NCBI GenBank assembly: GCA_021399345.1 | Contig: JAAFKI010000008.1 | Location: 1-38,352, forward strand | Reading direction: 5' to 3' | DNA length: 38,352 nt | From: Candidatus Heimdallarchaeota archaeon | GTDB lineage: Archaea; Asgardarchaeota; Heimdallarchaeia; Heimdallarchaeales; Heimdallarchaeaceae | Shown here: positions 1-38,352 of the stretch, piece after piece | Numbering within the stretch: the first letter of the stretch is position 1 | Layout: each line of letters starts with the position of its first letter | The notes under the pieces: generated by a model | Seen by the model: the letters and a program-made list of their open reading frames with translations, nothing else | Told to the model about the DNA's origin: nothing | Database searches by the model: none | Made by a program: the position numbers and the translations under genes

Positions 1-194
1 AAGGAAATACCTGGAGCGACCTGTCTGGAGCAGTATTTTACTTAATTGATGGTTCCGCTATTTCTGTTGATTTATACCCTCTTAGTGAACCTGTAATAGC
101 TGAATACCCTCAAATCGTTTTACTAACTCTACTACTACCTATAGTTATTATATCTCTCTCAAGGAAAATCTCTAAGAAGCAAAAGAAATTATGA
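1..194 (+). CDS. 3' end of a partial surface/secreted protein with a C-terminal sorting-type signal
   Basis: Frame 3 is open from the window edge to TGA at 192-194: ...SEPVIAEYPQIVLLTLLLPIVIISLSRKISKKQKKL*. This reads as motif + TM helix + basic tail. Not in the ORF track. Confidence 0.75.
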   Translation, partial: GNTWSDLSGAVFYLIDGSAISVDLYPLSEPVIAEYPQIVLLTLLLPIVIISLSRKISKKQKKL

Positions 195-490
195 AACAAC
201 TGCCAGAAACTGTATAGAAATGGAGTAATACCAAGAATAAAACCTTCATAACTTCCTTTTCTTTACATCCCTTATATGTGAGATAATAGATATATGAATG
301 ACTAAACCTAAAGTCTCTCAACATATCTTCTACTCTTAATCCAAAATAAAAAAATGGATTTAGTAGAAAGCTTGCAGAGAGTTTTTGGGAAAGAGGAGTT
401 ACATTACTTTCGAGAAGATTAGTCAATGATAAAATTCATTCATACTTGGAATCCTCTTGTTTACTAAGTAAAAAAAATAAGAGAGTAATT

Positions 491-1429
491 CTACTTCCCT
501 AGAATTATTGCAATAATTTTGTCTACAATAAAAACTAGTAGAAAGGATAAGAATATCCAGAGTAAAATTTCTTTAGTAGTATAAGCCCATTTAGGTTTTT
601 GATTAAATAAGATAGCTATTGATAGAAAAATAGCTACTGCAGCGATAATGCAGCCAACAATAACACTAGGTACATATAATTGATTAAGAACTACTCCTCC
701 GTAGATTAGAGCAACTAAAGCTCCTCCTATCAAACCCAAGAGAAAAAGAAATGCTATTTTTGCAGTGTTCTGTTTTCCAAATTTAACAGCCAAGGTTCTG
801 ACTCCCGCTTCCCTATCACCTTCGATATCAGGCAGACCTTTGATAATTTCTCTACCAACATTTCCTGAAGCTGCACATGCTCCTACAACAATGGGGATCC
901 AAGCAAAAGTTGACCGATAAATAAGATAAGTATGAGTCGATCCATACACGAAAAGAGCTAATACAGTTATTCCAATTGTAATATTTCCCCAAAAACCTAG
1001 TTTCTTTAGTTTGAAATCATATAAATCAAGTAATCCTCCAAAAATGATTGCTGTAGCAACACTTAATCCGTAGAGATTATAGAGAATATCAAGAGTTAAA
1101 GCCACTGCAAGAGCTAAACTTGCAACTATAATTCCATATATCCATGCTGTTCTTACAGAAATTTTTCCTGAAGGTAAAGGTCTATGAGGAGCATTTACTG
1201 CATCTTCCTCTCTATCTGCTATATCATTGAAAATCATTGCTTGTGATGACACTAACATAGCAGCAATGACGACTAATACAATTGGTAATGGGTCTATAAC
1301 AATCCCACTCTGATAGGACAATACAACACCAAAAGCAGCAGCTACTCCTGCAACTATCCCATTAACTAATCTTAGAATTGTAATATATGAAAGAATTATT
1401 TCTTTCTTTGTAAACTGACTCGAAGCCAT
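491..1429 (-). CDS. UbiA-family prenyltransferase, likely digeranylgeranylglyceryl phosphate synthase
   Basis: NDIADREEDAVNAPHRPLPSG and REIIKGLPDIEGD motifs, multiple TM helices. Confidence 0.85.
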   Translation of the reverse strand: MASSQFTKKEIILSYITILRLVNGIVAGVAAAFGVVLSYQSGIVIDPLPIVLVVIAAMLVSSQAMIFNDIADREEDAVNAPHRPLPSGKISVRTAWIYGIIVASLALAVALTLDILYNLYGLSVATAIIFGGLLDLYDFKLKKLGFWGNITIGITVLALFVYGSTHTYLIYRSTFAWIPIVVGACAASGNVGREIIKGLPDIEGDREAGVRTLAVKFGKQNTAKIAFLFLLGLIGGALVALIYGGVVLNQLYVPSVIVGCIIAAVAIFLSIAILFNQKPKWAYTTKEILLWIFLSFLLVFIVDKIIAIILGK

Positions 1430-1475
1430 AGCAAAAGAAAGAAGAAAGTTGGATTTAAAACTTACTATGAATTAT

Positions 1476-1643
1476 TTATTCATCTACTAAATTTATCTTA
1501 ATGTCCAAGGATTTTATTTGCTCTTCTTCCATCCCCTTTAGAGTCTCAGCAAGTGCAATATTAATTTTTGTAAATATTTTTGTTAAGTATTGATTTAAGG
1601 GAACCTTTTCATCATTAATTTTTAGGTTGACATCACTTTTCAT
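1476..1643 (-). CDS. 55-aa small protein resembling the C-terminal domain seen in some MobB proteins
   Basis: Manual translation gives MKSDVNLKINDEKVPLNQYLTKIFTKINIALAETLKGMEEEQIKSLDIKINLVDE*. It has an ATG start, is co-oriented with the UbiA gene and is shorter than any ORF in the track. Family resemblance is from memory of the V.L.I.....PLN.....I......A....LKG pattern. Confidence 0.7.
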   Translation of the reverse strand: MKSDVNLKINDEKVPLNQYLTKIFTKINIALAETLKGMEEEQIKSLDIKINLVDE

Positions 1644-1684
1644 TGTATCTCTAAAAATAAGAAAAAAAGAATCATGCTATTAAT

Positions 1685-1702
1685 TTTGTCATAGGATCGT
1701 AT
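1685..1702 (+). repeat. Left inverted-repeat arm TTTGTCATAGGATCGTAT
   Basis: 14/18 match to the reverse complement of 3016-3033 (first 10 nt identical). The same motif occurs upstream of tnpB copy 2. Confidence 0.65.
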
Positions 1703-1744
1703 TTTTTTTCTGAGTTTAAATAAGAAAGTAGAGATAAGAAGATA

Positions 1745-3001
1745 ATGGTAAAAGTTCTACGAACTGAGTTGATTGAAGTCAAAACAAACATCAATTTAAG
1801 TAGACTTTGCCATTTGACTAAAAATCTCTATAATCGAGCAAATTTTTTAATTAAAGAAGAGAAAAAGAAAAAAGGAAATGTACTTGTTTATTATGAACTG
1901 GATAAATCATTAAAAGGAGAAGAGTGTTACAAACTCCTTCCAGCTCATACTGCTCAACATACACTCAAACTCCTTAGTCGTGATTGGGAAGCATACTTTC
2001 AAGCTATGAAAGATTGGAAGAAAAATCCTAAGAAGTTTCTCAGTAAACCTTGTTCTCCTCACTTTAAACGATCTAAAGCTGAGAAAATAGCTATCATCAG
2101 CAATCAACAAGCAAAGATAGTTAACGGGTGGTTGCTACTACCTAAAAAGGTGAATTTCACTATCAAGACAAGATTAACAGCTAGCAATGACCTTAGGGAA
2201 GTACGGATCATCCCCCGAGGAGTAGGTTACACAATTGAGCTTGTCTATTTCAAAATTCTTCCAAAACAAAGAAAAAAATTTCCATCTAGAAAGGGCGCCA
2301 TCGATTTAGGGTTGACCAACCTTGTCACTTTCGTGGATAACATTGGTAATCGACCAATTGTAATCAAGGACGAGGGAAAGGGGATAAAGTCTATCACACA
2401 ATATTATCTCAAAGAAGTAAAACGAATACAGCAACAATATGCAGAACAGCAAAGAAAACAAATAAAAAAGAAAAACAAGTTGATTTATGGTGAAAAATTT
2501 CTTCGTCTCCGTCAATTATGGAGATGGAAAACCAAAGACTGGTTACACAAGACCAGCAAATTTCTTGTTGAGTTATGGGAACAACGAAGGTTACATACAA
2601 TCTACATTGGTTATAATCCTTTGTGGAAACAACAAATGAGATTGAGAAAAAAGACTACTCAACTATTCGTTATAATACCATTTAATAAACTCATTACTTT
2701 GTTAAAGTACAAAGCTGAAGAGAAGGGGATAAAGGTTGAATTGGTGGAAGAATCGTATACATCAAAATGTAGTTTCCTTGATAATGAAATTTCTCAGAAA
2801 CACACCTTGTATGCTGGAAAAAGAGTAAAAAGAGGATTATTCCGTTCTGCTTCAGGGATTCTGATTAATGCTGATGTTAATGCTGCATTCAATATTTTAC
2901 TGAAAGGCGATCCGCAAGCACTTCTTCCAAGAAGTGTGGGCGGGGTAGGAGGGTACGTGGTTTACCCCCTTAGAGTGAGCTACCCAGCTATGATTCTCTA
3001 A
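1745..3001 (+). CDS. tnpB: TnpB-family RNA-guided endonuclease (IS1341/IS607-like, no TnpA adjacent), copy 1
   Basis: KNLYNRAN N-terminus; RuvC-I AIDLG; IYIGYN..WKQ; EESYTSKCS; RuvC-III NADVNAAFNIL. Confidence 0.93.
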   Translation: MVKVLRTELIEVKTNINLSRLCHLTKNLYNRANFLIKEEKKKKGNVLVYYELDKSLKGEECYKLLPAHTAQHTLKLLSRDWEAYFQAMKDWKKNPKKFLSKPCSPHFKRSKAEKIAIISNQQAKIVNGWLLLPKKVNFTIKTRLTASNDLREVRIIPRGVGYTIELVYFKILPKQRKKFPSRKGAIDLGLTNLVTFVDNIGNRPIVIKDEGKGIKSITQYYLKEVKRIQQQYAEQQRKQIKKKNKLIYGEKFLRLRQLWRWKTKDWLHKTSKFLVELWEQRRLHTIYIGYNPLWKQQMRLRKKTTQLFVIIPFNKLITLLKYKAEEKGIKVELVEESYTSKCSFLDNEISQKHTLYAGKRVKRGLFRSASGILINADVNAAFNILLKGDPQALLPRSVGGVGGYVVYPLRVSYPAMIL

Positions 3002-3038
3002 GAAAGATACTGTTCATATGCAACTATGACAAAGTCAA
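2908..3038 (+). ncRNA. Putative omega-RNA scaffold overlapping the tnpB 3' end (5' boundary unknown)
   Basis: Locally GC-rich. Hairpin CACTTCTT/AAGAAGTG (2919-2936) and GGGTA/TACCC pairings (2942-2985). Sequence and structure are conserved in copy 2. TnpB omega-RNAs are known to overlap the ORF 3' end. Confidence 0.6.
3016..3033 (-). repeat. Right inverted-repeat arm (reverse complement TTTGTCATAGTTGCATAT)
   Basis: Inverted partner of 1685-1702, starting 15 nt after the tnpB stop. Confidence 0.65.
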
Positions 3039-3247
3039 ATCATGTAAAGGTTTACTTAAACTTTTTAAAAAATATATAAAGTGTCTAGTATATCCAGATA
3101 AAATGAAACTAAAGCAAGTAATAACTTCCGTAATTGGTTTCGTATTGAGAAATTCAAAACTGAAACAAATTTGATAATTCATAGAATCAAATAAAAACAT
3201 AAATACAATAAAAATTAAAAAAATAAAACTGAAAAGAATACTCTTCC

Positions 3248-4045
3248 TTACTTTAGTTTAATTGTTGGATTAGGGTCATCCTTTCCATGCATTTCTATTT
3301 CAACAAGCCCCGCAGACTCTAGCATCTGTACATATCTTAAGATTGCATGTGTTGAAGATCCAGTTGACATAGCTAGTCTTTTTAGTTCAATTACTTTAAA
3401 TTTCTCTAGAGTTGACAACCAGCTATAAGATGGATCTTTTTCTGCTATAATTTGAAATCTTCTTAGGGCTTCTTCTTTGTCCCTTAATTCAGTTTTAATA
3501 TGTTCCAATCTTGAAGAATCTGATAATAGTTCGTTGTATTTATTCTCAATTGTTGCCTTCTCATCTTTTACTTCTTCAAACTGAGCTTCAATTTCTGATT
3601 TAGCGCTTTCCATCTCTGAAACGCTTTCTCTCAGTTTGTCGATTGTATGTTGCTTATCTTGATAATCTTCTGATTTTTCATTCAATTCTCTTTGAGCATT
3701 AGCTAAATCAGTTTCTTTAGTCATAGAATCATTTTTTAGCTCTTGAACCTCATTTGTCAAATTCTCTTTTTCTTGTTTGACTTGAGCATTTTCTTCCTTC
3801 AGAGTGTTCAATTCGTTTTCTAGATTAGCTTTAATTGATTCAATGTCAGCTAATTCTGCTGCTTTTTCCTTAAGATTATCTAATTCTTGTTGTAAGGCAT
3901 TGTTCTTCTCTGAGAGTTCACTATTGCCATTTTCTAACTCTTCAATTCTGGTTTGTAAGTTTTGTATTTTATTTTCTAGCTCTGTGATTTTTATCGCATC
4001 ACTGACTGAAATGCTTCCATTTTCTTCTGCCAAATTACTCACCAA
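3248..4045 (-). CDS. Long coiled-coil protein with C-terminal winged-helix-like domain
   Basis: About 185 aa of E/K/L/N heptads, then ELKRLAMSTGSSTHAILRYVQMLESAGLVEI (HTH plus wing). Confidence 0.75.
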   Translation of the reverse strand: MVSNLAEENGSISVSDAIKITELENKIQNLQTRIEELENGNSELSEKNNALQQELDNLKEKAAELADIESIKANLENELNTLKEENAQVKQEKENLTNEVQELKNDSMTKETDLANAQRELNEKSEDYQDKQHTIDKLRESVSEMESAKSEIEAQFEEVKDEKATIENKYNELLSDSSRLEHIKTELRDKEEALRRFQIIAEKDPSYSWLSTLEKFKVIELKRLAMSTGSSTHAILRYVQMLESAGLVEIEMHGKDDPNPTIKLK

Positions 4046-4114
4046 TAGGTTTAGAAATTATGTTCTTTCTAACAAACAGATTTGATTTCATGTTATTAAA
4101 AGATTCTGAATGTG

Positions 4115-5239
4115 TTAAGTGGAATCTTTAGGGTCAGTTATACCCTCGGCTGAGATGCTGAAAACTGTTTCAATCTCTGGGATATGGGGGCTGTCAATTA
4201 CACGAGCAATCCTTTTTTCACCTTTTCCTTTTCGTAAGAAAACTCGAGTAGTACATGAATGAGCTACAATATGTCCTCCTATTGGGAAAGTAGTTTCTCC
4301 ATAAAGAACATCTGGTTTAGATAACACTTGGTTAGTTGCGACAACTGCTACATCATATACTTCAGCTAATCTGAGGAGTTGATGTAGGTATTTGTTGAGT
4401 TTTTGTTGTCTCTCAAGTAGTGAACCTCTACCCGCGTATTCTGCCCTGAAATGGCTGGTTAAGGAATCAATAATCAACAATTTTACATTTTTTTCTTTAA
4501 TAAGCTTCGGGCTTTCAAGAACCAAAACCATTTGATGATCAGAGTTGTATGCCCTTCCAACATGAATACGATTTAATACTTCTTCAGCTTGAGCACCGAA
4601 GCGTTCACAGATTTGCATTATTCTCTCAGGTCTGAAAGTTCCCTCAGTGTCAACATAAATAACACCTGATTCAAGTCCACCCAATTTTTTATCCATTGCT
4701 GTCATAACGCATAGTTGAAAACAAATTTGTGTTTTTCCTGTTCTGAATTCACCAGAGATTTCTGTCAAAGAACTTGTTTCAATTCCACCTGCTAATAGAC
4801 CATCTAGAGCTTTGCTTCCAGTAGGTATTTTTACCAATTCTTCTCTTACCTTGAGCAATTCTTTCGCATTTCTGAACCCTATTCCTACTTGACTTCTAGC
4901 TGCAGTAATTAACCTCTTGGCCGTTTGTTCCCCAATCTCGCAATGTTCAACAAGTTCTATTGGTGATGCGTGAGCAACAGCTGCTAAAGTAATATAACCC
5001 GCAGACATTAGTTTATCAGCAACAGCAGGACCAATTCCTGGTATTCGATTTACTGCAACATCACTGAGGTCTTTATCTTCCTTCTGAGCTACTTTTGGTC
5101 TTTGTTTAGGGAGTATTTCCTCAATCCAATCTTCAGGATCTTTTTTTACATTTTTTTCTGGAGTCTTGCTAGTTGGAGGTTTTTTCTGAGGAGTCTTTTT
5201 TATTTTTGTTGTTTTAGGGGGTTCTTCTTTCTTTGACAT
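4115..5239 (-). CDS. radA: DNA repair and recombination protein RadA (Rad51-like)
   Basis: HhH IPGIGPAVADKL; FxxA polymerisation motif GFRNA; Walker A GEFRTGKT; YVDTEGTFRPER; Walker B LLIIDS. Confidence 0.96.
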   Translation of the reverse strand: MSKKEEPPKTTKIKKTPQKKPPTSKTPEKNVKKDPEDWIEEILPKQRPKVAQKEDKDLSDVAVNRIPGIGPAVADKLMSAGYITLAAVAHASPIELVEHCEIGEQTAKRLITAARSQVGIGFRNAKELLKVREELVKIPTGSKALDGLLAGGIETSSLTEISGEFRTGKTQICFQLCVMTAMDKKLGGLESGVIYVDTEGTFRPERIMQICERFGAQAEEVLNRIHVGRAYNSDHQMVLVLESPKLIKEKNVKLLIIDSLTSHFRAEYAGRGSLLERQQKLNKYLHQLLRLAEVYDVAVVATNQVLSKPDVLYGETTFPIGGHIVAHSCTTRVFLRKGKGEKRIARVIDSPHIPEIETVFSISAEGITDPKDST

Positions 5240-5340
5240 AGTTTCACTTTCTCTCTTACTGATAGAATATCCAGATTTATATATATAAGAAATGCTTTTT
5301 TTTAGTTCATAAACTTAATGGACATTTGAACTAAAATCTC

Positions 5341-5826
5341 TTAGTCTTTGATATTCTCATTTTGATACTTTCCAGAGTACCCTTTTGTTGTCTTTGCTTT
5401 AGTCTCAAAAAAGACTATTTGTGCAATCCTTGCATTTTGATAGAGTGTTATATTAGCATATACGAGAAATAATCCTACTCCTCTTCCTTTATATCCAGGA
5501 TCCCATACAGCTGAACATACTGTAGCTCCGCATCTCATTAGGCTTGATCTAGGTAGAACCATTCCGATTGCATTAAGTGGTACTTCTACTACTTCATTAT
5601 ACTTAACAAGATACCCGCCTGGTTTAATTTCCCATTTTCCATCAACTGGTGGGATTGTCTTATGTTCTGGAATATTTCGTTTTGTATTGTCAAAGTCGAC
5701 TATTCCTCCATCTTGTAATTCTATTAGTTCTTTAATGGATAAATCAAAACCTGCAATTTGTGATTGAGTATTGGAATCAATATACTCTTTGATAATTGTA
5801 TCTGAAAAAGGAGGTAAGAATACCAT
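5341..5826 (-). CDS. dut: Archaeal trimeric dUTPase (dCTP deaminase/dUTPase family)
   Basis: GFDL, PRSSLMRCG, WDPGYKG, RIAQIVF and YSGKYQ motifs. Confidence 0.85.
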   Translation of the reverse strand: MVFLPPFSDTIIKEYIDSNTQSQIAGFDLSIKELIELQDGGIVDFDNTKRNIPEHKTIPPVDGKWEIKPGGYLVKYNEVVEVPLNAIGMVLPRSSLMRCGATVCSAVWDPGYKGRGVGLFLVYANITLYQNARIAQIVFFETKAKTTKGYSGKYQNENIKD

Positions 5827-5861
5827 GTCTCTTAATTCATTGTCTTGTTTTTAATCTTTTA

Positions 5862-6791
5862 CTATTTTTGAAACATTCTTGAAACAAGTTTCTTTCTGCA
5901 GTTTGGGCATTGAGGTTTTACTTTAATCCATTCTACTATATGAGCAAAATGTGATGGAATTTCACAGAAAGGACATCTAATAAAACTCTCCCCTGCTTTA
6001 ATTGGAGACATACAAACACTACATCTTTCATCCAAATCAGAAGTTGCAACTTTCATAGGTTGAGTAGCAGGAAGTTTTGACTTGGGAATAGGTTTAACTT
6101 CAACTTCTATTTCCTTTTCCTCTTCCTTTACTTCTGCTGCGATTACCTCCAACTCTTCTAAGCTTCTTTGGTCATCAATTTCCTGGATAATAATTGGTTG
6201 ATCTATTGTACTGACTTCTACAACACCACTAGGAGTTATGTCACTTACTGACTTTCCAATAGTTGCTAAAACTGCGTCGGCTTCTTCTTCTAATCCCTTT
6301 TCAAAAAGAATGTACGCTGAAATCTCAGTCTCACCACTATCATAAAAATAGCGGGATAGGTTTCTAACCATTTCTTCTTCTCTTTCTGGGGCATATCTAG
6401 AAATGATTTCAATTGAATCTGGAACAAATTCCCTTCCCTTAGCTGCAATTGATTTTGCAGCACCAAAAACTCTACCTGTTTTTAGATATTCCTCCTTTGC
6501 CCTATCATACATTCCAGCTCTAAAGTATTCATCAGCACTTGCGTATGCAGCCCTAGATTCTGGAATCTCTTTACTATTAGTACTTTGTTTAGCGGAGTAG
6601 GTATATTCTTGCTGACTAGGTGAACTAACCCCGGAATGCTGTGCTTGAGGTTGATATGGCTTATATCTTTTCTTTGGAACGCTCTTCTTCTTTTTGCTTT
6701 TTACAGCTGCTCTCGCTGCCACTATTAATGAAATAGCAATGAAAACCAAGAATAGTACTAATCCAATTTCGACGGGCATTTTATCAACCAT
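5862..6791 (-). CDS. Single-pass membrane protein with helical middle and C-terminal RING-variant finger (putative E3 ligase)
   Basis: N-terminal TM IGLVLFLVFIAISLIVAA followed by a basic cluster. C-terminal CxxC...CxxC-x4-HxxH...W...CPxC. Confidence 0.75.
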   Translation of the reverse strand: MVDKMPVEIGLVLFLVFIAISLIVAARAAVKSKKKKSVPKKRYKPYQPQAQHSGVSSPSQQEYTYSAKQSTNSKEIPESRAAYASADEYFRAGMYDRAKEEYLKTGRVFGAAKSIAAKGREFVPDSIEIISRYAPEREEEMVRNLSRYFYDSGETEISAYILFEKGLEEEADAVLATIGKSVSDITPSGVVEVSTIDQPIIIQEIDDQRSLEELEVIAAEVKEEEKEIEVEVKPIPKSKLPATQPMKVATSDLDERCSVCMSPIKAGESFIRCPFCEIPSHFAHIVEWIKVKPQCPNCRKKLVSRMFQK

Positions 6792-8526
6792 GAATATAAT
6801 TCATCTTTACTTTATCTGTTATCTTATTAACTTTTGTATACCCAAAGCGCTCAAGCTGAATAATCTCACCAATATCCAGATTTTTCAATTCTTTTTCCCC
6901 ATATCCATAGATATGTTTCAAGCTATCTTTGTTTATACGATTATTTAAATATAACATTTCTGGCTTTACAATCTCAACAGAAACTGGTTCTGAAACCCAT
7001 TGAACACGTGGAACTTCAACCATTAAATTATCACTACAAATCTCCGCTTTAAATTCTGAATTTGAAATTTTTTCTGTAATTTTTATGTTGTAAAGATCTT
7101 TCATTCTAACAATAGCATCAATATGTAGAATATTCAAGTCCAATCTACTTAGATAGAGGGTATCTTCAACAGATACCTTTCTTGTTCCCATCTCCTTATT
7201 TTTTGGATGTAAGTTAATTTCTATTGTTTGTGATTTTGGGTTTGTTAAATGTACAGTAACTGGATTATCTACAAAGAAGAAATGCTTCGAATTTGGTTCG
7301 ATTATTTTTCGATTAATAGAAGAAATTAACGACCAGTCTATGCTTGTAGTTGATTTTGTTGCTCCCACTCTTCTTATTATCTCTACGAAGGTTTCTGGTT
7401 GAATTCCTCTTCTTTTGAGAGCTTGATATGTAACTAACCTATAATCATCCCATCCTGTAACTATCTTCTGTTCAACTAAATCTCTGATAATTCTTCCTTG
7501 AGTTGGTGCCCCTATAACATTAAATCTCGCATACTCCAGAAAATTAGGTATTTTCAAACTGAGTTTTGTTGATATTAATCTTTGAAGCTCTTCTCTCATT
7601 TTACCAAATTCTATACTTCGTAAGATATGAGTGACACCAGTAAAGTCTTCCATTATTGGTGATTCAAAATCATACATAGGCCAAAGATTGTACTTATCTC
7701 CTTGGATACAATGAGTATGATTAGATATTCTTAATAAAACAGGATCCCTCAGGACTGCATTCTTTGAGGACATGTCTCCCCTTAATCTAACTACAGCATC
7801 TCCTGGTTTAAAATATCCTTCAAGTATTTTCTCGAATAATTCTAGATTTTGTTCTGTTGAATTGTTTAAATTACAGGAACAAGGCTTCTCCTCCGCTCTT
7901 AATTTTGCCATTGTTTCTCTATCGCATGTACAAATAAACGCTTCATTTTTTTTGATTAATTCTTTTGCTTTTTCATAATATAATTCCATGTGGTCAGATG
8001 CTAGAACTTCATCTTCAATTTTCAAATTCATCCATTGAATAACTTCTCTGAAACTATCATAGAATTCTGCCTGAACTTTCTCTGGATTTGTATCATCAAA
8101 ACGTAAAACTCTCTTACCTTCATATCTTTCAGCTATTAAATGATTAATGCAGAAGGACAGCATTTGTCCCAAATGAGGGTGCTTAGATGGTTCAGGAGGA
8201 TATCTAACTGTCACCTCACCCTTGATAGCATTGACTATTTCAGGAAGATAATCTCTCTCTTTTTTCTCCTCTATTATGCTATCTGGATACTTCTTTTCTA
8301 CAATCTCTCTCAACTTATCCGTGGGGATTTCATTAACTTCTGCGATGGTTTTATCCAAAAGTAGTTGAATTTCCTTAGCTTTACTTCTGAGATCAGGATA
8401 GTTTGCCATTATTTTTCTTAAAACAATTTTTTTCTCAGCTGAGCCGTATTTATAAGCATTAACAATGGATTCTTTGTAGATAATATCTTCAGCATTGTTC
8501 ATGTTGTATTTCACTAAAATTCTCAC
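6784..8526 (-). CDS. gltX: Glutamate--tRNA ligase (archaeal type); start probably ATG at 8502
   Basis: RYPPEPS..HLGQ (HIGH-like), LRFDDTNP, RDPVLLR, WPMYDF, THILRS.EF, GWDD.RL.T, QLERFGY. Confidence 0.93.
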   Translation of the reverse strand: MRILVKYNMNNAEDIIYKESIVNAYKYGSAEKKIVLRKIMANYPDLRSKAKEIQLLLDKTIAEVNEIPTDKLREIVEKKYPDSIIEEKKERDYLPEIVNAIKGEVTVRYPPEPSKHPHLGQMLSFCINHLIAERYEGKRVLRFDDTNPEKVQAEFYDSFREVIQWMNLKIEDEVLASDHMELYYEKAKELIKKNEAFICTCDRETMAKLRAEEKPCSCNLNNSTEQNLELFEKILEGYFKPGDAVVRLRGDMSSKNAVLRDPVLLRISNHTHCIQGDKYNLWPMYDFESPIMEDFTGVTHILRSIEFGKMREELQRLISTKLSLKIPNFLEYARFNVIGAPTQGRIIRDLVEQKIVTGWDDYRLVTYQALKRRGIQPETFVEIIRRVGATKSTTSIDWSLISSINRKIIEPNSKHFFFVDNPVTVHLTNPKSQTIEINLHPKNKEMGTRKVSVEDTLYLSRLDLNILHIDAIVRMKDLYNIKITEKISNSEFKAEICSDNLMVEVPRVQWVSEPVSVEIVKPEMLYLNNRINKDSLKHIYGYGEKELKNLDIGEIIQLERFGYTKVNKITDKVKMNYIHG

Positions 8527-8593
8527 TTTAAATACTTGATTGTTAATAATAAAAACTCAAACAAATTGATAGAGAATTCAAGTCAGAGTAATC

Positions 8594-8920
8594 TTATGAT
8601 AAGACTTGTGGTGAATAATTTATCAATTGCTCTTGTTGTAGTAGTTTCTCATTCTCTACAAGTTCTAGTATTCTTGGAACAGTTTTTTTGATAAGTACTT
8701 GATGTTTATCCATCTGTATCTTGGAGCAGAGTAATCCTTTGTTACAAGAACCTTTTCCAAAGTATGCCACTTTCTTAGTATCATAGAAGAGAGATCCTCC
8801 TTTTGACGGACAATTGCAGACTTCTAAGAATAGTGGAGAATCTGTATATCCATTACTAGTTTTTATCCTTGTAATAGCTTTTTCGAGCTTGTAGCTGAGA
8901 AATGTATCCTTAGTCCCCAT
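8594..8920 (-). CDS. Hypothetical protein with four Cys (possible metal binding)
   Basis: ATG start, TATA-like TTAATATATAA upstream on the minus strand, CNC...C...C. Confidence 0.6.
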   Translation of the reverse strand: MGTKDTFLSYKLEKAITRIKTSNGYTDSPLFLEVCNCPSKGGSLFYDTKKVAYFGKGSCNKGLLCSKIQMDKHQVLIKKTVPRILELVENEKLLQQEQLINYSPQVLS

Positions 8921-8965
8921 TTTAACTCAAAGAAAAATACTGATTATATATTAAGTAGTGTTGTA

Positions 8966-9011
8966 ATATCCGGAAATTATACGGGCCATGTCACAGATAA
9001 ATTCCAGATAT
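8966..9011. promoter_or_regulatory. Inverted repeat in a divergent promoter region (candidate operator)
   Basis: ATATCCGGAAATTAT (8966-8980) and ATAAATTCCAGATAT (8997-9011) are 13/15 complementary with a 16-nt spacer. Confidence 0.45.
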
Positions 9012-9081
9012 CATCTAGTTATTTCATTTAGAGGAAAAATATTAAAAACACAGCCATAATTACAAGCTTGAGGAACTGAAA

Positions 9082-9780
9082 GTGTGGATTGCAAAAATCT
9101 CTGGTATAACTAACAATGACACAGCTTCATCAGTCGATGTATCGTCTTATTTTGCTATAGGTGCAATAATTGATGATATCAATATTGATGAAATCAGATC
9201 TGTAAGTAAATTTGACGCTCGAAGAATATTCGCAAACATTGAAAAATGCACAACTATTGCAGAAATAGTTCCTTCTTCTCTTGACGATATCTTTGAAACT
9301 CTAGATATCTGTCAACCTAATACAATACAAGTAAATGGAGATTTCTTTAACGATGTGAATAATCTCATTGCGGTTCAATCAACTGCTACAATACCAATTA
9401 TTGGCTCGATATTATTAGATAGAGAGACATATGAATCAAACATACTTGATCCAGATCCAGTTAAAGCAGCACAAATACTAGACCCCTATGTGCAAATCAT
9501 AAGTATTAACGTCCCATTAGGACAAAGCTGGAGAAGTAAAGAACCAAAAACTAAGTTGATTGAAATAATAGCCAATATTCAGAAAGCAATATCAAAACCT
9601 CTTGTTATTGGAGGGGGTCTAACAATTGATAATATCGGGGAAATAATCTCTACCGTAAAACCCAATGCCGTGGATGTATCCTCAGGTGTTGAAAAACATA
9701 GTGGCATTAAAAATCCTGAATTGATGCAAGAGTTTCTGCAAGAAGTTTACGACCACAAAGATCTTTTGCCAGGTGTGTAA
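9082..9780 (+). CDS. TrpF (phosphoribosylanthranilate isomerase)-like TIM-barrel protein with altered catalytic residues
   Basis: KISGIT (canonical KICGIT), GGGLT..N, AVDVSSGVE...GIKN. Confidence 0.8.
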   Translation: MWIAKISGITNNDTASSVDVSSYFAIGAIIDDINIDEIRSVSKFDARRIFANIEKCTTIAEIVPSSLDDIFETLDICQPNTIQVNGDFFNDVNNLIAVQSTATIPIIGSILLDRETYESNILDPDPVKAAQILDPYVQIISINVPLGQSWRSKEPKTKLIEIIANIQKAISKPLVIGGGLTIDNIGEIISTVKPNAVDVSSGVEKHSGIKNPELMQEFLQEVYDHKDLLPGV

Positions 9781-9784
9781 CATA

Positions 9785-10495
9785 TCAAAAAAGTGATTTA
9801 AAGTATAACCATATCACTTTCTTTGAGATTTTTGATTCTCCAGAATGTCTTGTACCAAAAGTATAGTCTACATGCCCAACCTTTAACTTTGAAGGATACA
9901 ATTTTAAGAAATCAAAAAGCACTTTATATCCTTCTAAAATGAACTTCTTTTTCTTCTTTTTTAGAAATTCTTTCCATATTTGTGTTCTAGATGCAAATAA
10001 ACCAGTCATCACATCTTTTACTCTATTTTTGCGTCTAAATATGAGTGCTAAGCTTCCAAGTAATCTTGCTACAAAAGACATTAGTTTTCTATACAGTGAC
10101 CAATTTCCCACAATCTTAATTCTGTTCCCCGCAACTAAATCATATTCCTCTTGAAGAAGTTTAAGAAAATCTGGGATAACTTTAGGAGGATGTTGTAAAT
10201 CTCCATCCATAACCAGAAAATAATCTGTTGAACAAGTAAGAATAGCATCCAAAACGCTAACTGTTAATCCATGCACTTCCTCATCCTTTCTGTCTAGAAA
10301 GAATGTTTCAAGTTTTCCTTCAAAAGCTTCAGTTATTTCTTTTGTTTTATCTATTGATCCATCATCAGCAACAATTACTTTGCAATTTGGAGCATTCTTC
10401 TCAATTATTTCTAGAAGTTCTCCAAGAGATTTTTCTTCATTTAATGTGGGGACGATTACAGTAAGATTACTGAAATCTAGATTTGCCTCAGTCAT
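9785..10495 (-). CDS. GT2 glycosyltransferase, dolichol-phosphate mannosyltransferase (DPM1)-like
   Basis: IVPTLNE, DDGS.D.T, MDGDLQHPP, R..GESK motifs. Confidence 0.88.
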   Translation of the reverse strand: MTEANLDFSNLTVIVPTLNEEKSLGELLEIIEKNAPNCKVIVADDGSIDKTKEITEAFEGKLETFFLDRKDEEVHGLTVSVLDAILTCSTDYFLVMDGDLQHPPKVIPDFLKLLQEEYDLVAGNRIKIVGNWSLYRKLMSFVARLLGSLALIFRRKNRVKDVMTGLFASRTQIWKEFLKKKKKKFILEGYKVLFDFLKLYPSKLKVGHVDYTFGTRHSGESKISKKVIWLYFKSLF

Positions 10496-10634
10496 CTTCT
10501 TTTTTCTTCAATAAAAACTATAAAAACTTTAACGTATCAATGTAGCTGAAACTTACCATTTATTATGAAATATTGTATGAGCACTTTACATATTTAACAA
10601 ACCTCATATAGTTTGCTTTTCTAAATTTATTTGA

Positions 10635-11171
10635 ATGACCGCCTTAACTCCCAATGTTACTTACATCCTAAAGGTAATCAATGCAGGGGATTATGCGGTT
10701 GGTAAAACAAGTTTAGCAGTTCGATATACTCAAAATCGTTTTACATCTTCCTATCTCCCTACTTTAGGAGTAGATTTCTATAGTAAGATGATTACATATG
10801 ATGAAGATACAACATTGCGTTTAGTACTCTTTGATACAGTCGGTCAAGAAAAGCTAGTTACACTTCGTAAACGATACTATACTGGAGCTCATGGAGCTGT
10901 CGTTGTTTTTGATATAACTAGAAAAGAATCTTTTGATCATATAGAAAAGTGGATCAATGAAGTTAAGGAAAAATGCCCCACCATCCCAATCATTATCGTG
11001 GGAAATAAAACAGATTTAGAGGAAGAAAGAGCTGTAGATTTTAAAGAACTGGATAAGAAATGGTCATCTAAAGGTTACACAGTATTAGAATCCTCAGCTA
11101 AATTTGGAGAAGGAGTTAATGATATTTATACTATAATTGCAAAGAAAGTAATGGAGAAAATGGGATTTTAA
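10635..11171 (+). CDS. Rab-like small GTPase
   Basis: G1 GDYAVGKTS, G2 PTLGVDF, G3 DTVGQE, G4 NKTD, G5 SAK. RabF-like YYTGA and VVFDIT. Confidence 0.93.
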   Translation: MTALTPNVTYILKVINAGDYAVGKTSLAVRYTQNRFTSSYLPTLGVDFYSKMITYDEDTTLRLVLFDTVGQEKLVTLRKRYYTGAHGAVVVFDITRKESFDHIEKWINEVKEKCPTIPIIIVGNKTDLEEERAVDFKELDKKWSSKGYTVLESSAKFGEGVNDIYTIIAKKVMEKMGF

Positions 11172-11899
11172 TTTTGTCTCCAAAGTTCAACAGCAATAAT
11201 TTTACCGTTTTCTAGAAACAATCTTGGTACATAATCATCTGCAACAAAAGATCCATCAGGAAGTTGTACTTTTGATTCAGAATCACTTTTCTCAATGTTT
11301 TCAGGAGCAATAAATAGTGAATCCCCAACTAGAATATAATCCCGAATGCTATCCTCCATTGGAGGAAGAACTTCTAATTGTTTGAAAATATTCTCTACAT
11401 CAATTATTTTTGTTTTTACAGCCTTAGTTTCATATCGTCTAGGTTCAGCTTCCTTTTTCTCCTTTGGTTTAGGTTTGGAAGTTTCCTTTTTTACAGGAGC
11501 TTTTTTTGGAGTAGTTTTTGGTTTAGGTTTGGAAGTTTCCTTTTTTACAGGAGCTTTTATTGGAGTAGTTTTTGGTTTTGGTTTTGCTACAGATCCTCCA
11601 GAGGGAGCATTTATTGCCTCATCTATTGCTTCTAAGAAATCATTGTTAGTAGATTCTTCTTCTAAATTAACGATTTTATAGCCTAGTTCCATTCTTAATC
11701 TAGCTGTTTCTCTTGCACAAGCGAACTTGGAATGAGGAGAAGATTGACTACCTAACCATGTGTAAATTTTCTTTTGATTATGAGAAATTACTACCAAAAC
11801 ATTTGAAGAAGCTAGAGCGACTTCTTTATTAGCACACTCTGTCATTTCTCCAGTAGACTGTATAATATATAGAGTCATATTAGATTCGAGTAAAAACAA
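11168..11899 (-). CDS. Gelsolin-domain protein of Asgard 1DGelX-like architecture; start probably ATG at 11878
   Basis: N-terminal gelsolin-like core VLVVISHNQKKIYTWLGSQSS..SKF, a K/P/T-rich linker, and a C-terminal domain RDYILVG...LPDGSF...YVPRLFLENGKIIAVELW. Confidence 0.75.
   Translation of the reverse strand: MFLLESNMTLYIIQSTGEMTECANKEVALASSNVLVVISHNQKKIYTWLGSQSSPHSKFACARETARLRMELGYKIVNLEEESTNNDFLEAIDEAINAPSGGSVAKPKPKTTPIKAPVKKETSKPKPKTTPKKAPVKKETSKPKPKEKKEAEPRRYETKAVKTKIIDVENIFKQLEVLPPMEDSIRDYILVGDSLFIAPENIEKSDSESKVQLPDGSFVADDYVPRLFLENGKIIAVELWRQN
11463..11584. repeat. Intragenic 54-bp tandem repeat, about 2.3 copies (KPKPKTTP[IK]KAPVKKETS)
   Basis: Units start at 11463, 11517 and 11571. 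The two full copies differ by one base. Confidence 0.92.
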
Positions 11900-12152
11900 G
11901 GCTTTATCATTTTTATAGTTAGTGTTTGTTTCAAGCGATTTGTTTAGATTCTATCTTTCTTAAGCTGATTTCTATGTTTTCAGCCATTTCGAATTGTTAA
12001 ACCGAAAATTAGCCGGTTTTTTTTATAATTGCAACAAGAAAAAGTTTCAAAAGAAATATATACGGATTCAATATACGAATAAATGTTAAATAGTCCTTGT
12101 TCAATATAGTGTAGTAGAACAATATATTACAAAAAGTCTTGAGGCTAATAAA

Positions 12153-13016
12153 ATGAGTTCAAAAATAATAGAATCTGTAGCTTATTCTTATATTGGGAGG
12201 TTTATAGAACCATATCTTGCAGAATTTGATGGATTAAAATTAACTTTGCGAAAAGCAGGGGTAGATAAGAGTGTGAGAATGTATCTCAGTGTTAGAATTT
12301 TTTGGGCTATTATTCTTTCTATTGTTTCTCTTGTTGTTCTTATAGCAGTAAAAATTGTTGTAGCTGAATTATCAGTAATACTTGTGATTGTTTTACCAAT
12401 TCTAGTCTTGATAAGCATGTTTGTTTTTACATGGGTATATCCCAGCTATTTAGTTGGGGAAAGAAAAAGTAAATTGGAAGCAGCATTACCAACAGCAGCT
12501 GGCTATATGACAGCTATGGCATCTGCTGGTGTTACTCCTGACCGAATATTTCTATCACTCACTAAAGAAAAGATTGGAGAAGCAATTGTTAAGGATGCAA
12601 GGAAAATATCAAGAGACATACAAGTTTTTGGTTATGATATAGTCCATGCTCTCGAAGAAGCTTCTCTTAGATCTCCTTCAGCGAAATACTCAAGCTTTTT
12701 GGAAGGAATTGTAGGGACTTTTACATCAGGAGGAGAGTTACAAAGATACTTAGAAGTTTCCTCTGAAACTTTAATGAGTGATAAAGTTCAGAGTGAGAAG
12801 AATTTCATTGATACTCTAGGTATAATGGCTGAGTTATTCATGGTTATGGGAGTAGTAGCTCCAATATTCTTCATAGTAATTTTGGCGATGATGTCAATGC
12901 TGGGCGGTTCAGCTGGAAATGCGAATCTGCTAATGGCAGTTATGGTTTATATAATTATACCAGTTTCAGAATTAGTAATCATTGTGCTAATCGATGCACA
13001 ACAACCGGAGATGTAG
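12153..13016 (+). CDS. Type II secretion F / TadC-like pilus platform membrane protein 1
   Basis: LRKAG, YP......RK..LEAALP.A..YM.AMASAG, G.DI..ALE....RSPS, SGGEL..YL. Confidence 0.9.
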   Translation: MSSKIIESVAYSYIGRFIEPYLAEFDGLKLTLRKAGVDKSVRMYLSVRIFWAIILSIVSLVVLIAVKIVVAELSVILVIVLPILVLISMFVFTWVYPSYLVGERKSKLEAALPTAAGYMTAMASAGVTPDRIFLSLTKEKIGEAIVKDARKISRDIQVFGYDIVHALEEASLRSPSAKYSSFLEGIVGTFTSGGELQRYLEVSSETLMSDKVQSEKNFIDTLGIMAELFMVMGVVAPIFFIVILAMMSMLGGSAGNANLLMAVMVYIIIPVSELVIIVLIDAQQPEM

Positions 13017-13024
13017 GTGAAAAA

Positions 13025-13954
13025 ATGGCAATAAGTGACGAAGTTGAAGTTGAAGTAAAAAGGTTTCAAATCACACAAGATTTGATTTATTGGATAATTG
13101 CAGGAGTTGCTGGTGTAATTTTAGTTACATTAGGAATAATAGATGTTCTAGTTCAACGAACTGGTGATGATTTCATCACAATTCTCGATATTAATGATTT
13201 CGTAATTTTAGCAATTATTATTGTAATAGGAATTCCCACATTTCTGATTATTTATAGAGAGGAAAGAAGACAAGCAAGAATTGATGAAAACTTGCCTTAT
13301 CTTCTGAGGGAAATTAGCAATGCTCAGCGTACAGGTATGGCTCTACCAAGGGCAATTCAAGAATCTGCAAAGCGTCAATATGGTCCTCTAACACCTGAAT
13401 TAAGGAAAATGTCCAGCAAAATTTCTTGGGGGATACCTTTTAATCAAGCTATGACTGACTTTCAAGAGTCAGTTAATACTCCTTTAGCACAGAGAGCTAC
13501 TTTATTGATTCTCGAAGCTGAAAGATCGGGAGGAAATCTTGAAGAAATATTTGAAGCAACTGAAAAATATGTACAGACTCTCCTAAATCTCAAAAAGGAA
13601 AGAGAGGGTGCAATGAAGCCATATATCTGGATTGTTTATGCTTCTTTTATAATTTTCATCCTAGTTGTAGTGATTCTATTTCAAACATTCTTTATTCCAT
13701 TCTTTTCAGCAAATATATCTTCAGAACAAACAGCTGGAATGTTTTTAGTGAATATAGATTTGGATATACTTGAAGTTCTCTTCTTGCACATGCTGGCAGT
13801 TCAAGGGTTCTTCTCGGGATTAGTTGCAGGAAAAATGTCTAAAATGTCTGTAAAAGCAGGACTAATGCATTCAGTGGTACTTATGTTCTTAGGTTGGTTT
13901 GCATTCAAGATATTAATACAACCAGATAATCCATTGATATCAATCGGAATATAG
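13025..13954 (+). CDS. Type II secretion F / TadC-like pilus platform membrane protein 2
   Basis: IDENLPYLLREI, YGPLTPEL, ISWGIPF, SGGNL, QGFFSGLVAGKM. Confidence 0.9.
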   Translation: MAISDEVEVEVKRFQITQDLIYWIIAGVAGVILVTLGIIDVLVQRTGDDFITILDINDFVILAIIIVIGIPTFLIIYREERRQARIDENLPYLLREISNAQRTGMALPRAIQESAKRQYGPLTPELRKMSSKISWGIPFNQAMTDFQESVNTPLAQRATLLILEAERSGGNLEEIFEATEKYVQTLLNLKKEREGAMKPYIWIVYASFIIFILVVVILFQTFFIPFFSANISSEQTAGMFLVNIDLDILEVLFLHMLAVQGFFSGLVAGKMSKMSVKAGLMHSVVLMFLGWFAFKILIQPDNPLISIGI

Positions 13955-13974
13955 TAATCGGATGTGATGAAACT

Positions 13975-14403
13975 ATGGGAAAACTTGAAGACGATGTTAA
14001 AAATATTAAGGAACAAGTTGATGAGCTACAGAGATTAACTAATCAAATCAGTTTTAATGTAGTTAGAATTATGGGTACTCTAGAAAAGGGAGTTATTCCT
14101 TCAGCAGATGGAGATTCTGAAGGAATTGTAGGTTCTGTTTCAGTTGATCTCGGTCCTTTGGAAGATAAAATAGAACAACTTGGACAGTCTATATGTACCA
14201 AAGAAGATTTAATTCAAATTAAGGACCAAATCGATAATTTGGTTTCAGATAGAATTCAAAAAGCAGAAGATATGCAAGAAAGAGCCTCTAATCTTCTTGA
14301 CAAAGGTATGGAGTTAGTTGAGTTAGAAGCTACTCTTGCAGAAATCAAATCTCTTCTTGAAGAAAGAATACTGGGCGATGATGCAGAAGATAAAGGGGAA
14401 TAA
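13975..14403 (+). CDS. Acidic coiled-coil protein within the pilus operon
   Basis: Heptad pattern, no TM helix, short spacing to neighbours. Confidence 0.7.
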   Translation: MGKLEDDVKNIKEQVDELQRLTNQISFNVVRIMGTLEKGVIPSADGDSEGIVGSVSVDLGPLEDKIEQLGQSICTKEDLIQIKDQIDNLVSDRIQKAEDMQERASNLLDKGMELVELEATLAEIKSLLEERILGDDAEDKGE

Positions 14404-15568
14404 AGAATTGAAAGAAAAAAATAAGAAGAAAGGTTTGAAAGCATTCCTTAAGGGAAGTAAAGCTCAGATAAGAGGTGTTGATTTTTCACTAGCTCTTCTA
14501 ATCTTTGTTATAGCTTTTAGCCAGGTAATTATTGTTCTTTCAAATTTATTAATTCCTTCATTAGTGCAGATGGAAACCTATTCTCAAGAACAAGAATTGA
14601 ACAAATTATACAGTAATATTTTCTCTTCTGAGGGTAATCCATCTAATTGGGGGACCATTGCTACTGCCTCTTTAACAGATTTTAGACTGGGTCTAATGGG
14701 AGCAAATGGTGATCTCGATTTTACAAAAATAAATAGGTTGACTAACGATATTTCTTCCTATTGGACAATAAACTATCTGAATGTAAAAGTAGCGTACAAC
14801 ATGATCCAAGATTTCGCTGTCAGTATATATTCTCCAATTTCAATTTCCATTAATGACTATACTGCTGCTTTCGGTGAAATCAATCTTTATGGTGAGGTTA
14901 ATGAACATCAAACCCTAATAGAAGGTGCTGAAATTTGGGCTTTTGCTATTGATAATAATAACAATGTGGTCTCAAACTATACAACTACAAAGGATATTTC
15001 TGGTTCTATAAGCTTCAGAGCAACACTAATCGCTCCCGAAACAGATTATTATACAATAGTAGTATTTGCTCAAGTTGGGGAGATTTATCAAGATTATATT
15101 GTTAAAAGATTGGTTAGAGAAAGTAGTGGTCTTGAGTATTACTTTGTTGATTTTGATTTTCGACCTTTTGTTAAAGAAAACACAAACTCACCTGGTTCAG
15201 CAATAGATGTAACTGTTGAACGAAATGTGCTGAGTGATGAGGCTCATGCAATTGTTGTGTTTCCTTTTTCAGATTTAGGGGTAGACCATCATAAGCAGAA
15301 TTTAACTCAAGAAACAACAGCTGAAGGAGATATATATTCAGGAACAGGTATTTCGATAACCACTAATGGATTAGCTGTTGTTGTAGTAAATGAGAGAGCT
15401 GAATCAACATATTCTGCAGGTTACATCGGAATTCCTATGTTTCAAAATTCCATTCATGGTGGAATATTCGCACATTCCTCTTTCCAAGATCAACAAACTT
15501 ACATTTCAAAAACTAAGATGTTTACTATCAGAAATGTACTTCTAAAATGTCAAATTTGGTACTGGTGA
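14336..15568 (+). CDS. Large pilin-like protein with class III signal peptide; real start probably TTG at 14408
   Basis: Basic leader ...KGSKA/QIRGVDFSLALLIFVIAFSQVIIVL; S.G.P.NW motif; GGGGA Shine-Dalgarno-like site before 14408. Confidence 0.8.
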   Translation: MQKSNLFLKKEYWAMMQKIKGNKELKEKNKKKGLKAFLKGSKAQIRGVDFSLALLIFVIAFSQVIIVLSNLLIPSLVQMETYSQEQELNKLYSNIFSSEGNPSNWGTIATASLTDFRLGLMGANGDLDFTKINRLTNDISSYWTINYLNVKVAYNMIQDFAVSIYSPISISINDYTAAFGEINLYGEVNEHQTLIEGAEIWAFAIDNNNNVVSNYTTTKDISGSISFRATLIAPETDYYTIVVFAQVGEIYQDYIVKRLVRESSGLEYYFVDFDFRPFVKENTNSPGSAIDVTVERNVLSDEAHAIVVFPFSDLGVDHHKQNLTQETTAEGDIYSGTGISITTNGLAVVVVNERAESTYSAGYIGIPMFQNSIHGGIFAHSSFQDQQTYISKTKMFTIRNVLLKCQIWYW

Positions 15569-15572
15569 TACA

Positions 15573-16040
15573 ATGAAAAAACTAACAAAGAATAGAAAAG
15601 CACAACTTTTCATCATAGAAGCCTTTATCGCTGTATCTGTTATGATAATCATGGTAACTGCTTTGTATGAAGTTCAAATTGCTACACAACCACCAATAGA
15701 GGCAAATTACCAAGAAGAAGTATATACCGCTCTAAAATCGCTGGATAATCAGAATGTACTTGATGGTTATATTTATTCCGTTCTAAATAGTCAAACAGCA
15801 AACATAACTTACTATAGAACGGTTATTGAGCAAGCAATTTATGGCTCATTACCCGACAATGGTGAATTTAATCTATATTATGAAAACCTGGATACAAGCT
15901 TAGAAATATCAGGGAGTTGGATGAATCAACATCTTACACCTTCTAAGGAAGCTATAGGTATTGATTATATTATCTCAGAAGTGAATGGCGAATTGATTCC
16001 ATGTACCATTCATCTAAAAGTATGGTTAAAAGGTGTTTAA
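15573..16040 (+). CDS. Pilin-like protein (class III signal)
   Basis: MKKLTKNRKA/QLFIIEAFIAVSVMIIMV. Confidence 0.85.
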   Translation: MKKLTKNRKAQLFIIEAFIAVSVMIIMVTALYEVQIATQPPIEANYQEEVYTALKSLDNQNVLDGYIYSVLNSQTANITYYRTVIEQAIYGSLPDNGEFNLYYENLDTSLEISGSWMNQHLTPSKEAIGIDYIISEVNGELIPCTIHLKVWLKGV

Positions 16041-16722
16041 GATGAAGAAAGTATCTCTCACTAAAAACAAACGAGGACAGGTCTTCTTGCTCTTGTCTAT
16101 TACAATACTTATTTTTCTCATTATTATATCTGCAACTATATTCCAAATAACACAAAGCCCATACATTAATCCAGCACCAAATCAACAGCAATTGTATAAT
16201 TATTTAGATAATAGTCTCAACGCAATAGATGACTTATCAAATGTTGCTTTGTCTCAGTTGTCATTGGGGGCATCTCGGAATGATGTTCTAACCATAATGG
16301 ATGAAGGACTGGAACTAATCGAAGCTTATCTGGATGATCACAACCTTCCATCTATCTTAACTTATGATGATGTTAATCTAATTATCGCGAATAGTAGCAC
16401 TGCACTTAATCCAGTGTACATTCATTTTGAGGTTGAAGTTTCAATCCACATTAACAGTTTGGATTTATACTATGATAGTGTAATTCATTTTAATACAACT
16501 TATTACATGGAAACATCTGGAATTATTGGCAATTTGAATTATGTTTATCTCTACAAAGAAGCAAATGGGGTTAAAACAATGGTAAATAACGGGATTGTTG
16601 CTATTTCGCCTAGTACATCTGTAACAAATTTGGGTGATGGTAGATATTCAGCTGATCTAGCTTCAGGACATCTGATAACAGCATTGTTACCTCATAACAT
16701 CTGGTTATGGTTAGAAATTTAA
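16033..16722 (+). CDS. Pilin-like protein (class III signal)
   Basis: KNKRG/QVFLLLSITILIFLIIIS. Confidence 0.85.
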   Translation: MFKMKKVSLTKNKRGQVFLLLSITILIFLIIISATIFQITQSPYINPAPNQQQLYNYLDNSLNAIDDLSNVALSQLSLGASRNDVLTIMDEGLELIEAYLDDHNLPSILTYDDVNLIIANSSTALNPVYIHFEVEVSIHINSLDLYYDSVIHFNTTYYMETSGIIGNLNYVYLYKEANGVKTMVNNGIVAISPSTSVTNLGDGRYSADLASGHLITALLPHNIWLWLEI

Positions 16723-16747
16723 GTGGAAGGAGAAGAAAAGCGAAAAC

Positions 16748-17380
16748 CTATTCTACATCTATTTTATGTCCTTCATCTTCCTTTGCGTCTTTCTTTCTCT
16801 TAATGATGACTTCCAAAACTCCGTTCTTGTATTTTGCTTTAGCAGTTGATATACTTACGGGAGCAGGAAGACTTACTGCCTTCTCGTATTTCCTTGATTC
16901 AGAATGAGCTATGATTCTGAGTGTTTCTTCAGTTCCTGTCAGACTTATGTCTCCTTTATTAATTCCTGGAACTTCTGCAATAACTCTTACTAAATCTTTT
17001 TCTTTAAAAACATCTATCAAAGGTTCTCTAGTCTCTGAAGTTTCAAGATCTCCATACGCTTTGGGTTTAAGATTTCCAAATTGATTGAAGTTTGGTTTTC
17101 CATCTTCATCTACTCCAATTTTAAAACCATAAACAAAAGGATTGTTTGACATATTTTCTAACATACTTGGATCCAATCCACCCTCAAAATTATTCATAAG
17201 ATTCTTCAACATTTCATCAATCATTTTCCCAAATGAAGAACCTTTCATGAAGGGAATGAACTCTTCCATGATTTTATTCATATCAAATTCATCGCTTCCA
17301 AAGAAATCAAATGGATTTTTATAATCATCAGGAGTTTTCTTTTTCTTTTTCTTTTTCTTATCGTTATCCTCTGGATTCAT
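16748..17380 (-). CDS. hsp20: Archaeal small heat-shock protein Hsp20
   Basis: PFVYGF...DGKP...FGN, REPLIDV, AEVPG..K.DI, AKYKNGVLEV. Eight-Lys run at the N-terminus. Confidence 0.92.
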   Translation of the reverse strand: MNPEDNDKKKKKKKKTPDDYKNPFDFFGSDEFDMNKIMEEFIPFMKGSSFGKMIDEMLKNLMNNFEGGLDPSMLENMSNNPFVYGFKIGVDEDGKPNFNQFGNLKPKAYGDLETSETREPLIDVFKEKDLVRVIAEVPGINKGDISLTGTEETLRIIAHSESRKYEKAVSLPAPVSISTAKAKYKNGVLEVIIKRKKDAKEDEGHKIDVE

Positions 17381-17479
17381 GATAAACCAACACCTAATCT
17401 TCGAGAAAAAGTAGATATCTTTGTATATAAATACACTTATTTGAAGAAAAATAAAATAAAAAAAGACTATATAGTCTTC

Positions 17480-19015
17480 TTATGCTTTGAGACCCTTTCT
17501 TGCTTTTTCAAGAGTTCTATCTGGGTCAGAATTATATTCTTGGATAACGGAAGCTACATCTTCGAAGTAACGAATTCTCTTTTTGACCATCCATCTTAAG
17601 ATGGTTTTTCTTCTATCGAGTTCGTCAAGGATTTCTTGTTCAGTTAATCCGGTATTTTCCATGATTTTTTCTAATACATAACTTCTTCCGAAGTAAATGA
17701 ATGTATCATCCTTTGGATTCCATTGATAGAGTTTGTTTGTTAGAATTTCTTCAGTAACTGGATCTAAACCTATCAATTCAGTAACTGATTGAGTACGACG
17801 TGCGAATTTGGATTGTATTCTTACTTTTCTTATAACATGAATTAAATCTAATGATTTCATCATTGATCTTGGAATATTCATTGGTTTGCTTTCTAATCTG
17901 TGAATTACTCCTTCCACAGAATCACCATGGATAGTACCTAAACCTCTATGACCTGTACTCATCGCTTGAAACATTGCGTAGGCTTCATCTCCTCTGATTT
18001 CACCCACAATAATATAGTCTGGTCTTTGTCTCATTGCTGCACGAACTAATTCAAACATCGAGATTTGTCCTCTTCTGTATCCCGTTTCGGTTGTTTCTCC
18101 AAAACCAGAACGAACAACGCTTGGAATCCAGTTTTCATGGGCTAAATTCAATTCTGCTGTATCTTCAATTGTAACTACCTTCAAATCAGGTTTAATCATC
18201 ATAGCAATAGTATTCAACAAAGTGGTTTTTCCTGCTGCAGTACCACCAGCAATCATTGTACTAATATTATGTTCCATTGTAAACCAATAATAAGCTGCAA
18301 TATCTTGATCTATTGTGTTGTAAAGAATTAAGTCTGTAATTGTGAAAGGATCTGCTTTGAATTTTCTTGCAGTAAATGTAGATCCTCGTTGAGTTACCTC
18401 TTTTCCATAGGTTAGTTGTATTCTGCTTCCATCAGGTAAAGATGCATCTAACAGGGGATTTGCAATGCTTATATGTCTGTTTGCACGTTGAGCTAGTTTT
18501 ATGATAAAACTATCTAACTCTTCATCTGTATCAAATGAGATGTTGGTTGCAATAGATTCATATTTTCTGTGCCAAACATAAATTGGGATACCAGTTCCAT
18601 CACAAGAAATATCTTCTATGTTAGGATCAAGCATAAATGGTTGAATCATCCCATATCCAATTAAATCTCGTGTAAGGTAATACATTATCTTCTCAAATTG
18701 TGATTCATTCAACGAAACACGATAACGTTTAATGATATCAACTATTTTCTTCTTCAGAAATTCTTCAGCCTTTTCAGTTGATTTTAATACAGTAAAATCA
18801 ACGTCCAATTCATCTACCATAATAGAGAATATTTTGTTATAAATAGCAGTTTCCTTACTATCAAGAGGGATTTCTACTATCATATATTGTGTTCTCTTGG
18901 TTGTAGGATCAGTTTGAATTAAAACATATGAAAATGGAGGGCTTACTGGATATGTCTCTTCAAGAATCGGAACTGCTGCTGTATCAACAAAGGCTTCACC
19001 AGTATCATCTTGCAT
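17480..19015 (-). CDS. Type II/IV secretion (pilus assembly) ATPase, FlaI/TadA family
   Basis: DPNIEDISCDG, Walker A GGTAAGKTT, TIEDTAEL, RQRPDYIIVGEIRG, His box TGH...TIHG. Confidence 0.94.
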   Translation of the reverse strand: MQDDTGEAFVDTAAVPILEETYPVSPPFSYVLIQTDPTTKRTQYMIVEIPLDSKETAIYNKIFSIMVDELDVDFTVLKSTEKAEEFLKKKIVDIIKRYRVSLNESQFEKIMYYLTRDLIGYGMIQPFMLDPNIEDISCDGTGIPIYVWHRKYESIATNISFDTDEELDSFIIKLAQRANRHISIANPLLDASLPDGSRIQLTYGKEVTQRGSTFTARKFKADPFTITDLILYNTIDQDIAAYYWFTMEHNISTMIAGGTAAGKTTLLNTIAMMIKPDLKVVTIEDTAELNLAHENWIPSVVRSGFGETTETGYRRGQISMFELVRAAMRQRPDYIIVGEIRGDEAYAMFQAMSTGHRGLGTIHGDSVEGVIHRLESKPMNIPRSMMKSLDLIHVIRKVRIQSKFARRTQSVTELIGLDPVTEEILTNKLYQWNPKDDTFIYFGRSYVLEKIMENTGLTEQEILDELDRRKTILRWMVKKRIRYFEDVASVIQEYNSDPDRTLEKARKGLKA

Positions 19016-19091
19016 GAATTAATTATATGTACTACTCTTTTTAAAGTTATTTTTCATATTAGGTGAAAAATATAGGAAATAGCAAGAAAAA

Positions 19092-19556
19092 CTAATCAAC
19101 TAGAGATATGTTGATATCTGCTCCATCATACACGTAGATAATTGTCGGTGATGAATTCAAGCTTGATATTGTTCCAGATATGGTTAAAACACTAGGATCA
19201 ATAAACAATGATACAGTAACAAAAATATCCTCATTTTTTATTACAGTTGCTTTAAGTGAGTAAGTGTTCTCTGAAGATACGACCTCTATTTCATAAGCTT
19301 CATTTTGGATTTCTTGAGGCAGCGTTAACGGCCGTTGCATGTTAATAGAAATGGCTCCTAGGTTAATCTGGTTCTGACCTTCGTTTAATAGATTGTGAAT
19401 CGTTTCTGCCATATTTTGCAATATGTTTTCCATATTCGTTTTAAGAGCTGTTTCTTCCATTGTATTATTTATAGCAATCATTGTAACTGCTATACCTGCT
19501 ATTGCAAGTGTTCCAACAAGAAGAATAGATAGGTACATGATATATTCGCTTGGCAT
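19092..19556 (-). CDS. Pilin-like protein lacking a basic leader peptide
   Basis: MPSEYIMYLSILLVGTLAIAGIAVTM followed by a long helix and LP..I....Y.I. SD AGGAGA upstream. Confidence 0.65.
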   Translation of the reverse strand: MPSEYIMYLSILLVGTLAIAGIAVTMIAINNTMEETALKTNMENILQNMAETIHNLLNEGQNQINLGAISINMQRPLTLPQEIQNEAYEIEVVSSENTYSLKATVIKNEDIFVTVSLFIDPSVLTISGTISSLNSSPTIIYVYDGADINISLVD

Positions 19557-19566
19557 GAAACTCTCC

Positions 19567-20427
19567 TTAACTTAATGATACATTTATTATTATATTAATT
19601 AGGTTTGCGACAATCTTATGCGCTGAATAACTTGGATTTGCTGGGAAATATATAGGATACTCATTTAGTTGATATCTATATTGGTTTATCAAGGTTATTT
19701 CACCTTGCATGTCATTATTATATTCAATCTCCCCTAGATGTTGTGTTTCTGTTCCTGCATAGGTTAGCTGAATATTGACATATTTCTGAGTTTCGCTAAA
19801 TAATGAGATAGAATCATCTTCAACAAACTTCACATTGATAATGTCCATATAATAGATTTCCTCAATTCCTGAAACCACATATTCGGTAGAAAGTGTATAT
19901 CTATAGTAAAGTGCTAATTCTAGAAATGAAGGATCATATATTGCTCTTGAGGTGTTTACAACTGCTATATCGTTGTAGACTGTACTACTCCCATTAAGAA
20001 ACAGATAGTCTTGATTTTGAGGACCAACTATATATCTATGCTCTCCTTCATTGTAGTCTCCTACAGCTGTACTACGGTGAATAATTCTCGTTACATTATC
20101 TTGTAAAACCAAACTATTTTGAGCTCCTAAAATATCTTTCAGAATGAATGTAAAAGCCCAATCTTCAACTAAATGTATAGTTCCTTCTTCTTGTACATAT
20201 AGGAAGTCTGAACTTGCAGGAGGAAGATTTTGAATTAGATCTTGTATAGTGGCATCTAGAGCTATGAAATACAGGTTACTGCTATTATTGTAGCTTTTAT
20301 CTTTGAACTGGCTAATGCTGGGCATCATGTAGACAAGAGAAATCCCTATTGCAGCAGTTATTAGAGCAAACATCAATACAACTGATATTATTGGAGATAA
20401 TGCTCTTCGATTCATTCTGAATTTCAT
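19567..20427 (-). CDS. Archaeal pilin-like protein (PibD/FlaK-type class III signal)
   Basis: MKFRMNRRA/LSPIISVVLMFALITAAIGISLVY. Confidence 0.87.
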   Translation of the reverse strand: MKFRMNRRALSPIISVVLMFALITAAIGISLVYMMPSISQFKDKSYNNSSNLYFIALDATIQDLIQNLPPASSDFLYVQEEGTIHLVEDWAFTFILKDILGAQNSLVLQDNVTRIIHRSTAVGDYNEGEHRYIVGPQNQDYLFLNGSSTVYNDIAVVNTSRAIYDPSFLELALYYRYTLSTEYVVSGIEEIYYMDIINVKFVEDDSISLFSETQKYVNIQLTYAGTETQHLGEIEYNNDMQGEITLINQYRYQLNEYPIYFPANPSYSAHKIVANLINIIINVSLS

Positions 20428-20725
20428 TGTATGGGACTAATATAACTTGCATAAATTAAAGTTTATCGGAATTCCCCATCATAGTTATACAAATGTTTTG
20501 TGTAAGGCACGATTTTTGTCCATAGTATTTTTAATTGATTTAAAACCAATCTCGTTTCTGTAATTTTCGCGTATTATTTTTGTCGGATTTATACGCTACT
20601 TAGAGAGGTTGAACTCTTGAATAGATGAATGTTGTAAAGGCTTAAATATCATTTCGAATCCTTTATTATACTTACTTGTAGTTCCGATTTTGTAAAATCA
20701 TGCAACAAGTCAAAAAACTCGTCGG

Positions 20726-20737
20726 GGTTTATAAACC
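20726..20737 (+). promoter_or_regulatory. TATA box of nrdJ embedded in a perfect 12-bp palindrome GGTTTATAAACC
   Basis: TTTATAAA lies about 34-41 nt upstream of the GTG start. SD-like AAGGGGT follows. Confidence 0.55.
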
Positions 20738-20768
20738 AAAGTAAAAATACACTAAGAAAGGGGTTATT

Positions 20769-23700
20769 GTGACAGAAGTAATATTATCAAAAAACGCTCA
20801 AATTGTTCTTGAAAAAAGATATCTTCTTAGAGATGAGAATAACAAGGTAATAGAGACACCTGAAGAGATGTTCAATCGTGTTGCAAGTTCTATTTCTAGC
20901 TCGGAAGAGGAAAGGTTAGAATTTTTAGAATTGATGACATCACTAAGGTTTTTGCCAAATTCACCAACACTTATGAATGCAGGAACAGCTCTAGGTCAAC
21001 TCAGTGCTTGTTTTGTCCTACCGATAGAAGATGATATGTCTTCAATCTTTGATGCTGTAAAACATAGTGCTCTAATACATCAATGCTTAACTAAAGATTC
21101 TCTTGTCATGACAAGTGATGGTCTAGTAGAAATCAAAAATGTAAAATCCAATTCTCTCGTTGAAACTGATGAAGGAGTTTTTTCCGTATCTAAAGTTTAT
21201 TACAATGGTAAAAAACCAGTCTATAAAGTAGAAACTGCACACGGTTACTCAATCACTGGAACAAAACTGCATAAACTCTTAGTAATGAATAAGGATGGAA
21301 AACACTGCTGGAAGGAAGTAGGTAGTCTAAAGAAAGGAGATTGGTTGATTATAAAACCAAGTAATTGGCTGGGTTCGAAAATTAAATTACCAATGTTCGA
21401 ATATGTTCCCAAAACAGGTAGAAACCAAACAAGTTTCAAACCAATTTTGTACGATCTACCAGATATACTAACCCCTGAGTTATCCGAGTTAATTGGATTA
21501 TATATTGCAGATGGAAGCAATCATCGGGATGGAATACGTTTTACTGTTGGAAAACACGAAGAGGAAGTAGTAGACCGAATAAACAACCTTTCTATGATAT
21601 TGTTTGGAAAAATGCCTTCCTCTGTTGAATTTGAATCCGTATTTGAGGTTGGAATTTTAAGTGTCCAAATAAAAGAATGGTTAAACTTCTTAGGTTTTCT
21701 CAAAAAAAAGTCATCTGAAGCAGAAATTCCTAAGTTAATTCTTGAATCAAGTGAAGAAAACATTAGGGCATTTCTCAAAGGCCTTTTCAATGCAGATGGT
21801 TGCATTAGAAAATCTGGACACATCACTTATACATCTAGTTCACATAAGCTAATTTCTGATTTACAAATAGTATTACTTCATCTTGGTATACCAACTAGAA
21901 AATATAGGAATAAAACAACTGGAGTTTATCAGATTTCCATATGTACAAAGTCTGGTTTCATCAATTATAAGAATAAAATAGGTTTCATCTCTAAGAAGAA
22001 GAAATACAGATTGAAAGACATTAAGTCTGAAGATATATTCAAAAGAGGTCAAATGATCCCATATCAAAATCAAAGGATAAGAGATTGGTACAAAACAATT
22101 CCAAAAGGAGAGAAAATAAAGGTTCTCAAGGAGTATGGTGGTCTAGTATATCGCTCGGAAATTAGAGAGTTAAGCTATCAGAAACTAAAGATGCTGACAA
22201 AACTAGAAATGAAACCTGATTTCTTCGATGAGTTGTTACTCTCTGAAGATATTCTTTATACTCAAGTACGAGAAATTAAATCAGTTGGAATAATGGAAGT
22301 TTTTGACCTTACTGTTCCTGAGAAACACGCTTACATTGCAAACGGCTTTATTTCTCATAATAGTGGTGGAGGAACAGGTTTCAGTTTTTCTAAGCTTAGG
22401 CCAAAAAATGATGTAGTAAAAACTACTGGGGGAATAGCAAGTGGTCCTCTTTCTTTTATGGAGGTTTTTAATGCCGCTACAAACACTGTGAAGCAAGGAG
22501 GACGCCGTCGTGGGGCGAACATGGGTATTTTACGTGTTGATCATCCTGATATCATGGAGTTCATTACTTGTAAAGAAGATCAAAATCGTTTAACCAACTT
22601 CAATCTCTCTGTAGCAATTACTGAACATTTCATGAAAGCTGTTGAGAAAAATGAAGATTATGATTTAATTAATCCACGAATCAACAAAGTATCTGGTAAA
22701 ATGAATGCTAAAGAGGTTTTCAACAAAATTGTTGAAATGGCTTGGAAAAATGGAGAACCTGGAATTGTTTTTATTGATAGAATTAATCAAGATAACCCCA
22801 CACCAGAATTAGGTGAGATAGAGAGCACTAATCCATGTGTAACTGGAGATACTCTTGTTTATACAGCTGATGGAAGAGGTTCTGTATCTATAAAACAACT
22901 AGCTGATGAAGGACAAGACGTACCTGTTTTTTCTGAAAATTTTGAAGGAAAAATAGCAATTAGATATATGAGAAATCCACGAAAAACTGGAACAAAACAA
23001 CCCATCTATCGAATTAGCTTGGATACAGGAGATGAAATTAAAGCAACTGCTAATCACAGGTTCTACTTAAGAGATGGGTCAATGAAAAGGGTTGATGAGT
23101 TAAAACCCAATGATAGTCTTCATATTTTAACTAAAAGACTACAACCACAGAAAGGAATATACACAGTTACTGAATTTAATAGATATTGGCGAATGTATAA
23201 TAGGGGTAAAAGTGACAAATCTGAGCACACACATATTGCTAGTTTCTTCCATAATAACGATAAGTCTATACCTGAGGAATTTGTAGTTCATCATAAAGAT
23301 TTCAACTCTGAAAACAATGAACCAGAAAATCTAGAAATAATGACAATAGATGCACACTATTTGCTTCATGGTGAGAGCATTAAAGGAAATAATAACCCTA
23401 TTTACAAAATCAAAAAAGATAACAAGAAATGGGAATTATATAAAAAGAAAAACCCGTTCTACCAAACCAAAGGAGAAAATAATCCGCGTTTTGGAGTAGT
23501 ATTATCCGATGGTGTAAAAAAGAAAATTGGGGTAAGTATTAGGAACCGTCATGCCATTGATCCAAATTACAAAAAAATACTATCAAATATATCAATAAAA
23601 CTCTGGCAGAACAAAAGATACAGAAAGAAAACTGAACTAGGTTATAGAAGAAGAGCGAAAAGAAAACTAGAATATTGTAAAAAACAAACAGATCTGGAAT

Positions 23701-26700
23701 GTTACCTTGACAAGAATTCAGTAAGAGTTAGAAAAGTATGTGAACACTGTGGTTCAGCTTTTGATTTAAGCTATTCTAGAAGAGAAATAAGCTACTGTAG
23801 CCAAAAATGCTCAATTGAAGTTTTCAATACTGATGAAAAAATAAAGCACAATAGAATAAAGAGTATAAATTATGCTTATAAGAAAAAAACTGAAAATAAC
23901 AAAGAACTTCAAATTAAGATATTCAAAGAATTAAAATCTGAATTTAAACGTATTCCTTTCAAGAAAGAGTGGGTAAGCAAATGTAAAGATGAAGAAATTC
24001 CGTATAGATTGGGTACAAAATACGGATTTCAAACTTACTATGAACTCAAAGAAGCTGCAGTTATGTATAATCATCGCATTGTAGATGTCAAGTATATAGG
24101 TAAGGAAGATGTTTATAATGGAACAGTAGATGATTTTCACAGCTATTTCATTGGAGGATTTACATCAAGATCTGACAAAAGCAAGAAAATAACCTATCTC
24201 AAGACGAGAAATTGCGGTGAATTACCTATGCTAGCTTGGGAGAGTTGTAATCTCGGTTCTGTTAACCTTTTGCAGCACGTAAAAAAAGGTAAAATCGATT
24301 GGGACTTGCTGGAAGAATCCGTACGAACAGCTGTTCGTTTTCTAGATAATGTAATAGAAAAAAATCAGTATATACTTCCAGAAATCGAACAGATAACTAA
24401 AGCTAATCGAAAAATAGGTCTTGGAATTATGGGTTTTGCTGATTTACTTGTAAAACTAGAAATTCGTTATGATTCAGAAGAGGGGTTAGCTAAAGCAAAT
24501 GAAGTGATGGCTTTTGTGCAAAAAACTGCACGGGATGAATCTCGAGTATTAGGTGAAAAGAAAGGTAATTTTCCCAATTTCAATAAAAGTATATACAGAG
24601 ATCAAACTGAAAACCTTCGAAATGCTACTGTTACTTCAATAGCACCTACAGGAACTATCTCTTTAATTGCTGGCTGTTCAAGCGGTATCGAACCTTATTA
24701 TGCTATAGCTTTTACTCGAAATGTACTAGATGGAAAGAAGCTTTTTGATGTCAATCCACTTTTTGAACAAAATCTAAAGGATTTGAAAATCCATTCAGAA
24801 GAACTACTAGAAAAAGTGTCTTCCTCTAACACTATTCAAGGTTTGGAAGATATTCCTGAGGATTTAAGAAATATATTTGTTACTTCTCACGATATAACTC
24901 CTGAATGGCATATTAGAATGCAAGCTGCTTTTCAGAGGTATAATGACAACGCTACATCAAAATGTATTCACGAGAATTCATTGATGATGACTAATCAAGG
25001 AATACTAAAAATTAAGGAGTGTGGATATGCTAATTGTGATGACAGTTTTGCTAAACCTCTTGAGAACTTAGAAGTTCTAAATGGTGAAGGAGGGAATCTA
25101 AATAAAGTTACATCTCATTATAGTGCTGGTCATAAAGAAGCTACAAGAATACGTTTAAGAAACGGTTCTGTGTTGATCGGAGCTACAGATAGTCATCATG
25201 TTTTAACACCTGAAGGATGGAAATTATTAAAAAAATTGAAAAAGAATGATTTGGTATGTGTAAGACACAATTTTCCTGCTATCCATACTCAAGGTAGGAA
25301 AGAAATAGTATTTGAGTATGAGTTCAAAACAAGCTCAAACAAAATACCAATACCCACTCAGATTAGTGATGATCTTGCTTTATGGTTAGGAATGCTTGTT
25401 GCAGATGGGAGTTTAACAGAGGTTACAGGTTCTGTGACTTTGCATGAAAAAAATGATAAAATTGGTAAGATTTTTGATGATGTTTCAATAAGACTTTTTG
25501 GTGTTAAACCAAAAACAGTAAAGGATAAACGAACTTCAGTGAAATCTCACATTATCACTTCAAGAACATTAGTTCGATTTACAAAGGAGCTTATAGGAGA
25601 TAATGCTTATAACAAACATATTCCAAAGCAGATTTTGCTAGGCAATGAATCAGAAAAAATCGCTTTTGTAAGAGGTGTTACTTTAGATGGTTTTAATTAT
25701 AAACAAGGGGGGTTAATTGTTTATAATGGGATGTCAGAGGTTCTTTCGTATGAATTAGCTGAACTATTACGAAGTTTTGGTGTTCCCTTAGTTTTTCAAG
25801 GAATGAAAAATGTGAAAGGGCATGGGATGAGTTATTATGTAGAAATCAGCAACCAGTTGTTAGAAATAATTAAACCTCTAGAACATCACAAGATATCTGA
25901 CAGCTATTTCAAGAAATATTTTGTTCAAATTGATTCTAAGGAGGTTTCAAGTCTTAAATTGCCTTCAAACCATTCAAACTATTCAAATCTTAGATGGTTA
26001 AAGCAATCTAAAAGAAATTACTGTTGGAATACAGTTGCTGAAGAACTTGGCCTTACAATTATCACCCCTGTAGAAAAAGTTGAATCAAACGAAGAGCTTG
26101 ATCCTCAAAAAATGTATGATATAGAAGTTGAAGAAAAACATACTTACTTAGTTAGTGGAATCGTTTCGCACAATACAATTAATTTCTCCTCAACTGCTAC
26201 AAAGGAGGATATCGCCAATGCGTATATGTTAGCATACAAACAAGGGTGCAAAGGTATAACTGTTTATCGCGATGGTTCAAGAAAATATCAGGTACTTTCA
26301 ACAAAAAAACCAGAAAAGCAAGATTCAAAGAAACTAACTATTATTTCTGAGAAAGTCGAACCAAGACCTAGACCTGAGGTAACAGTTGGACGAACCCATA
26401 AGATTCGTTCAGGTTGCGGTAATCTTTATGTCACTGTTAATAGTGATGAAACGGGGGTTTGTGAAGTTTTTGTTCAGGTAGGTAAGAGTGGAGGTTGTAT
26501 TGCTAGCCAAAGTGAGGCTGTTGGACGATTAATCTCTCTTGCATTGAGATCAGGTGTAAAATTGGAATCGATAGCCGACCATTTAGCAGGAATAAGATGT
26601 CCAAGTCCAAATTTCTATCAAGGACAAACTGTTTTATCATGTCCAGATGGAATAGCTCATGTTCTGGAGAAATATCTAGATGGTGAAACCATCGTCCGTT

Positions 26701-26798
26701 CTAATGGAGTAATTGCTTGTCCAGATTGTGGAAGCATGTTAGAGTTTGCTGAAGGGTGCTTTACTTGCAAGAGTTGCGGTTATAGTAAATGCGATTAA
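20769..26798 (+). CDS. nrdJ: Class II (adenosylcobalamin-dependent) ribonucleotide reductase precursor with three inteins; spliced product about 720 aa with C-terminal TSCPD and Zn-ribbon domains
   Basis: PNSPTLMNAG, LSACFV, QGGRRRGANM, TNP/CGE, CNLGS, IAPTGTIS, SK/TIN, KGITVYRDGS, LSCPD, CPDCG..CKSCGYSKC. No N-terminal ATP cone. Confidence 0.95.
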   Translation: MTEVILSKNAQIVLEKRYLLRDENNKVIETPEEMFNRVASSISSSEEERLEFLELMTSLRFLPNSPTLMNAGTALGQLSACFVLPIEDDMSSIFDAVKHSALIHQCLTKDSLVMTSDGLVEIKNVKSNSLVETDEGVFSVSKVYYNGKKPVYKVETAHGYSITGTKLHKLLVMNKDGKHCWKEVGSLKKGDWLIIKPSNWLGSKIKLPMFEYVPKTGRNQTSFKPILYDLPDILTPELSELIGLYIADGSNHRDGIRFTVGKHEEEVVDRINNLSMILFGKMPSSVEFESVFEVGILSVQIKEWLNFLGFLKKKSSEAEIPKLILESSEENIRAFLKGLFNADGCIRKSGHITYTSSSHKLISDLQIVLLHLGIPTRKYRNKTTGVYQISICTKSGFINYKNKIGFISKKKKYRLKDIKSEDIFKRGQMIPYQNQRIRDWYKTIPKGEKIKVLKEYGGLVYRSEIRELSYQKLKMLTKLEMKPDFFDELLLSEDILYTQVREIKSVGIMEVFDLTVPEKHAYIANGFISHNSGGGTGFSFSKLRPKNDVVKTTGGIASGPLSFMEVFNAATNTVKQGGRRRGANMGILRVDHPDIMEFITCKEDQNRLTNFNLSVAITEHFMKAVEKNEDYDLINPRINKVSGKMNAKEVFNKIVEMAWKNGEPGIVFIDRINQDNPTPELGEIESTNPCVTGDTLVYTADGRGSVSIKQLADEGQDVPVFSENFEGKIAIRYMRNPRKTGTKQPIYRISLDTGDEIKATANHRFYLRDGSMKRVDELKPNDSLHILTKRLQPQKGIYTVTEFNRYWRMYNRGKSDKSEHTHIASFFHNNDKSIPEEFVVHHKDFNSENNEPENLEIMTIDAHYLLHGESIKGNNNPIYKIKKDNKKWELYKKKNPFYQTKGENNPRFGVVLSDGVKKKIGVSIRNRHAIDPNYKKILSNISIKLWQNKRYRKKTELGYRRRAKRKLEYCKKQTDLECYLDKNSVRVRKVCEHCGSAFDLSYSRREISYCSQKCSIEVFNTDEKIKHNRIKSINYAYKKKTENNKELQIKIFKELKSEFKRIPFKKEWVSKCKDEEIPYRLGTKYGFQTYYELKEAAVMYNHRIVDVKYIGKEDVYNGTVDDFHSYFIGGFTSRSDKSKKITYLKTRNCGELPMLAWESCNLGSVNLLQHVKKGKIDWDLLEESVRTAVRFLDNVIEKNQYILPEIEQITKANRKIGLGIMGFADLLVKLEIRYDSEEGLAKANEVMAFVQKTARDESRVLGEKKGNFPNFNKSIYRDQTENLRNATVTSIAPTGTISLIAGCSSGIEPYYAIAFTRNVLDGKKLFDVNPLFEQNLKDLKIHSEELLEKVSSSNTIQGLEDIPEDLRNIFVTSHDITPEWHIRMQAAFQRYNDNATSKCIHENSLMMTNQGILKIKECGYANCDDSFAKPLENLEVLNGEGGNLNKVTSHYSAGHKEATRIRLRNGSVLIGATDSHHVLTPEGWKLLKKLKKNDLVCVRHNFPAIHTQGRKEIVFEYEFKTSSNKIPIPTQISDDLALWLGMLVADGSLTEVTGSVTLHEKNDKIGKIFDDVSIRLFGVKPKTVKDKRTSVKSHIITSRTLVRFTKELIGDNAYNKHIPKQILLGNESEKIAFVRGVTLDGFNYKQGGLIVYNGMSEVLSYELAELLRSFGVPLVFQGMKNVKGHGMSYYVEISNQLLEIIKPLEHHKISDSYFKKYFVQIDSKEVSSLKLPSNHSNYSNLRWLKQSKRNYCWNTVAEELGLTIITPVEKVESNEELDPQKMYDIEVEEKHTYLVSGIVSHNTINFSSTATKEDIANAYMLAYKQGCKGITVYRDGSRKYQVLSTKKPEKQDSKKLTIISEKVEPRPRPEVTVGRTHKIRSGCGNLYVTVNSDETGVCEVFVQVGKSGGCIASQSEAVGRLISLALRSGVKLESIADHLAGIRCPSPNFYQGQTVLSCPDGIAHVLEKYLDGETIVRSNGVIACPDCGSMLEFAEGCFTCKSCGYSKCD
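21084..22361 (+). mobile_element. Intein 1 (426 aa) with LAGLIDADG homing endonuclease
   Basis: IHQ/CLTKD...FISHN/SGGG; block B GTKLH; LIGLYIADG and FLKGLFNADG. Confidence 0.93.
22836..24212 (+). mobile_element. Intein 2 (459 aa) with HNH endonuclease, inserted immediately before the catalytic Cys
   Basis: TNP/CVTGD...LKTRN/CGE; block B ATANH; VVHHKDFNSENNEPENL...H; block F DVYNGTVDDFH. Confidence 0.92.
24963..26174 (+). mobile_element. Intein 3 (404 aa) with LAGLIDADG homing endonuclease
   Basis: TSK/CIHEN...IVSHN/TINF; WLGMLVADG and FVRGVTLDG; block F MYDIEVEEKH. Confidence 0.93.
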
Positions 26799-26820
26799 CC
26801 TTTCTTTTTCTTTTACTTTT
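26799..26820 (+). terminator. Oligo-T archaeal terminator after nrdJ
   Basis: T-rich tract CCTTTTCTTTTTCTTTTACTTT immediately after the stop codon. Confidence 0.5.
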
Positions 26821-26858
26821 CAAGCATAAGGTTTTTTTGTATTAAAGTTTGTATTGGT

Positions 26859-27920
26859 TTGATGATTGTCTGGTTTGATGCTGTAACTTCAAAAGAACCC
26901 TTATTATTTAATGCAATAGCGAAAGAATTAGAGAAAGCAGGTCATGAAGCTATTTTCACATGCAGAAATTATGATTATGTTGCTAGTCTTTTCTTTCTTT
27001 TGGACTTAGATGTAGAAATAATGGGTAGACATGGGGGAGGAACTCTGTATGGCAAATTGAAAGCAGGAAATGAGAGAATTGCACAACTTGCAGAATATAT
27101 TAATGGTCTTGAAAATAAACCAGATTACCATATATCCTTCTCATCCCCTGAATCAACCAGAGTAGCTTTTGGTTTAGGAATACCTACAATTACAATCAAT
27201 GACTCACCCCATGCAAAGGCTGTTGGAAAATTGACAATCCCATTATCCAAATATTTAGTTTATAGTTCATGTATAACTGATGATAAATGGTTTTCACTTG
27301 GAGCCACACGAGATCAATTAGAGCCATATGATGGTATTGATGAAGTAGCATGGTTGCAGGATTTTAAACCTCAAAAAGAAACTCTTGAAATGTTAGGATT
27401 ACATGTAGATGATAGTTTCATTGTAGGTCGTCCAGAGGAAAGCAGTGCAGCTTATATGCTTGAAAGAAATATGGTTGGACAAACTCATCTTGTTGAGATT
27501 TTGGAAGAAGTTTTCGAAACATATGATGGAAGAGCTGTAATTTTTCCCAGATATGAAAGCCAAGAAAAAATATTAAAAAAGAAATTTAAGAACAGAATTA
27601 TTGTTCCCCCAAGAGCTGTTGATACATTATCGTTGTATTATTATTCAGACTTGTGTATAACAGGAGGGGCTACCATGGCTAGAGAAGCAGCAGCTTTAGG
27701 AACACCTTCTATTTCCTACTATCCTAATCCTCTTGATGTTCTTGAATATATTTCAGATATAGGAATTCCTTTACACAATGAATATACAATTCAATCAGCT
27801 ATTCTTAAAGCGAAAGAGCTCATCGATAAATCTGAGGATAAGCTTACAATGAGAAGTAAAACAAAACAAATTCTAGCAGAACTGGAATCACCCACTACAA
27901 AGATTTCCACTTTATTGTAA
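26859..27920 (+). CDS. DUF354-family protein (GT-B-like fold)
   Basis: VWFD.....LF, GRHGGGTLYGKL, SSPE..RVAFGLGIP, GGATMAREAAALGTP. Confidence 0.85.
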   Translation: MMIVWFDAVTSKEPLLFNAIAKELEKAGHEAIFTCRNYDYVASLFFLLDLDVEIMGRHGGGTLYGKLKAGNERIAQLAEYINGLENKPDYHISFSSPESTRVAFGLGIPTITINDSPHAKAVGKLTIPLSKYLVYSSCITDDKWFSLGATRDQLEPYDGIDEVAWLQDFKPQKETLEMLGLHVDDSFIVGRPEESSAAYMLERNMVGQTHLVEILEEVFETYDGRAVIFPRYESQEKILKKKFKNRIIVPPRAVDTLSLYYYSDLCITGGATMAREAAALGTPSISYYPNPLDVLEYISDIGIPLHNEYTIQSAILKAKELIDKSEDKLTMRSKTKQILAELESPTTKISTLL

Positions 27921-27986
27921 GTAACGTGGTCTTGTTCCCTACGAAAAGATTTAATTTAACTCCGTTTTTACTCGAATTGGTTATTA

Positions 27987-29147
27987 ATGACTTTTTATTC
28001 AGAGAAAATGCAAAAAATTAAACCAAGTGGCATTCGAGAACTTTTTGCAAAAGCACAAGGTATACCCGATACAATTTCCTTAGGTATTGGTGCACCAGAT
28101 ATTACAACTCCCGAAGTGCTAAAAAGAGAAATGCGATATGCTGTAGATTTCAATTACAACAACTATGACCAATCTCCAGGCAATCCCAAGCTTCGAACAA
28201 TGGTTGCGAGAAAATATAAAGAAGAATATGGAGTCGATTATAGCTCAGATGGAGTTCTAATAACTTGTGGGGGTGTTCAGTTAGTATATACAGCATTACA
28301 AACTTATCTGGGAAAAGGTGATGAAGTATTGATTCAAGACCCTTCATTCTTAACTTATCCTCATCAAGTACAGTTAGCTGGAGGAAAAACAGTTTGGATG
28401 TCATCTACTAGTGATTTCAAGATAGATATTGAGAAAATGAAAGAGACAGTCAATGACAAAACTAAAATGATGATTTTGAATTTTCCAAGCAATCCCACTG
28501 GAGCTATTATGGAGAAACATGAGTTAAAAGCACTTGTTGATATAGCTGTAGATCACAATCTAATGATAATTAGTGATGAAGTGTATGAATACTATACATT
28601 CGATGAAAAAAAGCATGTACATATAGGTTCAATAGATGGTGCTTATGAAAGAACTTTGACTGCTAATTCTTTTTCAAAAACCTTTGCTATTCCTGGATGG
28701 AGGATAGGGTTTGGAGTATCAACAGTTGAAATCATGAAACCCATGATTGACTATCATACTTATGTCATTGCAAATGCAACTACACCAGCACAAGTAGCTC
28801 TTGCAAATTATATGCATACAGATGAAGCAAAAGAATTCCAAAAATACATTAAAGAAGAGTTTCAACAAAGAAGAGATGCTATTGTTGATGGTTTCAACTC
28901 AATTGAAGGTATTAAGTGTCATAAATCATCAGGATCATTCTATTGCTATCCAGATATATCTGAATCAAAATATCCAACTGGAGAAGAATTTTCTAACAAA
29001 GCCTTCGAGGATGCTAGAGTTGTTCTGGTTCCTGGAACTGAATTTGGACCAACTCAAAAAAATAACATAAGAGCAAGTTTCGGTTCGGTTAATTTAGCGA
29101 AAATAGAAGACGTTATTCACAGATTAACTAGAATGTTGGAACAATAA
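27987..29147 (+). CDS. PLP-dependent class I/II aminotransferase (aspartate/aromatic type)
   Basis: NFPSNPTG, SDEVY, NSFSKTFAIPGWRIG. Confidence 0.92.
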   Translation: MTFYSEKMQKIKPSGIRELFAKAQGIPDTISLGIGAPDITTPEVLKREMRYAVDFNYNNYDQSPGNPKLRTMVARKYKEEYGVDYSSDGVLITCGGVQLVYTALQTYLGKGDEVLIQDPSFLTYPHQVQLAGGKTVWMSSTSDFKIDIEKMKETVNDKTKMMILNFPSNPTGAIMEKHELKALVDIAVDHNLMIISDEVYEYYTFDEKKHVHIGSIDGAYERTLTANSFSKTFAIPGWRIGFGVSTVEIMKPMIDYHTYVIANATTPAQVALANYMHTDEAKEFQKYIKEEFQQRRDAIVDGFNSIEGIKCHKSSGSFYCYPDISESKYPTGEEFSNKAFEDARVVLVPGTEFGPTQKNNIRASFGSVNLAKIEDVIHRLTRMLEQ

Positions 29148-29201
29148 AAGGGAAAATGAAATAATTTAAAAATGATAATAACAAATCAATGGTGAGAACT
29201 A

Positions 29202-29387
29202 ATGGCAGAGGAAAAACCTAAACTTAACATTTACTGCAAATTCTGTGAGAAAGTGTGTGAGCAAGACTTTATTGGAGAAGATAGGACAAAAGCTTTCATT
29301 CTAACATTTTATTGTCCTGAGTGCGGAAGTTATCAAGTATTCGATTTCTTTGGGAGCCAGTTTGAGCAACCAACTGAGTTAGATTGA
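29202..29387 (+). CDS. Small Zn-ribbon (CPxCG-type) protein
   Basis: CKFC...CPECG; SD GGTGA upstream. Confidence 0.75.
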   Translation: MAEEKPKLNIYCKFCEKVCEQDFIGEDRTKAFILTFYCPECGSYQVFDFFGSQFEQPTELD

Positions 29388-29517
29388 ACAAAGAAATCAC
29401 AATTTTATTCTTCTTTCTTTGAGATTGTTAGTGATTTAAACAGAGCCAGTTTCAAAAAATTATAATTCAAAAATAAAAGTTCGAAAAAACACGAACATTA
29501 TATTTTTAAATGAAAAT

Positions 29518-32394
29518 TTGCTATATAGTTATAGAACCAAGAGGGGTTCAAATATGAAAAGACAAATATTTTTAGGAATAAGTTTATTGATAATATTACT
29601 ACCTTTCGTTACTCCTTCTTCACCGATGGCTGTAACAGATGCATACATAGATTCCTCTTTTCCATCAACCCCCGAACTTAATGCTGTAGCAAGTGGTCAA
29701 AAGCTTTTCTACAACATTTCAGAGTTCCAATATGGTGATGGAATTTGGGAAGTTCTTGATATGCTTCTTACTCAAGTCGGTGGTCCAATTTTTGATAAAG
29801 GATTAATTGGATCATTAGAAGGCAGCGAAATTGTTACATATATTTCCTATTTGAATGACATCAATCTATATCAATGGGATGATATGGTTGGTGGATATGA
29901 AAATCAAACTTTAGCTGAAGCGATGGAAATATTCACATTTCTGCAGTTAAACGATGATTTAGGAGTTTATGTAAATGCCTCGCAGTTTTCATTCCCTGAA
30001 GACTTTACAAACACAGATCTTTCTTCATACTTCGATTATTGGCCTTATGGTCATTTTAATGACCCAATCTTCGATGAGTTTTGGAATGGTTTTAACAATA
30101 CATTTGAAACTACGTTTGAAATAGGTTGGAACGATGCTGAATTTGCTAGTTACAATAACTGGTTTTGGTATCCAAATGAAAATAATTACAACGATAATGA
30201 TATCTACTGGTTTGGCTACGATTACGGTAATTATTTTGGGTATGAGTACGGATACGGTGCTTATTGGGAAAGTGGAATGGATCCACTGTGGAATGACAAA
30301 ACAGCTGCTTTAAGCGGTTTCTATCAAGGTTTCATCGATGCTAGAGATGATGGTTTTCTACAAGGAAGACTTGATTTCAATGTTAGCAAGATTCCAGACA
30401 AAAGATATAGCGGTGTTATACCTCCTTACTCTTCTGTATATGATTACGGAATGTATAGAGAATACCAACATTACTATGAAATGTGGTATGAAGAAGGATT
30501 TCTATATGAAGGAGCCAAAGTATACTTCAATCGTGAACTCTATGGTGATCTTTACAACGATGAATGGGAAACATTTTGGAGTGGTTATGTAGAAGGTTAT
30601 GAAAATTACTACTGGGATGGATACTGGAGTGGTGATGCTGACCAATTTGGATCATATCCTGGACCAAATTACTGGCCTCCTGAACCATGGACCGATCCAT
30701 ATGATTCTAGAGAATCTGGATACTTTGATGGAATGCAAGTTGGATACGATGCCGGATACGATGATGGATATTATGGATACAATATTGGTGAACAATATCT
30801 CCAAGGAATGTGGAATTACAAATACGATGCCTTCTTTGATGGATTTGACCAAGGAGCTGCTGATAAATTAGCAATGATTCCTGCAAATAATGTACCATCT
30901 ACCTTGCCATACTCACCTTCAACTACTGATCCTTATGAACAAGGTGCAAACTTCATTTATGAGCGACAATATGCTGAAGGATATGATAGAGGATATCTCT
31001 ATGCTGCTTTAGTTTCAAGTCCTGATGAATTAAATTGGCTCTGGAGTAATGGCCCATTCTATAATATGAATGTACCAGATTTCGAATTTACATTAGGAAC
31101 TGGTTCCATAGTACCAACTCCACTAATGGACTTTACCATGCTTTCAGATCTGAATATGTTATTACCTATGGATCAAGACTGGGAATTCAATTGGGGAGCA
31201 CATGATTACTGGCCATTCAATGATATGATAATTCCAATGCAAACATTCTACGCAGGAACAACTGATTGGGATGTATTAAATACATTCTCTCAAGTTCAAA
31301 ACGATACAGAAGGCACACCAGGTATAACAACTACTTATGATGTTGCAAATGATTACTTTGCTATTGAAATGCACTTGAATGCTTCTGAACCAGGAGTTAC
31401 CCAAGATGTTATCTGGGGTTATGATACTGTATCAGGAATGTTACTCAATGTTACAACAGATGTTGATTTCTATTCAATGACTGATGTTTGGGCTAATTTA
31501 ACCATCGAATATGATCCTGCTAAAACAGTTGATGTTACACCTTCATTACCATCACCAAGTTCATGGACTTACCTGGTAAACAATTTTGTTTTCTACTTTG
31601 ATTTACCAATTGCATCTGATCCAGATTTTGTAGACGGTATCACTGAATTCAAGACAAATGGTTTATCCTCGATTGGTAATCCAATTCTAGGTGTAGATAT
31701 GGTTGGTTTCGATGGTTTGTGGGCTGAAGCTGATGTAACGATGTATGATCCAGCGAATGTTTCTATACCACCCGAACTAGGTAGCTATACGTGGCCAATG
31801 TTCTCACCACAAGGACCCATGTGGAATCCTAATGACTGGGAAATGTATGATGGTTTATGGACTACTGTGAGTTCTATAGTGAGTGTAACGCCATACTTAG
31901 AATCTGCATTGAATGCTTTAGCAATTGATAACTCTAATGTCGACCTAACTGCTCTGGATCTTAACCTTGTTGCAGATCAATACTATTATGCTGCTCAAGA
32001 TATCATGTACTACTATGTAACAATTGACGCACTTATCGACTTTGGATGGACAGCGCTCAATGGAGAATACATTTGGGAAACAATTACACAAAATGGTTGG
32101 ATTAGAGGTTCAATTTGGTTAGGTGTAGATTACACAACCGGAATTGTTCTAGGAGCTGGAGCTAAAGCAAGCTTCGAGTTCGAAGTCACTCAAGTACCAA
32201 ACTATGGTATGAATGGTGGTATTCTATCAGCTTACATCGAAATGTCTATTGGTGCTAATTTCAAGACACTACCAGATCTTTACACATTGATTGGTGGATT
32301 ACCAGCAGTTAATGAATTCGGTATAGTGTCAATTCTAAGTATAATTGGATTAGCTGCAGTAGCTAGCGCAGTAATATTTACCAAAAAGAGATAA
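29518..32394 (+). CDS. Large acidic aromatic-rich cell-surface protein; start probably ATG at 29554
   Basis: Signal peptide MKRQIFLGISLLIILLPFV, central GYxx repeats, C-terminal VNEFG + TM + KKR. Confidence 0.85.
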   Translation: MLYSYRTKRGSNMKRQIFLGISLLIILLPFVTPSSPMAVTDAYIDSSFPSTPELNAVASGQKLFYNISEFQYGDGIWEVLDMLLTQVGGPIFDKGLIGSLEGSEIVTYISYLNDINLYQWDDMVGGYENQTLAEAMEIFTFLQLNDDLGVYVNASQFSFPEDFTNTDLSSYFDYWPYGHFNDPIFDEFWNGFNNTFETTFEIGWNDAEFASYNNWFWYPNENNYNDNDIYWFGYDYGNYFGYEYGYGAYWESGMDPLWNDKTAALSGFYQGFIDARDDGFLQGRLDFNVSKIPDKRYSGVIPPYSSVYDYGMYREYQHYYEMWYEEGFLYEGAKVYFNRELYGDLYNDEWETFWSGYVEGYENYYWDGYWSGDADQFGSYPGPNYWPPEPWTDPYDSRESGYFDGMQVGYDAGYDDGYYGYNIGEQYLQGMWNYKYDAFFDGFDQGAADKLAMIPANNVPSTLPYSPSTTDPYEQGANFIYERQYAEGYDRGYLYAALVSSPDELNWLWSNGPFYNMNVPDFEFTLGTGSIVPTPLMDFTMLSDLNMLLPMDQDWEFNWGAHDYWPFNDMIIPMQTFYAGTTDWDVLNTFSQVQNDTEGTPGITTTYDVANDYFAIEMHLNASEPGVTQDVIWGYDTVSGMLLNVTTDVDFYSMTDVWANLTIEYDPAKTVDVTPSLPSPSSWTYLVNNFVFYFDLPIASDPDFVDGITEFKTNGLSSIGNPILGVDMVGFDGLWAEADVTMYDPANVSIPPELGSYTWPMFSPQGPMWNPNDWEMYDGLWTTVSSIVSVTPYLESALNALAIDNSNVDLTALDLNLVADQYYYAAQDIMYYYVTIDALIDFGWTALNGEYIWETITQNGWIRGSIWLGVDYTTGIVLGAGAKASFEFEVTQVPNYGMNGGILSAYIEMSIGANFKTLPDLYTLIGGLPAVNEFGIVSILSIIGLAAVASAVIFTKKR

Positions 32395-32425
32395 ATTCTT
32401 ATCTTTCTTTTTCTTTTTTTGTTTT
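32395..32425 (+). terminator. Oligo-T terminator between convergent genes
   Basis: TCTTTCTTTTTCTTTTTTTGTTTT after the stop codon. Confidence 0.5.
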
Positions 32426-32451
32426 ATCTGAACTCTAATGTAAAAAGAAAA

Positions 32452-33918
32452 TTAGATAAAGGGATTTTTGACTATCCCTAATTTAACAAGAGTTTTTAGA
32501 ACTTTAAACCCAAATCTGATTTTGAAATCAAGTTTCTTGGCAGCAACACTGAGTTGTTTTACTCTTAAATATGGTACTTCATTGTTCAATCCCTTTGTTC
32601 TTTCTTTTGAAATTAAGTCTATGTTCAGAAGAAGTTCAGGAATTGTGCCAGAGACAGAGATATCCTGAACAGGATATTTTATTTCTCCACCTTTTACATA
32701 CCATCCAGAACCAGTGACTGCAAATCTTCCACTGCTTAAATCAGACATATGTATGCCCATGAAACTTTTCATCATAAAACCTTCTTTAGTTTCAGACAAC
32801 ATTTCATCTAAAGAGGAATCACCAGGATCTATCATTGTTGCATAGGTTCCAATTGCAGGTGGAGTTTTAGCAGGATTCCCTCCAAAGAAACCACCTCTTT
32901 GAGCTTTACCATTACTTTCCATATTCAGTTTCCCTGCATAGTAGCTATCAAGATAATAGGTTTTGAGAACTCCATTCTCGATTAAGTTTGTTCTTTCAGT
33001 TGGAGTTCCTTCTGCATCATATAAAGCAGAAGAAATCATATCTGGATGGATAGGATCATCAGTTAGAGTAAAGTTATCTGGTGCTATTTGTTCTCCAATT
33101 TTGTCTGCATAGACTGTTTCACCTCTGGATGCTTTATCACCTCGTAGAAGTGTATCTAGAATCGTTAGCAGACCTCCAAAAAGCCCATAAGAACCTTCTG
33201 GAGTTATGATTATTGGATAGTCACCTGCAAGAGACATTGTTTGGGGTTTAGCTGATTTTAGTGTTTTGTCAATTGCTATTTGACTAACGTCTTTTGGTTT
33301 AACCTGTCCCAAAGTTCGGCTTCCTTCAAAATGAAAATCATAATTTGGAAAACCATGAGCGGATAAATATCCTATGCCCAATCCATATCCAGCATCTCTG
33401 TCATGAATATCAATACCTTGTGAAGTTTTGAGAAATGAATCACCAATACTCGTAAATCCCATAGCCATTAAGAAATAAAGATTTTTAGGTAATTCGCTAG
33501 GAAGCATTTGTTCGAAAACTTCAGCTGCTTGATCTGAATCGAGTTTAAATAAATCTTCATCTAAGTCGAGTTTTGCTTTATTTCTATTGGGTTCTGGAAA
33601 TGGTTTAATATCGGGATCTTGTTTCTTGGTTTGAGCACATTGAATTGCCATTTTCACAGTCATTTCAATATCCTTTTTTTCGAAAGACGAAGTATAAGCA
33701 AAACCTTGAGCATTGTTTGCAATTACTCTGAATGCTAAACCATGTAATATACCAATATTGTGTTTTGGTTTATCTTTTTCAATTTCTAAATTGTATGATT
33801 TCTGATTTAATCCAAAAGCTTCACAATGATCTGATCCTGTTTTCTTTGCATATAGTAAACCATGGTCTAAAGCTGATTGAATTTTTTTGTTTAAATCGTA
33901 TTCTGACATTTTTTTCAC
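32452..33918 (-). CDS. pmbA: PmbA/TldE-family protein
   Basis: DAEGTPT, LIENGVLKTY, SGRFAV...GW....GEI.YPV. No HExxxH. Adjacent to tldD. Confidence 0.88.
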   Translation of the reverse strand: MKKMSEYDLNKKIQSALDHGLLYAKKTGSDHCEAFGLNQKSYNLEIEKDKPKHNIGILHGLAFRVIANNAQGFAYTSSFEKKDIEMTVKMAIQCAQTKKQDPDIKPFPEPNRNKAKLDLDEDLFKLDSDQAAEVFEQMLPSELPKNLYFLMAMGFTSIGDSFLKTSQGIDIHDRDAGYGLGIGYLSAHGFPNYDFHFEGSRTLGQVKPKDVSQIAIDKTLKSAKPQTMSLAGDYPIIITPEGSYGLFGGLLTILDTLLRGDKASRGETVYADKIGEQIAPDNFTLTDDPIHPDMISSALYDAEGTPTERTNLIENGVLKTYYLDSYYAGKLNMESNGKAQRGGFFGGNPAKTPPAIGTYATMIDPGDSSLDEMLSETKEGFMMKSFMGIHMSDLSSGRFAVTGSGWYVKGGEIKYPVQDISVSGTIPELLLNIDLISKERTKGLNNEVPYLRVKQLSVAAKKLDFKIRFGFKVLKTLVKLGIVKNPFI

Positions 33919-35361
33919 CTAACCTACTACAATATTTTTCACAGCCAACCACCCGGCTGTAACTCCAACGGGTGCTGATTGACCGTCTTTTCCACAAAAT
34001 CCTATACTATCAAGAGGATCTCCCATTTCTGGTGAAACGCCTATAATTTTAAGCAGGGTTTCTAGGGTATTTCCAGCTAGGGTAGTAGGTCGATATCTTT
34101 CTCCTACTTCTCCATTCTTGATTTCATATAATTCAACTACACCAAAATTGAATGTACCCTTAATTGGATCAACTTGTCCTCCTCCCCCTTGCATGAGTAG
34201 AAAACCATTTCTTGTTTTCTCTATTAGTTCTTCATGTTTCATGGGATCCTTGGCTGGAGAAATATATGTATTAGTCATCCTCACAATTTGAGGGAAATTG
34301 TATGTTTCAGCTCTTGAATTACCTGTTGGTTTAAGCCCAAAATGATCTGCAGAGCTCCTATCTGTTAGATATGTTTTCAATATTCCATCCTTGATGACAT
34401 AGTTTTTCTGACCAGGAACTCCTTCATCATCATATTTAATGTATCCAAATGAATTAATACCTGCTGACACTTTCAACGAGCCATCATCAATTAGATCTAC
34501 ACAGGGAGCTCCAACTTTTTTACCTAGTTTCCCTCTAAGAACACCAGCTGTCTGAACAAAATCACCCTCTGCTGAATGTCCTGCAGCTTCATGTGCAAAG
34601 AGATGATTTATTGTTCCATCTAGAACAACAGGATATCTACCACTTTTCACCTTTGGTGCCTTTAAACCTTCCAAGGCTCTCTCTTTTGCTTTCTCCCCTA
34701 ATTGGTTTGGGTTTCTTATATCAATTAACTCTACCCCACCTATATGCCCAATTCTGCTTCTCCCTTCAATAGTTTCAGAACCTTCTCTAGCAACTGATTG
34801 TGCATACATCATTACATAAGGAACTTCATATACGATTCTTGTTCCTTCTGTAGTAACTAAAATCATCCTTCTAAGAACTTCTCTGAAAAAGGATGTTCTA
34901 GATTTAATCCTTTCATCCTCTTGAGCTTTATCAGCTTCTATTGTAAATTCAATTTTTTCGTCAAAACCTGTGTCATCTAGTTTTTTCTTCTGTTCTCCAA
35001 TAAAATTGTCTTCAACAACTTTCACTTTAGCTAGAGTGATGTCTTTTTTCTTCTGCTTCAGATTAAGCTTATTTGCTTTTAGAGCCATATCTATTACATC
35101 TTCATATTTCTCTAAAGGTCCATAAGCAAAACCCCATGCTCCTTTATTTAAAATTCTAATTCCCACACCTGATTCTATTCCAGTAGTACTAGCTTCTACT
35201 CTTCCATTTACTGTTCGAATCTGAGTCATAAGTGAATTTTCTGCTCTTATGTCTCCATAAGGTATTTGCAAATCTTGCAATTTCTGTAATGCTTTATCAA
35301 CAACATCTTGAGACATTATTATCATCCTAGGAAAACTTGAGCCAATTATAAAAGTATTCAA
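33919..35361 (-). CDS. tldD: TldD-family metalloprotease; start probably ATG at 35316
   Basis: HEAAGHSAEGD, YDDEG, RMTNTY, GFCGKDGQ. Confidence 0.92.
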   Translation of the reverse strand: MNTFIIGSSFPRMIIMSQDVVDKALQKLQDLQIPYGDIRAENSLMTQIRTVNGRVEASTTGIESGVGIRILNKGAWGFAYGPLEKYEDVIDMALKANKLNLKQKKKDITLAKVKVVEDNFIGEQKKKLDDTGFDEKIEFTIEADKAQEDERIKSRTSFFREVLRRMILVTTEGTRIVYEVPYVMMYAQSVAREGSETIEGRSRIGHIGGVELIDIRNPNQLGEKAKERALEGLKAPKVKSGRYPVVLDGTINHLFAHEAAGHSAEGDFVQTAGVLRGKLGKKVGAPCVDLIDDGSLKVSAGINSFGYIKYDDEGVPGQKNYVIKDGILKTYLTDRSSADHFGLKPTGNSRAETYNFPQIVRMTNTYISPAKDPMKHEELIEKTRNGFLLMQGGGGQVDPIKGTFNFGVVELYEIKNGEVGERYRPTTLAGNTLETLLKIIGVSPEMGDPLDSIGFCGKDGQSAPVGVTAGWLAVKNIVVG

Positions 35362-35423
35362 ATGAAGGTTTGATGTTTAAATTTTTGAAATAAACTTAAA
35401 ATGAATATTGTTTTCTGTTAAAT

Positions 35424-36257
35424 ATGGATTTGAATCTGACAGAAAAGCATATTTTATTGACTGGAGGGACTGGAGGGATAGGGAGGGCCATTATTGATCA
35501 ATTAGTTGAAGAGGAAGCTAGAGTAACTATTCATTACAATACTAATATTGTGAGTGCTACTGAGATTCAAAACAAATATGATTCAAGTAGCGTTTTCCTT
35601 GTTCAAGGTGATTTGAGAAAAGAAGAAGATATTGAAAATCTCTACTCTTTAGCAAATGATCATTTTGGTAGAATTGATAACTTAATTGCTAATGCAGGTG
35701 TTTGGGGCTCTGAATCTACTCTTACATCTGAATTAAGTTTAGATCAGTGGAATAATACTTTGGATGTGAATTTAACAGGTGTATTTCTCTGTGTAAGAGC
35801 TTTTTTTAGAAATCTAATCAAATATCCGGGGAAATCTGCTTCAATTGTTCTCATAGGTTCTACTGCTGGTTTTTTTGGTGAAGCTGGACATGCGGATTAT
35901 TCTGCTTCCAAAGCAGCTCTAATGTATGGTCTAACGAAAACTTGGAAAAATGAGATAATTCACTATGTGGAAATGGGTAGAGTTAATTCCGTTGGTCCAG
36001 GATGGGTTCTTACAGAAATGGCTATGAAATCATTAGAGGACATGGAAGAAGTAAAAAAAATTCTACAGACAATACCTATGCAGAAGATAGCATCTGCTAC
36101 TGATGTAGCAAATACAGTTTTGTTCTTATTGTCTGATAAAGCTTCAGGCCACATTAGTGGTGAATCTCTTTTAATAAGCGGTGGTATGGAAGGAAGGGTT
36201 CTTTTTGATAAATCTCATGTAGATCTGAGTTTTTTTAAAAAGAAAAATAATGGTTAA
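35424..36257 (+). CDS. Short-chain dehydrogenase/reductase
   Basis: TGGTGGIG, NAG, YSASK. Confidence 0.92.
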   Translation: MDLNLTEKHILLTGGTGGIGRAIIDQLVEEEARVTIHYNTNIVSATEIQNKYDSSSVFLVQGDLRKEEDIENLYSLANDHFGRIDNLIANAGVWGSESTLTSELSLDQWNNTLDVNLTGVFLCVRAFFRNLIKYPGKSASIVLIGSTAGFFGEAGHADYSASKAALMYGLTKTWKNEIIHYVEMGRVNSVGPGWVLTEMAMKSLEDMEEVKKILQTIPMQKIASATDVANTVLFLLSDKASGHISGESLLISGGMEGRVLFDKSHVDLSFFKKKNNG

Positions 36258-36307
36258 TAGAAGTATATATCAATAGCAAACTTTTTTTTACCTTATCAAA
36301 TGTTCTC

Positions 36308-37030
36308 ATGATGTCAAAATCTCTTCCTGCCATAGAAGTTGAGTCTAATTACTCCAATGTTCTTGAAAATATTCACAAAAGTGCAAGTTTTACTGGAAGA
36401 GATGGTTCAGATATTTCACTTGTGGGAGTAACTAAGAGAATTACTTTTGACAGAATAAAACCGGCTTTAGACGCAGGATTAAAGATAATTGGGGAAATTA
36501 TAAGCACTGAGTTGAAAAAAAAACTACTTAGAATTAAGGAATATTCGCCTTCATCAGAGATTCATGTTGTAGGTCAGATGCAGTCAAATAAAGTCAAATA
36601 TTCTGTTGAGCATTGCAATTTAATTCAAAGTGTACAAAGTAGTAAAATCCTATCTTTAGTAAATAAATATGCACAGAAACTTGATCTAATTTATCCCATT
36701 CTTTTGCAAGTCGATTTCAGTCAAGTAGAAAAAAGAAAAGGTTTGAATCAGCAGGAAGTTATCAAATATCTAGAAGAGATAAAGAAACTTAATCATATAG
36801 AGGTTCAAGGAATTATGACAATAGCTCCTCTTGAATATGAACTAGAAGAAGTTTCACTAAGAAAGTTTTTTGAGAGAACAAATTCCATTTTTCAGAAAGA
36901 GATTAAACCTCGAATTTCAGTTGATTCTCCAGTAATTTCAATGGGAATGTCAAGTGATTATGAAATCGCAATAAAGCACGGTTCTAACATGGTAAGAGTA
37001 GGTACAGCTATATTTGGATCACGAATATGA
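36308..37030 (+). CDS. yggS: YggS/PLPBP pyridoxal-phosphate homeostasis protein
   Basis: VGVTK, H.VG.MQSNK, G.MTIAP, SMGMSSDY, VRVGTAIFG. Confidence 0.9.
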   Translation: MMSKSLPAIEVESNYSNVLENIHKSASFTGRDGSDISLVGVTKRITFDRIKPALDAGLKIIGEIISTELKKKLLRIKEYSPSSEIHVVGQMQSNKVKYSVEHCNLIQSVQSSKILSLVNKYAQKLDLIYPILLQVDFSQVEKRKGLNQQEVIKYLEEIKKLNHIEVQGIMTIAPLEYELEEVSLRKFFERTNSIFQKEIKPRISVDSPVISMGMSSDYEIAIKHGSNMVRVGTAIFGSRI

Positions 37031-37036
37031 ATAGTT

Positions 37037-37054
37037 TTTGTCATGTAGTCATAT
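37037..37054 (+). repeat. Left-end motif of tnpB element 2 (TTTGTCATGTAGTCATAT)
   Basis: Fits the TTTGTCAT-N5-CRTAT pattern seen at both ends of element 1. Begins 7 nt after the yggS stop. Confidence 0.6.
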
Positions 37055-37138
37055 TAAGGGAACTATGAATCACCTTGAAAGACATTTAAGAACCAAATAT
37101 TACGGGAGCTTTTATAGGGAATTAAAGGGAGAAAGGTG

Positions 37139-38352
37139 ATGACGAAAGTATTGAGAGTGGAATGTATTGAACTCCCCTATCATCAAGCGTTGAGCACACT
37201 TTGTCATCAAGTGAAAAGCCTCTATAATCGAGCGAATTATCTAGTAAAGCAATCGTTGAGTAAGAAGAATAAGCTGCTAGTGTACTATGACCTCAACACC
37301 TTACTTAAGGAAGAAGCGTGTTACAAAACTCTTCCCGCACAAACTGCACAACATACACTCAAACTCCTTTGCAGAAATTGGAAAGGGTATTTTCGTGCAC
37401 TGAAGGAGTGGAAAAAGAATCCTGTAGTTTTCTTCGCTATGCCCCAACCTCCTAACTATAAATCGAAAGATGGGGAAGTCGTAGCTATCTTCACCAACCA
37501 ACAAACAATACTACAAAATGGTTGGCTAGTCCTTCCTAAGAAAGTAGGCTTTTACTACAAAACTCGACTGACAACTCGTACCACGTTGAAAGAAGTAAGA
37601 ATTGTCCCTAGACGGGTGGGGTACACTCTCGAACTAGTGTATGAGAAAGTCTTACCTAAACAGCGAAAACGTTTTACCAGAAAAGGTGCTATCGATTTAG
37701 GGTCTATCAACTTTGTAGCCTTTGTGGATAACCTTGGGTTTCAACCAATTGTTATCAAGGATCACGGGAGAGGAATCAGAAGTATTATTCAATATTATTT
37801 GAAAAAACAAACACAATTAAGAGAGCAATATGTACAGCAGCAAAAACAGCAATTGAAAACAAGGAATAAACTCAGCTATGGTCCAGCTTATTATTATCTT
37901 CGCGAGAAGTGGCGAAAAAAACTCAAAGATGCTATCCACAAACTCACCAAGTATTTAGTAGACTTGTGGGTTGAACGGAATTTACATGAAGTAATTATCG
38001 GCTATAATGCGAAATGGAAACAGAATGTCCATTTCTGGAAAAAGATCACCCAGATGTTCGTAGCTATCCCCTTCATGAAAATTATCCACCAGCTACAGTA
38101 TAAAGCGGCTGAACATGGGATAAAGGTTGAGCTTATACCCGAAAAGTATACTTCAAAGTGTAGCTTTCTGGATAATGAGTTCCCCAAGTTTAGGGAGAAG
38201 TATGCTGGACATAGAATAGAACGAGGGTTGTTTAAATCTGCCCAAGGCCATCTAATCAATGCTGATGTTAATGCTGCATACAATATTTTAATCAAAAGCG
38301 ATCCGAAAGCATTGCCTAAACGGCGTGCGAACGGGGTAGGAGGATACGTGAT
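37139..38352 (+). CDS. tnpB: TnpB-family endonuclease, copy 2 (3'-truncated by the window edge)
   Basis: Manual translation from ATG 37139 is open to the edge: MTKVLRVECIE...GAIDLGSIN...VIIGYNAKWKQ...IPEKYTSKCSFLD...INADVNAAYNIL...NGVGGYV. 62/108 identical to copy 1 over the N-terminus by hand count. Confidence 0.93.
   Translation, partial: MTKVLRVECIELPYHQALSTLCHQVKSLYNRANYLVKQSLSKKNKLLVYYDLNTLLKEEACYKTLPAQTAQHTLKLLCRNWKGYFRALKEWKKNPVVFFAMPQPPNYKSKDGEVVAIFTNQQTILQNGWLVLPKKVGFYYKTRLTTRTTLKEVRIVPRRVGYTLELVYEKVLPKQRKRFTRKGAIDLGSINFVAFVDNLGFQPIVIKDHGRGIRSIIQYYLKKQTQLREQYVQQQKQQLKTRNKLSYGPAYYYLREKWRKKLKDAIHKLTKYLVDLWVERNLHEVIIGYNAKWKQNVHFWKKITQMFVAIPFMKIIHQLQYKAAEHGIKVELIPEKYTSKCSFLDNEFPKFREKYAGHRIERGLFKSAQGHLINADVNAAYNILIKSDPKALPKRRANGVGGYV

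Follow-up and report, generated by a model that had tools for sequence, protein, structure and literature searches.

A transposase-less TnpB element family with mirrored two-box ends in Heimdall-group Asgard archaea

Most TnpB genes in nature sit in transposase-less elements, the movement of which is poorly understood. Elements of the IS607 family exchange strands over a shared dinucleotide (GG in the known family) without target-site duplication, and their ends carry imperfect inverted repeats together with short direct-repeat motifs; at the right end of IS1535, two motifs lie 10–28 bp from the junction (PMC6188088). The IS607 ends described so far are asymmetric and end in GG (PMC6188088, PMC10691335), and in the IStron of C. 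botulinum the TAM is TGGG and the sequence internal to the right end is TCGG (10.1101/2023.11.20.567912). Solo TnpB elements, effector-less omega-RNA elements and mobilisation in trans are already known, and prokaryotic DDE-linked TnpBs with inverted terminal repeats have been described as well (PMC10691335). An initial annotation of the DNA studied here had taken IS607 to lack terminal inverted repeats (TIRs), and TIR-bounded TnpB relatives to be typical of eukaryotic Fanzors; these reports have partly overtaken that framing.

The locus described here is one old copy of an abundant, TnpB-only element of Asgard archaea. Its family is a clean and recently active case of the transposase-less type, with up to 46 ends per genome, mini-elements, and insertion sites that are filled in some genomes and empty in close relatives.

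The element, its TnpB and its relatives

The window (the whole 38,352 nt stretch of DNA that was analysed) is contig C30 of a 3.27 Mb genome in 199 contigs (33% G+C, 88.6% complete). A non-autonomous element of about 1.37 kb occupies region 1676–3043 and is made up of a putative promoter, an intact tnpB and a predicted omega-RNA scaffold (Table 1). It has no transposase gene, as the initial annotation had recognised. The limits are not 1677–3037, and can equivalently be given as 1674–3041, AT being common to both junctions. On either side are ordinary host genes, encoding a UbiA prenyltransferase and a 55 aa ORF on the left and a coiled-coil protein on the right. The TATA-box-like sequence probably acts as the promoter, and either GAGTTTAWATAGG or GCTTTTATAGG is kept at the same distance from the tnpB start in essentially all copies.

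Table 1. Coordinates of the element and of the second copy in the window.
Feature	Position	Strand	Remarks
Left flank	1670–1675	+	TAM-like T(C/T)AT at 1672–1675; AT (1674–1675) is the dinucleotide common with the right junction
Left-end recognition region (predicted)	1676–1702	+	GC and 7 nt spacer (1676–1684), box 1 TTTGTCAT (1685–1692), 3 nt spacer, degenerate box 2 ATCGTAT (1696–1702)
TATA-box-like TTTAAATA	1715–1722	+	about 23 nt 5′ of the tnpB start codon
tnpB, 418 aa	1745–3001	+	PF07282, E 6.7e-13; PF01385, E 1.6e-9
Omega-RNA (guide-RNA) scaffold (predicted)	2885–3043	+	overlaps the tnpB 3′ end and stops at the right terminus; 5′ limit approximate
Right-end recognition region (predicted)	3016–3043	+	ATATGCA (3016–3022), ATGACAAA (3026–3033), spacer GTCAAA (3034–3039), TC (3040–3041), shared AT (3042–3043)
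Right flank GTAAAGGTTTACTT..	3044–3063	+	presumed guide portion of the omega-RNA transcript
Copy 2, left junction	37027–37054	+	AT (37027–37028), GA, spacer ATAGTT, TTTGTCAT (37037–37044), GTA, GTCATAT
Copy 2, tnpB	37139–38352	+	59.5% amino-acid identity to copy 1; runs off the window end

The TnpB protein has both effector domains, OrfB_IS605 (PF07282) and Cas12f1-like TNB (PF01385), and a complete D-E-D triad; the canonical RuvC residues (D187, E336 and D377) are invariant in seven copies. Only one cysteine is present at the place of the C4 zinc finger that is usual in TnpB, making this a compact archaeal TnpB with no zinc finger and a predicted TTAT TAM. Among the 8000 best candidates scored, 7322 were homologues at E ≤ 1e-10, and the N-terminally extended homologues that were inspected showed no fused transposase domain. 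A search of solved structures returned only distant matches of Cas12f type (E about 4e-5). Nothing ties this canonical D-E-D TnpB specifically to Fanzors, and the element family by itself does not connect Asgard TnpBs to the eukaryotic proteins.

The omega-RNA is predicted to be a structured RNA running from within the 3′ end of tnpB to the terminus of the element. Its fold (RNAalifold, 25 copies) has a conserved stem (columns 61–94) and a hairpin (columns 101–117), and 5 of the 22 predicted pairs still pair after changes on both sides. The scaffold is supported by this covariation across copies; no Rfam family matches it. The right flank consists of the host sequence that directly follows ..TTAT in empty sites (four relatives and two metagenome contigs) and, by analogy with known TnpB architecture (PMC10691335), would serve as the guide.

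Approximately 20 copies or fragments were found in the studied genome by tblastn, many of them at contig ends. The closest TnpB to that of the reported copy is 81% identical at the protein level, and no near-identical copy is present. A scan of species-representative genomes detected at least 265 relatives, and 80 loci were retrieved. All but one of these are in MAGs labelled as Heimdall, the exception (L078) being a 2.8 kb contig in a Cloacimonadota bin, and the family is, so far as seen, confined to Heimdall-group Asgard archaea. Viral contigs yielded no relatives, only five chance matches to the pattern with no TnpB alongside. The host genus carries a second TnpB clade (C150 type) that is 38% identical and has different boxes and the same AT-GA...TC-AT design. 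Upstream of copy 2 lies a gene with an Ala_racemase_N domain (PF01168), the TGA stop codon of which (37028–37030) consists of the shared T and the GA of the element.

Mirrored ends and seamless junctions

The left end of the element carries TTTGTCATAGGATCGTAT (1685–1702), matched at 14 of 18 positions by TTTGTCATAGTTGCATAT, the reverse complement of 3016–3033, and copy 2 carries TTTGTCATGTAGTCATAT at 37037–37054. All of these strings, which the initial annotation had picked out, were found where it placed them, and the inverted-repeat-like ends proved to be real and family-wide. Within the window, TTTGTCAT-N5-CRTAT is matched three times vs. 0.00 expected (100 shuffles); the 3.27 Mb genome has 11 matches, all but one of which (C53) are beside a TnpB element of the family or its remnant. 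In 25 genomes of the genus, the end pattern is found up to 46 times per genome, compared to 0–3 times for a reversed control. The right end anticipated for copy 2, ATAYG-N5-ATGACAAA, was seen in its full relatives, which end in ATATGCCAAGATGACAAAAACTCATCAT.

Alignment of the ends with their flanks gave a family design (slashes mark the flank boundaries) of TT/AT-GA-N6-TTTGTCAT-N3-GTCAT ... ATGNC-N3-ATGACAAA-N6-TC-AT/flank. It comes back in about 20 copies of the studied genome and in at least 265 relatives. The left spacer may be 6 or 7 nt and the second left box is followed by AT (flank-TT/AT-GA-N6(7)-TTTGTCAT-N3-GTCAT-AT); the right end reads ATATGNC-N3-ATGACAAA-N6-TC-AT/flank on the top strand. 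The ends therefore mirror each other along about 28 bp and are equally far from their junctions, each having two GTCAT-like boxes that are 8 bp apart and 11–26 bp from the junction. If joined, they would give the dyad ATGACAAA-N6-TC-AT-GA-N6-TTTGTCAT. The reported copy differs from the consensus by GC for GA, a 7 nt spacer (also seen in a G005 subfamily) and a degenerate box 2. A change of box variant (GTCAT, GTCTT, GTAAC) at one end tends to be matched at the other: the left box agrees with its own right box at 11.8/15 positions vs. 10.9/15 for the right boxes of other elements, and this was exceeded in 0/2000 permutations.

The right terminus TCAT is fixed wherever recognisable in 77 right ends, a few being degenerate (e.g., TCAC in L079). 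In the 50 elements scored with both ends, the interior just before the AT has T in 50/50 and C in 46/50. Paired ends are ~1.37–1.43 kb apart, mini- or deleted derivatives measure 175–760 bp, and no larger unit was seen; the mini-elements of 175–385 bp carry the same ends as the full TnpB elements. Folding of the ends formed no single-strand subterminal hairpins, with mean z values of −0.08 for the left end and −1.1 for the right (51 copies), and z values of +0.75 to −0.82 when five ends were folded with DNA parameters.

Insertion is seamless. The initial annotation had proposed comparing filled and empty alleles and searching for autonomous elements with the same ends. Four clean pairs between sister genomes and the studied genome (L027/window 5309, L070, L097 and L064) are exact, reading flank-AT-element-AT-flank when filled and flank-AT-flank when empty; one of the empty sites is inside the window, at 5309–5310. 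In a further pair (L087 vs. C92), 10 additional bases, unlike the element termini, are present in the 'empty' site.

The 7 bp repeat AATCATG, annotated as flanking the element, is indeed present (1670–1676 and 3038–3044) but is no target-site duplication. Every subfamily member ends on the right in the conserved AAATCAT, a repeat extended leftwards from the AT is identical over 3 nt in 3/50 elements and over 5 nt in 0/50, and only one AT is present in the empty sites. In 47 to 50 of 50 other copies there is no repeat longer than AT, and as a word AATCATG occurs at chance frequency in the window (9 vs. 10.4 expected). The repeat is readily explained by a chance likeness between the left, TCAT-type target and the fixed AAATCAT right terminus, with a G next on both sides. 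Similarly, the right end had been read as finishing in TCAA, like that of an IS605 element, but the conserved terminus, TCAT, is reached only 6 nt later.

The left flank has T at −2 in 42/50 and at −1 in 45/50 family members (84–90%). The overall preference, TT/AT/RA, is asymmetric (T at −1 in 45/50 vs. A at +1 in 23/50, p 3.5e-6), and the right flank has a preference of its own (A at +2 in 32/50, p 1e-5). As the right flank prefers RA, targets resemble the palindromic core of the joined ends, TCATGA. The dinucleotide on the left is not the same as the AT on the right in two loci, L032 and L035.

The site of the reported copy is empty in four relatives of 92–94% identity (G018, G009, G011 and G013) and in two metagenome contigs. 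In the closest relatives it reads ..AAAAAAAGGGAGTTAT/GTAAAGG, the part right of the slash being GTAAAGGTTTACTT.., and the continuation of the empty sites with GTAAAGGTTTACTT after ..AAAAAAAGGGAGTTAT places the right junction of the reported copy exactly after AT. At the left junction, AATCAT stands against GGAGTTAT in the same relatives, so the pre-insertion sequence of this copy was not observed. A search of metagenomes for an empty allele of AATCATG type found only the GGGAGTTATG type of the relatives. More distant relatives carry a GAATGAT-like sequence at this spot, from which the difference may reflect divergence of the host lineage.

The mobilising enzyme

Y1 TnpA (PF01797) has no match in the studied genome or in 24 further genomes of the genus (72–92% complete), including those that hold 43–46 family ends, and control genomes did match. 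The studied genome likewise has no match to DDE_3 (IS630-type), DDE_Tnp_1 (IS4/5), rve, IS110, Cas1 or tyrosine integrase, and no protein family in it reaches four copies except two of TnpB. Among the neighbours at 80 loci, no transposase-like gene recurs, TnpB being the sole gene common to all. No recombinase gene was found inside an element with family ends in the studied genome, nor among the matches that were listed across the 25 genomes of the genus. The studied genome does encode two resolvase-type serine recombinases (~245 aa) and one crippled IS607 TnpA. Small (~250 aa) resolvase-type recombinases are conserved, with two to four in nearly every genome of the genus. No family boxes occur near the two resolvase-like genes of the studied genome, and no native genomic dyad like the joined ends, tandem junction or circle junction was found above control.

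The intact IS607-type TnpAs of the genus, found in sister species, always accompany a different, 640 aa TnpB. The ends of these elements are asymmetric (ACCGTCGTC.. and ..AACGTGCGT) and unrelated to the family ends, and on this ground the resident IS607 TnpA was rejected as the cognate enzyme. Across genomes, IS607 TnpA copy number correlates loosely with the number of family ends (rho 0.56, p 0.004, uncorrected for relatedness or assembly quality), and this is taken as a lead only. In the wider TnpB family, the only intact transposase found adjoining a tnpB is in G051, where a 195 aa HTH-plus-Resolvase TnpA overlaps by 4 nt a 402 aa TnpB; in G169, a decayed HTH-Resolvase TnpA is located upstream of such a TnpB. 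Relatives of this type have asymmetric ends with the terminus ..AACCT, that of G051 being ..ATAACCT and not TCAT. A quick maximum-likelihood tree recovers the TCAT-ended family as monophyletic, within an unresolved group that includes serine-linked clades, and puts Y1-linked TnpBs on branches longer than 4. Identity to the family TnpB does not exceed 29% in the Y1-linked TnpBs of sister genera.

With no PF01797 in 25 genomes and no hairpins at the ends, mobilisation in trans by an enzyme other than Y1 is a reasonable reading, and the mini-elements with the same ends, together with the lack of a recurring transposase-like neighbour, point the same way. The initial annotation had suggested trans mobilisation by a DDE enzyme or a recombinase; the trans part is upheld, but seamless insertion at AT is a signature of IS607/IS605 type and not of DDE cut-and-paste. 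We give about an even chance to a non-autonomous element of IS607 lineage, moved in trans by a serine-type recombinase with strand exchange at AT. The seamless insertion, the shared dinucleotide, the motifs 10–28 bp from the junction and a TAM that is one base off the right terminus all argue for it. A recombinase supplied in trans would bind the boxes as double-stranded DNA, pair the ends and excise the element as a circle, which would then reinsert by exchange across the AT dinucleotide, as IS607-family serine transposases do. TnpB and the omega-RNA, with TTAT as TAM and the right flank as guide, would cut emptied donor sites, so that the element would be copied back. Exchange at AT is also the insertion chemistry that we infer for the family as a whole. 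Several observations count against a serine enzyme of IS607 lineage: the missing enzyme, the atypical symmetry of the ends, which the literature ties to DDE-linked TnpBs (PMC10691335), the ..ATAACCT terminus of the G051 relative, the lack of a circle or tandem junction, the unrelated ends of the IS607 elements of the genus, the crippled state of the only IS607-type TnpA copy in the studied genome, and the unobserved pre-insertion sequence of the reported copy.

A related but minor possibility is that solo TnpB elements gave up their own transposase and borrow a host-resident recombinase, either a small resolvase-type enzyme or IS607 TnpA acting on foreign ends, the joined ends mimicking a symmetric crossover site centred on AT. 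If true, this would explain the AT-GA...TC-AT design common to two TnpB clades of one genus, and would account more generally for the movement of TnpB elements that lack a transposase. Symmetric ends at equal distances from both junctions would also suit DDE cut-and-paste, with TIRs of ~26 bp (GA..TTTGTCAT..GTCAT) and a 2 bp AT duplication comparable to the TA of Tc1/IS630, and inverted terminal repeats are reported for all six DDE-linked TnpB branches (PMC10691335). This is nevertheless rather improbable. The studied genome has no DDE_3, DDE_Tnp_1, rve or IS110 match and no protein family of four or more copies besides the two of TnpB, the left dinucleotide is not always AT (L032 and L035), and the nearest autonomous relatives are serine-recombinase elements. 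Moreover, an element with symmetric TIRs would be expected to insert into an asymmetric target either way round, which does not agree with the unequal preferences at −1 and +1, and if an AT-AT footprint stayed behind, the TAM would presumably be displaced with respect to the guide target and TnpB would no longer home.

Peel-and-paste transposition of IS200/IS605 type, in which a Y1 TnpA encoded elsewhere (e.g., on an unbinned plasmid or virus) cuts single-stranded DNA after the TTAT TAM and the TCAT terminus, had been left possible by the initial annotation and is judged unlikely. Insertion without duplication after TTAT was observed, the left end being preceded by a fixed motif and the right end closed by a similar one, with seamless empty sites; the left–right asymmetry of the flank preference fits as well, and sources label the family proteins as IS200/IS605 TnpB. 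The Y1 TnpA partner, however, was not found in the 25 genomes of the genus, those with 43–46 ends included, and Y1-linked TnpBs are distant and on very long branches. The left end has no fold signal, the right flank has a preference too, and a same-strand hairpin mechanism does not need mirror-image ends with co-varying boxes. It is highly improbable that the 14/18 inverted match and the AATCATG repeat are accidents and the locus a fixed, immobile tnpB gene. The frequency of AATCATG, the degenerate left box 2 and the lack of a near-identical genomic copy would be compatible with this, but the inverted motif, with none expected, is found again at each end of dozens of independent insertions, and four relatives lack the whole 1.37 kb unit at the orthologous site; this refutes chance as the source of the inverted repeat, and immobility as regards the past of the locus. 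The remaining weight is on a mechanism of a kind not yet recognised. With defined symmetric ends, and no Y1, DDE or integrase gene detected, the question of the mover can be tested on a handful of candidate recombinases.

Comparison with described systems

In the literature, no TnpB family was found described that combines mirrored ends of two boxes each with an AT core and the lack of a cognate transposase. The family shares with IS200/IS605 elements insertion without duplication 3′ of a short fixed target (TTAT), a trait common with IS607. Like the solo TnpB elements of IS1341 type, it is tnpB-only, multi-copy and evidently mobile, it has a predicted omega-RNA that shares sequence with the 3′ end of tnpB, and mini-elements with an omega-RNA but no effector occur alongside the full ones (PMC10691335); the described IS1341-type elements differ in having asymmetric, IS200/IS605-like hairpin ends and a Y1 TnpA somewhere in the genome. 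Symmetric inverted-repeat ends are a feature of DDE-linked TnpBs (e.g., the IS630-linked DDE-6 branch) and of Fanzor transposons (PMC10691335). Unlike these, however, the Heimdall family has no DDE gene that could be found, no target-site duplication beyond the ambiguous AT, and oriented insertion, and its TnpB is a canonical D-E-D protein with relatives linked to IS607 and not to DDE elements.

Further likenesses are with the IS607 family (IS607, IS1535, ISC1926 and the C. botulinum IStron). The differences are that no copy of the Heimdall family carries tnpA, a MerR/HTH-plus-Resolvase TnpA being found only in a sister clade with other ends, that the ends are mirror images at identical distances, and that the core is AT in TTAT/RA instead of GG. 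The two GTCAT-like boxes are placed as at the IS1535 right end but symmetrically, and binding by TnpA is putative. In common are the lack of a target-site duplication, a dinucleotide that the two junctions share and that the empty site has only once, short direct-repeat motifs 10–28 bp from the junction, a TAM that would be the target of the transposase and is one base off the right terminus, TnpB with an omega-RNA at the right end, and a nearest autonomous relative (G051) of IS607 type. The TGGG and TCGG of the IStron are paralleled by the TTAT and TCAT of the Heimdall family.

Insertion sites in the window and mini-elements of the family

The empty target within the window and its occupied counterpart at locus L027 form an exact filled/empty pair, in which the empty site retains a single AT; the L027 TnpB is 82% identical to that of copy 1. 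Copy 2 lies at the extreme end of a PF01168 gene, and the TGA stop codon of this gene is made up of the shared T and the GA that forms the first two bases of copy 2. Two mini-elements elsewhere in the same genome (G000) keep both family ends and the omega-RNA region, and are without tnpB.

Among the homologues, P0129 (a cluster representative, 42% identical) is a 541-aa protein with a MazE/AbrB-type domain fused N-terminal to TnpB. At the G000 site orthologous to a sister-genome insertion (L087), 10 extra bases (TGCTGTTTAT), which are unlike the element termini, separate the two flanks.

To the right of copy 1, an A/T-rich stretch is the remnant of a small membrane-protein gene, of which a 23-codon ORF is left. 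The gene is intact in G006, the genome of a relative that is ~80% identical, and the stretch is missing from the four closest relatives, where the break point falls between two TTACTT repeats.

Coordinates of insertion sites, elements and the gene remnant (slash, junction; C, contigs of G000; L, loci of TnpB relatives)
Feature	Location	Strand	Remarks
Empty target ..AAGTTTAT/GAAC..	window 5309-5310	minus	insertion occupies counterpart in sister MAG (L027)
Copy 2 insertion point	window 37026-37030		extreme end of PF01168 (Ala_racemase_N domain) gene
A/T-rich stretch, 190 bp	window 3058-3247		between copy 1 right flank and coiled-coil gene
Mini-element, 385 bp	C40:886-1270
Mini-element, 348 bp	C88:73833-74180
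Extra bases	C92:~1325-1334
Second TnpB family	C150:~405-1762 (L273), C170; L085:~3573
IS607-type right-end copies	C4, C16, C27, C41, C81, C88, C89, C104, C107, C109, C119, C129

The IS607-type element and tyrosine recombinases

The right end of the IS607-type element of the genus (..TTTCATAACGTGCGT) is present in 13 copies in G000, compared with four for the 640-aa TnpB that the element carries. The element has AC...GT termini and an inner inverted repeat (CCGTCGT), which is not equally far from the left and the right terminus. The Phage_integrase family (PF00589) had no match in the whole G000 genome, while 14 of 14 control genomes were positive; this may reflect incompleteness (88.6% complete) or a divergent Xer-type enzyme.

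A second TnpB family with ends of the same design

The C150-type TnpB, which is multi-copy throughout the genus, is 38% identical to the copy 1/copy 2 family and joined a different, serine-linked clade in a quick tree. Comparison with a paralogous locus (C127) suggests that its insertion at ..TGAT/AATT was seamless. Its ends, AT-GA-N4-box...box-N4-TC-AT, share the design of the copy 1 family but have different boxes (TTTTTCCGCCT).
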